The translations under genes were made by a program, and so were the position numbers. Source: Candidatus Cloacimonadota bacterium (lineage in GTDB: Bacteria; Cloacimonadota; Cloacimonadia; Cloacimonadales; TCS61). Taken from it: a DNA stretch of 35,617 nucleotides. The stretch spans positions 1 through 35,617 of the forward strand of contig JAYEKK010000162.1 in assembly GCA_034660955.1 (NCBI GenBank), read 5' to 3'. The notes beneath the pieces are model-generated. The model worked only from the letters and a program-made list of their open reading frames with translations. It did no database searches and was not told the origin of the DNA. How positions within the stretch are numbered: position 1 is the stretch's first letter; each line of letters begins with the position of its first letter. Shown piece after piece: positions 1 to 35,617 of the stretch.

Positions 1-1
1 T

Positions 2-1573
2 TTAAGATCTAACGGCGCTATCGGTTACAATATGCTTAAGAGTAAAGCATTCTCAGATACAAATAATATTTCGATAAAGTTTGATGGTGATATACTTCAA
101 ATGGTTGCAGATCAGACAAAAGCAATTACTAATGCCGGTTCAAATTCTGAGTTTGAATTTGTAGTTGGAACAAGAGAGAGTAAAATTTTTATTGAGCAGG
201 GAAACTTTTCTTTATCCAAAGGATTTTTAAAAATAAAAGATCAACCGGAAGATATTGATAAGATTACCATTGGATTTGAAATCACAGATAATATCTTTGT
301 GATCGAAAAATTTAAATTTCGTATGGGTGAAGGAAGGTGTTACTTTTCTAACGTAATAAATAATAATAATGATGATTTTATTCTGGGTACACTTAATCTG
401 GGAAAAATACTAATCAAAACTAATAATGTTGGGATTCTTGTTAATATGCCAGGATACATTCCCAAGAATAATGTAGCTAAATTAGTTATTAAGGGAAGAG
501 ATAGCGAATATTTTGAAGTAAAAGGTCCGTTTGAAGATATCACAATGATCGGTGACTTGAATGTATCAAATGGTGGTGCAATATTCCCACCTAATACAGA
601 AAATCTATTGAAACTTTTTAATACAGTTCGGGAAAAAAAGGAAGGTGAAAGTGTAATCTTGCCACTTAGTTTTGATCTTATGATTAACATCGGTGAGAAT
701 GTTAAATATGTAACATATCCGGTAGACATTAAACTAAATCCGGGTGGATATTTGAACTTAGTTTATGAAAATGAAGAATTCACGATCCCGGATGCATTGT
801 TCATAGCGGATGAAGGCTCAGTGGATATTTTTGGTACAAAAATGAAATTGGACTATATGCAGATACAGCTTAGCAGATTTACAGAAGGTGCAAATATCTC
901 CGGAACATTCTATAAAAAAACTGCTGATGGCTCAATGATTACATTGAATATTTATAACGAAGTTGCCGGTGATGATGAGGTTGGAACATTAAAATTTTCA
1001 CTTAATAGTGATAATCCAAACGACAGGATAACAGATATATTATCTAAATTGAGATATAATAGATCTATGGAAGATATATCACCTGATCAGAAGAAAACAC
1101 TGTTGCAGGATGAAGTTATTCAAATTGCCGGAATGGGATTAGAGAGTGCAGTAATGGATCCACTGTTGTCACCTGTAGAAAATTGGATCAGGAAAAGTTT
1201 AAGATTAGATTATTTTCACCTTCAAACAGACCTTGTTCAAAATCTTTTTGCCAGCTATTCCTCTGAAGATAAATCTGAATATGAAGTTTATGATGAACCC
1301 AATGAAATTGCAAAATTTTCATCTGAATTATTTTTGAATAATTTATCTATAAGCATGGGAAGATACCTAAGTCGTGATCTATTTCTTGATTATGAAACAC
1401 GAGTAGAAAGGTCACAGGATGTTGCCTTAGCTTCAGAAATGGGCATCTTTCATGAATTTTCATTAAGGTATCAATTACCATTCAAGTTCAGGATTTTATA
1501 TAAATATAAAATATTACCTTTTAAGGAAGAAAATCCGCACGAGATAATACTGGAAAGATCGTTTAGATTTTAA
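2..1573 (+). CDS. Large envelope protein, probably TamB/AsmA-like (translocation and assembly module), 5'-truncated by the window
   Basis: The frame is open from position 2, so the ATG at 32 is probably internal. The protein is beta-rich with Gly/hydrophobic alternation and has a TamB-like C-terminal end (SMGRYLSRDLFLDY...ILERSFRF). Family assigned by resemblance only. Confidence 0.5.
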   Translation, partial: LRSNGAIGYNMLKSKAFSDTNNISIKFDGDILQMVADQTKAITNAGSNSEFEFVVGTRESKIFIEQGNFSLSKGFLKIKDQPEDIDKITIGFEITDNIFVIEKFKFRMGEGRCYFSNVINNNNDDFILGTLNLGKILIKTNNVGILVNMPGYIPKNNVAKLVIKGRDSEYFEVKGPFEDITMIGDLNVSNGGAIFPPNTENLLKLFNTVREKKEGESVILPLSFDLMINIGENVKYVTYPVDIKLNPGGYLNLVYENEEFTIPDALFIADEGSVDIFGTKMKLDYMQIQLSRFTEGANISGTFYKKTADGSMITLNIYNEVAGDDEVGTLKFSLNSDNPNDRITDILSKLRYNRSMEDISPDQKKTLLQDEVIQIAGMGLESAVMDPLLSPVENWIRKSLRLDYFHLQTDLVQNLFASYSSEDKSEYEVYDEPNEIAKFSSELFLNNLSISMGRYLSRDLFLDYETRVERSQDVALASEMGIFHEFSLRYQLPFKFRILYKYKILPFKEENPHEIILERSFRF

Positions 1574-1637
1574 AAAATGTCTTCCAGGGCTAAAGCATGA
1601 GGTAATTTAAGCTCGAAACTACTTCCAATTCATAAAC

Positions 1638-2024
1638 TTATTTAAATAAAGATTCAATTATAGGTATTATATCATGAACTTCAATAGGTTTTTCAAGATA
1701 GGCTACAGGGTTAATCTTTTGCGCTTGTTTATAAATCGCAACTTCATTATAACCGGTCATAAAAATAATTGAAATATCTTTAAGAGCAACGATTTGCCTG
1801 GCTGCTTCTATACCATCCATTTTTCCGGAAAGATGGATATCTATTAATATTATATCTGACTTCTCTTCTTTTGTAATCTCTATTGCTTCTTCTCCGCTAG
1901 CAACAAAATTACATATAGTGTAACCATTTAATTCCAATTCTATCTTTAGATATTGCGCTATCAACAATTCATCTTCGGCCAATAGAATTTTGATTTTCTT
2001 GCATTTTAATAACCCATAATCCAT
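1638..2024 (-). CDS. Single-domain response regulator (receiver only)
   Basis: ILLAEDE acidic pocket, IILIDIHL phospho-Asp, MDGIEAA, IIFMTG and YLEKP motifs. No output domain. Confidence 0.93.
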   Translation of the reverse strand: MDYGLLKCKKIKILLAEDELLIAQYLKIELELNGYTICNFVASGEEAIEITKEEKSDIILIDIHLSGKMDGIEAARQIVALKDISIIFMTGYNEVAIYKQAQKINPVAYLEKPIEVHDIIPIIESLFK

Positions 2025-2034
2025 AATTTATATC

Positions 2035-5000
2035 TTACACCCTCACTTGATACAAGTTATCTTTTAATTTAATAAACCATTTTAATCCATCTTCTATTTT
2101 ATAAATTACTTCGCCCTTCAATTGATGTTCAATGAGAGAAAATACTGTTTGAAGTCCCATTGTATTTACATTTTCCAGTATGACGTCTTTTGGAATTCCC
2201 ATACCATTATCACTTAGATGAATATTTATGGTATTATCGTTATCTTTGTATAATCGAATTGTAATCTCATCTTTATCATTATTTGGGAAGGCATGCTTGA
2301 ATATATTAGATATAAGTTCATTTAGAACCAAACCTAAGGGTATTGCAAAATCAATTAATACAGGTATATCTTCCATATCTAAGTTCAATGATACTTTTTC
2401 TGAGCGAATTCCAAAGCTTATCATAAGTAGTTTAATAAGATCAGTAATGTATTCTTTTAGATTAATATGAGAAAGATCTTTTGCCTGATATAGTTTTTGA
2501 TGAACCAGAGACATCGCTTTTATCTTGTTTATTATTTCATCAAATGATTCGTGTACGATCTCGATACCTGTATCACCAGATAATGACTTGTTTTCTATAC
2601 TCCTAGACTGCATCCGTAGCATCGAAGAAATAATCTGCATATTATTTTTGGTGCGATGATATAGTTCTCTTAACAGTGTATCCTTTTCATTTAGATTTCT
2701 CTTAATCCTCTCATCTGCCTGCTTTCTATTAATTGCTAAAGCAATTTCTTCTGAAACAAATGTGAGAATTTCCAGATCATCTTTCGAATAAAGATCGGGA
2801 TTATCATAACTCTGAACTGCAATAACACCCATTACTTTGTTCCCAATTTTCAAGGGAACGCCCAGCCAACTCAATGATGGAGTCCCAATAATTTCAACTT
2901 CACCTTGTTTGGCTAACTCATCTAGAAACTGCCTGTTGGCAAATAAAGGCTTTCCTGTTTTGATAACATAATTAGTAAGTGTTTTTCCAGCTGGAAATGT
3001 TTCATAAACATCTTTTATATCAACATCATAGGGAAGAGAGATCATATCAGTTTTTTCATCATATAAAGCGATATAAAAATTTGTAGTATCTAATACATTT
3101 CCCAGATGTTTTCTTATCTTAATGAAGAGTTCGTGTAAGTTATCAACTGTAATCAGAGCATTTGAAATATTATACAAAGTGTTTTGTTTAATCTCAGCTT
3201 TTTTTCTATCACTGATATCTGAAGTAAGAATCACCACTTTTTCTACTTTGTCATTTTCATCCATGATGGCATAAAATCTCTGCATGATCCATTCAGCTTT
3301 ATTATTTCCAGGCTTTAATTTCATTTCCGGAACGAAATAAGAACCACCATTTTTATATATATTCTTGATTTGTTGTTGATGCTTACCAAGGTAGCTGTCT
3401 TTTTCATCTATCTGCAGTTTTGTGCGTTTGATTTTATAAGATTCAATCTGTTCATCAGTAAATTCCCAGATATTCTTCCAAGCTTCATTATAGAGAATAA
3501 GCGTACCGTATTTATCTCGAACTGAAATACCAAACGGTGAATCTTTGATGACGGCGGAAGAGAGCTGCTCGCTTTCTATCAATGCTTTTTCAGTTTCTCT
3601 TTTTTGAACAGCTATAGCAGCTTGTTTGATAAATGATTCTATAAAATCAATATCTGCTAATTTAGGGCTGTTCTTCTTCATGAGAATTATTATTGTTCCC
3701 AGTAGATTATTTCCTTTAACTATCCCAGAAGTATATATATCACCCATATTGGTAAGTTTTTCAATTGATTTACAAATTGCTCTTGGAATGGTTCCCAAAC
3801 TCAACCCATAAAGGTCTTTTGCATTACAATGGATTCTACCATCTCGAAGATAATCGAGTTCAGATCCTTTTATGTTCAAAACATGATCTAGAGGATTTTT
3901 ACCCATTATATTCATTATTTGTTTAGAGTGTTTCTCAATACCGATTACAGCCCGAGTTATAAGGGTATTATCATTACTAATTGAATTAACCATTACATAA
4001 GCATTTTTCTCCAAATAATTATAAATCTTCTGAGCAATGTATTTATAAATATTTTCTTCAGTGGCAAGATCAACAAATTGCATTGCTGTCTGGGATAGTA
4101 TTTCAATCTTTCTAGTATGATCTTTTTCTTGTTCTTCTGCCTTCTTGCGCTCTGTGATATCTAAAGCAAAAGTAATAATTGCATCCTTACCAAGATAAGA
4201 GATTCTTTTGGAACGTACGATTTTAGGAAATATTTCACCGTTTTTTCTTATTCCCCAGAAGTCATATTGCTGGGGTTTACCATTAAGGGCATCCTGAATG
4301 AAGCCGGTGATTTTATTCATATCATTTTTCCCTGGAGCAGATAAGAATTGAGGTGTTTTACCTATAAAAAATTTCTTGGGATAACCATACATATCCATTG
4401 CACCCTGGTTGACATCAAGAAATTTACCTTCGGTATCTTGAATATAAATTGCATCAGTTGCATTGTTAAAAATATCTCGATAGCTTTTTTCAGATTGCTT
4501 TTGAGCAATTGCTGTTGCAATCTGACCAGAAATAAATTCTAAAATCTCTAAATCTTTTTCTACGTAAAGCGATGCATCAGTATAGCTTTGAACTGCTATT
4601 ACACCAAGAGTTTCTTTTCCTAATTTTAAAGGAACGCCAACCCAGATTTTTGCATGTGCACCTATTTTTCCCCTTTTTACTTCTCCGGTTTGAATTAGTA
4701 TCTTCCTTTTCTCTTCTGTACCAAAAAGAGATTTTCCCGTTTTTGCAACATAAGCAGAAAGTGTTTTTCCAGCTGGAAAAGATTTAAAAATATCCTTTTC
4801 ATCGATATGATAAGGAAGTGAAAAAGTATCGTCATCTTCATTATAAAGAGCAATATAGAAATTATCTGTATTCATGATTGAACTAAGATGACTTCTAATC
4901 GCTTTGAATAATTCGTGAATATCTTTTGTTGTATTCACAACATTGGCAATATTATAAATAACTGATTGGATTTTTTCTGTTTGCTTGCGATCTGTGATGT

Positions 5001-6609
5001 CTCGAAGAACACCGGCAAGTCCGGTGATGTTTCCTTCTTTATCGCGTTGGATTTTTCCAATATCTTCAAACCAGTGAACCTCTTTCTTTGCATCGAGAGT
5101 TCTGAATATACTAGGAAATTCTTTACCTGTTTCGAGGGTTTTCTGATACTCTTTTGCGATTTTTTCCCGGTCTTCCGGATGGACAATTTCAAGTAAATTT
5201 TTGGAGATTAATGTCTCAGCGGGTGTACCATATTGCTTTGTTTGAGGACTTATGTAGGTTATAATACCATCACGATCCAACGAATATATAATATCGGACA
5301 TATTTTCGGTGAGTGTGCGGTATTTCTCTTCGCTTTCTCTGAGATTTTTTTTCGCCAGTTTTCCTTCGGTGATGTCTTCAATAACAGCTATTTCAAAAAG
5401 TGGTTTACCGTTATTATTACGAACAAGTTGTGCTCTGATACGAGCATAAATAATGCTTCCGTTTTTATGAATATATCTCTTTTCAAGATCGAAATATGAT
5501 ATTTTACCTTCTACCAATTTTTCATACAGTTCTTTATTCTTTATTCTATCATCGGGATGCGAGAATTGATTAAAATGTTTGTGCATCATCTCTTTTTTTG
5601 AATAACCCATGATATTGCAAAAAGCAAAATTCATATCTATGTAATTACCCTTCAAATCTGTAGCACTGAATCCACAGGGTGAATTATCAATCATCAATCG
5701 CAGTTTCTCTTCACTTTTGTGCACTTCTTCTTCTGCTTTTATACGCTTTGTAATATCGCTTTGTGTTCCCCATGCATTTATCAATTTACCGTTTTTAATA
5801 ACTCCAATCATTGAGTTTGAGAAATATTTTTCTTTTCCATCTTTAGTTAGCTCTCTTGAAATACTTCCTGATGTTCTAAATTCATTTTTAATGAAAGTTC
5901 TCAAATATTCCTTGTTTTCATCAGTATTTGGCATAGCATCAGAAAGTTTCAATCCAAGAATATCTTCTTTTGAGACACCCATCATATTTGCATAAGTATC
6001 ATTACATTCAATGCAACGACTATCAAAAAAATTAACGATCATCTGATCTTCCGGCATATTAATATCAATAGGTTTTTCAGGTTGGAAACACCAAATTCCC
6101 AGAGTTGTATTTTCAACAAAATTTCTGAGTTTTTCTTCATTTTTTTTTATTTTATTTTCCGTCTTTTTGTACTCGGTGATGTCTCTTCCAACTGCAATAA
6201 ATTGTTTTCCGACTATATTAACGGTACTTTGCACATAACGCCACTCTCCGGCTTTGTTTTTAAAACGAAATTCAATTGAGTTATAATTTCTAATATCATC
6301 TCTGAATAAGATTTTTTTAATTTTTAGATTAACATATTTTGTTAACAAAGAAAACAGTGTTTTTTTATCTTCGGGATGGAGATAATCAAAAAATGATTTT
6401 CCAAGCAGGTCTTCTGGATCATATCCAAATATTTGTTTAATAGAAGGGCTGATATAGAGATATTTCGCCTTTAAATCGAAGGTGGTTATAGAAATAATAT
6501 CGCTTGTATTTTCGGTAATTATCCGAAATTGCTCTTCTGATTTTTCCAATTCAACAATTCTTTGTTTCAACTTGTCTAATTCTAATAAATTACTTTTTTT
6601 CTTCATCAT
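2035..6609 (-). CDS. Multi-PAS/GAF sensor histidine kinase, HisKA_2 type (cytoplasmic)
   Basis: Repeated PAS/PAC ends (RDITEYK, SDITKRI, EDITEGK, RDITDRK, LDITERK, SDISDRK) and two GAF repeats. H-box ELYHRTKNNMQIISSML, N-box NELISNIFKHAF, G-boxes SDNGMG and TMGL. No TM segment is evident. Confidence 0.95.
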   Translation of the reverse strand: MMKKKSNLLELDKLKQRIVELEKSEEQFRIITENTSDIISITTFDLKAKYLYISPSIKQIFGYDPEDLLGKSFFDYLHPEDKKTLFSLLTKYVNLKIKKILFRDDIRNYNSIEFRFKNKAGEWRYVQSTVNIVGKQFIAVGRDITEYKKTENKIKKNEEKLRNFVENTTLGIWCFQPEKPIDINMPEDQMIVNFFDSRCIECNDTYANMMGVSKEDILGLKLSDAMPNTDENKEYLRTFIKNEFRTSGSISRELTKDGKEKYFSNSMIGVIKNGKLINAWGTQSDITKRIKAEEEVHKSEEKLRLMIDNSPCGFSATDLKGNYIDMNFAFCNIMGYSKKEMMHKHFNQFSHPDDRIKNKELYEKLVEGKISYFDLEKRYIHKNGSIIYARIRAQLVRNNNGKPLFEIAVIEDITEGKLAKKNLRESEEKYRTLTENMSDIIYSLDRDGIITYISPQTKQYGTPAETLISKNLLEIVHPEDREKIAKEYQKTLETGKEFPSIFRTLDAKKEVHWFEDIGKIQRDKEGNITGLAGVLRDITDRKQTEKIQSVIYNIANVVNTTKDIHELFKAIRSHLSSIMNTDNFYIALYNEDDDTFSLPYHIDEKDIFKSFPAGKTLSAYVAKTGKSLFGTEEKRKILIQTGEVKRGKIGAHAKIWVGVPLKLGKETLGVIAVQSYTDASLYVEKDLEILEFISGQIATAIAQKQSEKSYRDIFNNATDAIYIQDTEGKFLDVNQGAMDMYGYPKKFFIGKTPQFLSAPGKNDMNKITGFIQDALNGKPQQYDFWGIRKNGEIFPKIVRSKRISYLGKDAIITFALDITERKKAEEQEKDHTRKIEILSQTAMQFVDLATEENIYKYIAQKIYNYLEKNAYVMVNSISNDNTLITRAVIGIEKHSKQIMNIMGKNPLDHVLNIKGSELDYLRDGRIHCNAKDLYGLSLGTIPRAICKSIEKLTNMGDIYTSGIVKGNNLLGTIIILMKKNSPKLADIDFIESFIKQAAIAVQKRETEKALIESEQLSSAVIKDSPFGISVRDKYGTLILYNEAWKNIWEFTDEQIESYKIKRTKLQIDEKDSYLGKHQQQIKNIYKNGGSYFVPEMKLKPGNNKAEWIMQRFYAIMDENDKVEKVVILTSDISDRKKAEIKQNTLYNISNALITVDNLHELFIKIRKHLGNVLDTTNFYIALYDEKTDMISLPYDVDIKDVYETFPAGKTLTNYVIKTGKPLFANRQFLDELAKQGEVEIIGTPSLSWLGVPLKIGNKVMGVIAVQSYDNPDLYSKDDLEILTFVSEEIALAINRKQADERIKRNLNEKDTLLRELYHRTKNNMQIISSMLRMQSRSIENKSLSGDTGIEIVHESFDEIINKIKAMSLVHQKLYQAKDLSHINLKEYITDLIKLLMISFGIRSEKVSLNLDMEDIPVLIDFAIPLGLVLNELISNIFKHAFPNNDKDEITIRLYKDNDNTINIHLSDNGMGIPKDVILENVNTMGLQTVFSLIEHQLKGEVIYKIEDGLKWFIKLKDNLYQVRV

Positions 6610-6863
6610 CTTCTACCTTTTAAATTATTTAATCGGATTCTTTCATTTTTTTTGTTTACTATAAAACAATAATCTAAACCGGAAAACACAAATATCAGAA
6701 ATAAGATACTAACTTCCGACTGTTTCGATTTTATCGAATCTTTGAACTGTTGAATTGCCCAAATCCCGAATACTTTCGGGAGAAGATCAGCAAACTGAAC
6801 ACTTGTACGTCTTTGGCATATTCCGATATTTTTCTTTCTGTAAGCTCGAATCTCATTATTCAA
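6606..6863 (-). CDS. Putative 85-aa linker ORF spanning a repeat-containing spacer
   Basis: TTG start overlaps the upstream gene's stop by 8 nt, and its TGA overlaps the downstream ATG (ATGA). No recognisable family. Confidence 0.35.
   Translation of the reverse strand: MNNEIRAYRKKNIGICQRRTSVQFADLLPKVFGIWAIQQFKDSIKSKQSEVSILFLIFVFSGLDYCFIVNKKNERIRLNNLKGRR
6764..6781. repeat. REP-like palindrome TCCCGAA-TACT-TTCGGGA
   Basis: Perfect 7-bp inverted repeat in an intergenic spacer. A second small palindrome, TTCGAT-TTT-ATCGAA, lies at 6724-6738. Confidence 0.5.
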
Positions 6864-8802
6864 TAACCTTTCTCAAGTTGATCACAAATGCAGCACCGTC
6901 TGGTTCATTATCTCTAACAAAAATAGTTCCTCCATAATATTCAATGATCTGTTTCACAATATGTAAACCGATTCCGGTATTACCGGTTTTACCATAAGCA
7001 AAACCTTTATCAAATATCTTGTTTTGTATTTTTTTTGGAATTCCTTTTCCGTTATCGCTGATCTTTATTTCACATAGATATTTTCTGGAAGATATTTCGA
7101 TATTTAGTTTAGTTGATTTGCCATGTATGATGGAATTACTTATCAAATTATCGAATACAGAATATATATCATTATTTGCATATACCGTTTCTGAACCGGA
7201 AATATTGATCTTCAATTGAGGATAATTCTTTTGTAAATTTTCAACAATATCATTAATTTTGTAACCTACCAGATCAGAATGAGAATCTATAAAATACTCC
7301 TGTTTACGCTGTCTTTCGATTGTACTCAGACCCTTACTAACTCTTTTTTCAATTTCAATCAGCATCTCTTTATTTGATGTATTATTAAAAATATTTAATG
7401 CACTTTTAATTACTACAAGATCGTTAGCTATATCATGACGAAGAATTGAATTTACAATTTGTAATCGCTTTCTGCCGATTTTTAATTTTTTTTCCACCTG
7501 TTTGAGTTCAGTGATATCGGTTGATATAATAAGAATACAATTTGGATCATCTTCCATTTCAAAAGGGATTTTTGTGGTTTGGAACCATCGCTCGATTCCT
7601 TGTTTAAAAATAAAAGGTTCTGCGTTTGTTGAGAATATCTTTTTGTTGTCGATAACATTCTGTTCGTTTTTTCTGAATTTATTATAATCTATTGTTTTAA
7701 ACCATTTTTTTCCGATTTCGTAATCGTATTTTCCAATGAGGTCTTCAGGTGTCGTATTATACAGCTTTGCCATTTGCTTATTCACAACGAGATATTTTCC
7801 ATTCCGATCTTTTACAAACATGGAATTAGGAGTTGTATCGATAATTTGTCGAAGCATTTTCTCTTTCTGCTTTATCTTGGTTTCCATTTGTTTGCGTTTC
7901 GTAATGTCTCTTCCAAAACTCACTGTTCCGATTACTTTTCCTTCCTTGATAATAGGTGCTGTATTAACAGATATAGTAATTATATTTGTTCTAGTTCTGT
8001 CGTAAATTCTTACTTCATAATGATTTTGATTTCCAGCTAATGTATCGAGAAAAACATTTTGAACCAATTCCAGATCTTCTTCCAAAATTATCGGGGCAAA
8101 TGATTTTCCTATTTCTTGTTTTGCACTGCCCTCGGTCACCTCTTCTGATCTCTTATTAATATAAAGGAAATTTCCTTCTTTATCTAAAGTCCAGATCATA
8201 TCATTAGAATTTTCAATCATTGTTCTATATTTTTCTTCTGATTGTTGGAGTTCTTTTGTTCTCTTTTTAACATTTCTTTCTAATTCATTCAACTTTAAAC
8301 TTGCAATTCTATTCAATTCCCATTTTTTACTGAGAGTGTACGTAAGCTGCCGGACTTCAATATTATCAAATGGTTTTTTTAGAATTAGAAGTTTATCTGT
8401 ATGCCCGAATTTTTTAAACAGATCATCCCAAGAATAATCTGAATAGGCAGTACAGATGACTATCTGTAAATCGGGATATATTTCCCAGATTTTAGAAATT
8501 GTTTCAATCCCATCCCATCCGGGAGGCATTCGGACATCGATAAATGCTACAGCGTAAGGTTCTCTTTCCCTGATGGATTCTTCCACCATTTTAAAACCTT
8601 CCTTTCCCTGAGAGGCATAATCTATCGAGTATGTTTCATCCTGTATATCTGGTGTTTTTCCTATAAGTGCTTCTTCCAACTTATCAAGATCGCTTTCTTT
8701 CTCTTTGGAAATTAGCAGTACTTTTTTAAAATCAAGATGAATTTGGGTGTTGTCGTCAATTATCAGAATTCTTTTTTTATCAGAATTATTAATATCATTC
8801 AT
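6856..8802 (-). CDS. Hybrid receiver-PAS-PAS-histidine kinase
   Basis: N-terminal receiver (ILIIDDN, AFIDVRMPPGWDG, ICTAY, LKKP) and two PAS domains. H-box LRHDIANDL, N-box NLISNSIIHG, G-boxes SDNGKG and GIGL. Confidence 0.93.
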   Translation of the reverse strand: MNDINNSDKKRILIIDDNTQIHLDFKKVLLISKEKESDLDKLEEALIGKTPDIQDETYSIDYASQGKEGFKMVEESIREREPYAVAFIDVRMPPGWDGIETISKIWEIYPDLQIVICTAYSDYSWDDLFKKFGHTDKLLILKKPFDNIEVRQLTYTLSKKWELNRIASLKLNELERNVKKRTKELQQSEEKYRTMIENSNDMIWTLDKEGNFLYINKRSEEVTEGSAKQEIGKSFAPIILEEDLELVQNVFLDTLAGNQNHYEVRIYDRTRTNIITISVNTAPIIKEGKVIGTVSFGRDITKRKQMETKIKQKEKMLRQIIDTTPNSMFVKDRNGKYLVVNKQMAKLYNTTPEDLIGKYDYEIGKKWFKTIDYNKFRKNEQNVIDNKKIFSTNAEPFIFKQGIERWFQTTKIPFEMEDDPNCILIISTDITELKQVEKKLKIGRKRLQIVNSILRHDIANDLVVIKSALNIFNNTSNKEMLIEIEKRVSKGLSTIERQRKQEYFIDSHSDLVGYKINDIVENLQKNYPQLKINISGSETVYANNDIYSVFDNLISNSIIHGKSTKLNIEISSRKYLCEIKISDNGKGIPKKIQNKIFDKGFAYGKTGNTGIGLHIVKQIIEYYGGTIFVRDNEPDGAAFVINLRKVIE

Positions 8803-10927
8803 TATCTCTCCTGTAATTTTCTGTAGGTACCTTCACCATAAACTCAGCACCTTTTTCTTCACCTTCGCTTTTTGCTGTCAGTTTACCTTTCATTTCACTC
8901 ATTGCCAAAGCGCTTGTGTGAAGACCAAATCCTTTACCACCTTTTTTTGTTGAAAAACCATACGAAAAAATACTTTCTAAATTTATTTTTGCTATTCCGA
9001 TTCCATTGTCAACTATTTCAATAACTTGATAACCCTTATCTTCTAATATGTTTATGATTATAATTCTATCTTTCTCTTTTGCCTCTAGTGATTCTTTGGC
9101 ATTTTTAAGCAGATTCACAAATACCTGAATAAGTTTACCTTTTTCTATCAGAATGGGTTTTGTTTTGGAATAGTTCTTTTCGATCTTTATCTTATACTTT
9201 CTGAACATTTCTGAGTGCATTTTAAGAACATCATCCATCATCTTGGAAAGCTTAACCTTCTCTATTAATCCCGAAACTCCAGCATAACTCTGTTGCACTG
9301 CGATTATCTCCTCGATATGGTTTATTCCCTCATGAAGATTAGAAAGTTCTTCTAAGGAATTGTTTTGCTCATCTTTTAATGTTGTTCCCACTTTAATTAG
9401 ATATTCAGGGAGCATCTTTCCTTTTTCATCGGATGTTATGAATTTTCCTATATCGTCTTTATGCTCTTCCATTATGGAAAGAACTTGTTGCAGGCTGTTT
9501 ACTTTTGAAGATAATATCTTTTCTTTGAGAATTTGTGAAGACACTTTCACACTGTTGAGAACGTTTCCTACATTGTGCAGAATACCGGTAGCAATTTCTG
9601 CCATTCCGGCTCGATGAGCTGTATCTGTTAACATCTTTTGTGTTTCACGAAGTTCTTTCAAAGTACCGGAAAGCTGGTTTTTCTGTTTGGTTATCTGCTT
9701 GTTTTTCTGATTCAGTTCGGTGTTTGCATTTTCAATTAGGGTATTTTTTTGATTGAGGATAATATTTATTTTCTGCTTGGAACGGTAACGAGCGTAAATA
9801 ACAGAAGCAAGAATGAGAACGAGAACCGAAATAACGATAAATGAATTGCGAAGGTTTTGTTGTTTGTTGATCTCTAATTTCTGGATGTCGTTATCTTTCT
9901 TTAATATTTCATTTTCTTTTTCTTTTTTCTCGGTTTCGTATTTGGTTTGCATTTCGGCTATTTTTTCACTGCTTTCCTCGGTGAAAATGCTGTCTTTTAC
10001 TTCGGTGTAAAGTTTATAATACTCGAGAGCTTTTTGATAATCTTCTCTGGCTGTATATAGTTCTGAGAAGTTATTATAGCTGTTTTTTTGTAAGTGTTTT
10101 GATTCAATTTTATCAGCTATTTCTAATGCATTGTTAATATAAATAAATGCTTTTTTATAATTTTTAAGTTTAACATAAATCTGCCCGATATTTAGTGATG
10201 TGTTGGAAATACCCCAAATATCTCCTATTTCTTCTTTTAATTTTAATGCTTCAAGATAATATTCCAAAGACATACTGAAATTATTTAAATACCAATAATT
10301 TATTCCAAGATTGTTTAAACAAATTGCAATAAGTTTTTTGTTATCTGTTTTTTTGTATATTGTTAATGCAGAAAGATAATATTCTAGTGCTTCATCGTGA
10401 TTGTTTAATTGCATAGAAGCAATGCCAAGATTGATAAAATTCTTTGCCATAAGATCTTTATCGGAAATATCTTCACTTATTTTTAAAGAATTCAGGAAAA
10501 ATTCCTGCGCTTTATTATAATTTTCAATATTTAGATAAATAACTCCTAAATTATTATATGATTGTGAAATACCTAATTTGTTACCGATTTCTTCTCGTAT
10601 TTTTAATGAATTAATAAAATACTCTATTGATTTATCATAATCGTCTAAATAAAAATATATTCTGCCAATCTTGTCTGAGGAAGCAGCAACATCTTCTTTG
10701 CCTTTAATTTTTTTTGTTAATTCAAAAGCTTGCAATGCATAATCTAGTGATTTTGTATTTGAGACTGCATCATATGCTTTTATCAATTCATTCAAAATTT
10801 CTATTCTTTCATTGCCGTTAACTACATCTAATTTGCTTTCTAAACTATCTATTGCAGTTTGAGAAAAAATATTTTGATAAAATGTGAGTAAAAAGAAAAT
10901 AAAAAAACTTTTTATGAAAACTTTCAT
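8795..10927 (-). CDS. Membrane TPR-repeat sensor histidine kinase (paralog 2)
   Basis: Signal peptide, TPR repeats (SYNNLGVIY, CLNNLGINY), one TM helix (SFIVISVLVLILASVIY) and a coiled coil. H-box ILHNVGNVLN, N-box NLLKNAKES, DNGIG and GFGL. Confidence 0.93.
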   Translation of the reverse strand: MKVFIKSFFIFFLLTFYQNIFSQTAIDSLESKLDVVNGNERIEILNELIKAYDAVSNTKSLDYALQAFELTKKIKGKEDVAASSDKIGRIYFYLDDYDKSIEYFINSLKIREEIGNKLGISQSYNNLGVIYLNIENYNKAQEFFLNSLKISEDISDKDLMAKNFINLGIASMQLNNHDEALEYYLSALTIYKKTDNKKLIAICLNNLGINYWYLNNFSMSLEYYLEALKLKEEIGDIWGISNTSLNIGQIYVKLKNYKKAFIYINNALEIADKIESKHLQKNSYNNFSELYTAREDYQKALEYYKLYTEVKDSIFTEESSEKIAEMQTKYETEKKEKENEILKKDNDIQKLEINKQQNLRNSFIVISVLVLILASVIYARYRSKQKINIILNQKNTLIENANTELNQKNKQITKQKNQLSGTLKELRETQKMLTDTAHRAGMAEIATGILHNVGNVLNSVKVSSQILKEKILSSKVNSLQQVLSIMEEHKDDIGKFITSDEKGKMLPEYLIKVGTTLKDEQNNSLEELSNLHEGINHIEEIIAVQQSYAGVSGLIEKVKLSKMMDDVLKMHSEMFRKYKIKIEKNYSKTKPILIEKGKLIQVFVNLLKNAKESLEAKEKDRIIIINILEDKGYQVIEIVDNGIGIAKINLESIFSYGFSTKKGGKGFGLHTSALAMSEMKGKLTAKSEGEEKGAEFMVKVPTENYRRDNE

Positions 10928-13161
10928 TTTGAATTTACCGGAATACTTACAATAAATTTTGCACCTTTCCCTTTGCCTTCACTTTCCGCTATTAATTTTC
11001 CTTTCATTTCAGTCATTGCCAGCACACTAGTGTGAAGTCCGAAACCTTTGCCATCTTTCTTTGTGGAAAAACCATATGAAAAAATTCTTCTTAAATTCTT
11101 TTCTACTATACCCATTCCGTTATCAACTATTTCAATAACTTGATAACCCTTATCTTCTAATATGTTTATGATTATAATTCTATCTTTCTCTTTTGCCTCT
11201 AGTGATTCTTTAGCATTTTTTAATAAATTCACAAAAACCTGAATAAGTTTACCTTTCTCTATCAGGATAGGTTCGGTTTTAGAATACTCTTTTGTGATCT
11301 TTATCTTATATTTGCGGAATATTTCTGAGTGCATTTTAAGAATATCATCCATCATCTTGGAAAGCTTAACCTTCTCTATTAGTCCCGAAACTCCGGCATA
11401 ACTCTGCTGTACTGCTATTATCTCCTCGATGTGATTGATTCCCTTGTGAAGATTAGAAAGTTCTTCTAAGGAATTGTTTTGCTCATCTTTTAAAGCTGTT
11501 CCCACTTTCAGCAAATAGGGAGGAAGCATCTTTCCCTTCTCATCGGAAGAAATGTATTCTCCAAGGTTATCCGTATGTTCTTCTATTATGGATAAAACTT
11601 TTTGCAGGTTATTTACTTTTGATGATTTTATCTTTTCTTTGAGGATTTGCGAAGATACTTTCACGCTATTCAGAACATTTCCTACATTGTGCAGAATACC
11701 GGTGGCGATCTCTGCCATTCCCGCACGATGAGCTGTATCGGTTAACATTTTTTGGGTTTCACGAAGCTCATTTAAAGTTTCGGAAAGCTGGTTTTTTTGT
11801 TTGTTGATCTGTCTATTTTTTTGGTTTAGTTCTGTATTTGTGTTTTCTATTACATTGTTTTTTTGATTGAGAATGACATTTGTTTTCTGTTTGGAACGAT
11901 AACGAGCATATATAATAAAGACAACGAAAAGAATAAGGATAGAAATAACGATAAACGAATTACGGAGGTTTTGTTGTTTGTTGATTTCAAGTTTCTGGAT
12001 TTTGTTATCTTTCTTTAATATTACGTTTTCTTTTTCTTTTTTCTCTGTTTCATACTTAGTCTGCATCTCTGCAATTTTTCCACTGCTTTCTTCGGTGAAG
12101 ATACTGTCTTTTATCTCTGTGTAGAGCTTGAAATATTCGAGAGATTTTTTGTAATCATTTTTTATTGAATACAAATTGGAAAGAGAGTGGTAGCTGTTTT
12201 TTTTTAAAGATTTAGCTTCGACTTCTTCTGCCAATTTCAAACTTCTCAGAAAATAAGAAAGAGCTTCATCATAATTTTCCAATAGAAAATATAATTCTCC
12301 AATGTTATTGGATGTATTGGCAATGCTGAATTTTTCTTCCATTTCTTCAGAAATTTTTAATGATGTGAAAGAATATTGTAATGCTTTATCATAATTTCCC
12401 GAAATTTGGAAAACAAAGGCAATATTGTTTGAAGCAGCAGCTATACCGAATTTTTTATCCAGTTCTTCATAAATTCTTAATGATTTAATAAAATGTTTTA
12501 AACTTTTTTCATAGTCCGTTAGCACATAATAAATATTCCCGATATTGTTATTAGTAATAGCAATACCATCTTTATCATCAATTTCTTCATAAATTTGTAA
12601 TGAATGACCATAATATTCCAGTGCAATAGAATGCTTACCTATTTCCCAATTTATATTACCAATATTATTTAATGATGCTGCAATATCTTTCTTATCTCCA
12701 ATATTTTCTCTTATCTTCATCGATCTTAGATAATATGCAAGAGATTCATCGTATTTGCTTAGATTGTTATAGACCAAGCCGATATTATTTAACGTCTGAG
12801 CAATGTCCTTTTTGTTTTCAATATCTTCAAATATTTGCAATGCTTCAAAGAAAATTTCTATTGATCTATTGTATTCACTAGAAAGGTAATATGCTGTTGC
12901 AATATTATTTAGAGCTTTTGCCTTTCCTTCTTTATAATCAATTTTTTTTGATAATTCCAAGGCTTGTTTACCATAATCCATCGTTTTTTCTGGTAAATTG
13001 CTTTTATATGCTTGTGCTAATTCGTTCAGAACTTCCACTTTTTTCTTATTATCAACGATTTTTAGTTGTGTTTCCAGACTATCGATTTTTGTTTGAGCAA
13101 ATAAGTTTAAAGGTAACATTAATAAGAGGAAAACAAAAAAACTTTTTATTAGTACTTTCAT
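10924..13161 (-). CDS. Membrane TPR-repeat sensor histidine kinase (paralog 1)
   Basis: Same architecture as 8795-10927 with a longer TPR region. Its stop overlaps that gene's start (ATGA). Confidence 0.93.
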   Translation of the reverse strand: MKVLIKSFFVFLLLMLPLNLFAQTKIDSLETQLKIVDNKKKVEVLNELAQAYKSNLPEKTMDYGKQALELSKKIDYKEGKAKALNNIATAYYLSSEYNRSIEIFFEALQIFEDIENKKDIAQTLNNIGLVYNNLSKYDESLAYYLRSMKIRENIGDKKDIAASLNNIGNINWEIGKHSIALEYYGHSLQIYEEIDDKDGIAITNNNIGNIYYVLTDYEKSLKHFIKSLRIYEELDKKFGIAAASNNIAFVFQISGNYDKALQYSFTSLKISEEMEEKFSIANTSNNIGELYFLLENYDEALSYFLRSLKLAEEVEAKSLKKNSYHSLSNLYSIKNDYKKSLEYFKLYTEIKDSIFTEESSGKIAEMQTKYETEKKEKENVILKKDNKIQKLEINKQQNLRNSFIVISILILFVVFIIYARYRSKQKTNVILNQKNNVIENTNTELNQKNRQINKQKNQLSETLNELRETQKMLTDTAHRAGMAEIATGILHNVGNVLNSVKVSSQILKEKIKSSKVNNLQKVLSIIEEHTDNLGEYISSDEKGKMLPPYLLKVGTALKDEQNNSLEELSNLHKGINHIEEIIAVQQSYAGVSGLIEKVKLSKMMDDILKMHSEIFRKYKIKITKEYSKTEPILIEKGKLIQVFVNLLKNAKESLEAKEKDRIIIINILEDKGYQVIEIVDNGMGIVEKNLRRIFSYGFSTKKDGKGFGLHTSVLAMTEMKGKLIAESEGKGKGAKFIVSIPVNSK

Positions 13162-13247
13162 TTTGAACTTACCGGAATACTCACAATATAATTTTCACCT
13201 TTATCTACATCATCACTTTCTAAGATTAATTTACCCTTCATTTCAAT
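13158..13247 (-). pseudogene. 3'-terminal relic of a third TPR-kinase paralog
   Basis: Translates to (IE)MKGKLILESDDVDKGENYIVSIPVSSK*, versus TEMKGKLIAESEGKGKGAKFIVSIPVNSK* at the C-terminus of 10924-13161. It has the same ATGA overlap with the next gene. Confidence 0.85.
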
Positions 13248-13362
13248 CCTATGCTTATTACTTTTCTTCGTATAAGGCTTTACATTCGGTATTTACAGGA
13301 TGCTTTGACAATAAACAACTGAATATTAAACATATATAATATTAATATATTTAATGAAACCA

Positions 13363-13391
13363 AAATTATTAAGTTAAATTATCTATGTCAA
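13363..13391 (-). promoter_or_regulatory. Putative sigma70 promoter of the signalling operon
   Basis: Minus strand TTGACA (13391-13386), 17-nt spacer, TAATTT (13368-13363). The AT-rich context weakens the call. Confidence 0.4.
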
Positions 13392-13469
13392 AGAAAAAGT
13401 AATTCGATAATATTATTAAAATTTATGTGTTGATAATTTTTTGAGATGTGAAACTAGAACAGGATTCTA

Positions 13470-14168
13470 TTAGATACCTGGATGGTGTACCTTGTTGTTC
13501 ATTTCCCAGGGTTTTGAGAGAAAATGATGAAGTATCAATCTGGTTTTTCCTTCAATTTCAATCGGGATATTCTCAATGTATTTATCCAAAACAGTGAAAA
13601 CATTAAACTTTATGCTTTCTCTTTTTGCAACTTCATCAATTATTTTAATTCCATCTTCAATAATATCGGCAGTAGTATGTTCCATTAAGTTCGTATTGCA
13701 AATAAATTCTGTAATTTCTAATTTAGACGCAAATTTCAACATCTTCAACATTTCAGTAATCCCGTCTGCATCAGCAGTAAATGGGCGTTTTGTGTTGATT
13801 ACCAAACGCATTTTGTATCCACGCTTCTTAATATTATCCACATATCTGGCAAGAGTTCTGCATCCGGCTGGATCTCCACCAACATCAAGAATGACAGTTT
13901 CATCATAATTTTGTACAGCTCCCATAATTCTGGGTGAGAGCATGGGAAGATCGGCATGTTGGAATTCGCCTTCAGGAGCAATTACTGTAATGCCTTCTTC
14001 TGCAAATTTGTCTTTTACATCTCTGCTACGGAAATATGGGTTTACAACATCAAGGTCTACCAAGGTAACTTTTTCTCCTTTCAGAGACAACCCTCGTGCT
14101 AAATTTATTGAATATTCGCTTTTACCACTGCCGTAAGCACCAATTATAACTATAAGTTCTTTATTCAT
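13470..14168 (-). CDS. P-loop NTPase (MinD/CobQ-like ATP-binding protein)
   Basis: Walker A GAYGSGKSE, DLDVVNPYFRSR and ILDVGGD motifs. Confidence 0.8.
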   Translation of the reverse strand: MNKELIVIIGAYGSGKSEYSINLARGLSLKGEKVTLVDLDVVNPYFRSRDVKDKFAEEGITVIAPEGEFQHADLPMLSPRIMGAVQNYDETVILDVGGDPAGCRTLARYVDNIKKRGYKMRLVINTKRPFTADADGITEMLKMLKFASKLEITEFICNTNLMEHTTADIIEDGIKIIDEVAKRESIKFNVFTVLDKYIENIPIEIEGKTRLILHHFLSKPWEMNNKVHHPGI

Positions 14169-14220
14169 ATTTCCTCAATTCTAATTACCAATTAAAACAA
14201 AATTCTAATATCACTATTAA

Positions 14221-14244
14221 TTGTCAAAAAAATCTTTTTGACAA
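14221..14244. promoter_or_regulatory. Back-to-back TTGACA boxes between divergent genes
   Basis: TTGTCAAAAA-AATC-TTTTTGACAA inverted repeat gives TTGACA on both strands. The best -10 candidates are only 14-15 nt away, which is non-canonical. Confidence 0.35.
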
Positions 14245-14289
14245 GATGAACCCGATAATAGAAAGGTAATAAAAAAATCGGAGTTAGAT

Positions 14290-15033
14290 TTGAAGAAAAT
14301 TATTTTGTTTGCATTCATCTTGTTGATGTTGGGTTCTCTTTTTGCAGAAGATTATCTCGACATCAATTTTTTTATAGAACCACGGTTTGAGCATGACCAA
14401 ATAAATATGGTAAATTTTCTGGTTAAAAACATTAGGAATGATTCGATACGGCAAGTGAATGCTTTTGCTGGTCGGCTATTGGAATATCCGCAATCAGACA
14501 GCTTAACAGCAATGTTTATTAATGCGTTAGAACCCGAAATAATTTCTCCAGTAGATTATTTTTTCTATGATAAAAGTATTAACCACAACCTGCTTATTTC
14601 CAATATTGAGAGTGATTCAATTCCAATTATTAAGAATAAAATAATTCAATGTGATTCATTTAAGGTTGGGATATTTTCTCTTTATACACCGGATTTTGTA
14701 GTTAAGAATAAAATTGCCGATCATGTAAGATTGGATACTAAAGTTTTTGAAATTGCCAAGAAACAAGCAAAATTCTTAGAAAAAAAAACTGATTATGTTA
14801 TCATGCTTTCAAATTTAACTAAATATATTGATAATGACATAGTTAAGGATATTGAAGTCGATGCAGTTGTAAGTTTTGATTATCAAAAGAAAAGGAATGA
14901 ACTGCTTTCTAACAGGAACACGAATTTCTATAGTATTCTTACCAAAAATGGTAATTATGGGAAATTACGTTTAACATATCATAATGGAAAAGTTCGAGGG
15001 AAATGGAAAGAGATTGAGTTTGGAAAACCATAA
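14290..15033 (+). CDS. Exported protein resembling a degenerate 5'-nucleotidase/metallophosphoesterase N-domain
   Basis: TTG start after GGAG and a signal peptide (MKKIILFAFILLMLGSLFA). KVGIFSLYTP...DYVIMLSNL...EVDAVVS...YGKLRL follows the order of 5'-nucleotidase secondary-structure motifs but lacks the His ligands. Confidence 0.5.
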   Translation: MKKIILFAFILLMLGSLFAEDYLDINFFIEPRFEHDQINMVNFLVKNIRNDSIRQVNAFAGRLLEYPQSDSLTAMFINALEPEIISPVDYFFYDKSINHNLLISNIESDSIPIIKNKIIQCDSFKVGIFSLYTPDFVVKNKIADHVRLDTKVFEIAKKQAKFLEKKTDYVIMLSNLTKYIDNDIVKDIEVDAVVSFDYQKKRNELLSNRNTNFYSILTKNGNYGKLRLTYHNGKVRGKWKEIEFGKP

Positions 15034-15154
15034 CTCACCCTCTGTCCCTCTCTTCAAGAGAGGGAAGCCGGAGAAAATGTGAAAGAGAGAATATTCTTCT
15101 TGCACCTCTTAATTTCCCCTTCTTTTTTAAGAGAAGGGGTTAGGGGATGAGTCA
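15031..15154 (+). repeat. Palindromic direct repeat copy 1 (REP-doublet/REPIN-like)
   Basis: TAACTCACCCTCTGTCCCTCTCTT-C-AAGAGAGGGAAGCCGGAGAAAATGTGAAAGAGA...TTTCCCCTTCTTTTTTAAGAGAAGGGGTTAGGGGATGAGTCA. Two internal hairpins plus complementary outer ends ACTCA/TGAGT. Confidence 0.92.
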
Positions 15155-15512
15155 GGTAAGAACAACTGCAATTCAAACAGCACGAGATTTGAGACAAAAG
15201 ACAACAAAAGCAGAAAGTACTTTTTGGGAAGTCATCAGAAACAGAAAAATAGATAATTATAAATTCAATCGTCAATTTCCAATTTATTTTGAATACGAAG
15301 AACAAGAAAGATTTTTCATAGCAGATTTTTATTGTCACAAAAGAAGATTAATTATTGAAATAGATGGTGGGATTCACGAACAACAAAAAGATTATGATAT
15401 GCTAAGAACAGAAATAATAAATAAATTAGGATTTAAAGTTATTAGATTTAGTAATGAGTTTGTAATGAATAATTTGAGTACAGTTATTGCAGAGTTGAAA
15501 AGAAATTTATGA
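15147..15512 (+). CDS. DUF559 (Vsr-like, restriction-endonuclease fold) protein
   Basis: ARDLRQKTTKAESTFW, FNRQFPI, FIADFYC, LIIEIDGGIH, YDMLRT and LGFKVIRFSNE are the typical DUF559 motif series. Confidence 0.9.
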   Translation: MSQVRTTAIQTARDLRQKTTKAESTFWEVIRNRKIDNYKFNRQFPIYFEYEEQERFFIADFYCHKRRLIIEIDGGIHEQQKDYDMLRTEIINKLGFKVIRFSNEFVMNNLSTVIAELKRNL

Positions 15513-15634
15513 AAATTAACTCACCCTCTGTCCCTCTCTTGCAAGAGAGGGAAGCCGGAGAAAATGTGAAAGAGAAAAAAATCTTGAACTTCTCGATTTC
15601 CCCTTCTTTTTTAAGAGAAGGGGTTAGGGGATGA
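15509..15634 (+). CDS. Putative 41-aa linker mini-ORF reading through repeat copy 2
   Basis: [45 protein letters not shown] overlaps with the DUF559 stop and with the next ATG. Confidence 0.35.
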   Translation: MKINSPSVPLLQEREAGENVKEKKILNFSISPSFLREGVRG

Positions 15635-15638
15635 GTCA
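15517..15638 (+). repeat. Palindromic direct repeat copy 2
   Basis: Near-identical to copy 1 in both arms (hairpin TCCCTCTCTT-GC-AAGAGAGGGA). It differs mainly in the ~25-nt central spacer. Confidence 0.92.
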
Positions 15639-15699
15639 AGATAGAGAAGGTAAAAAAAATCGTTTCTCTACGAAAAGCCGATTAATTGTTAGGGGATGA
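15631..15699 (+). CDS. Putative 22-aa linker mini-ORF
   Basis: [26 protein letters not shown] overlaps at both ends, the second with the xerC start. Confidence 0.35.
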
Positions 15700-16604
15700 A
15701 TATGCAAAAAGCTATTGAAGAATTCATAAATACATTGATATCAAGGGGTCTGTCTGAGTATACAATAACTGCTTATAAAAAAGATCTTTTACAGCTTCAA
15801 GATTTCTTAACGAAGTATTTTGAAGATGGAGATGTAAAAGTTGATCAGATCACACGATTGTTTCTGCGTGATTTTCTGCGCTATTTAAGTATTAATGACA
15901 GGAATAACCGTACACTTGCACGTAAAGCAACAACTATGAAGAATTTCTTCCAATTCTGTGAAAAGAATGAATATCTAGTTAAAAATCCAGCTTCGAATCT
16001 CCACATTCCAAAATTTGAGAAAAACCTGCCAAAATGTTTCTCTGAAAAAGAGATGGAAGAATTATTGAATATCCCCGATCTCTCCAGTAAATTCGGAATC
16101 CGTAACCGAGCAATTTTGGAATTGATATATTCCAGCGGTTTAAGAATTAGTGAGATCTCAGGATGTAAAATAGGGCAAATCAATTTGCAGGAGAAACTGA
16201 TCAGAGTAATCGGGAAAGGAAATAAAGAGCGGATCGTGCCGATTAGCAGTAAAGCGAAAATTGCTATCAGAAATTATGAAAAAACACGCGAGCAGTTTGA
16301 ATCACGATTCAGTGATGATAGTTTCTTCTTATCAAAAAGCGGAAGACCGCTTTCTCCAAATGAGATTAGGGAAATATTATCACGTTACCTGAATTTAGTT
16401 GCAAAGACTAAAGGTTATTCACCACATACAATCCGTCATTCATTTGCAACTCATTTATTGGCTCGTGGAGCTGATTTAAGAGCTGTTCAGGAAATGTTGG
16501 GTCACACAAATTTATCTACTACAGAGATCTATACGCATCTTACTTTAAAAGATTTGAAAAAAGTGTATGAACAGGCGCATCCCAGAAGTGATAAGAAAGA
16601 TTAA
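15696..16604 (+). CDS. xerC: Tyrosine recombinase XerC/XerD
   Basis: [25 protein letters not shown] and [29 protein letters not shown]...TTEIYTH give the complete R-K-H-R-H-Y catalytic set. XerC versus XerD is not certain. Confidence 0.88.
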
Positions 16605-16640
16605 AAAAAGCCTTCAAGACCAATAATATCCTGAAGGCTT
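16603..16640 (-). terminator. Intrinsic terminator between convergent xerC and ppi
   Basis: Stem AAGCCTTCA (16608-16616) / TGAAGGCTT (16632-16640). The A-run at 16603-16609 gives a U-tail on the minus strand. Confidence 0.65.
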
Positions 16641-16671
16641 AATTTGACACTTAAACAACTAAACTATTCAA

Positions 16672-17256
16672 CTACTTAACTATCTCAACTGATTCGATAA
16701 TAATTTCTTCTACCGGCCAATCTTGCATTCCTGTTTTAGGATTAACTTGAGTAGGAACAACTTTAATTGCATCAACGATATCCATTCCTTTTGTTACTTT
16801 TCCAAATACACAATAACCCCAGCCGCGTTTTTTGTCAGTGTGATCAAGGAAATTATTGTCCTTCACATTGATAAAGAACTGGGAAGTTGCAGAATGCGGA
16901 TTATTGGTTCTTGCCATGGCAATTGTTCCAACCTCATTTGATAACCCATTATCAGCTTCGTTTTGGATTTGCTCATAAGTATCCTTTTTTTGAGTTCCTT
17001 CAATTGTGAATCCACCACCCTGGATCATGAAATTATTAATTACTCTATGAAATACGGTTCCATTAAAGAATCCATCATTTGCATATTTCACAAAATTCTC
17101 AACGGTGATGGGAGCTTTATCTGCATAAAGTTCCAATTCTATTGTTCCTTTGTTTGTGATTATTTTTACATTCACATTGTTACTTACTTTTAATTTGTTC
17201 ATAGCACACGCTCCAATTAGTATTATTGTTATCAATAAGAACAACTTTTTTACCAT
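16672..17256 (-). CDS. ppiA: Cyclophilin-type peptidyl-prolyl isomerase, probable lipoprotein
   Basis: APITVENF, FHRVINNFMIQGGG, GTIAMART, SATSQFFIN and YCVFGKV motifs. N-terminal lipobox-like LIGAC. Confidence 0.92.
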   Translation of the reverse strand: MVKKLFLLITIILIGACAMNKLKVSNNVNVKIITNKGTIELELYADKAPITVENFVKYANDGFFNGTVFHRVINNFMIQGGGFTIEGTQKKDTYEQIQNEADNGLSNEVGTIAMARTNNPHSATSQFFINVKDNNFLDHTDKKRGWGYCVFGKVTKGMDIVDAIKVVPTQVNPKTGMQDWPVEEIIIESVEIVK

Positions 17257-17291
17257 TTTTCATTTTCTCCTTTCTTTGTTTTTGTTACGAA

Positions 17292-18014
17292 TTATAGGTA
17301 ATTGTGTAATTCAATTTTCCCATTTGTCATTGTTAAATAGGAACTATTATTTATCCAATCACCCGCATTTGCATAAATCCCATTTTCATACTTTTCTATT
17401 TTTGGAATATGCGAGTGACCCAAGATAACCAGGTCTGTTTCATTTAGTTTTTCTTTGGCAAATTGGATAAGTCCCTGTTCGCGTTTGTTTAAGATTTCAT
17501 TTGTTGGCTGTTGTTTTCTACTTGATCTGCTCATGTTTTTGCCAATATTTAAGGCAAAGTCAGGATGCAGAGTTCCAAATATCCACATGATGAATTTATT
17601 TCTTATCATTCTGCGGAATATCTGATAACGCAAATCGTTTGAAGTATATTTATCACCGTGAGAAACAAAGGTTTTCACTCCATCAATCGTTTCGCAGAAA
17701 TCATCTTTATATACTTCAATTCCAAGTGTTCCGGTAAGGAAATCTTTGAACCAGAAATCATGATTACCGGCAATGAATACGATTCTTACACCATTTTCTC
17801 TGAGTTGATTGAGCTTAAAAAGTAAAGGGAAATAACCTTTAATTATAAATTTTTTCCAAACATACCAGAGATCAAAAATATCTCCATTTAAAATCAAAAG
17901 ATCAGCATCATCTTTAATGCTGTCCAAAAAATCAATTACTTTTTCTCTTCGTTTAGTGTCTTCTGCATTTTCAACAAATTTCAAATGAAAATCGGATGCG
18001 ATGTATACATTCAT
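17292..18014 (-). CDS. lpxH: UDP-2,3-diacylglucosamine hydrolase (LpxH-like)
   Basis: SDFH, GDIFDLW, GNHD, HGD and GHSH metallophosphoesterase motifs. Lies near LPS genes. Confidence 0.8.
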   Translation of the reverse strand: MNVYIASDFHLKFVENAEDTKRREKVIDFLDSIKDDADLLILNGDIFDLWYVWKKFIIKGYFPLLFKLNQLRENGVRIVFIAGNHDFWFKDFLTGTLGIEVYKDDFCETIDGVKTFVSHGDKYTSNDLRYQIFRRMIRNKFIMWIFGTLHPDFALNIGKNMSRSSRKQQPTNEILNKREQGLIQFAKEKLNETDLVILGHSHIPKIEKYENGIYANAGDWINNSSYLTMTNGKIELHNYL

Positions 18015-18032
18015 ATTTTATTCCCTTATTTG

Positions 18033-18683
18033 CTAATTTGTCATAATATAATAAAACAGATTTGCCCCAAATTGGAAGGCCTGTTCTTTTATGTGTTCAG
18101 GATCATCATGAACGTTGCTCCAACCATCAGAAATGTTGGATTCATAAGTATAGAGCAACATTAACCTTCCATTCTCATTAAATATGCCAAATGCTTGCGG
18201 TCTTTTGTCATCATGCTTATGGATCTTTGGCAGCCCTTTTGAAAAATCGAAATAGCAATGAAAAATTTCGTGACTGGCTGGTAACTCGACCAGATCTTTT
18301 TCTGGGAAAATTTTTTTAATTTCATGTTGAAAAGTTTTATTTAAACCATAATCGTCGTCAACATAAAGAAATCCACCACGTTCCAAATATGTTCTAATAT
18401 TTTTAGCTTCTTTGTTATCAAAATTAACTGTACCGTGCCCTGTCATATAAATAAATGGATGTTCAAAAAGCTTTGGGTCATCAGGACTGACAATAGCCTG
18501 AATTTTAGAGAATTTCGTATTTAATGTATTATTTAGATATTCAGCTAAATTTGGTATCGTATCCTGATCGTTATACCAGTCACCACCACCTTTATAATGC
18601 AATCGTGCAATCTGATGCTCTCCTTCAGTAGCATTCAGAATACTGAAAACTAATACGATAATTATTATTAATTCTTTCCTCAT
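18033..18683 (-). CDS. DUF4159 domain exported protein
   Basis: Signal peptide, GGGDWY, PFIYMTGHG, YLERGGFLYVDD, GLPKIHKHD and ISDGW motifs. Confidence 0.85.
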   Translation of the reverse strand: MRKELIIIIVLVFSILNATEGEHQIARLHYKGGGDWYNDQDTIPNLAEYLNNTLNTKFSKIQAIVSPDDPKLFEHPFIYMTGHGTVNFDNKEAKNIRTYLERGGFLYVDDDYGLNKTFQHEIKKIFPEKDLVELPASHEIFHCYFDFSKGLPKIHKHDDKRPQAFGIFNENGRLMLLYTYESNISDGWSNVHDDPEHIKEQAFQFGANLFYYIMTN

Positions 18684-18846
18684 AATTTATACTCAAAAGT
18701 GATAAATTTTACTATATGAAATCGTGCAAGCAAAAAAAATCTGGACACAATGATTTGTGACTTTCAGATGTCATTAATGTTAAATGATCAATAATAAATT
18801 CAGTGGATTAAACTTTTTAATAGATAATCTACTTTATGGAGATAAA

Positions 18847-19641
18847 ATGGAGCTTTATAAAGAACTTTGCAGTTGTGAAAAATTCTTTCTTATTGCCGGT
18901 CCCTGTGTGGTTGAAGATGAGAAATTGATGATGCAGATTGCCGCTGAATTGGTTGAGATAACTCAGAAATGGGGGATACCATTTATTTTTAAATCATCTT
19001 TTAAAAAGGCAAATAGAACATCAATAGATTCTCCAACAGGACCCGGAGTAAAAAAGGGTCTTGAAATATTATCGAAGATCAAAAAGGAATTCAATATTCC
19101 AATATTAACAGATATCCATGAAATAAGCGAAGTTGAAGAAGCTGCAGAAGTAGTTGATATTCTGCAAATTCCTGCGTTTTTATCCAGGCAATCTGATCTG
19201 ATATTGGCAGCAGCAAAAACAGGTAGGATTGTGAATATCAAAAAAGGACAATTCATGGCTCCGGAAGATATTGAAAATGCGGCAAATAAAGTATTGGCGG
19301 CAGAAAATATAAATATTTTACTCACCGAACGAGGGACGAGTTTTGGTTATCACAATTTAGTGGTGGATTTCCGCAGTTTCGCAATTATGAAGCAGCTCGG
19401 TTATCCGATAATTTACGATGTAACGCACAGTTTGCAAAAACCTTCCATAAATAAAACTTCAGGTGGAACTCCACAATATATAGAAATGATGGCAAAAGCT
19501 GCATTAGCAACAGGAAAAGTTGATGGACTATTTATAGAGACTCATCCAAATCCGGCAGAAGCTCTGAGTGATGCGAGTTCTATGCTACCACTAATTGAGC
19601 TTCCAAAACTACTGGATGCCTGTTTGAAAATTAAAGGATAA
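18847..19641 (+). CDS. kdsA: KDO 8-phosphate synthase
   Basis: IAGPCVVE, SFKKANRTS, QIPAFLSRQ, NIKKGQF and ERGTSFGY motifs. Start moved to the ATG at 18847, which follows a GGAG RBS. Confidence 0.95.
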   Translation: MELYKELCSCEKFFLIAGPCVVEDEKLMMQIAAELVEITQKWGIPFIFKSSFKKANRTSIDSPTGPGVKKGLEILSKIKKEFNIPILTDIHEISEVEEAAEVVDILQIPAFLSRQSDLILAAAKTGRIVNIKKGQFMAPEDIENAANKVLAAENINILLTERGTSFGYHNLVVDFRSFAIMKQLGYPIIYDVTHSLQKPSINKTSGGTPQYIEMMAKAALATGKVDGLFIETHPNPAEALSDASSMLPLIELPKLLDACLKIKG

Positions 19642-19651
19642 TGAGGATTAT

Positions 19652-20176
19652 ATGGATTATAGTAAAATCAAATTAATGATTTTGGATAACGATGGTGTTC
19701 TAAGCGATGGGAAAATAATTTATGATAATAATAAATTAGAATCTAAAAATTATAATGCAAAAGACGGATTAGGAATCAAATTATTACAATTTAGTGAAAT
19801 TAAGCTTGCGATCATAACAGGTCGAAGATCACATATTGTTGAACAAAGATGTGATGATCTTCAAATAAAAATACTTTTTCAAGGTGTTAGAAATAAACTG
19901 AAAAAAACCACTGAACTTCTAAAAGAACTGAAACTCGAATGGGAAAATGTTGCTTACATGGGGGATGACTGGAATGATTTCCCAGTTATGGAGAAATGTA
20001 ATATTTCAGCAACCCCGGCAGATGCATTCGATGATATAAAAAGCAAAGTGGACATTATTACCAAACGTAATGGAGGAGAAGGTGCAGTTCGAGAATTTAT
20101 TGAACTCATTTTGAAAGAGCAGGGAAAATATGAAGAAAGTTTGCAGAAACTTCTGGATCATCTTAATTCTCAATAG
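19652..20176 (+). CDS. kdsC: KDO 8-phosphate phosphatase (HAD)
   Basis: LDNDGVLSDG, KDGLG, ITGR, YMGDDWND and GGEGAVRE motifs. Confidence 0.92.
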   Translation: MDYSKIKLMILDNDGVLSDGKIIYDNNKLESKNYNAKDGLGIKLLQFSEIKLAIITGRRSHIVEQRCDDLQIKILFQGVRNKLKKTTELLKELKLEWENVAYMGDDWNDFPVMEKCNISATPADAFDDIKSKVDIITKRNGGEGAVREFIELILKEQGKYEESLQKLLDHLNSQ

Positions 20177-20684
20177 TCTTCTATTTTTATCTTCCTGTAC
20201 TGGAAATGATGAAGCATCCAATATGCCGATAAGTGGTAAAATACCTGATGAACAGGCAGATTCAGTAAAAATCATTTCCACAACTAAAGATGTGATCGAT
20301 TATGAATTAACTGCGGTCCATTTTTATAAATATTATAGTACAAAACAAACTTTTGCTGATACAGTATTCGTTACATTCTTCAATGAAGACGGTTCTGTTA
20401 AATCAACTTTAAAATGCAATAAAGCTGAAGTAGATGATGCGAAAAATACATTAACCGGAATTGGTGATGTCGTAGTCGTTAGTGAAAATGGAACAATGAA
20501 AGCACCATTTATAGTATTAGATAGGAATACAAATGTATTATATGCAAGAAATGGTGTAATTTTAATAAGAGATGATAATATCCTAAAAGGTGAAGAAATG
20601 GAATCTAACCTGAATCTTGATAGGGTAGAGATCACAAAAGTATCAGCAGAAGGTAAACTGAATGAAGATGAAGTTAACTGGTAG
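20130..20684 (+). CDS. lptC: LPS export protein LptC
   Basis: N-terminal hydrophobic segment with LSSC and beta-jellyroll-like repeats. Canonical position between kdsC and lptA/lptB. Confidence 0.75.
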   Translation: MKKVCRNFWIILILNSLLFLSSCTGNDEASNMPISGKIPDEQADSVKIISTTKDVIDYELTAVHFYKYYSTKQTFADTVFVTFFNEDGSVKSTLKCNKAEVDDAKNTLTGIGDVVVVSENGTMKAPFIVLDRNTNVLYARNGVILIRDDNILKGEEMESNLNLDRVEITKVSAEGKLNEDEVNW

Positions 20685-21768
20685 ATCATTTGCGCTATTG
20701 CTTTTTACAGTAGTTCTCACAATGATATTTGAACTTCATGCTGAAGAAGAATTACGTCCCTACAAATTAATAAATGCTGATAAGCTTATTATTAATAAAA
20801 TAGAAAGTGAGTATATCACAAATCTTTTTGGGAACGTTCACTTTTTCTATGGTGATACCGAGTTTTTCAGTGATAAGGCAGAGATATTTGAATTGCAGAA
20901 GATTGTGTGCATGCATGGGAATGTGAAGGTATATGAAGATACTTTGAGTTTGCATGCAGATAATGTTGATTACTTTCGCAAAAAAGAACGTCTATTTCTG
21001 TATGGAGATGTGTTAGCAAAAGAGACTCACAAAGATTCAACCATAAGAACATTTAAGGCGAAAGAAGTAGAATACTTCAGGAACACAAGAGAACTTTTTG
21101 CTAAAGAAAACGTGATAACTTATGATGAGCGGGAAAACATGCATGGAACCTGCGGAGAATTAAAATACTTTATGAATGATGGTTATGGTTACTTGATGAA
21201 AGAACCTGTTCTGTCAATTGCTAAAAAAGATACACTTTCCATTTCGGCTGAGAAGATCGAATATTTTAAGGATTATAAAAAAGTTGCTGCAACATTTAAT
21301 GTGAAAACTTTTTCAAAAGAATTTATTATGAGTAGCGACTTCCTTTTATATTTTGCTGATGAAGAAAAGGCAGTATATCTAGGAGAGCCAAAATTTGCTT
21401 CGGATCTGGCAGATGCTAAAGCAATTGAATTCCGGATATTCTTTGAAGAACAGAAAATCAAAAAGGCTATACTACTAGATTCTTGTTATGTACAGTTTTC
21501 CGAAGCGAAAGATCAATCTAAAAAGAGTTGGGCAATTGGTGATCTGATGGAATTCAATTTTGAAGGAGGAAACATTTCTTTTTGCGAAGCAACAGGCAAT
21601 GTCAATTCCTACTTCCAACAGGAAACAATAGAAAGCAGAAACTTCTCAGCTAATAATGCACAAGGTGAACATCTCATCATAGAAATGGACGGTCAGAATA
21701 AAATTAAAAGAATTTCAATGAAAAATAAGGTTCATGGAATCTATAAATTTAAACATAAAAATTGGTAG
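20662..21768 (+). CDS. LptA/OstA-like periplasmic protein (extended, multiple jellyroll units)
   Basis: Signal peptide and repeated GNVHF/GNVKV/GDVLA/GNVNS OstA-like motifs. Sits between lptC and lptB. Confidence 0.7.
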   Translation: MKMKLTGRSFALLLFTVVLTMIFELHAEEELRPYKLINADKLIINKIESEYITNLFGNVHFFYGDTEFFSDKAEIFELQKIVCMHGNVKVYEDTLSLHADNVDYFRKKERLFLYGDVLAKETHKDSTIRTFKAKEVEYFRNTRELFAKENVITYDERENMHGTCGELKYFMNDGYGYLMKEPVLSIAKKDTLSISAEKIEYFKDYKKVAATFNVKTFSKEFIMSSDFLLYFADEEKAVYLGEPKFASDLADAKAIEFRIFFEEQKIKKAILLDSCYVQFSEAKDQSKKSWAIGDLMEFNFEGGNISFCEATGNVNSYFQQETIESRNFSANNAQGEHLIIEMDGQNKIKRISMKNKVHGIYKFKHKNW

Positions 21769-21894
21769 CAAAACCTTAACTAAATATAAAAAAACATTTT
21801 AGATTCATCGTTAAAGCATAAACTATTCCAAATATTAATTTTAATTAGAACATTCGCTTGACAAATAAAATGGGATTAATTAAATCCATTTAGT

Positions 21895-22632
21895 ATGAAG
21901 AGTTTAAAAACAGATAATTTAGTTAAAATTTATGGAAAAAGAAAAGTTGTAAATAATGTCAGCATCAATTTGCAACAAGGTGAAATCGTTGGAATTCTAG
22001 GACCAAATGGAGCCGGAAAATCTACAACTTTCTATATGATACTTGGCTTAATAAAAGCTAATAGTGGTAATGTTTTTTTTAGTGATAAGCAGATAACTAG
22101 TCTCCCTATGTATAAACGTGCCCAATTAGGCATAGGATATCTTGCTCAGGAACCTTCCATATTTCACAAACTTACAGTTGAACAGAATATCATGGCAATT
22201 CTGGAAACACTTAATATCTCCAAAAAAGATCGAAAACTGAGATTAGAAGAACATCTTGAAGATTTGGGACTTACGATATTAGCTAAACAGAAAGCATATA
22301 CATTATCAGGTGGAGAACGCAGAAAACTTGAGATCACACGTTCACTTGTAACATCTCCCTCCTTTATGCTTATGGATGAACCTTTTGCAGGAGTAGACCC
22401 TCTTGCCGTAGCCGATATTCAGGATATTATAAAAAAGTTAAAAGAGAAAAATATTGGTATATTAATTACTGATCACAATGTTCTTGAAACTTTGAAAATT
22501 ACTGAAAGAGCTTATATTATTTTTAATGGAGAGATATTATTCAGTGGAACATCCAGAGAATTGGTGAAAGATGATAAAGCACGAGAAGTGTATCTTGGAG
22601 ACAGATTCACTAACCCTTTTGGGAATGAATAA
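21895..22632 (+). CDS. lptB: LPS export ABC ATPase
   Basis: GPNGAGKST, LPMYKRAQLGIGYLAQE, LSGGERR, MDEPFAGVDP and ITDHNV motifs. Confidence 0.96.
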   Translation: MKSLKTDNLVKIYGKRKVVNNVSINLQQGEIVGILGPNGAGKSTTFYMILGLIKANSGNVFFSDKQITSLPMYKRAQLGIGYLAQEPSIFHKLTVEQNIMAILETLNISKKDRKLRLEEHLEDLGLTILAKQKAYTLSGGERRKLEITRSLVTSPSFMLMDEPFAGVDPLAVADIQDIIKKLKEKNIGILITDHNVLETLKITERAYIIFNGEILFSGTSRELVKDDKAREVYLGDRFTNPFGNE

Positions 22633-22650
22633 AAAAAAGAGTAAGCAATA

Positions 22651-24105
22651 ATGAAATTTAAGCAAACATTAGTTCAAAAGCAAACACAAAACTTGTTATT
22701 AAAACCAAAAATGCTTCAATCATTAGAGATGCTTGCGATGCCATTGATGCAGCTTGAAACCCATTTGAAACAAGAAATGATCAATAATCCAATGCTTGAA
22801 CTTCTAGAATACCGAGATGAAGAAGATATTTCGCCGGAAAAAGATGACAAAGTAAAAGATAAGATTGAAGAAGATATAAAAAATGAGACTGAAGATGAAG
22901 AGTTGAAAAAAACTCTGGAAGAAACAAAAGAACTAAGCGAAATCTTAGATTCATACTCAGAATACTTCCAAGGAAGTTCTGGCAGTGCACCTTCTACAGA
23001 AGGCATTAATTTCGATCAAATGGTTAGAGAACAAGAAGATAAAAAAGATGCTTTTGTGTTTCAGATCGAAAGGCTAAATCTTGATAATGGTGAATTTGAT
23101 TTTGCTTATGAATTGTTTGATAGCATAGATGCTCATGGTTTCTTACCAAAGGATTTTGATATAGAAGAAGTTGCAAAAGAATTTGGGATTGAACCGGAAA
23201 GAGCAGAAGAAATCCATTCAATGCTTCTTCATTTAGAACCATGTGGAATAACTGCCAGAAATATCCAGGAATGTCTATTAGCGCAACTTGATCCTGAATT
23301 TCATAATGAGAATATAATTATATTGATCTCTAATCACTTTACTGATCTCATTCATAAGCGGTATAAAAATATTGCTTCGAATTTTGGAACAAGTATTACA
23401 ACCATTTTAAATTGGAAAAGGCAGATCGCAAAACTGGATCCAAAACCTGGTTTGCGTCTTCTTACAAATCATTCCAAATATATTGTCCCGGATGTTATTA
23501 TTAAGCGTATCGGAAACGAATATGAAATTATAATAAATGATTACTCATTCCCTAAGATACGTTTGAGTAGAAGATACAACAAGATCTTGCAGCGAGTAAA
23601 AAAAGATAAAGAAGCTCTGAATTATGTAAGAAGCAAGATTAACTCAGCGAAATTTTTGATCAAATCAGTTTATTTGCGCAGTAGGACATTAGAACGTGTT
23701 ACAAAATCCATTTTACATCATCAGCCGGATTTTTTTTACGGAGATAAAAGAGTATTGAAACCACTTACTTATTCTGATATTGCACAGGAACTTCAGGTTA
23801 ATGAATCTACAATCTCACGTGTTGTTCGCATAAAATATGCTGATACACCTTTTGGAATTATGTGCCTGAAAGATTTCTTTACCAGTAAAGCTGGTAAGGA
23901 CAATAATTACAATTCGGTTTCAAGACATAATGTTGAACAAAAAATTACAAAAATGATAGATTCTGAAGATGAGACTCATCCTTTAAGTGATCAGGATATT
24001 GCAGAAAAGCTTGCGGAAATGAATATTTTTGTATCACGCCGAGTTGTGGCAAAATATAGAAAAGCCAAGGGAATTCTTAATAGCAGATTAAGGAGAAAAG
24101 AGTGA
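22651..24105 (+). CDS. rpoN: RNA polymerase sigma-54 factor
   Basis: Gln/Leu-rich region I, NPMLE, HTH VNESTISR, PLSDQ and RpoN box SRRVVAKYR. Confidence 0.96.
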   Translation: MKFKQTLVQKQTQNLLLKPKMLQSLEMLAMPLMQLETHLKQEMINNPMLELLEYRDEEDISPEKDDKVKDKIEEDIKNETEDEELKKTLEETKELSEILDSYSEYFQGSSGSAPSTEGINFDQMVREQEDKKDAFVFQIERLNLDNGEFDFAYELFDSIDAHGFLPKDFDIEEVAKEFGIEPERAEEIHSMLLHLEPCGITARNIQECLLAQLDPEFHNENIIILISNHFTDLIHKRYKNIASNFGTSITTILNWKRQIAKLDPKPGLRLLTNHSKYIVPDVIIKRIGNEYEIIINDYSFPKIRLSRRYNKILQRVKKDKEALNYVRSKINSAKFLIKSVYLRSRTLERVTKSILHHQPDFFYGDKRVLKPLTYSDIAQELQVNESTISRVVRIKYADTPFGIMCLKDFFTSKAGKDNNYNSVSRHNVEQKITKMIDSEDETHPLSDQDIAEKLAEMNIFVSRRVVAKYRKAKGILNSRLRRKE

Positions 24106-25499
24106 GTAGATTCAAAGTTGTAATTATTGGTGGAGGACCGGGTGGATATGTAACTGCTATACGGCTTCAGCAGTATGGAATCAATGTTGCTGTCTTTGAA
24201 AAAGAGAGACTTGGAGGAGTTTGTCTTAATCATGGATGTATTCCCACGAAATCTCTGGTTAAAGTTGCCGATCTTTATTCAGAGATCAAAGAAACAGAGA
24301 ATTTTGGAATATCAATTGAAAGATCCAGCATTGATTATAAAAAAGTATGGCAAAGAAAAAATGAAGTTGTAGAAAAACTGGTTTCCGGTATTGAATTCAT
24401 GTTCAAAAAAAGGAAGATTCAAATTATCAAAGAAACAGTTACAAAAATTGAGAAAACAGATTCTGAATATAAAATTATTACGGACAGCGAAGTATTCTTT
24501 GCTGAATATGTAATTATTGCAACAGGCTCTATACCAAAAGAATTGTCTTTCATTAAATGTGACGGCAAGAATATCCTATCTTCCAGAGATATACTCAAAA
24601 TGGAAGAACTTCCCAAAAAATTGGTAGTTATTGGTGGTGGTGTAATCGGCTGTGAATTTGCTTCGATATACAATCAAATGGGTGTGGAAGTAGAAATTGT
24701 AGAATTCTTGCCAAACCTGATAGATATGGGAGATATTGAAATATCTAAAAGGTTGGGAATGGCTTTAAAACGAAGTGGAATTAAACTACATCTTAAAACT
24801 GCAGTAAAAAATTATAAAGAAACTCCAAATAACATCTTTCTTGAATTATCAAACGGAAGGGAAATTGAAGCCGATAAAGTTTTGTTAAGCGTTGGCAGAG
24901 TTCCTGTTATGGATATCAAATTTGTAAATAGTGATATTTCTATGGATAATGGATTTGTAAGAATTGATAAGATGATGAAAACAAATTTGGAGAATGTTTT
25001 TGCAATTGGTGACGTTACAGGTAAACTTATGTTAGCTCACACAGCTAGCAAGCAAGGTTTAATTGTGGCGGATATAATTCAAAATGAAATAAATAATACA
25101 AATATTGAGATTGTTAATCTTGATTATAAAAAAATCCCAGCCTGCACATTCACAAATCCGGAAATAGCTTCTGTTGGCTATACACAAAAGGAAGCTGGAG
25201 AAAGATTTCAAGATGTAATTGTAGGAAAATTCCCATTCACTGCAAATGGAAAAGCTCTCGGATTGGGAGCAACTTTTGGTTTTGTAAAAATTGTTGCTCA
25301 TAAAAATTCTAAAAAGATAATCGGCGTTCATATTATTGGTCCACAAGCTACAGAATTAATTGCTCAAGCTGGAATATTAGTAGGTTTAGATGCGACCATA
25401 GATGATGTGAAGAAAGTTATTTTTGCACATCCAACATTATCGGAAGCTGTGATGGAAGCTGCTGAAGATCTGGAAAAACTTGCAATACATAAAATATAG
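24102..25499 (+). CDS. lpdA: Dihydrolipoamide dehydrogenase
   Basis: GGGPGG, redox CLNHGCIPTK, GGGVIGCE and HPTLSE motifs. GTG start overlaps the rpoN stop. Confidence 0.95.
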   Translation: MSRFKVVIIGGGPGGYVTAIRLQQYGINVAVFEKERLGGVCLNHGCIPTKSLVKVADLYSEIKETENFGISIERSSIDYKKVWQRKNEVVEKLVSGIEFMFKKRKIQIIKETVTKIEKTDSEYKIITDSEVFFAEYVIIATGSIPKELSFIKCDGKNILSSRDILKMEELPKKLVVIGGGVIGCEFASIYNQMGVEVEIVEFLPNLIDMGDIEISKRLGMALKRSGIKLHLKTAVKNYKETPNNIFLELSNGREIEADKVLLSVGRVPVMDIKFVNSDISMDNGFVRIDKMMKTNLENVFAIGDVTGKLMLAHTASKQGLIVADIIQNEINNTNIEIVNLDYKKIPACTFTNPEIASVGYTQKEAGERFQDVIVGKFPFTANGKALGLGATFGFVKIVAHKNSKKIIGVHIIGPQATELIAQAGILVGLDATIDDVKKVIFAHPTLSEAVMEAAEDLEKLAIHKI

Positions 25500-25515
25500 G
25501 TTATTTTAGGAAGAT

Positions 25516-26394
25516 ATGGAAGTATTGAGAAAGCCAAAATGGCTTAAGTCTGAGAAACTTGGTGCCAGAAAAGCACGAGAAATAATAAAAATCTTGAGAA
25601 ACTATAATCTTCATACTGTATGTGAAAGTGCAAAATGTCCAAATCAAGGTGAATGCTTTGAAAATGGAACTGCAACTTTTATGATCTTAGGAGAAACCTG
25701 TACCCGAAATTGTACTTTTTGTGCAATCAATAAAACGAAGAGAAATCTTAAACCTGCTGATATCAATGAACCAAAAGCAATTGCAAAATTATCAAATGAA
25801 TTGGAATTAAAATATGTTGTTGTTACCACAGTAACACGTGACGATCTTCTTGATGGTGGAGCATCTCAATTTATTGAAGTAATAAAACAGATAAGAGAAA
25901 TTTGTGATCCTGAAATTGCAATTGAATTGTTGATTTCTGATCTAAAGGGTGATCTGGATTTGGTTAAAAAAATAGTTAATGCCGGTCCGGATGTATTGAA
26001 CCATAATGTCGAGACCGTTCCACGTCTTTACAGGGCAGTCCGTCCAATGGCGGATTTTGAACGGTCGTTGAAAGTTCTCCTAACAGCCAAAAATACCGAT
26101 AGCTCGATTCTTACCAAAAGTGGTTTCATGGTTGGACTTGGAGAAACAAAAATTGAAGTGCTTGAACTTATGAAAAAGTTGCGTGAAGTGGATGTTGATA
26201 TCATTACAATTGGGCAATATATGGCTCCCTCTAAAGAACATTATCCTGTTACAGAATACATACATCCAGATACATTTGCATTCTACAAAAAAAAGGGTGA
26301 AAGAATGGGTTTTAAACTTGTTGAATCCTCTCCTCTTGTACGCAGCTCATATCATGCAGAGCGAGCAAAGAAGATCTTAAACAAAAGGCTGTAG
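25516..26394 (+). CDS. lipA: Lipoyl synthase
   Basis: CESAKCPNQGEC auxiliary cluster, CTRNCTFC radical-SAM motif and RSSYHA. Confidence 0.97.
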   Translation: MEVLRKPKWLKSEKLGARKAREIIKILRNYNLHTVCESAKCPNQGECFENGTATFMILGETCTRNCTFCAINKTKRNLKPADINEPKAIAKLSNELELKYVVVTTVTRDDLLDGGASQFIEVIKQIREICDPEIAIELLISDLKGDLDLVKKIVNAGPDVLNHNVETVPRLYRAVRPMADFERSLKVLLTAKNTDSSILTKSGFMVGLGETKIEVLELMKKLREVDVDIITIGQYMAPSKEHYPVTEYIHPDTFAFYKKKGERMGFKLVESSPLVRSSYHAERAKKILNKRL

Positions 26395-26432
26395 GATTTT
26401 TTCCATTCCTGCAGTATTAAAAGGAGATAATT

Positions 26433-26957
26433 ATGCAAATTACAATTACTGCACGTCACTTTGACTTAACAAATGCCATCAGAGATCATATTGATGGATC
26501 CTGTGTGAAATTGGAAAGGTATTTTGATCATATAATGACAGCTAACTTTATTCTTTCGTTAGAAAAGAATGGAAACAAAGTTGAATTAATAGTCCATGCA
26601 CCCAAGCATAACTTAAAATGTGAAGCTGTTGAGAAAAATATGTATTTGGCAATTGATAATGCTGTTGATAAAATGGAGCAGCAAATTAAGAAGATGAAAG
26701 ATAAATGGGCTCATCATAATAAGAAAAGTCTCAAGGAAAATCTTCATTTTGTTTATGCAGATCTTATCGAAAGAAATGAAGGCAAAAAAGTAGTGAAAAT
26801 AAAAAGGATATTAGCTGAGAATTTAACAGTTGATGATGCACTGGAAAAATTCGATAATATAGATAGTATGTATTTGGTATTTAAGAATTTGGAAACTGAT
26901 AAGATTAATGTGTTAGTGAAAAAAGATAAAGAACATTATAAATTAATAGAAGCATAA
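26433..26957 (+). CDS. hpf: Ribosome hibernation promoting factor (long HPF/RaiA)
   Basis: MQITITARHFDLTNAIR...KLERYFD...NMYLAIDNAVDKMEQQ plus a C-terminal S30EA-like domain. Confidence 0.9.
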   Translation: MQITITARHFDLTNAIRDHIDGSCVKLERYFDHIMTANFILSLEKNGNKVELIVHAPKHNLKCEAVEKNMYLAIDNAVDKMEQQIKKMKDKWAHHNKKSLKENLHFVYADLIERNEGKKVVKIKRILAENLTVDDALEKFDNIDSMYLVFKNLETDKINVLVKKDKEHYKLIEA

Positions 26958-26968
26958 AATAATAGATA

Positions 26969-26998
26969 GAACCCGTTCCACTTGACGGGAACGGGTTC
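26969..26998 (+). terminator. Strong hairpin between hpf and hprK (terminator or mRNA-stabilising stem)
   Basis: Perfect 11-bp stem GAACCCGTTCC / GGAACGGGTTC with an 8-nt loop. The U-tail is weak. Confidence 0.6.
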
Positions 26999-27017
26999 AC
27001 TATTAAAAGTAGGTAAT

Positions 27018-27983
27018 ATGAAAAAATTGAGCATAAAAGAGTTATATGAACTAAAGAAAAAAGATCTTTCACTTTCATTGATCACTCATCCAAATACAAT
27101 GCAGGGTTATATTACTACTTCATTTCTGAATAGACCAGGACTTGCATTAACAGGCTATTTTGACCGATTTGAATATAGCAGAATACAGATATTTGGTGAA
27201 ACTGAGATCAGCTATCTACAATCTCTAAAAGAAGAAGTTCTTTATAATAACATCAAAGAAACACTTGTTTATGATATTCCAGCTATTATTATAACTAAAG
27301 GGCTTTCTGTTCCAAAACAAATAGAATTCCTTGCTAATGAAATGATGATACCGATATTTTCATCAAGATTATCTACAGATAAACTTTTTAATTCTTTACG
27401 AATATATTTACAAAGTGTTTTTGCTGAATCAAAAACAATTCACGGCACATTAATTGATGTTTTTGGGGTTGGAATTCTTTTAACAGGTAAAAGTGGAATT
27501 GGGAAAAGTGAATGCGCACTTGAATTGGTTGAACGCGGTCAACGCATGATAACTGATGATGTAGTAAAGATAACTTCAAAAGATGACATTCTGGTTGGAT
27601 GTGCAACAAATAACTATGGGCACTTTATGGAAGTAAGAGGAATAGGACTTATTGATGTTGCAAAAATGTTTGGGATACAAGCTGTCAAGATGAAGAAAAG
27701 GATCGATGTTCAGGTTGAATTAATGCCCTGGAAAGATAATATGGATTATGAGAGGATCGGATTAAGTAATAATTCTGTAGATATACTTGGAAACAAGATC
27801 CCTATCATCTATCTTCCAATTTCTCCCGGGAAAAATGTTGCAGTCATTATAGAAGTAGTTGCAATGAATCATATTTCTAAATTATTTGGATACGATGCTG
27901 CAAAAGAGTATACGAATATATTGCAAGAAGATCTAAAAAGAAAAGCAAAAATGCGTGAAAAACAGATCGAGGAAAAGAAATAG
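27018..27983 (+). CDS. hprK: HPr(Ser) kinase/phosphorylase
   Basis: NRPGLALTG, RIQIFGETE, Walker A GKSGIGKSECALEL, DD and EVRGIG motifs. Start placed at ATG 27018 after AGGT. Confidence 0.96.
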   Translation: MKKLSIKELYELKKKDLSLSLITHPNTMQGYITTSFLNRPGLALTGYFDRFEYSRIQIFGETEISYLQSLKEEVLYNNIKETLVYDIPAIIITKGLSVPKQIEFLANEMMIPIFSSRLSTDKLFNSLRIYLQSVFAESKTIHGTLIDVFGVGILLTGKSGIGKSECALELVERGQRMITDDVVKITSKDDILVGCATNNYGHFMEVRGIGLIDVAKMFGIQAVKMKKRIDVQVELMPWKDNMDYERIGLSNNSVDILGNKIPIIYLPISPGKNVAVIIEVVAMNHISKLFGYDAAKEYTNILQEDLKRKAKMREKQIEEKK

Positions 27984-28004
27984 ATTAATAGGATTTCAAA
28001 ATAT

Positions 28005-28271
28005 ATGATAAGAAAAACAATAAAGATCGTTAATAAACTAGGAATGCATGCCAGACCGGCTACAATGATCGTGAAGGCTGCTACAAAATATAGATCAGAA
28101 TTTAAAATTGTAAAATCTGATATGGAAATTAATGGGAAAAGCATTATGGGTGTAATGACGTTAGCAGCAGAATTTGGATCGGAACTTGAATTGGTTGCTG
28201 ATGGAGTTGATGAAGAATTTTTAATAAAAGAAATTGCTGAAATGTTCGCAAGCAAATTTGGAGAAGAATAG
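28005..28271 (+). CDS. ptsH: Phosphocarrier protein HPr
   Basis: GMHARPA (His15) and NGKSIMGV (Ser46). Confidence 0.96.
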   Translation: MIRKTIKIVNKLGMHARPATMIVKAATKYRSEFKIVKSDMEINGKSIMGVMTLAAEFGSELELVADGVDEEFLIKEIAEMFASKFGEE

Positions 28272-28276
28272 ATAAA

Positions 28277-29974
28277 GTGAAAAAAATTAAAGGAAATTCA
28301 GTTTCTTCCGGAGTTGCAATCGGTAAGGCAAAGATCATCAAAAAACATGAACTATATATTGAGCGCAAGAAAATCCTGAAAAGAGAAGTAAAACTTGAAC
28401 TTTCCCGTTTTAAAGAAGATGTTGAATTTGTTGTTAATGAATTAGATAAACTTATTCAAGACTTTACATACTCACAAGAAAATAGAGATATATTAGAATC
28501 TCATAAAATGATCTTGAAAGATCCTCATTTCAATAGTAGAATAACAGAACTTATTTCAAAAGAACTGCATAGTTTAGAGCATGCCATTAGCACCTATTTT
28601 ACAGAAGCCGTAGATATTTTTAGTAATATGAATAATAGTTATCTTTCACACAGAGTCAATGATTTCGAAGATATTGCCTACAGATTATTAAGTCATATTA
28701 TGGATGAACGAAAAGATATTTTGGTAGGTGTTGATGAAAACTCAATTCTGTTGATGGAGAATATTTCCCCTTCTTTTGTGACCAAAGTTTTTGATAAAAA
28801 TATTCAGGGTTTATGTACAGAACGGGGCAGTAGAAATTCGCACAGTAGTATTATCGCCCGTTCCATGAATCTTCCAATGCTGGTGAATACACTTGGTTTA
28901 TTAGGAAATATTAAAGATGGAGAAGATCTGATCATCGATGGGAATGATGGTTATGTAATTATTTCTCCTACAAAAAAAGTGTTAGAAAAGTATCAAGCGA
29001 TTTACAAAGAAGAACAGAATGTTCAAAAAGAACTTCTTAAATTGATCGATGTTGAATCCATTACAAAAGATGGGAAAGAGATCAAATTAATGAGCAATAT
29101 AGAAATCCCGCAAGAGATCGATCAGGTTATAAAATATAATAGTGCTGGAATTGGTTTGTTCAGAACAGAATTTTTATTCATGGATCGGGAAGATCTTCCC
29201 ACTGAAGAAGAACAATATAAAATATATAAAAATATTGCAGAGCAATGTAAACCTAATTCCGTGATCATTCGTACTATTGATGTTGGTGGTGATAAACTTT
29301 CCAATATTTTAAATATTACACATGAAGAGAACCCAAATTTGGGTTATCGTGGTATTAGAATTTCTTTGCAGAATGTTCCAATTTTCAAGCAGCAGATAAA
29401 AGCTATTTTACGAGCAAATATTCACGGAAATATCAAGATCATGTTTCCAATGATATCCGGTGTAGATGAATTATTAAAAGTGAAAGAAATTATTGAGATT
29501 TGCAGCAAAGAACTGATTAATACAGGAATTGCTTTTAATGCAAATATGGAACTTGGTGCGATGATTGAGATCCCATCTGCCGTTATTACTTCAGATTCAA
29601 TTGCAGAGGAATGTGATTTCTTAAGTATTGGAACGAACGACCTAATTCAGTATACTTTGGCAGTTGACAGGGACAATCAATCAATTTCAGAATATTATAA
29701 ACCATTACATCCGGCAGTGATCAGATCTCTAAAAATGACCATTGATAATGCACATAAAATGGGTAAGAAAGTTGCTGTTTGCGGTGAGATGGCTTCCGAG
29801 AAAAAATATGTAAAACTTCTCCTGGCACTTGGAGTTGATGAACTCAGCGTAAGCCCGGGAAGATTATTGATCATTAAAAAAGAAATTATTGATTGTGATA
29901 TTACTGAAATGAAATCAAAATTAGATAGAATTTTAGCATGTAAAACTTCAAAAGAAATTGATAAATTACTTTAG
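28277..29974 (+). CDS. ptsI: PTS enzyme I
   Basis: [13 protein letters not shown] (phospho-His), [25 protein letters not shown] and VCGEMA motifs. Confidence 0.96.
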
Positions 29975-29991
29975 TATTAAAAGGATACAAT

Positions 29992-31161
29992 ATGAAAAAT
30001 GAGAAACATTTATTCACTTCCGAATCTGTTACGGAAGGTCATCCTGATAAGATGGCTGATCAGATATCGGATGCAATATTAGATGCAATACTAAGATGTG
30101 ACCCGGAAGCACGTGTTGCTTGCGAAACCTTCCTTACAACGGGTATGGCACTTGTGGGTGGAGAAATAACAACAACATGTTACGTGGATATTCCTAAGAT
30201 AATACGAAACACGATCAAAGAAATCGGTTATACAAATTCAGATTATGGGATGGATTATCAAACTTGTGCAGTGATTACAACAATCGATAAACAATCTTCG
30301 GATATTGCACTTGGAGTTGATGAATATGAAGAGCATGAACAGGGTGCCGGAGATCAGGGAATGATGTTTGGATATGCCTGTAATGAAACTCCTGAATTAA
30401 TGCCGATGACTACAGCATTTGCCCATAAGCTCGCTCAAAGATTAGCAAAAGTTCGTAAGGACGGCACACTTAAATATCTTCGACCTGATGGTAAAACTCA
30501 GGTAACAATCGAATATATTAATAACAAACCAAAAAGAGTCGATGCAGTTGTTGTATCTACACAACATGCTTCCGCAATTGAACATGATCAGATCGAAAAA
30601 GATATTATTGAAAATGTGATCAAACCGGTTATTCCAACTGAACTGATTGATGAAAATACTAAATTCTTTGTAAATCCAACCGGTAGATTTGTTCTTGGCG
30701 GACCGCATGCAGATACCGGGCTTACAGGTAGGAAGATCATTGTGGATACTTATGGTGGAAAGGGAAGTCACGGCGGCGGAGCCTTCAGTGGAAAAGATCC
30801 TTCCAAAGTTGATAGAAGCGCATCTTATATGGCACGATACATCGCCAAGAATATTGTAGCAGCAAAGCTTGCCGATGAATGTGAAGTGCAGCTTGCATAT
30901 GCCATTGGGGTTGCTGATCCCGTTTCTGTAATGGTTGATACATTTAATTCGGGGAAGATATCCGATATTGAATTGAATAAGATCGTGAGAGAAATATTCC
31001 CACTAAAACCACATCAGATAATTAATTATCTTCAACTTAAAAGACCAATCTATAAAAAAACTGCAGCTTATGGTCATTTTGGCAGAGAACTCCCGGAGTT
31101 TACTTGGGAAAAAACAGATATGATAGAAAAGCTAAATGAAATATCAAAAAAATATTTATGA
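29992..31161 (+). CDS. metK: S-adenosylmethionine synthetase
   Basis: [19 protein letters not shown] and [16 protein letters not shown] motifs. Confidence 0.98.
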
Positions 31162-31195
31162 CCAAATAAAAGAATTTTGAAATTAATAAAATTAT

Positions 31196-31227
31196 ATAAA
31201 CCGCTGTTAATGGTGGTTTATTTTTTT
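31196..31227 (+). terminator. Intrinsic terminator after metK
   Basis: ATAAACCGC...GTGGTTTAT stem (with a G-U pair) followed by a T-run. Confidence 0.7.
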
Positions 31228-31377
31228 ACATAAATTTATATACTTTAATTATGATAAAATAATTTGACCAATAATCCAGATAATATTTTTTAGTAAAGCA
31301 AGTATGAGGTAAGAAATTTACAAAAATTTAAAAACATAAGTATCTCGAACTAGAAATATCTAAACCAGGAATGGGGA

Positions 31378-32313
31378 ATGCAAAAAAGTTTGAAAACTGA
31401 GTTTTTGGGTATAACTATAACCTCACCGCTTGTGTTACCGGCAGGTGTGATGGGTATGGCATTTTCCGGTTTTAATATATCTATTAAAAATGGCGCAGGA
31501 ATTGTAACAAGTAAATCACTAACATTAGAACCAAGATCAGGGCATAAAGGACCCGTAGTTGCGGAATTTGAGGGTGGTTTATTAAACTGTATGGGATTGT
31601 GTAATCCCGGCATTATAGATGGTCTTGCCGAAATAGACCAATTTAAAAAACGCTCCGATATTCCAGTTATTGCGAGCGTTTTTGCTACAAATACAGAGGA
31701 CTTCCTATCATTAACTAAACATGTTAATAAATCAAAATCTGACTTCCTTGAACTGAATCTGTCCTGCCCTAATGTATTTGATGAATTTGGGATTCCGTTG
31801 GCAGCTTCACAAGAAGAAGTTCATAATATTGTTAAGGCAGTAAAACAGGTTTCAAAACTTCCGGTTATTGCTAAACTTTCTCCAAATGTTTATGATATTG
31901 TATCCATCGCAAAAGCTGCAGAATCTGCAGGGGCTGATGCTTTATGTATGATAAATACAGTAGGACCAGGAATGCTTATTGATACAAAAATGATAAAACC
32001 TGTCCTCTATAATAAATTTGGTGGTCTTTCCGGACCTTGTATAAAACCAATTGCACTCAAACTTATCTACCAAACATATTCTGCTGTACATATTCCAATT
32101 ATTGGAATGGGTGGAGTAACTTATGGTGAAGATGCAATACAGTTGTTAATGGCAGGTGCAGATGTAATTGGAGTTGGAACTGCTGTTCATTATCGTGGAA
32201 TTGAAGTCTTTAATAAGATCAATATGGAAATCTTAGAGTTCATGGAAGAGAATAAGTATAAGAGTTTGAAAGATATTCCAAAGTTAGAAAAAATTAGAAA
32301 TGTGAAATGTTAA
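31378..32313 (+). CDS. pyrD: Dihydroorotate dehydrogenase, class 1B catalytic subunit
   Basis: NCMGLCNPG, ELNLSCPNV, AKLSPN, INT, GGLSGP and IIGMGG motifs. Followed by pyrK. Confidence 0.94.
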   Translation: MQKSLKTEFLGITITSPLVLPAGVMGMAFSGFNISIKNGAGIVTSKSLTLEPRSGHKGPVVAEFEGGLLNCMGLCNPGIIDGLAEIDQFKKRSDIPVIASVFATNTEDFLSLTKHVNKSKSDFLELNLSCPNVFDEFGIPLAASQEEVHNIVKAVKQVSKLPVIAKLSPNVYDIVSIAKAAESAGADALCMINTVGPGMLIDTKMIKPVLYNKFGGLSGPCIKPIALKLIYQTYSAVHIPIIGMGGVTYGEDAIQLLMAGADVIGVGTAVHYRGIEVFNKINMEILEFMEENKYKSLKDIPKLEKIRNVKC

Positions 32314-32320
32314 AGTAGAA

Positions 32321-32545
32321 ATGGAAAAGAAAAATATTATTCAAAAGCAGACATACATTCTGGTTACAAAGTTGCACTTCGTAACGCAATTGAAGGCGAA
32401 GTTCAACTTCGCGAGAAAAAATGTTCCCAAGTTTAATTTGGGAACAAGATATAAAAGAACGAGTGATAGAATAACACAAATATTTAATGTTGACTTTGCA
32501 ATGCAAAACGACATATTCATTTATTGTTTGTGTAAGGAATCTTGA
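32321..32545 (+). CDS. Putative 74-aa linker ORF containing a triple-hairpin repeat
   Basis: Starts 8 nt after the pyrD stop, and its TGA overlaps the pyrK ATG (TGATG). Shares a repeat-derived peptide with 33348-33590. Confidence 0.35.
   Translation: MEKKNIIQKQTYILVTKLHFVTQLKAKFNFARKNVPKFNLGTRYKRTSDRITQIFNVDFAMQNDIFIYCLCKES
32360..32448. repeat. Triple-hairpin REP-like element, copy A
   Basis: Hairpins GTTACAAAGT-TGC-ACTTCGTAAC (32363-32385), GCGAAGTT-C-AACTTCGC (32396-32412) and TGTTCCCAAG-TTTAA-TTTGGGAACA (32422-32446). Confidence 0.85.
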
Positions 32546-33351
32546 TGGATAGAAGATATACAATAAGAATAGATAAAATAGTTGAAGAAACACCTGACAT
32601 TAAAACATTCACATTTAAACATACTCTTGGTGCAAAACCAGGACAGTTCATTATGCTCACGGATTTCGAAGGAGGAGAGAAACCTTTCTCACTATCTAAT
32701 TGCTCAAAAGAGGAATTTTCCATAACTGTAAAAAGGATAGGTGAGTTCACAACTCGCCTTTTCCAAAAGTGCGTCGGGGATTATGTTTCAATAAGAGGTG
32801 CTTACGGCTCCTCTTTTTTTGTATCAAAAAACAAGGTTCTGCTGGTTGGTGGTGGATATGCTGTTCCAACATTCTATTTCTTTGCTAAAGTGTTATTGGA
32901 AGCGGGAACAGACGTCACATTGATTAATGGAGCACGAACAAAAGCTGAACATGTCTTTGCTGATAGATTCAATGAATTAGATATAAGAGTAATCAATTCA
33001 ACTGATGACGGTACTTTTGGTGAAAAGGGAACTGCTGTAGATGTTGCACAAAAAATTATGTCTCAAGATAAATTCGATTTTTTCTATGCATCAGGACCGG
33101 AAATGATGATGAAAGCGTTGCAGAATACTCTGCAGGGTCAAGGTCAAGATCAAGGTCGAGATTTGGATTATGAATTCCTTTTTGAGAGATATATGAAATG
33201 TGCGATCGGAATTTGCGGGAATTGCACAATGGATCCGATCGGATTAAGACTTTGTGTGGAAGGACCTGTACTTCCAAAAGAGAAAATAGAACAAATTACC
33301 GAATTTGGTAAATATCATCGTGATGCATCAGGAAAGAGGATAAAATATTGA
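32545..33351 (+). CDS. pyrK: Dihydroorotate dehydrogenase electron-transfer subunit
   Basis: PGQFIML, KPFSLS, RGAYG, VGGG, TDDG and the 2Fe-2S motif CAIGICGNC...CVEGPV. ATG at 32545 follows AAGGA. Confidence 0.93.
   Translation: MDRRYTIRIDKIVEETPDIKTFTFKHTLGAKPGQFIMLTDFEGGEKPFSLSNCSKEEFSITVKRIGEFTTRLFQKCVGDYVSIRGAYGSSFFVSKNKVLLVGGGYAVPTFYFFAKVLLEAGTDVTLINGARTKAEHVFADRFNELDIRVINSTDDGTFGEKGTAVDVAQKIMSQDKFDFFYASGPEMMMKALQNTLQGQGQDQGRDLDYEFLFERYMKCAIGICGNCTMDPIGLRLCVEGPVLPKEKIEQITEFGKYHRDASGKRIKY
33133..33162 (+). repeat. In-frame hexamer tandem repeat within pyrK (QGQGQDQGRD)
   Basis: CAGGGT CAAGGT CAAGAT CAAGGT CGAGAT. Confidence 0.75.
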
Positions 33352-33590
33352 AAATTGAATATTTAGAATTTAGAATTTACCACAGAGTTTACAGAAAGCA
33401 CGGAGATAATTCTTTGTCTTTGCGAGGTTTCTTGCAAAGTGTTCAACCGAAGCAATCTTGTTTCTCACTAGTTACGAAGTTAAACTTCGCAAGAAAGTGT
33501 GTTCCCAAGTTCAACTTAGGAACAAGTAAAAGTAACTCAAACATCCTGTTTGAGAAAAAAGAACAATCAGGAATGATTGTGATACGGTAA
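33348..33590 (+). CDS. Putative 80-aa linker ORF made of stacked repeat fragments
   Basis: TTG start overlaps the pyrK TGA (TTGA). Its TAA ends 2 nt before the pyrC ATG. Confidence 0.35.
   Translation: MKIEYLEFRIYHRVYRKHGDNSLSLRGFLQSVQPKQSCFSLVTKLNFARKCVPKFNLGTSKSNSNILFEKKEQSGMIVIR
33468..33526. repeat. REP-like element, copy B (30-bp internal deletion relative to copy A)
   Basis: CTAGTTACGAAGTTAAACTTCGCAAGAAAGTGTGTTCCCAAGTTCAACTTAGGAACAAG aligns to copy A with hairpins 1 and 2 fused. Confidence 0.85.
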
Positions 33591-33592
33591 AA

Positions 33593-34870
33593 ATGAAAAT
33601 TTTATTAATAAATTGTAAACTTATCGAAGGATTGAGAGACATCATCATCAAAGATGATAAAATAGTTAATGTTTATTCGAGTTGTAAGAAACGCGAAACA
33701 GACTTCGATCAAGTTATCGATATAAAAAACAAACTGGTTATTCCGGGGATGATAGATGCTCATGTTCACGTTCGTGATTTAAAACAGAACGAAAAAGAAG
33801 ACTGGAATTCTGGAAGTCATGCAGCTTTGGCAGGTGGAGTAACGACCATTTTCGATATGCCAAACACAATTCCTGCAACTACAAATTTGAAGAACCTGAA
33901 CGATAAAAGAGAAGTAGCCAAGAAAGCAAAAGTAAATTATAAATTTCATCTGGGTGCAACTGAAAATAACCTGCAGGATTTAGGAGAAATTTTAAAGGAT
34001 AAACCAACCGACATTGCAGGGATCAAACTCTTTCTAGCTGGTTCCAGCTCAAATGAAGTTGTTGCTGATGAAAGTAAAATAAAGGATATATTCCAACTTG
34101 CAAAGAAATTTAATAAAGTAGTTCTCGTTCATACGGAATTGCAAAAATGTTTAGATAAATGGCAAAAAATGATTGAAGATAAATCTATTCAAAATCACGA
34201 TATAATTAGAAATAGAGAATGCGCAATTAAAGGAACCAGATTGGTTTTACGACTAGCAAATGAAATTGGAAACAAACTCTATATCTGTCATGTTTCAACA
34301 AAAGAAGAGATCGAATTGATAAAGAAATATAAAAACAAGAATATTTTCTGTGAAGTCACTCCTCATCATCTTACACTCGAAAAGAGCATTCTGGATTTGG
34401 TTGGGAACTTTGGTAAAGTAAATCCACCTTTACGTACAAGCGAAGATAATCAAGTACTTTGGGAAGCGATACTAGATGGAACTATCGATTGTGTAGGAAG
34501 TGATCATGCTCCGCATACAATTGATGAAAAGATCGAAGATTATATAAATGCACCCTCCGGTTTTCCCGGACTCGAAACAACTTTGCCAATTCTTATCACA
34601 GAATTTAAAGAACGTAAAATTCCATTAAAGAAATTAGTTGAACTTACAAGTAAAAAGCCTGCAGAAATGTTTAGTTTTGAAAATCGTGGGAAAATTGAAG
34701 AAGGATATTATGCGGATCTAACAGTAATAAATACAGAAAATGAATATCCAATAATTGCTGAGCTGTTTCAAAGTAAGGCAAAATACTCACCGTTCGATGG
34801 AAGGATGATTAAAGCGCAGATAGATATGGTTTTTGTTAATGGAAAAATTGTTGAATTCAACGCAGAATGA
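33593..34870 (+). CDS. pyrC: Dihydroorotase
   Basis: PGMIDAHVHVRD, GGVTTIFDMPNT, CEVTPHHL, KVNPPLR and GSDHAPH motifs in a pyr operon context. Confidence 0.93.
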   Translation: MKILLINCKLIEGLRDIIIKDDKIVNVYSSCKKRETDFDQVIDIKNKLVIPGMIDAHVHVRDLKQNEKEDWNSGSHAALAGGVTTIFDMPNTIPATTNLKNLNDKREVAKKAKVNYKFHLGATENNLQDLGEILKDKPTDIAGIKLFLAGSSSNEVVADESKIKDIFQLAKKFNKVVLVHTELQKCLDKWQKMIEDKSIQNHDIIRNRECAIKGTRLVLRLANEIGNKLYICHVSTKEEIELIKKYKNKNIFCEVTPHHLTLEKSILDLVGNFGKVNPPLRTSEDNQVLWEAILDGTIDCVGSDHAPHTIDEKIEDYINAPSGFPGLETTLPILITEFKERKIPLKKLVELTSKKPAEMFSFENRGKIEEGYYADLTVINTENEYPIIAELFQSKAKYSPFDGRMIKAQIDMVFVNGKIVEFNAE

Positions 34871-34893
34871 CGCTGATGTGATATGATAGAGAT

Positions 34894-35580
34894 ATGAAAA
34901 AGAAATTTAGAAAGAATGAAATCATAATACATAACGGGAATAAATTCATCCATTTGGATGAAGATTCTCACACAATAGGGAATTGTGAAAGAATTGCAAA
35001 ACAGATTAAGGAGCTATTACCTGATATTATTATGTTTGAGTTACCTCGGCAAAAAAATCCATTTGAGATTTTGAATACACAAAGACCAAATCAGAAATCA
35101 GAAAATTTGATTAAGAATATTAAGAGAAACAGCAAACAAGCTAGAGGAAATTTTGAAATAATCTATGAAACGATTGAAAGAATTTGGCTTGAAAAACAGC
35201 ATCAAGTATTGCTTTTTAGATTTGATGCTCCTCTTGAATTAACATCAAATTGTATCACTTTGCCTAATGATTGGCAAATAGAAGGAATTGTTTGGAATTA
35301 TTTACGGGAAAAATATATGACTCAGTTTATCAATGAAAATAATGATTTATTTATAGGTAGAAAAACCGTAATTCAATGTCATAATCACCATTGGAAGAAT
35401 ATTAAATTTTTATTAAAAAATCCTTCAGTTAAAATGATTTGGAAACATTACTTTGTTGATTTTGCGAAATCGATTAATGTAGAAACATATTCTATTGAAA
35501 AGATGTTGAATATCTTAAAAAAAAATAAACGAGATACTTTGTTAAAATATTGGAAATTAATGAGTGATCTTAATGAGTAA
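34894..35580 (+). CDS. Hypothetical protein, possible TraB/PrgY/GumN (Tiki) superfamily
   Basis: Motif order DSH ... PDIIMFELP ... FD ... LREKYM ... VIQCHNHHW resembles the H / E / D / R / H core of TraB-like proteins. Resemblance only. Confidence 0.5.
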   Translation: MKKKFRKNEIIIHNGNKFIHLDEDSHTIGNCERIAKQIKELLPDIIMFELPRQKNPFEILNTQRPNQKSENLIKNIKRNSKQARGNFEIIYETIERIWLEKQHQVLLFRFDAPLELTSNCITLPNDWQIEGIVWNYLREKYMTQFINENNDLFIGRKTVIQCHNHHWKNIKFLLKNPSVKMIWKHYFVDFAKSINVETYSIEKMLNILKKNKRDTLLKYWKLMSDLNE

Positions 35581-35617
35581 TATCCAATAAAGAATTTTTT
35601 ATGTATATTGTGAAAAA

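What the first reader, a model, noticed from the sequence alone, without database searches (positions are those of the whole stretch)
15031..15699. DUF559 nuclease cassette between two REP-doublet direct repeats that supply its start signals: candidate non-transposase mobile unit
Seen: a 121-aa DUF559 gene is bracketed by two ~123-bp direct repeats (15031-15154, 15517-15638). Each is built from two inverted related halves (ACTCACCCTCTGTCCCTCTCTT.. and, on the other strand, ACTCATCCCCTAACCCCTTCTC..), each with its own hairpin. The arms are near-identical between copies while the central spacer diverges. Copy 1 begins exactly at the upstream gene's TAA, and its last bases (GGGGTTAGGGG ATG AGT CA) provide the G-rich RBS-like tract and start codon of DUF559. 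Known: REP doublets (REPINs) flank and are spread by HUH-type RAYT transposases, whereas DUF559 is a Vsr-like nuclease of unknown role. Inference: this is an analogous repeat-plus-nuclease selfish system with a different enzyme class, in which the nuclease acts on or disperses its flanking hairpin repeats. Recombination between the repeats would excise the gene and leave a solo repeat.
Basis: partly seen in the sequence, partly recalled or inferred. Interest (0 to 1): 0.8.

Follow-up and report, generated by a model that had tools for sequence, protein, structure and literature searches.

The report
Nuclease gene cassette flanked by triplex-hairpin repeats
A small Vsr-like (DUF559) nuclease gene sits between two copies of a folded DNA repeat of the long-unexplained BoxC/"triplex motif" kind, and comparison with relatives shows that gene and repeats come and go like a selfish mobile unit, which makes this nuclease a candidate partner enzyme for those repeats.

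Summary
Two 122-124-nt direct repeats, 91% identical, bracket a 121-aa DUF559 gene. Each repeat is an inverted doublet of hairpin arms.

The arms are not RAYT-type REPs. They follow the BoxC/PIT "intrastrand triplex motif" layout: pyrimidine stem, purine stem, then a mirror third strand.

All 4 DUF559 paralogs in this Cloacimonadota genome carry their own variants of such arms. A further 36 arm clusters lie elsewhere without the gene.

In the same genus the orthologous site is filled (2 genomes), holds a solo doublet (1) or is empty (2). Solo doublets elsewhere are also insertion polymorphisms with precise ends and no visible target duplication.

At a second site, cassette alleles are shared between genera against the host gene's phylogeny. 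Of 33 DUF559 homologue loci from many phyla, 25 have such arms within 250 nt. Across 121 genomes of the order, arm-rich genomes nearly always carry DUF559 (23 of 24).

The gene is under purifying selection (dN/dS 0.12).

What is not shown is that the nuclease cuts or moves the arms.

My searches found no paper describing the pairing. This scan has noted the same kind of cassette before on other DNA (92 notes).

The parts
14290..15033 (+). Upstream host gene (247 aa, no Pfam family). Its stop codon TAA is the first three bases of repeat copy 1.
   Evidence: Orthologues were found in 46 of 121 genomes of the order, own genome included.
15031..15154 (+). Repeat copy 1. It is an inverted doublet: left arm (triplex-hairpin motif on the minus strand, 15033-15065), a spacer, and right arm (motif on the plus strand, 15116-15150). 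The right arm's purine stem and third strand supply the SD-like tract and the ATG of DUF559.
15147..15512 (+). DUF559 (Vsr-like, PD-(D/E)XK) nuclease gene, 121 aa.
   Evidence: PF04480 at E 1.2e-32. PDB 3HRL at E 1.5e-16. Invariant E23, D60, E71, D73, H77 and D84 in 14 homologues. dN/dS of 0.12 against the orthologue L029.
15517..15638 (+). Repeat copy 2. It has the same doublet layout: left arm 15519-15552 and right arm 15600-15634.
15636..15700 (+). Extra 65-nt piece bounded by an 11-nt duplicate of the arm end (15624-15634 and 15689-15699). It opens like the first codons of DUF559. It may be the remnant of a further unit.
   Evidence: The piece is absent in G077/L064 and G075/L063 and in a contig of run X2, which joins 15635 to 15701.
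15696..16604 (+). Downstream host gene, a XerC/D-like tyrosine recombinase. Relatives start at the ATG that corresponds to window 15702.
   Evidence: PF00589 at E 6e-45 and PF02899.

Best explanation
The feature is one copy of a selfish cassette family: a DUF559 (Vsr-like) nuclease gene bracketed by triplex-hairpin arms of the BoxC/PIT kind. Each arm has a pyrimidine stem, a loop, a purine stem, a short loop, and a G-rich third strand that mirrors the purine stem. The outer end of the arm reads CTCAYCC on one side and GGRTGAG on the other.

Shown:
- Gene plus arms is gained and lost as a unit, with ends exactly at the arms.
- Gene-less doublets of the same arms are scattered in the genome and are themselves insertion polymorphisms.
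- Arms differ between paralogues and clades but keep the mirror rule.
- Arm-rich genomes carry the gene.
- The gene is under purifying selection.

Inferred:
- The nuclease recognises the arm, by its folded form or its conserved end, and nicks there.
- Repair or recombination then copies or moves the cassette and, in trans, the gene-less doublets. This would resemble how RAYTs serve REPINs, but with a PD-(D/E)XK nickase.
- The arms also carry a stop codon on the left and an SD-like tract with an ATG on the right, so insertion between co-directional genes is tolerated.
- Recombination between the two direct doublets deletes the gene and leaves a solo doublet.
For: 1. Paralogues. All 4 of 4 DUF559 genes in G000 (C162, C83, C311, C46; 57-60% identical) have such arms on both sides. 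The perfect-motif finder does not detect C46's left arm, whose stem is imperfect. Each gene has its own sequence variant of the arms. All four are co-oriented with both neighbouring genes.

2. Genome-wide counts.
- 94 motif hits against 1-2 in three shuffled genomes.
- 57 perfect motifs in 40 clusters, of which 13 motifs in 4 clusters lie at the DUF559 genes.

3. This site in relatives (30 loci including the own genome).
- Filled: 4 (G000, G077, G115, G089).
- Solo doublet: 1 (G075).
- Arm remnants: 2 (L077, L081).
- Empty, gap of 42 nt or less: 14.
- Other inserts: 5.
- Unresolved: 4.
- Within the genus: filled G000 and G077, solo G075, empty G073 and G079.
- Comparing empty L066 with filled L064 puts the ends at CTCACCC and GGGATGA.

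4. The other paralogue sites.
- The C83 site is filled in 0 of 16 relatives.
- The C311 site is filled in 0 of 29 relatives, and G073 keeps a lone left arm there.
- The dprA site is filled in G000, G075 and G087, decayed in G073 and G066, and precisely empty in G097.

5. Lateral exchange.
- G000 against G053: the last 600 nt of dprA are 73.4% identical, but the first 82 nt of the cassette are 96.3% identical.
- G075 against G087: 73.4% for dprA against 96.2% over 157 nt of cassette.
- G087 against G053: 94.2% for dprA against 84.8% for the cassette.

6. Solo doublets are polymorphic in the genus.
- The C259 doublet is absent from G073, G077 and G079, whose flanks are contiguous.
- The C311:11056 doublet is absent from G111.
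- The C218 doublet is absent from G075 and G079.

7. Other phyla. Of 33 homologue loci, 25 have a motif within 250 nt and 16 have one on both sides. Density is 5.09 per kb in the flanks against 0.11 per kb at least 350 nt away.

8. Co-occurrence over 121 genomes. Spearman correlation is 0.53. Of 24 genomes with 10 or more pattern hits, 23 have a strong DUF559. Of the other 97, 30 do.

9. Gene integrity. dN/dS is 0.12 and the acidic and His residues are invariant.

10. E. coli K-12. ycjD, the DUF559 gene found in the one 40-kb stretch I inspected, runs into an arm-like sequence and has a full BoxC about 150 nt downstream.
Against: - No biochemical or read evidence shows that the nuclease touches the arms. 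The source-like run X1 shows no joint. The contigs that were laid cannot show rare excision products.
- 18 genomes have a strong DUF559 but 2 or fewer pattern hits. 6 genomes have 5 or more hits without a strong DUF559. My pattern covers only some arm variants, and kin are not independent.
- One arm subfamily, at about 8 sites in G000, has no DUF559 neighbour in the assembly.
- 8 of the 33 homologue loci show no motif with the strict finder.
- The same-site cassettes in genera g1 and g13 could be vertical inheritance with losses.
- A characterised DUF559 protein, Caulobacter VsrA, is read as a mismatch-repair nuclease (PMC12907096, passages read).
Confidence: 0.6

Rival explanations
1. The DUF559 gene is a homing-type passenger that targets pre-existing triplex-hairpin doublets. 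The arms would spread, or be kept by the host, for another reason. The nuclease cuts gene-less doublets, and the gene is copied in using the arms as homology. It would not mobilise the arms themselves.
For: - Vsr-like nucleases are known homing endonucleases (EDxHD family; PMC3239194, passages read).
- The L-gene-R layout at the dprA site looks like a gene set inside a doublet.
- Cassette alleles are mosaic and shared across genera at the same site.
- A solo doublet exists at this site.
- In the E. coli K-12 region I inspected, one DUF559 gene (ycjD) lies beside a BoxC, while Holder 2015 reports 23 BoxC copies in that genome.
Against: - Gene-less doublets are themselves recent insertions at unrelated AT-rich sites, so something moves them.
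- The genome's nine Y1_Tnp genes are not near the arms: 0 of 9 lie within 1 kb of a perfect motif. The four I inspected carry other palindromes.
- Arm abundance tracks DUF559 presence.
Confidence: 0.2
2. DUF559 serves the host. It would be a Vsr-like repair or structure-processing nuclease that deals with mismatches, or with replication blocks caused by the triplex-forming repeats. It would sit beside the repeats for regulatory or historical reasons.
For: - Caulobacter VsrA carries DUF559 and causes an SOS response when its cognate cytosine methylation is lost (PMC12907096).
- The gene is under purifying selection.
- Holder 2015 links the motifs to genome instability (PMC4666352, abstract and passages).
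Against: - No C5 cytosine methyltransferase (PF00145) was found in this 93%-complete genome, while the control rang in 9 of 14 known genomes.
- There are four diverged paralogues, each inside its own arms.
- The gene is present or absent at orthologous sites within one genus, and alleles are incongruent with the host.
Confidence: 0.1
3. The inverted arms serve as recombination sites for a programmed inversion or excision switch. This switch would turn the nuclease gene, or read-through into the downstream gene, on and off.
For: 'DUF559 domain-containing protein' is enriched (odds ratio 14.3) among predicted programmed-inversion targets (PMC9881135; only the table row was read). The arms are inverted repeats, and the next gene here is a tyrosine recombinase.
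Against: - The recombinase is the conserved XerC/D-like gene, present next to the upstream gene in relatives without any cassette.
- The other three cassettes have no recombinase neighbour.
- No inverted form of this locus appeared in the laid contigs. The one opposite-strand joint, in X2, belongs to another contig context.
Confidence: 0.05

Closest known systems
BoxC / PIT (potential intrastrand triplex) / TM_ECO repeats (Holder et al. 2015, PMC4666352; abstract and passages read)
   Same: - Both have the same three-block layout: pyrimidine stem, purine stem and mirror G-rich third strand.
- Both are multi-copy and intergenic.
- Both occur in many phyla.
- Both are linked to local rearrangement.
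- E. coli's BoxC lies next to ycjD, a DUF559 gene.
   Different: The paper reports that no mobility functions were found near the motifs, and the words DUF559 and endonuclease do not occur in it. Here the arms are AT-richer variants, come as inverted doublets, and bracket a nuclease gene.
REP/REPIN with RAYT (HUH Y1) transposases
   Same: - Hairpin repeats occur as inverted doublets.
- A few gene copies are flanked by the repeats and many gene-less copies exist.
- Each gene copy has its own repeat variant.
- There is no visible target duplication.
   Different: The enzyme is a PD-(D/E)XK Vsr-like nuclease, not an HUH transposase. The genome's own Y1_Tnp genes carry other palindromes (four of nine inspected). 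The arms have a third mirror strand that REPs lack, as far as I recall.
EDxHD / Vsr-like homing endonucleases (I-Bth0305I; Taylor et al. 2011, PMC3239194; passages read)
   Same: Both have a Vsr-like catalytic core with conserved Glu, Asp, His and Asp. Both are selfish genes that recur at the same site in different hosts.
   Different: - The homing enzymes live in group I introns or inteins and have NUMOD DNA-binding regions.
- This gene is free-standing and 121 aa long.
- It is flanked by folded repeats.
- It does not match 3R3P by sequence at E of 0.1 or better.
MITEs and small insertion sequences
   Same: Both have terminal inverted repeats, gene-less derivatives and insertion polymorphism between close relatives.
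   Different: No transposase family is present, and no target-site duplication is seen at three resolved junctions.

Membership tests
Pfam DUF559 (PF04480) | Match to the family HMM above its curated cut-off | tested here: met
   112.5 bits against a cut-off of 20.6, covering residues 9-119. All four paralogues are over the cut-off.
Vsr-like PD-(D/E)XK nucleases | Conserved catalytic acidic and His residues | tested here: inconclusive
   E23, D60, E71, D73, H77 and D84 are invariant in 14 homologues. Mapping them onto Vsr residues rests on the description in PMC3239194, not on a structural superposition made here.
BoxC / PIT / triplex motif repeats | Three consecutive blocks: pyrimidine stem, complementary purine stem, and a third strand that mirrors the purine stem (G opposite G; A or T opposite A) | tested here: met
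   All four arms of the window fit 7 of 7. In the genome, 57 of 161 pyrimidine/purine hairpins have a perfect mirror of their own stem, against 5.9% in cross-pairings.
BoxC / PIT / triplex motif repeats | Multi-copy, intergenic, dispersed | tested here: met
   57 perfect motifs in 40 clusters against 1-2 hits in shuffled genomes. Intergenic position was checked by eye only at the loci shown.
BoxC / PIT / triplex motif repeats | Forms an intrastrand triplex in vitro | not testable with these tools
   The folding tool models hairpins only.
REP/REPIN-RAYT systems | Partner enzyme is an HUH Y1 transposase (RAYT) flanked by its REPs | tested here: not met
   The flanked gene is DUF559. The 9 Y1_Tnp matches lie elsewhere, and the four I inspected have other palindromes.
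REP/REPIN-RAYT systems | Repeats occur as inverted doublets, with many gene-less copies | tested here: met
EDxHD homing endonucleases | Encoded inside a group I intron or intein, with N-terminal NUMOD or HTH DNA-binding region | tested here: not met
   The gene is an intergenic, free-standing 121-aa ORF. No Rfam family is over threshold. DUF559 and a sub-threshold match to the related REase_MTES_1575 are the only Pfam hits, with no DNA-binding family.
MITE / insertion sequence | Target-site duplication and a transposase (in cis or in trans) | tested here: not met
   No duplication is seen at the junctions L066/L064, L154/L145 or G111/G000. No transposase domain is present in the cassette.

The most novel reading that the evidence does not exclude
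DUF559 nucleases are the missing partner enzymes of the BoxC/PIT/triplex-motif repeats found across bacteria. A Vsr-like nickase would recognise a folded (hairpin or triplex) DNA arm and drive the spread of both its own cassette and gene-less doublets. This would be a repeat-enzyme partnership parallel to REP-RAYT but built on a different catalytic fold.
Probability: 0.4. Interest if true: 0.85.

Novelty: new variant of a known kind. Interest (0 to 1): 0.7.

Why it matters
BoxC/PIT repeats have been known since the 1990s without a function or a means of spread. DUF559 is a very large family with almost no assigned role. A tested link would explain both at once.

It would add a second enzyme class to the repeat-plus-domesticated-enzyme theme, which so far rests on REP-RAYT. 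It would also give a protein that may read a non-B DNA structure.

This window is a good entry point. One genus shows empty, solo and filled states of the same site, and the cassette is small (about 0.6 kb) and intact.

Tried and rejected
- Rfam scan of 14800-15900: only sub-threshold chance matches, so no known RNA element.
- Reads: all four runs are contigs. The source-like run X1 shows no joint. The joints in X7 (15151 to 15701) and X2 (15635 to 15701) come from related strains at 85-90% likeness, with 37-nt sides. They only repeat the solo and short-filled alleles seen in the genomes. They are not evidence of excision in this population.
- The solo-site query C226 returned only dispersed repeat-family hits and could not be read.
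- Two further fetched sites (L178, L179) were not searched.
- The PF04480 control did not ring in E. coli, although RefSeq annotates ycjD as DUF559. DUF559 counts from that tool may therefore be low.
- A classical Dcm-Vsr pairing was considered and set aside, because no PF00145 match was found.
- I looked for target-site duplications at three resolved junctions and saw none.
- I did not fold the protein, run the large protein searches or predict a complex. The family assignment was already clear and none of these would test the open step.
- Supplements of the cited papers were not opened. The supplementary tables of PMC9881135 may hold the DUF559 inversion cases.

Full report
**Observation**

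Window 15031-15154 and 15517-15638 are direct repeats, 91% identical (E 1e-43 in the whole genome). They bracket an ORF at 15147-15512 that matches Pfam DUF559 at E 1.2e-32.

Copy 1 begins on the TAA of the upstream 247-aa ORF. Its last bases contain the ATG of DUF559. The purine stem of the right arm lies 7 nt upstream of that ATG as an SD-like tract (my reading).

Each copy folds as single-stranded DNA into two hairpins. The z-score is -2.7 for both copies.

The arms are identical between the two copies, while the spacers differ. In the congener G077 the spacers match by position (copy 1 with copy 1, copy 2 with copy 2) but the arms differ from G000's. The arms are therefore homogenised within a genome. 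This is concerted evolution, not simple conservation.

**What the arms are**

Each arm has a pyrimidine stem, a loop, a complementary purine stem, a 3-nt loop, and a G-rich segment that mirrors the purine stem (G opposite G; A or T opposite A). This is the layout of the BoxC/PIT/"triplex motif" repeats. I took that lead from earlier scan notes and checked it in Holder et al. 2015 (PMC4666352; abstract and passages).

- A finder for this layout gives 94 hits in the 2.67-Mb genome, against 1-2 in three shuffled genomes.
- With a perfect mirror it gives 57 motifs in 40 clusters.
- Of 161 pyrimidine/purine hairpins, 57 have a perfect mirror of their own stem. In cross-pairings the figure is 5.9%.
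- Of 82 tails that mirror some stem in the set, 57 mirror their own stem, against 12% expected. Copies by descent are not independent, so this shows consistency and is not a proof.

**Link to the gene within this genome**

The genome, a Cloacimonadota MAG by its nearest named relative, has four DUF559 genes that are 57-60% identical. All four carry such arms on both sides, each with its own variant:

- C162: doublet-gene-doublet.
- C83: doublet-gene-right arm.
- C311: a more complex array.
- C46: left arm-gene-right arm.

All four are co-oriented with both neighbours and sit between a stop codon and the next start codon. The four gene clusters hold 13 of the 57 perfect motifs. The other 36 clusters have no DUF559 gene.

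The genome also has nine Y1_Tnp (HUH) matches. None lies within 1 kb of a perfect motif, and the four I inspected are flanked by other palindromes. The arms therefore do not look like the clients of a RAYT.

**Gain and loss**

I compared the orthologous site, between the upstream gene and the xerC-like gene, in 30 loci including the own genome:

| State | Loci |
|---|---|
| Filled | 4 (G000, G077, G115, G089) |
| Solo doublet | 1 (G075, 117 nt) |
| Arm remnants | 2 |
| Empty, gap of 42 nt or less | 14 |
| Other inserts | 5 |
| Unresolved | 4 |

Within the genus the states are filled (G000, G077), solo (G075) and empty (G073, G079). Comparing the empty with the filled allele places the ends at the outer ends of the arms, with no duplication.

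The other paralogue sites:

- The C83 site is filled in 0 of 16 relatives.
- The C311 site is filled in 0 of 29 relatives, and G073 keeps a lone left arm there.
- The dprA site is filled in G000, G075 and G087, decayed in G073 and G066, and precisely empty in G097.

At the dprA site the cassette alleles cut across host phylogeny:

| Pair | dprA, last 600 nt | Start of cassette |
|---|---|---|
| G000 and G053 (different genera) | 73.4% | 96.3% over 82 nt |
| G075 and G087 (different genera) | 73.4% | 96.2% over 157 nt |
| G087 and G053 (same genus) | 94.2% | 84.8% |

This argues for lateral exchange or gene conversion of cassette DNA. The stretches compared are short.

Three gene-less doublets are also insertion polymorphisms within the genus. 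Each has contiguous flanks in the empty genomes, ends at the arm termini, lies in an AT-rich target and shows no visible duplication. A fourth query was uninformative.

**Beyond this genome**

Of 33 DUF559 homologue loci, 25 have a motif within 250 nt of the gene and 16 have one on both sides. The loci come from Cloacimonadota, Ignavibacteria, Calditrichota, Bacteroidia, Edwardsbacteria, Cyanobacteria, Chloroflexi and others. Density is 5.09 per kb in the flanks against 0.11 per kb further away. The strict finder misses several arms that are visible by eye.

Over 121 genomes of the order, counts of one arm pattern correlate with strong DUF559 matches. Spearman correlation is 0.53. Of 24 genomes with 10 or more hits, 23 have the gene, against 30 of the other 97. 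There are exceptions in both directions, kin are not independent, and the pattern covers only some variants.

In E. coli K-12, ycjD (DUF559) ends in an arm-like sequence and has a full BoxC about 150 nt downstream.

**The protein**

- dN/dS against the 87%-identical orthologue is 0.12.
- E23, D60, E71, D73, H77 and D84 are invariant in 14 homologues, including YcjD.
- The only solved relative by sequence is 3HRL.
- No C5 methyltransferase family match was found in this 93%-complete genome. This weakens a classical Vsr repair role such as the one proposed for Caulobacter VsrA (PMC12907096).

**What is known in print**

I ran four searches: 'DUF559' with 'repeat'; five terms around triplex, BoxC and Vsr-like; 'DUF559' alone (25 papers); and ycjD, BoxC, REPIN and Vsr. 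None turned up a paper that describes the pairing.

- Holder 2015 states that no mobility functions were found near the motifs.
- The nearest hint is a table row in PMC9881135, where DUF559 proteins are enriched among predicted inversion targets.
- Vsr-like homing endonucleases exist, but they live in introns and inteins (PMC3239194).

The library searched lacks most subscription journals, so absence in print is not certain. This scan has 92 earlier notes on such cassettes in other genomes.

**Verdict**

The selfish-cassette reading is well supported by comparative evidence. The enzymatic link between nuclease and arms is inferred and remains to be tested.

Noticed in passing
window 15636-15700: A 65-nt piece after repeat copy 2 is bounded by an 11-nt duplicate of the arm end and opens like the first codons of DUF559. 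It is absent in G077, in G075 and in a contig of run X2. It may be the stump of a third unit or of a tandem cassette.
   Followed up: partly
L096 21030-21850 (E. coli K-12, ycjD region): ycjD (DUF559) ends inside an arm-like sequence. A partial duplicate of its own 3' end follows, then a right-arm remnant, then a full BoxC.
   Followed up: partly
G000 C87, C75, C61, C148, C310, C18, C24, C129, C91 (L204-L207): There are nine Y1_Tnp (HUH, RAYT-like) matches. The four I inspected each have their own flanking palindromes, unrelated to the triplex-hairpin arms. The genome seems to hold classical REP-RAYT-like pairs alongside the DUF559 cassettes.
   Followed up: partly
G000 C7:2325, C43, C44, C127, C176, C241, C243, C297: A distinct arm subfamily (stem of five C or G flanked by T or A, with a 5-nt second loop) occurs at about 8 sites with no DUF559 gene nearby in the assembly.
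   Followed up: no
L186 (G075:C50), compared with G000 C311:11056-11124: The same site holds a two-hairpin doublet in G000 and a compact form in G075, with one hairpin carrying a third strand on each side. The Calditrichota locus L036 is flanked by such compact forms.
   Followed up: no
L095 1417-1830 (G000 C46 DUF559): The C-terminus of this paralogue seems to be shifted by one base near a T-run. The +1 frame reads on like the C-terminus of the G075 orthologue. This is either early decay or an assembly error.
   Followed up: no
L079, L146, L151, L116, L117 (relatives' intergenic regions): Other short palindromic repeat families fill the same intergenic hot spots. In G073 and G066 they have overwritten most of the dprA-site cassette.
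   Followed up: no
Run X5, window 15552-15679: Short contigs that match the right arm reach summed depths above 1000 in one brine metagenome run. Arms of this variant appear to be very abundant across that community.
   Followed up: no

Follow-up and report, generated by a model that had tools for sequence, protein, structure and literature searches.

The window, a 35,617-nt stretch of DNA from a Candidatus Cloacimonadota bacterium, carries three co-oriented genes of a pyr operon on its plus strand. As delimited by a simple in-house gene caller, these are pyrD, encoding the catalytic subunit of dihydroorotate dehydrogenase (31378–32313, TAA stop at 32311–32313; Pfam DHO_dh, E = 1.7e-71), pyrK, encoding the electron-transfer subunit (32545–33351; Pfam DHODB_Fe-S_bind), and pyrC, encoding dihydroorotase (33593–34870; Pfam Amidohydro_1). 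A first-pass annotation of the sequence had proposed that both spacers, pyrD-pyrK (231 nt) and pyrK-pyrC (241 nt), are bridged end to end by linker ORFs, and the coordinates that we re-derived agree with it. Relay ORF 1 (74 codons, plus strand, 32321–32545) terminates at a TGA (32543–32545) that has one base in common with the pyrK ATG at 32545, forming a TGATG junction. Relay ORF 2 (80 codons, plus strand, 33348–33590) begins with the TTG of a TTGA at the pyrK stop and ends with a TAA (33588–33590) located 2 nt before the pyrC ATG at 33593. The successive stop-to-start distances are +7 (pyrD to relay ORF 1), -1 (relay ORF 1 to pyrK), -4 (pyrK to relay ORF 2) and +2 nt (relay ORF 2 to pyrC), all four within the range of about -8 to +10 nt given for termination-reinitiation pairs in PMC10666635, according to which hardly any reinitiation coupling is left once the genes are about 20 nt apart. 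A mini-ORF (MLK*, plus strand, 32307–32318) opens on an ATG at 32307 that is also found in relative L006; it is probably fortuitous and dispensable for the chain.

Both spacers are predicted to fold, as RNA, into chains of hairpins, with z = -2.8 for spacer 1 (pyrD-pyrK) and z = -4.1 for spacer 2 (pyrK-pyrC). Spacer 1 contains a three-hairpin repeat composite of family D17 (32363–32445, no strand assigned; hairpins 32363–32385, 32396–32412, and 32423–32445), with stems of the form xxxxxAAGTT-N-AACTTxxxxx and dispersed copies on contigs C113, C183, C209, C226, and C317. A two-hairpin copy of this composite (33475–33526, no strand assigned) is one of about seven local hairpins of spacer 2. As the earlier reading had it, both ORFs traverse the common repeat in one and the same frame (32397–32448 versus 33475–33526, 85% identical), and the two copies differ by one 30-nt hairpin unit, that is, by 10 codons. 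A scan of the window against Rfam at gathering thresholds gave 0 matches. The AGGA ribosome-binding motif of pyrK lies at 32533–32536, 9–12 nt upstream of its ATG, and no core Shine-Dalgarno motif is present within 20 nt upstream of pyrC; a Shine-Dalgarno motif, AGGAAAGAGGA, is located within the 3' end of pyrK (plus strand, 33330–33340), now upstream of relay ORF 2.

The probability of a doubly coupled ORF, estimated from 1000 dinucleotide shuffles of each spacer that ignore repeat structure, is P = 0.006 in spacer 1 (231 nt) and P = 0.007 in spacer 2 (241 nt). The reverse strand of the pyrD-pyrK spacer is also stop-free, with a 99-codon ORF (32294–32593), and, the repeats being palindromic, part of the openness of spacer 1 may stem from the repeats themselves. 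This 231-nt spacer was seen in this genome only, and the pyrD-pyrK spacers of relatives are mixed, with 4/7 bridged. Together with the AGGA motif that pyrK has of its own, these observations mean that relay ORF 1 could be due to chance. The DUF559 locus had been likened to these doubly coupled bridges, a pattern that we could not reproduce at either of its spacers: the 113-nt spacer (15034–15146) has two stop-free frames and no ATG, GTG, or TTG inside it, and the 183-nt spacer (15513–15695) is open for 41 codons only from its ATGA.

Insertion at overlapping gene junctions

The spacer is at most 25 nt long at pyrD/pyrK in 33 loci and at pyrK/pyrC in 21 loci, with typical overlaps of -8 (ATGGATAA) and -4 (ATGA). 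Since these genes overlap in most relatives, both window spacers are insertions of dispersed hairpin repeats. The ancestral junctions in pyr, pst, and rnfD-rnfG are overlaps of -8, -4, or -1. Relay ORF 1 starts with ATGGAAAAG (MEK) and reads MEKK where the pyrK of relatives reads MEKR, and the start of relay ORF 2, TTGAAAATT, resembles that of pyrC, ATGAAAATT. Five loci (L003, L004, L005, L031, and L032) have a -11 pyrK/pyrC junction; in L003, the one that was read, pyrC begins with MSSR, its first codon being the one from which the relay ORF (MSSK) of relative L002 starts. Orphaned starts were found at the pyrK, pstC, and nqrF junctions. Such sequence matches make both the insertion origin and the orphaned starts evident: each linker ORF starts on the orphaned original start codon of the downstream gene, and AGGAAAGAGGA is recognizable as the ancestral ribosome-binding site of pyrC.

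The insertion before pyrC is flanked by an 8-nt direct repeat, TGAAAATT (plus strand, 33349–33356 and 33594–33601), which may represent a target-site duplication. The genome holds nine Y1-transposase (PF01797) matches, and copies of one spacer-1 module lie 2–4 kb from three of them. A genome-wide search for duplicated-start signatures was too noisy, with 9 matches in 705 spacers and only 2 of them clearly bridged.

Frame-specific stop depletion at pyrK-pyrC and its scope

Orthologous spacers had been predicted to keep one frame open, to accumulate indels of 3n, and to show a dN/dS near 1, and at pyrK-pyrC all three expectations were borne out. In the frame starting on the pyrK stop, 22 distinct pyrK-pyrC spacers contain 18 stops in 1227 codons, versus 83 and 70 for the two remaining forward frames and 36, 50, and 54 for the reverse ones; as the reverse frames are an imperfect control, stop triplets being more frequent overall on sense strands, our comparison rests on the two remaining forward frames and on shuffles. 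The frame is free of any stop in 15 of the 22 spacers, and 18/23 spacers are bridged (17/22 without this genome) versus 2.08 expected from shuffles. Of the 29 alignment gaps among the open spacers, 18 have a length divisible by three; metK-pyrD was unusable as a neutral indel control, because its length is kept at 216 nt in 10/20 loci. The dN/dS ranges from 0.38 to 1.96 in the linker frames versus 0.04–0.17 for pyrK in the same pairs, and mismatches are spread evenly over the codon positions (e.g. 10/11/8 and 23/13/16). At the level of sequence, the frame-specific depletion of stops, the 3n indels, and the lack of constraint on the peptide are all evident, and selection on the open frame is well supported at this junction.

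A core Shine-Dalgarno motif precedes 58% of the genes of this genome versus 7.6% at a control position. In open pyrK-pyrC spacers it is found before pyrC in 1/17 and before the relay start in 16/17, whereas 4/6 closed spacers carry it before pyrC (open versus closed, one-sided Fisher p ~0.008, hand-computed). Several bridged junctions, namely pstC-pstA and pstS-pstC, retain the motif before the downstream gene, so that its loss is not the whole reason for bridging.

All five pstC-pstA spacers (203–424 nt) are bridged, versus 0.02 expected from shuffles, as are both nqrE-nqrF spacers and one 431-nt pstS-pstC spacer (L114; shuffle P = 0.000). Over nine operon-internal junction types, 42 of 67 distinct spacers are bridged versus about 5 expected from shuffles, a count that is biased upward since the operons were picked for a bridge in this genome; here as at pyrK-pyrC, the relatives are not independent of one another. 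The proportion is 19/29 for spacers of at least 150 nt, with per-spacer shuffle probabilities mostly <0.06. In the rnf operon, the 144-nt rnfD-rnfG spacer of this genome is not bridged, nor is any of the four rnf spacers of at least 150 nt. Under a stricter criterion, all three frames of the 110-nt rnfE-rnfA spacer of L136 contain stops while four 111-nt relatives are open, which we read as closure by a 1-nt indel. Since a repeat module has roughly one open frame in three, short bridges over a single module (about 100 nt) should arise by chance fairly frequently.

The suggestion of a genome-wide rule does not hold: 28 of 485 co-directional spacers >100 bp are doubly coupled, about 7 of these 28 being genuine missed genes, and no depletion of stops in forward relative to reverse frames was detected in 595 co-directional spacers of this genome. 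On either strand, the actual spacers of the genome are freer of stops than their shuffles. The first-pass claim that selection is for continuous translation and not for the peptide thus stands at pyrK-pyrC and fails as a rule for co-directional spacers >100 bp. An argument from the absence of Rho was rejected: neither PF07497 nor TIGR00767 was detected in this assembly, which is 93% complete, yet TIGR00767 scores above its cut-off in 38/41 genomes searched, so that the clade has Rho.

A possible relay of ribosomes and its alternatives

We propose that dispersed hairpin repeats (REP/MITE-like) inserted just 3' of the pyrK and pyrC start codons, which in most relatives overlap the preceding gene's stop. 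The original start codon was thereby left on the upstream side of each insertion, together with the original ribosome-binding site in the case of pyrC, while the displaced gene restarts on the downstream side, from a duplicated start. Ribosomes starting or restarting at the orphaned codon would translate the entire structured insert and reach their stop at the start of the displaced gene or a few nucleotides ahead of it; this would restore the short stop-to-start distance needed for termination-reinitiation coupling and keep the spacer RNA unfolded and covered by ribosomes. The linker ORFs would accordingly be translated, their open frame being under selection and their peptide not. The frame is probably kept to pass ribosomes to the displaced gene, and the benefit may lie in ribosome delivery, in protection from Rho, or in both. 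Taken as a whole, with its insertions at starts, its ORFs carrying ribosomes across, and its selection on the open frame, this account seems to us likely.

Several of the observations above would also follow from chance or composition, the repeats lacking stops in one frame by accident and the two window ORFs being found among about 500 spacers. A hairpin composite offers about one open frame on each strand (hand-read in the C113 copy), spacer 1 is open on its reverse strand too, actual spacers beat shuffles for stop-freeness on both strands, forward frames are genome-wide no more open than reverse ones, and short rnf bridges of ~100 nt arise and break. We nevertheless consider this explanation unlikely: at pyrK-pyrC the depletion is confined to one of six frames and persists through many indels, most of them multiples of three, and the open frame is found in spacers of differing composition and 79–309 nt in length, recurs in pst up to 431 nt, and bridges the majority of spacers of at least 150 nt.

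The ORFs could, on the other hand, be relics of repeats that entered the 5' coding end of a gene as stop-free in-frame extensions, the gene having later restarted at a duplicated ATG and the frame now fading with no present role. The pyrD of L018, extended by 62 codons, and its pyrK, with an in-frame insert, fit such a history, as does the 431-nt pstS-pstC relay ORF of L114, which is in frame with pstC and broken only just upstream of the ATG. Stops should then fall at random positions, yet the first one lies within 16 nt of the downstream start in 18/23 pyrK-pyrC spacers; in 20/22 the spacer length (mod 3 = 0 or 1) puts the relay out of frame with pyrC, and openness holds despite flanking pyrK proteins 55–88% identical to that of the window and spacer pairs that differ at 15% of sites or more. 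This history is quite improbable in our view. That the linker ORFs are genuine small protein genes, as their start codons, one good ribosome-binding motif, and conserved open frames could suggest, is scarcely credible, since neither codon usage, nor a constrained peptide, nor a family marks them as protein-coding. Indeed, no Pfam family was found in the peptides of relay ORFs 1 and 2, their codon-usage scores are -0.2 and -4.8 versus more than 10 for genuine genes of such size, and the dN/dS of ~1 at pyrK-pyrC comes without a third-position bias. Lengths of linker ORFs vary from 26 to ~140 codons with varying repeat content, and the same modules occur in both orientations, and also in divergent and convergent spacers.

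If ribosomes are indeed relayed across the inserts, an insertion in a tightly coupled operon junction of repeat-rich Cloacimonadota might survive in the long term mainly when an ORF from the orphaned start bridges it. We put this forward tentatively, as somewhat less probable than even. It would then amount to a general evolutionary filter on mobile repeats and not to a MIRU-style property of one family, and would maintain a permanent stock of ORFs, up to ~140 codons long, that are constitutively translated with no constraint on their sequence, open purely for the act of translation and forming a natural pool for new proteins. The junctions offer a natural experiment on whether translation alone, without a useful product, can be a selected trait, and their signature (one frame kept open, indels of 3n, a dN/dS close to 1, and an inverse relation to the ribosome-binding site of the downstream gene) is rarely so clean. 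For annotators, they give a reason why "hypothetical proteins" recur between operon genes, and the inserts are suited to tests of how far reinitiation coupling or Rho protection can be relayed.

Comparison with known systems

A literature search found no paper describing such relay ORFs in Cloacimonadota. Both window ORFs have, at both ends, junctions of the kind seen in termination-reinitiation pairs (ATGA, TGATG); unlike in these pairs, the coupling would here pass through an intermediate ORF without a product of its own. REPs are described as non-translated intercistronic elements affecting mRNA stability, whereas Rickettsia palindromic elements are incorporated into the protein of the host gene. 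As in REP/BIME and Rickettsia palindromic elements, the inserts are short imperfect palindromes forming stable hairpins, dispersed and stacked in mosaics, and some repeats of the clade are inserted in frame into genes in the manner of the Rickettsia elements (e.g. pyrD and pyrK of L018). The copies per module are modest, however, at 1–40 per seed with up to 2–3 mismatches versus the >100 usual for REP/BIME, which are linked to a RAYT transposase, and, unlike in either class, the insert here forms an ORF of its own between two genes.

Mycobacterial interspersed repetitive units (MIRUs), whose description reportedly originates from Supply et al. 1997, are in their described organization the closest known analogue of the pyr relay inserts. 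As summarized in two reviews, MIRUs are short repeats located inside operons and co-transcribed, which insert at start codons with short direct repeats and contain an ORF that overlaps or adjoins the stop and start of its neighbours, so that insertion is thought to cost little expression (PMC12548453, PMC3184786). The pyr spacers likewise lie between co-oriented genes of one operon, their internal ORFs overlap or adjoin the neighbouring stop and start, and the insertion is at a start codon and flanked by the short direct repeat TGAAAATT. Unlike the MIRUs, they are found in another phylum, and in place of one family of 40–100 bp units they are mosaics of several unrelated hairpin modules. MIRUs have the same orientation as the flanking genes, whereas these modules are unbiased (e.g. 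8 sense versus 9 antisense, 4 versus 5) and are present in divergent and convergent spacers too. Hence no single element has the open frame built in; it is kept across stacks of up to 431 nt, and the idea drawn from MIRUs would be extended to another phylum and to mixed hairpin stacks of that length.

Linker ORFs and repeat insertions in the pyr operon

The genome is a 2.67-Mb draft with 34% G+C, of which the window is one complete 35.6-kb contig. Its pyrD (31378–32313), pyrK (32545–33351) and pyrC (33593–34870) genes, all assigned by Pfam matches, are separated by two spacers, each bridged by an ORF coupled at both ends. Linker ORF 1 (32321–32545, 74 codons) starts 7 nt past the pyrD stop, and its final codon overlaps the start of pyrK in TGATG, while linker ORF 2 (33348–33590, 80 codons) starts at the TTG of a TTGA shared with the pyrK stop and ends 2 nt short of the pyrC ATG. 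These coordinates and couplings match the sequence exactly as described in the first-pass annotation, as does the same-frame reading of a common hairpin repeat in both ORFs; the 10-codon gap reported between the repeat copies corresponds to a single 30-nt hairpin unit. Dinucleotide shuffling (1000 shuffles per spacer) yields a doubly coupled ORF with P = 0.006 and P = 0.007 for the two spacers. Both linker ORFs have non-coding-like codon usage and match no Pfam family. The pyrD-pyrK ORF is the weaker case, because its spacer is found in this genome alone, pyrK carries its own ribosome-binding motif upstream, and one reverse-strand frame of the spacer is stop-free as well.

The two spacers are built as mosaics from short hairpin modules that also occur dispersed on other contigs. 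Each spacer is predicted to fold into a string of local hairpins, with z = -2.8 for pyrD-pyrK and -4.1 for pyrK-pyrC. Among 20 GTDB relatives and 38 metagenome loci, overlapping genes are the usual arrangement: the pyrD/pyrK spacer is at most 25 nt in 33 loci (typical junction ATGGATAA, an 8-nt overlap) and the pyrK/pyrC spacer in 21 loci (typically ATGA, a 4-nt overlap). Since the genes overlap in most relatives, the window spacers are insertions, and each linker ORF begins where the downstream gene originally started, at a codon that is now orphaned. Linker ORF 1 starts with ATGGAAAAG (MEKK), close to the MEKR that opens the pyrK of relatives, and the pyrC-side insert is surrounded by an 8-nt direct repeat, TTGAAAATT, found again as ATGAAAATT at pyrC. 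Five related loci have a pyrK/pyrC overlap of 11 nt. In the one read directly, L003 (2300–2330), the first codon of pyrC (MSSR) is the one that opens the relay ORF (MSSK) of relative L002 (2296–2500), so the relay-start position is used as a genuine start in a sister lineage. The L003 junction is consistent with the in-frame loss of the entire spacer, joining the relay start to pyrC.

Other insertions are seen at pyr loci. In L018, from another genome, pyrD has 62 extra codons running into inserted sequence and pyrK has an insert that keeps the frame (293 codons, matched as two pieces); here repeat DNA has become part of coding sequence. In L006/L033, a 1325-nt pyrD-pyrK insert carries a single long ORF that starts 21 nt past pyrD and whose stop overlaps the pyrK GTG start; an entire gene has entered at this junction, with end-coupling retained. 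The Y1 transposase family PF01797 is matched nine times in the genome, on contigs C75, C148, C18 and six others (L166–L173). Three of these matches have copies of spacer 1's 3' module 2–4 kb away, and the transposases may be the movers of the hairpin repeats. Upstream, the metK-pyrD spacer (31162–31377) has a length of exactly 216 nt in 10 of the 20 spanning loci and of 193–268 nt in the others, which suggests that the operon has a conserved leader or promoter there; Rfam gave no match to it.

Selection on the pyrK-pyrC open frame

Four independent kinds of evidence argue that the open frame at pyrK-pyrC is selected. Across 22 distinct spacers of 79–351 nt, the frame that begins on the pyrK stop is interrupted by 18 stops over 1227 codons, compared with 83 and 70 in the other forward frames and 36, 50 and 54 in the reverse frames, and it is stop-free in 15 of the 22. 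When one criterion is applied throughout, a bridge reaches to within 16 nt of the pyrC ATG in 18 of 23 spacers, where shuffles predict 2.08; these figures count related genomes as separate cases, leave repeat structure out of account in the shuffles, and use genes called by a custom caller with several downstream starts set by homology. The spacers vary widely in length and module content, and tight junctions are interspersed among open spacers on the pyrK tree. In alignments of open spacers, 18 of 29 gaps are multiples of three. Substitutions in the relay ORFs show no bias by codon position, with dN/dS of 0.38–1.96 against 0.04–0.17 for pyrK in the same pairs, so the relay peptide shows no constraint. 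At this junction, the orthologous alignments thus bear out the earlier proposal that selection acts on continuous translation and not on the peptide.

The genome relies on Shine-Dalgarno motifs, the core motif preceding 58% of its genes against 7.6% at a control position. Of 17 open pyrK-pyrC spacers, 16 have the motif ahead of the relay start and just one has it ahead of pyrC; pyrC has its own motif in four of six closed spacers.

Bridging in other operons

Comparable bridges occur elsewhere. The nqrE-nqrF spacer is 9–24 nt in 25 loci, and bridges span both of the inserts, one of 141 nt in this genome and one of 102 nt in another genus. The 5' region of nqrF is present twice in this genome (C127:2530–3273 and C22:4916–5611, 96% protein identity), possibly through strain heterogeneity in the assembly; the C127 copy, which has the 141-nt insert, was the one examined. 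At pstS-pstC, the 148-nt spacer of this genome is bridged, and in another genus a 139-codon ORF lies in a 431-nt spacer and ends 12 nt ahead of the ATG. The pstC-pstA junction is tight in 12 loci, and inserts of 203–424 nt are bridged in five of five, against 0.02 expected from shuffles.

Bridging is no rule for all co-directional spacers, a possibility that the first-pass annotation had raised. A census with a simple custom gene caller gave 28 doubly coupled spacers among 485 of at least 100 nt; the shuffles gave 6.1 and the reverse strand 7, and about seven of the 28 are real genes overlooked by the caller. No forward-frame stop depletion was found in 595 co-directional spacers of this genome. 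The rnf operon provides counter-examples: the rnfD-rnfG spacer of this genome is closed, and by a stricter criterion a 110-nt rnfE-rnfA spacer (L136) is closed in all frames where four 111-nt relatives are open. Among rnf spacers, 10 of 18 short ones (about 100 nt) have a bridge, and of those of at least 150 nt none of four does; every rnf downstream gene but one has kept its core motif. Over nine junction types, bridges occur in 42 of 67 distinct spacers, where about five are expected; these totals overstate the rate, because the operons were picked where this genome had a bridge and related genomes are not independent cases. The bridged spacers include 20 of 24 without a downstream motif versus 22 of 43 with one.

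Nor does the DUF559 locus follow the pattern once ascribed to it, as its flanking spacers are not doubly coupled. The gene (15147–15512) lies between 64-nt repeats (15098–15161 and 15582–15645) that include a copy of its own start region (GGGGATGAGTCA), and a phage-type integrase gene follows the locus (15034–15695) at 15696. At 8835–13248, adjacent minus-strand genes have in common 300-nt and 243-nt repeats, 2.1–2.2 kb apart, and a 120-nt periodic repeat (10225–12858); presumably they are paralogues in tandem that contain internal repeat domains.

A putative ribosome relay and its parallel in mycobacteria

The sequence evidence shows that the spacers originated as insertions, that the original starts were orphaned and that openness is selected at pyrK-pyrC. 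The linker ORF is inferred to be translated and to relay ribosomes to the displaced start; translation would also melt the hairpins and protect the RNA against Rho. Such a relay fits the reinitiation-distance experiments of PMC10666635, where an untranslated spacer of about 20 nt nearly abolished coupling. As to whether Rho is encoded, a check named at the outset, TIGR00767 exceeded its cut-off in 38 of the 41 genomes examined and was not found in the incomplete assembly of this one.

The literature searched contains no account of relay ORFs across operon repeats in Cloacimonadota. The same idea exists for MIRUs, the interspersed repetitive units of mycobacteria, for which one review (PMC12548453) reports insertion at start codons and a coupled ORF, and of which Delihas 2011 (PMC3184786) gives an account similar to that review. 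The present case differs in lying in a different phylum, in its elements, which are mixed hairpin modules of unbiased orientation, in its much longer bridges, and in the comparative evidence for upkeep of openness itself.
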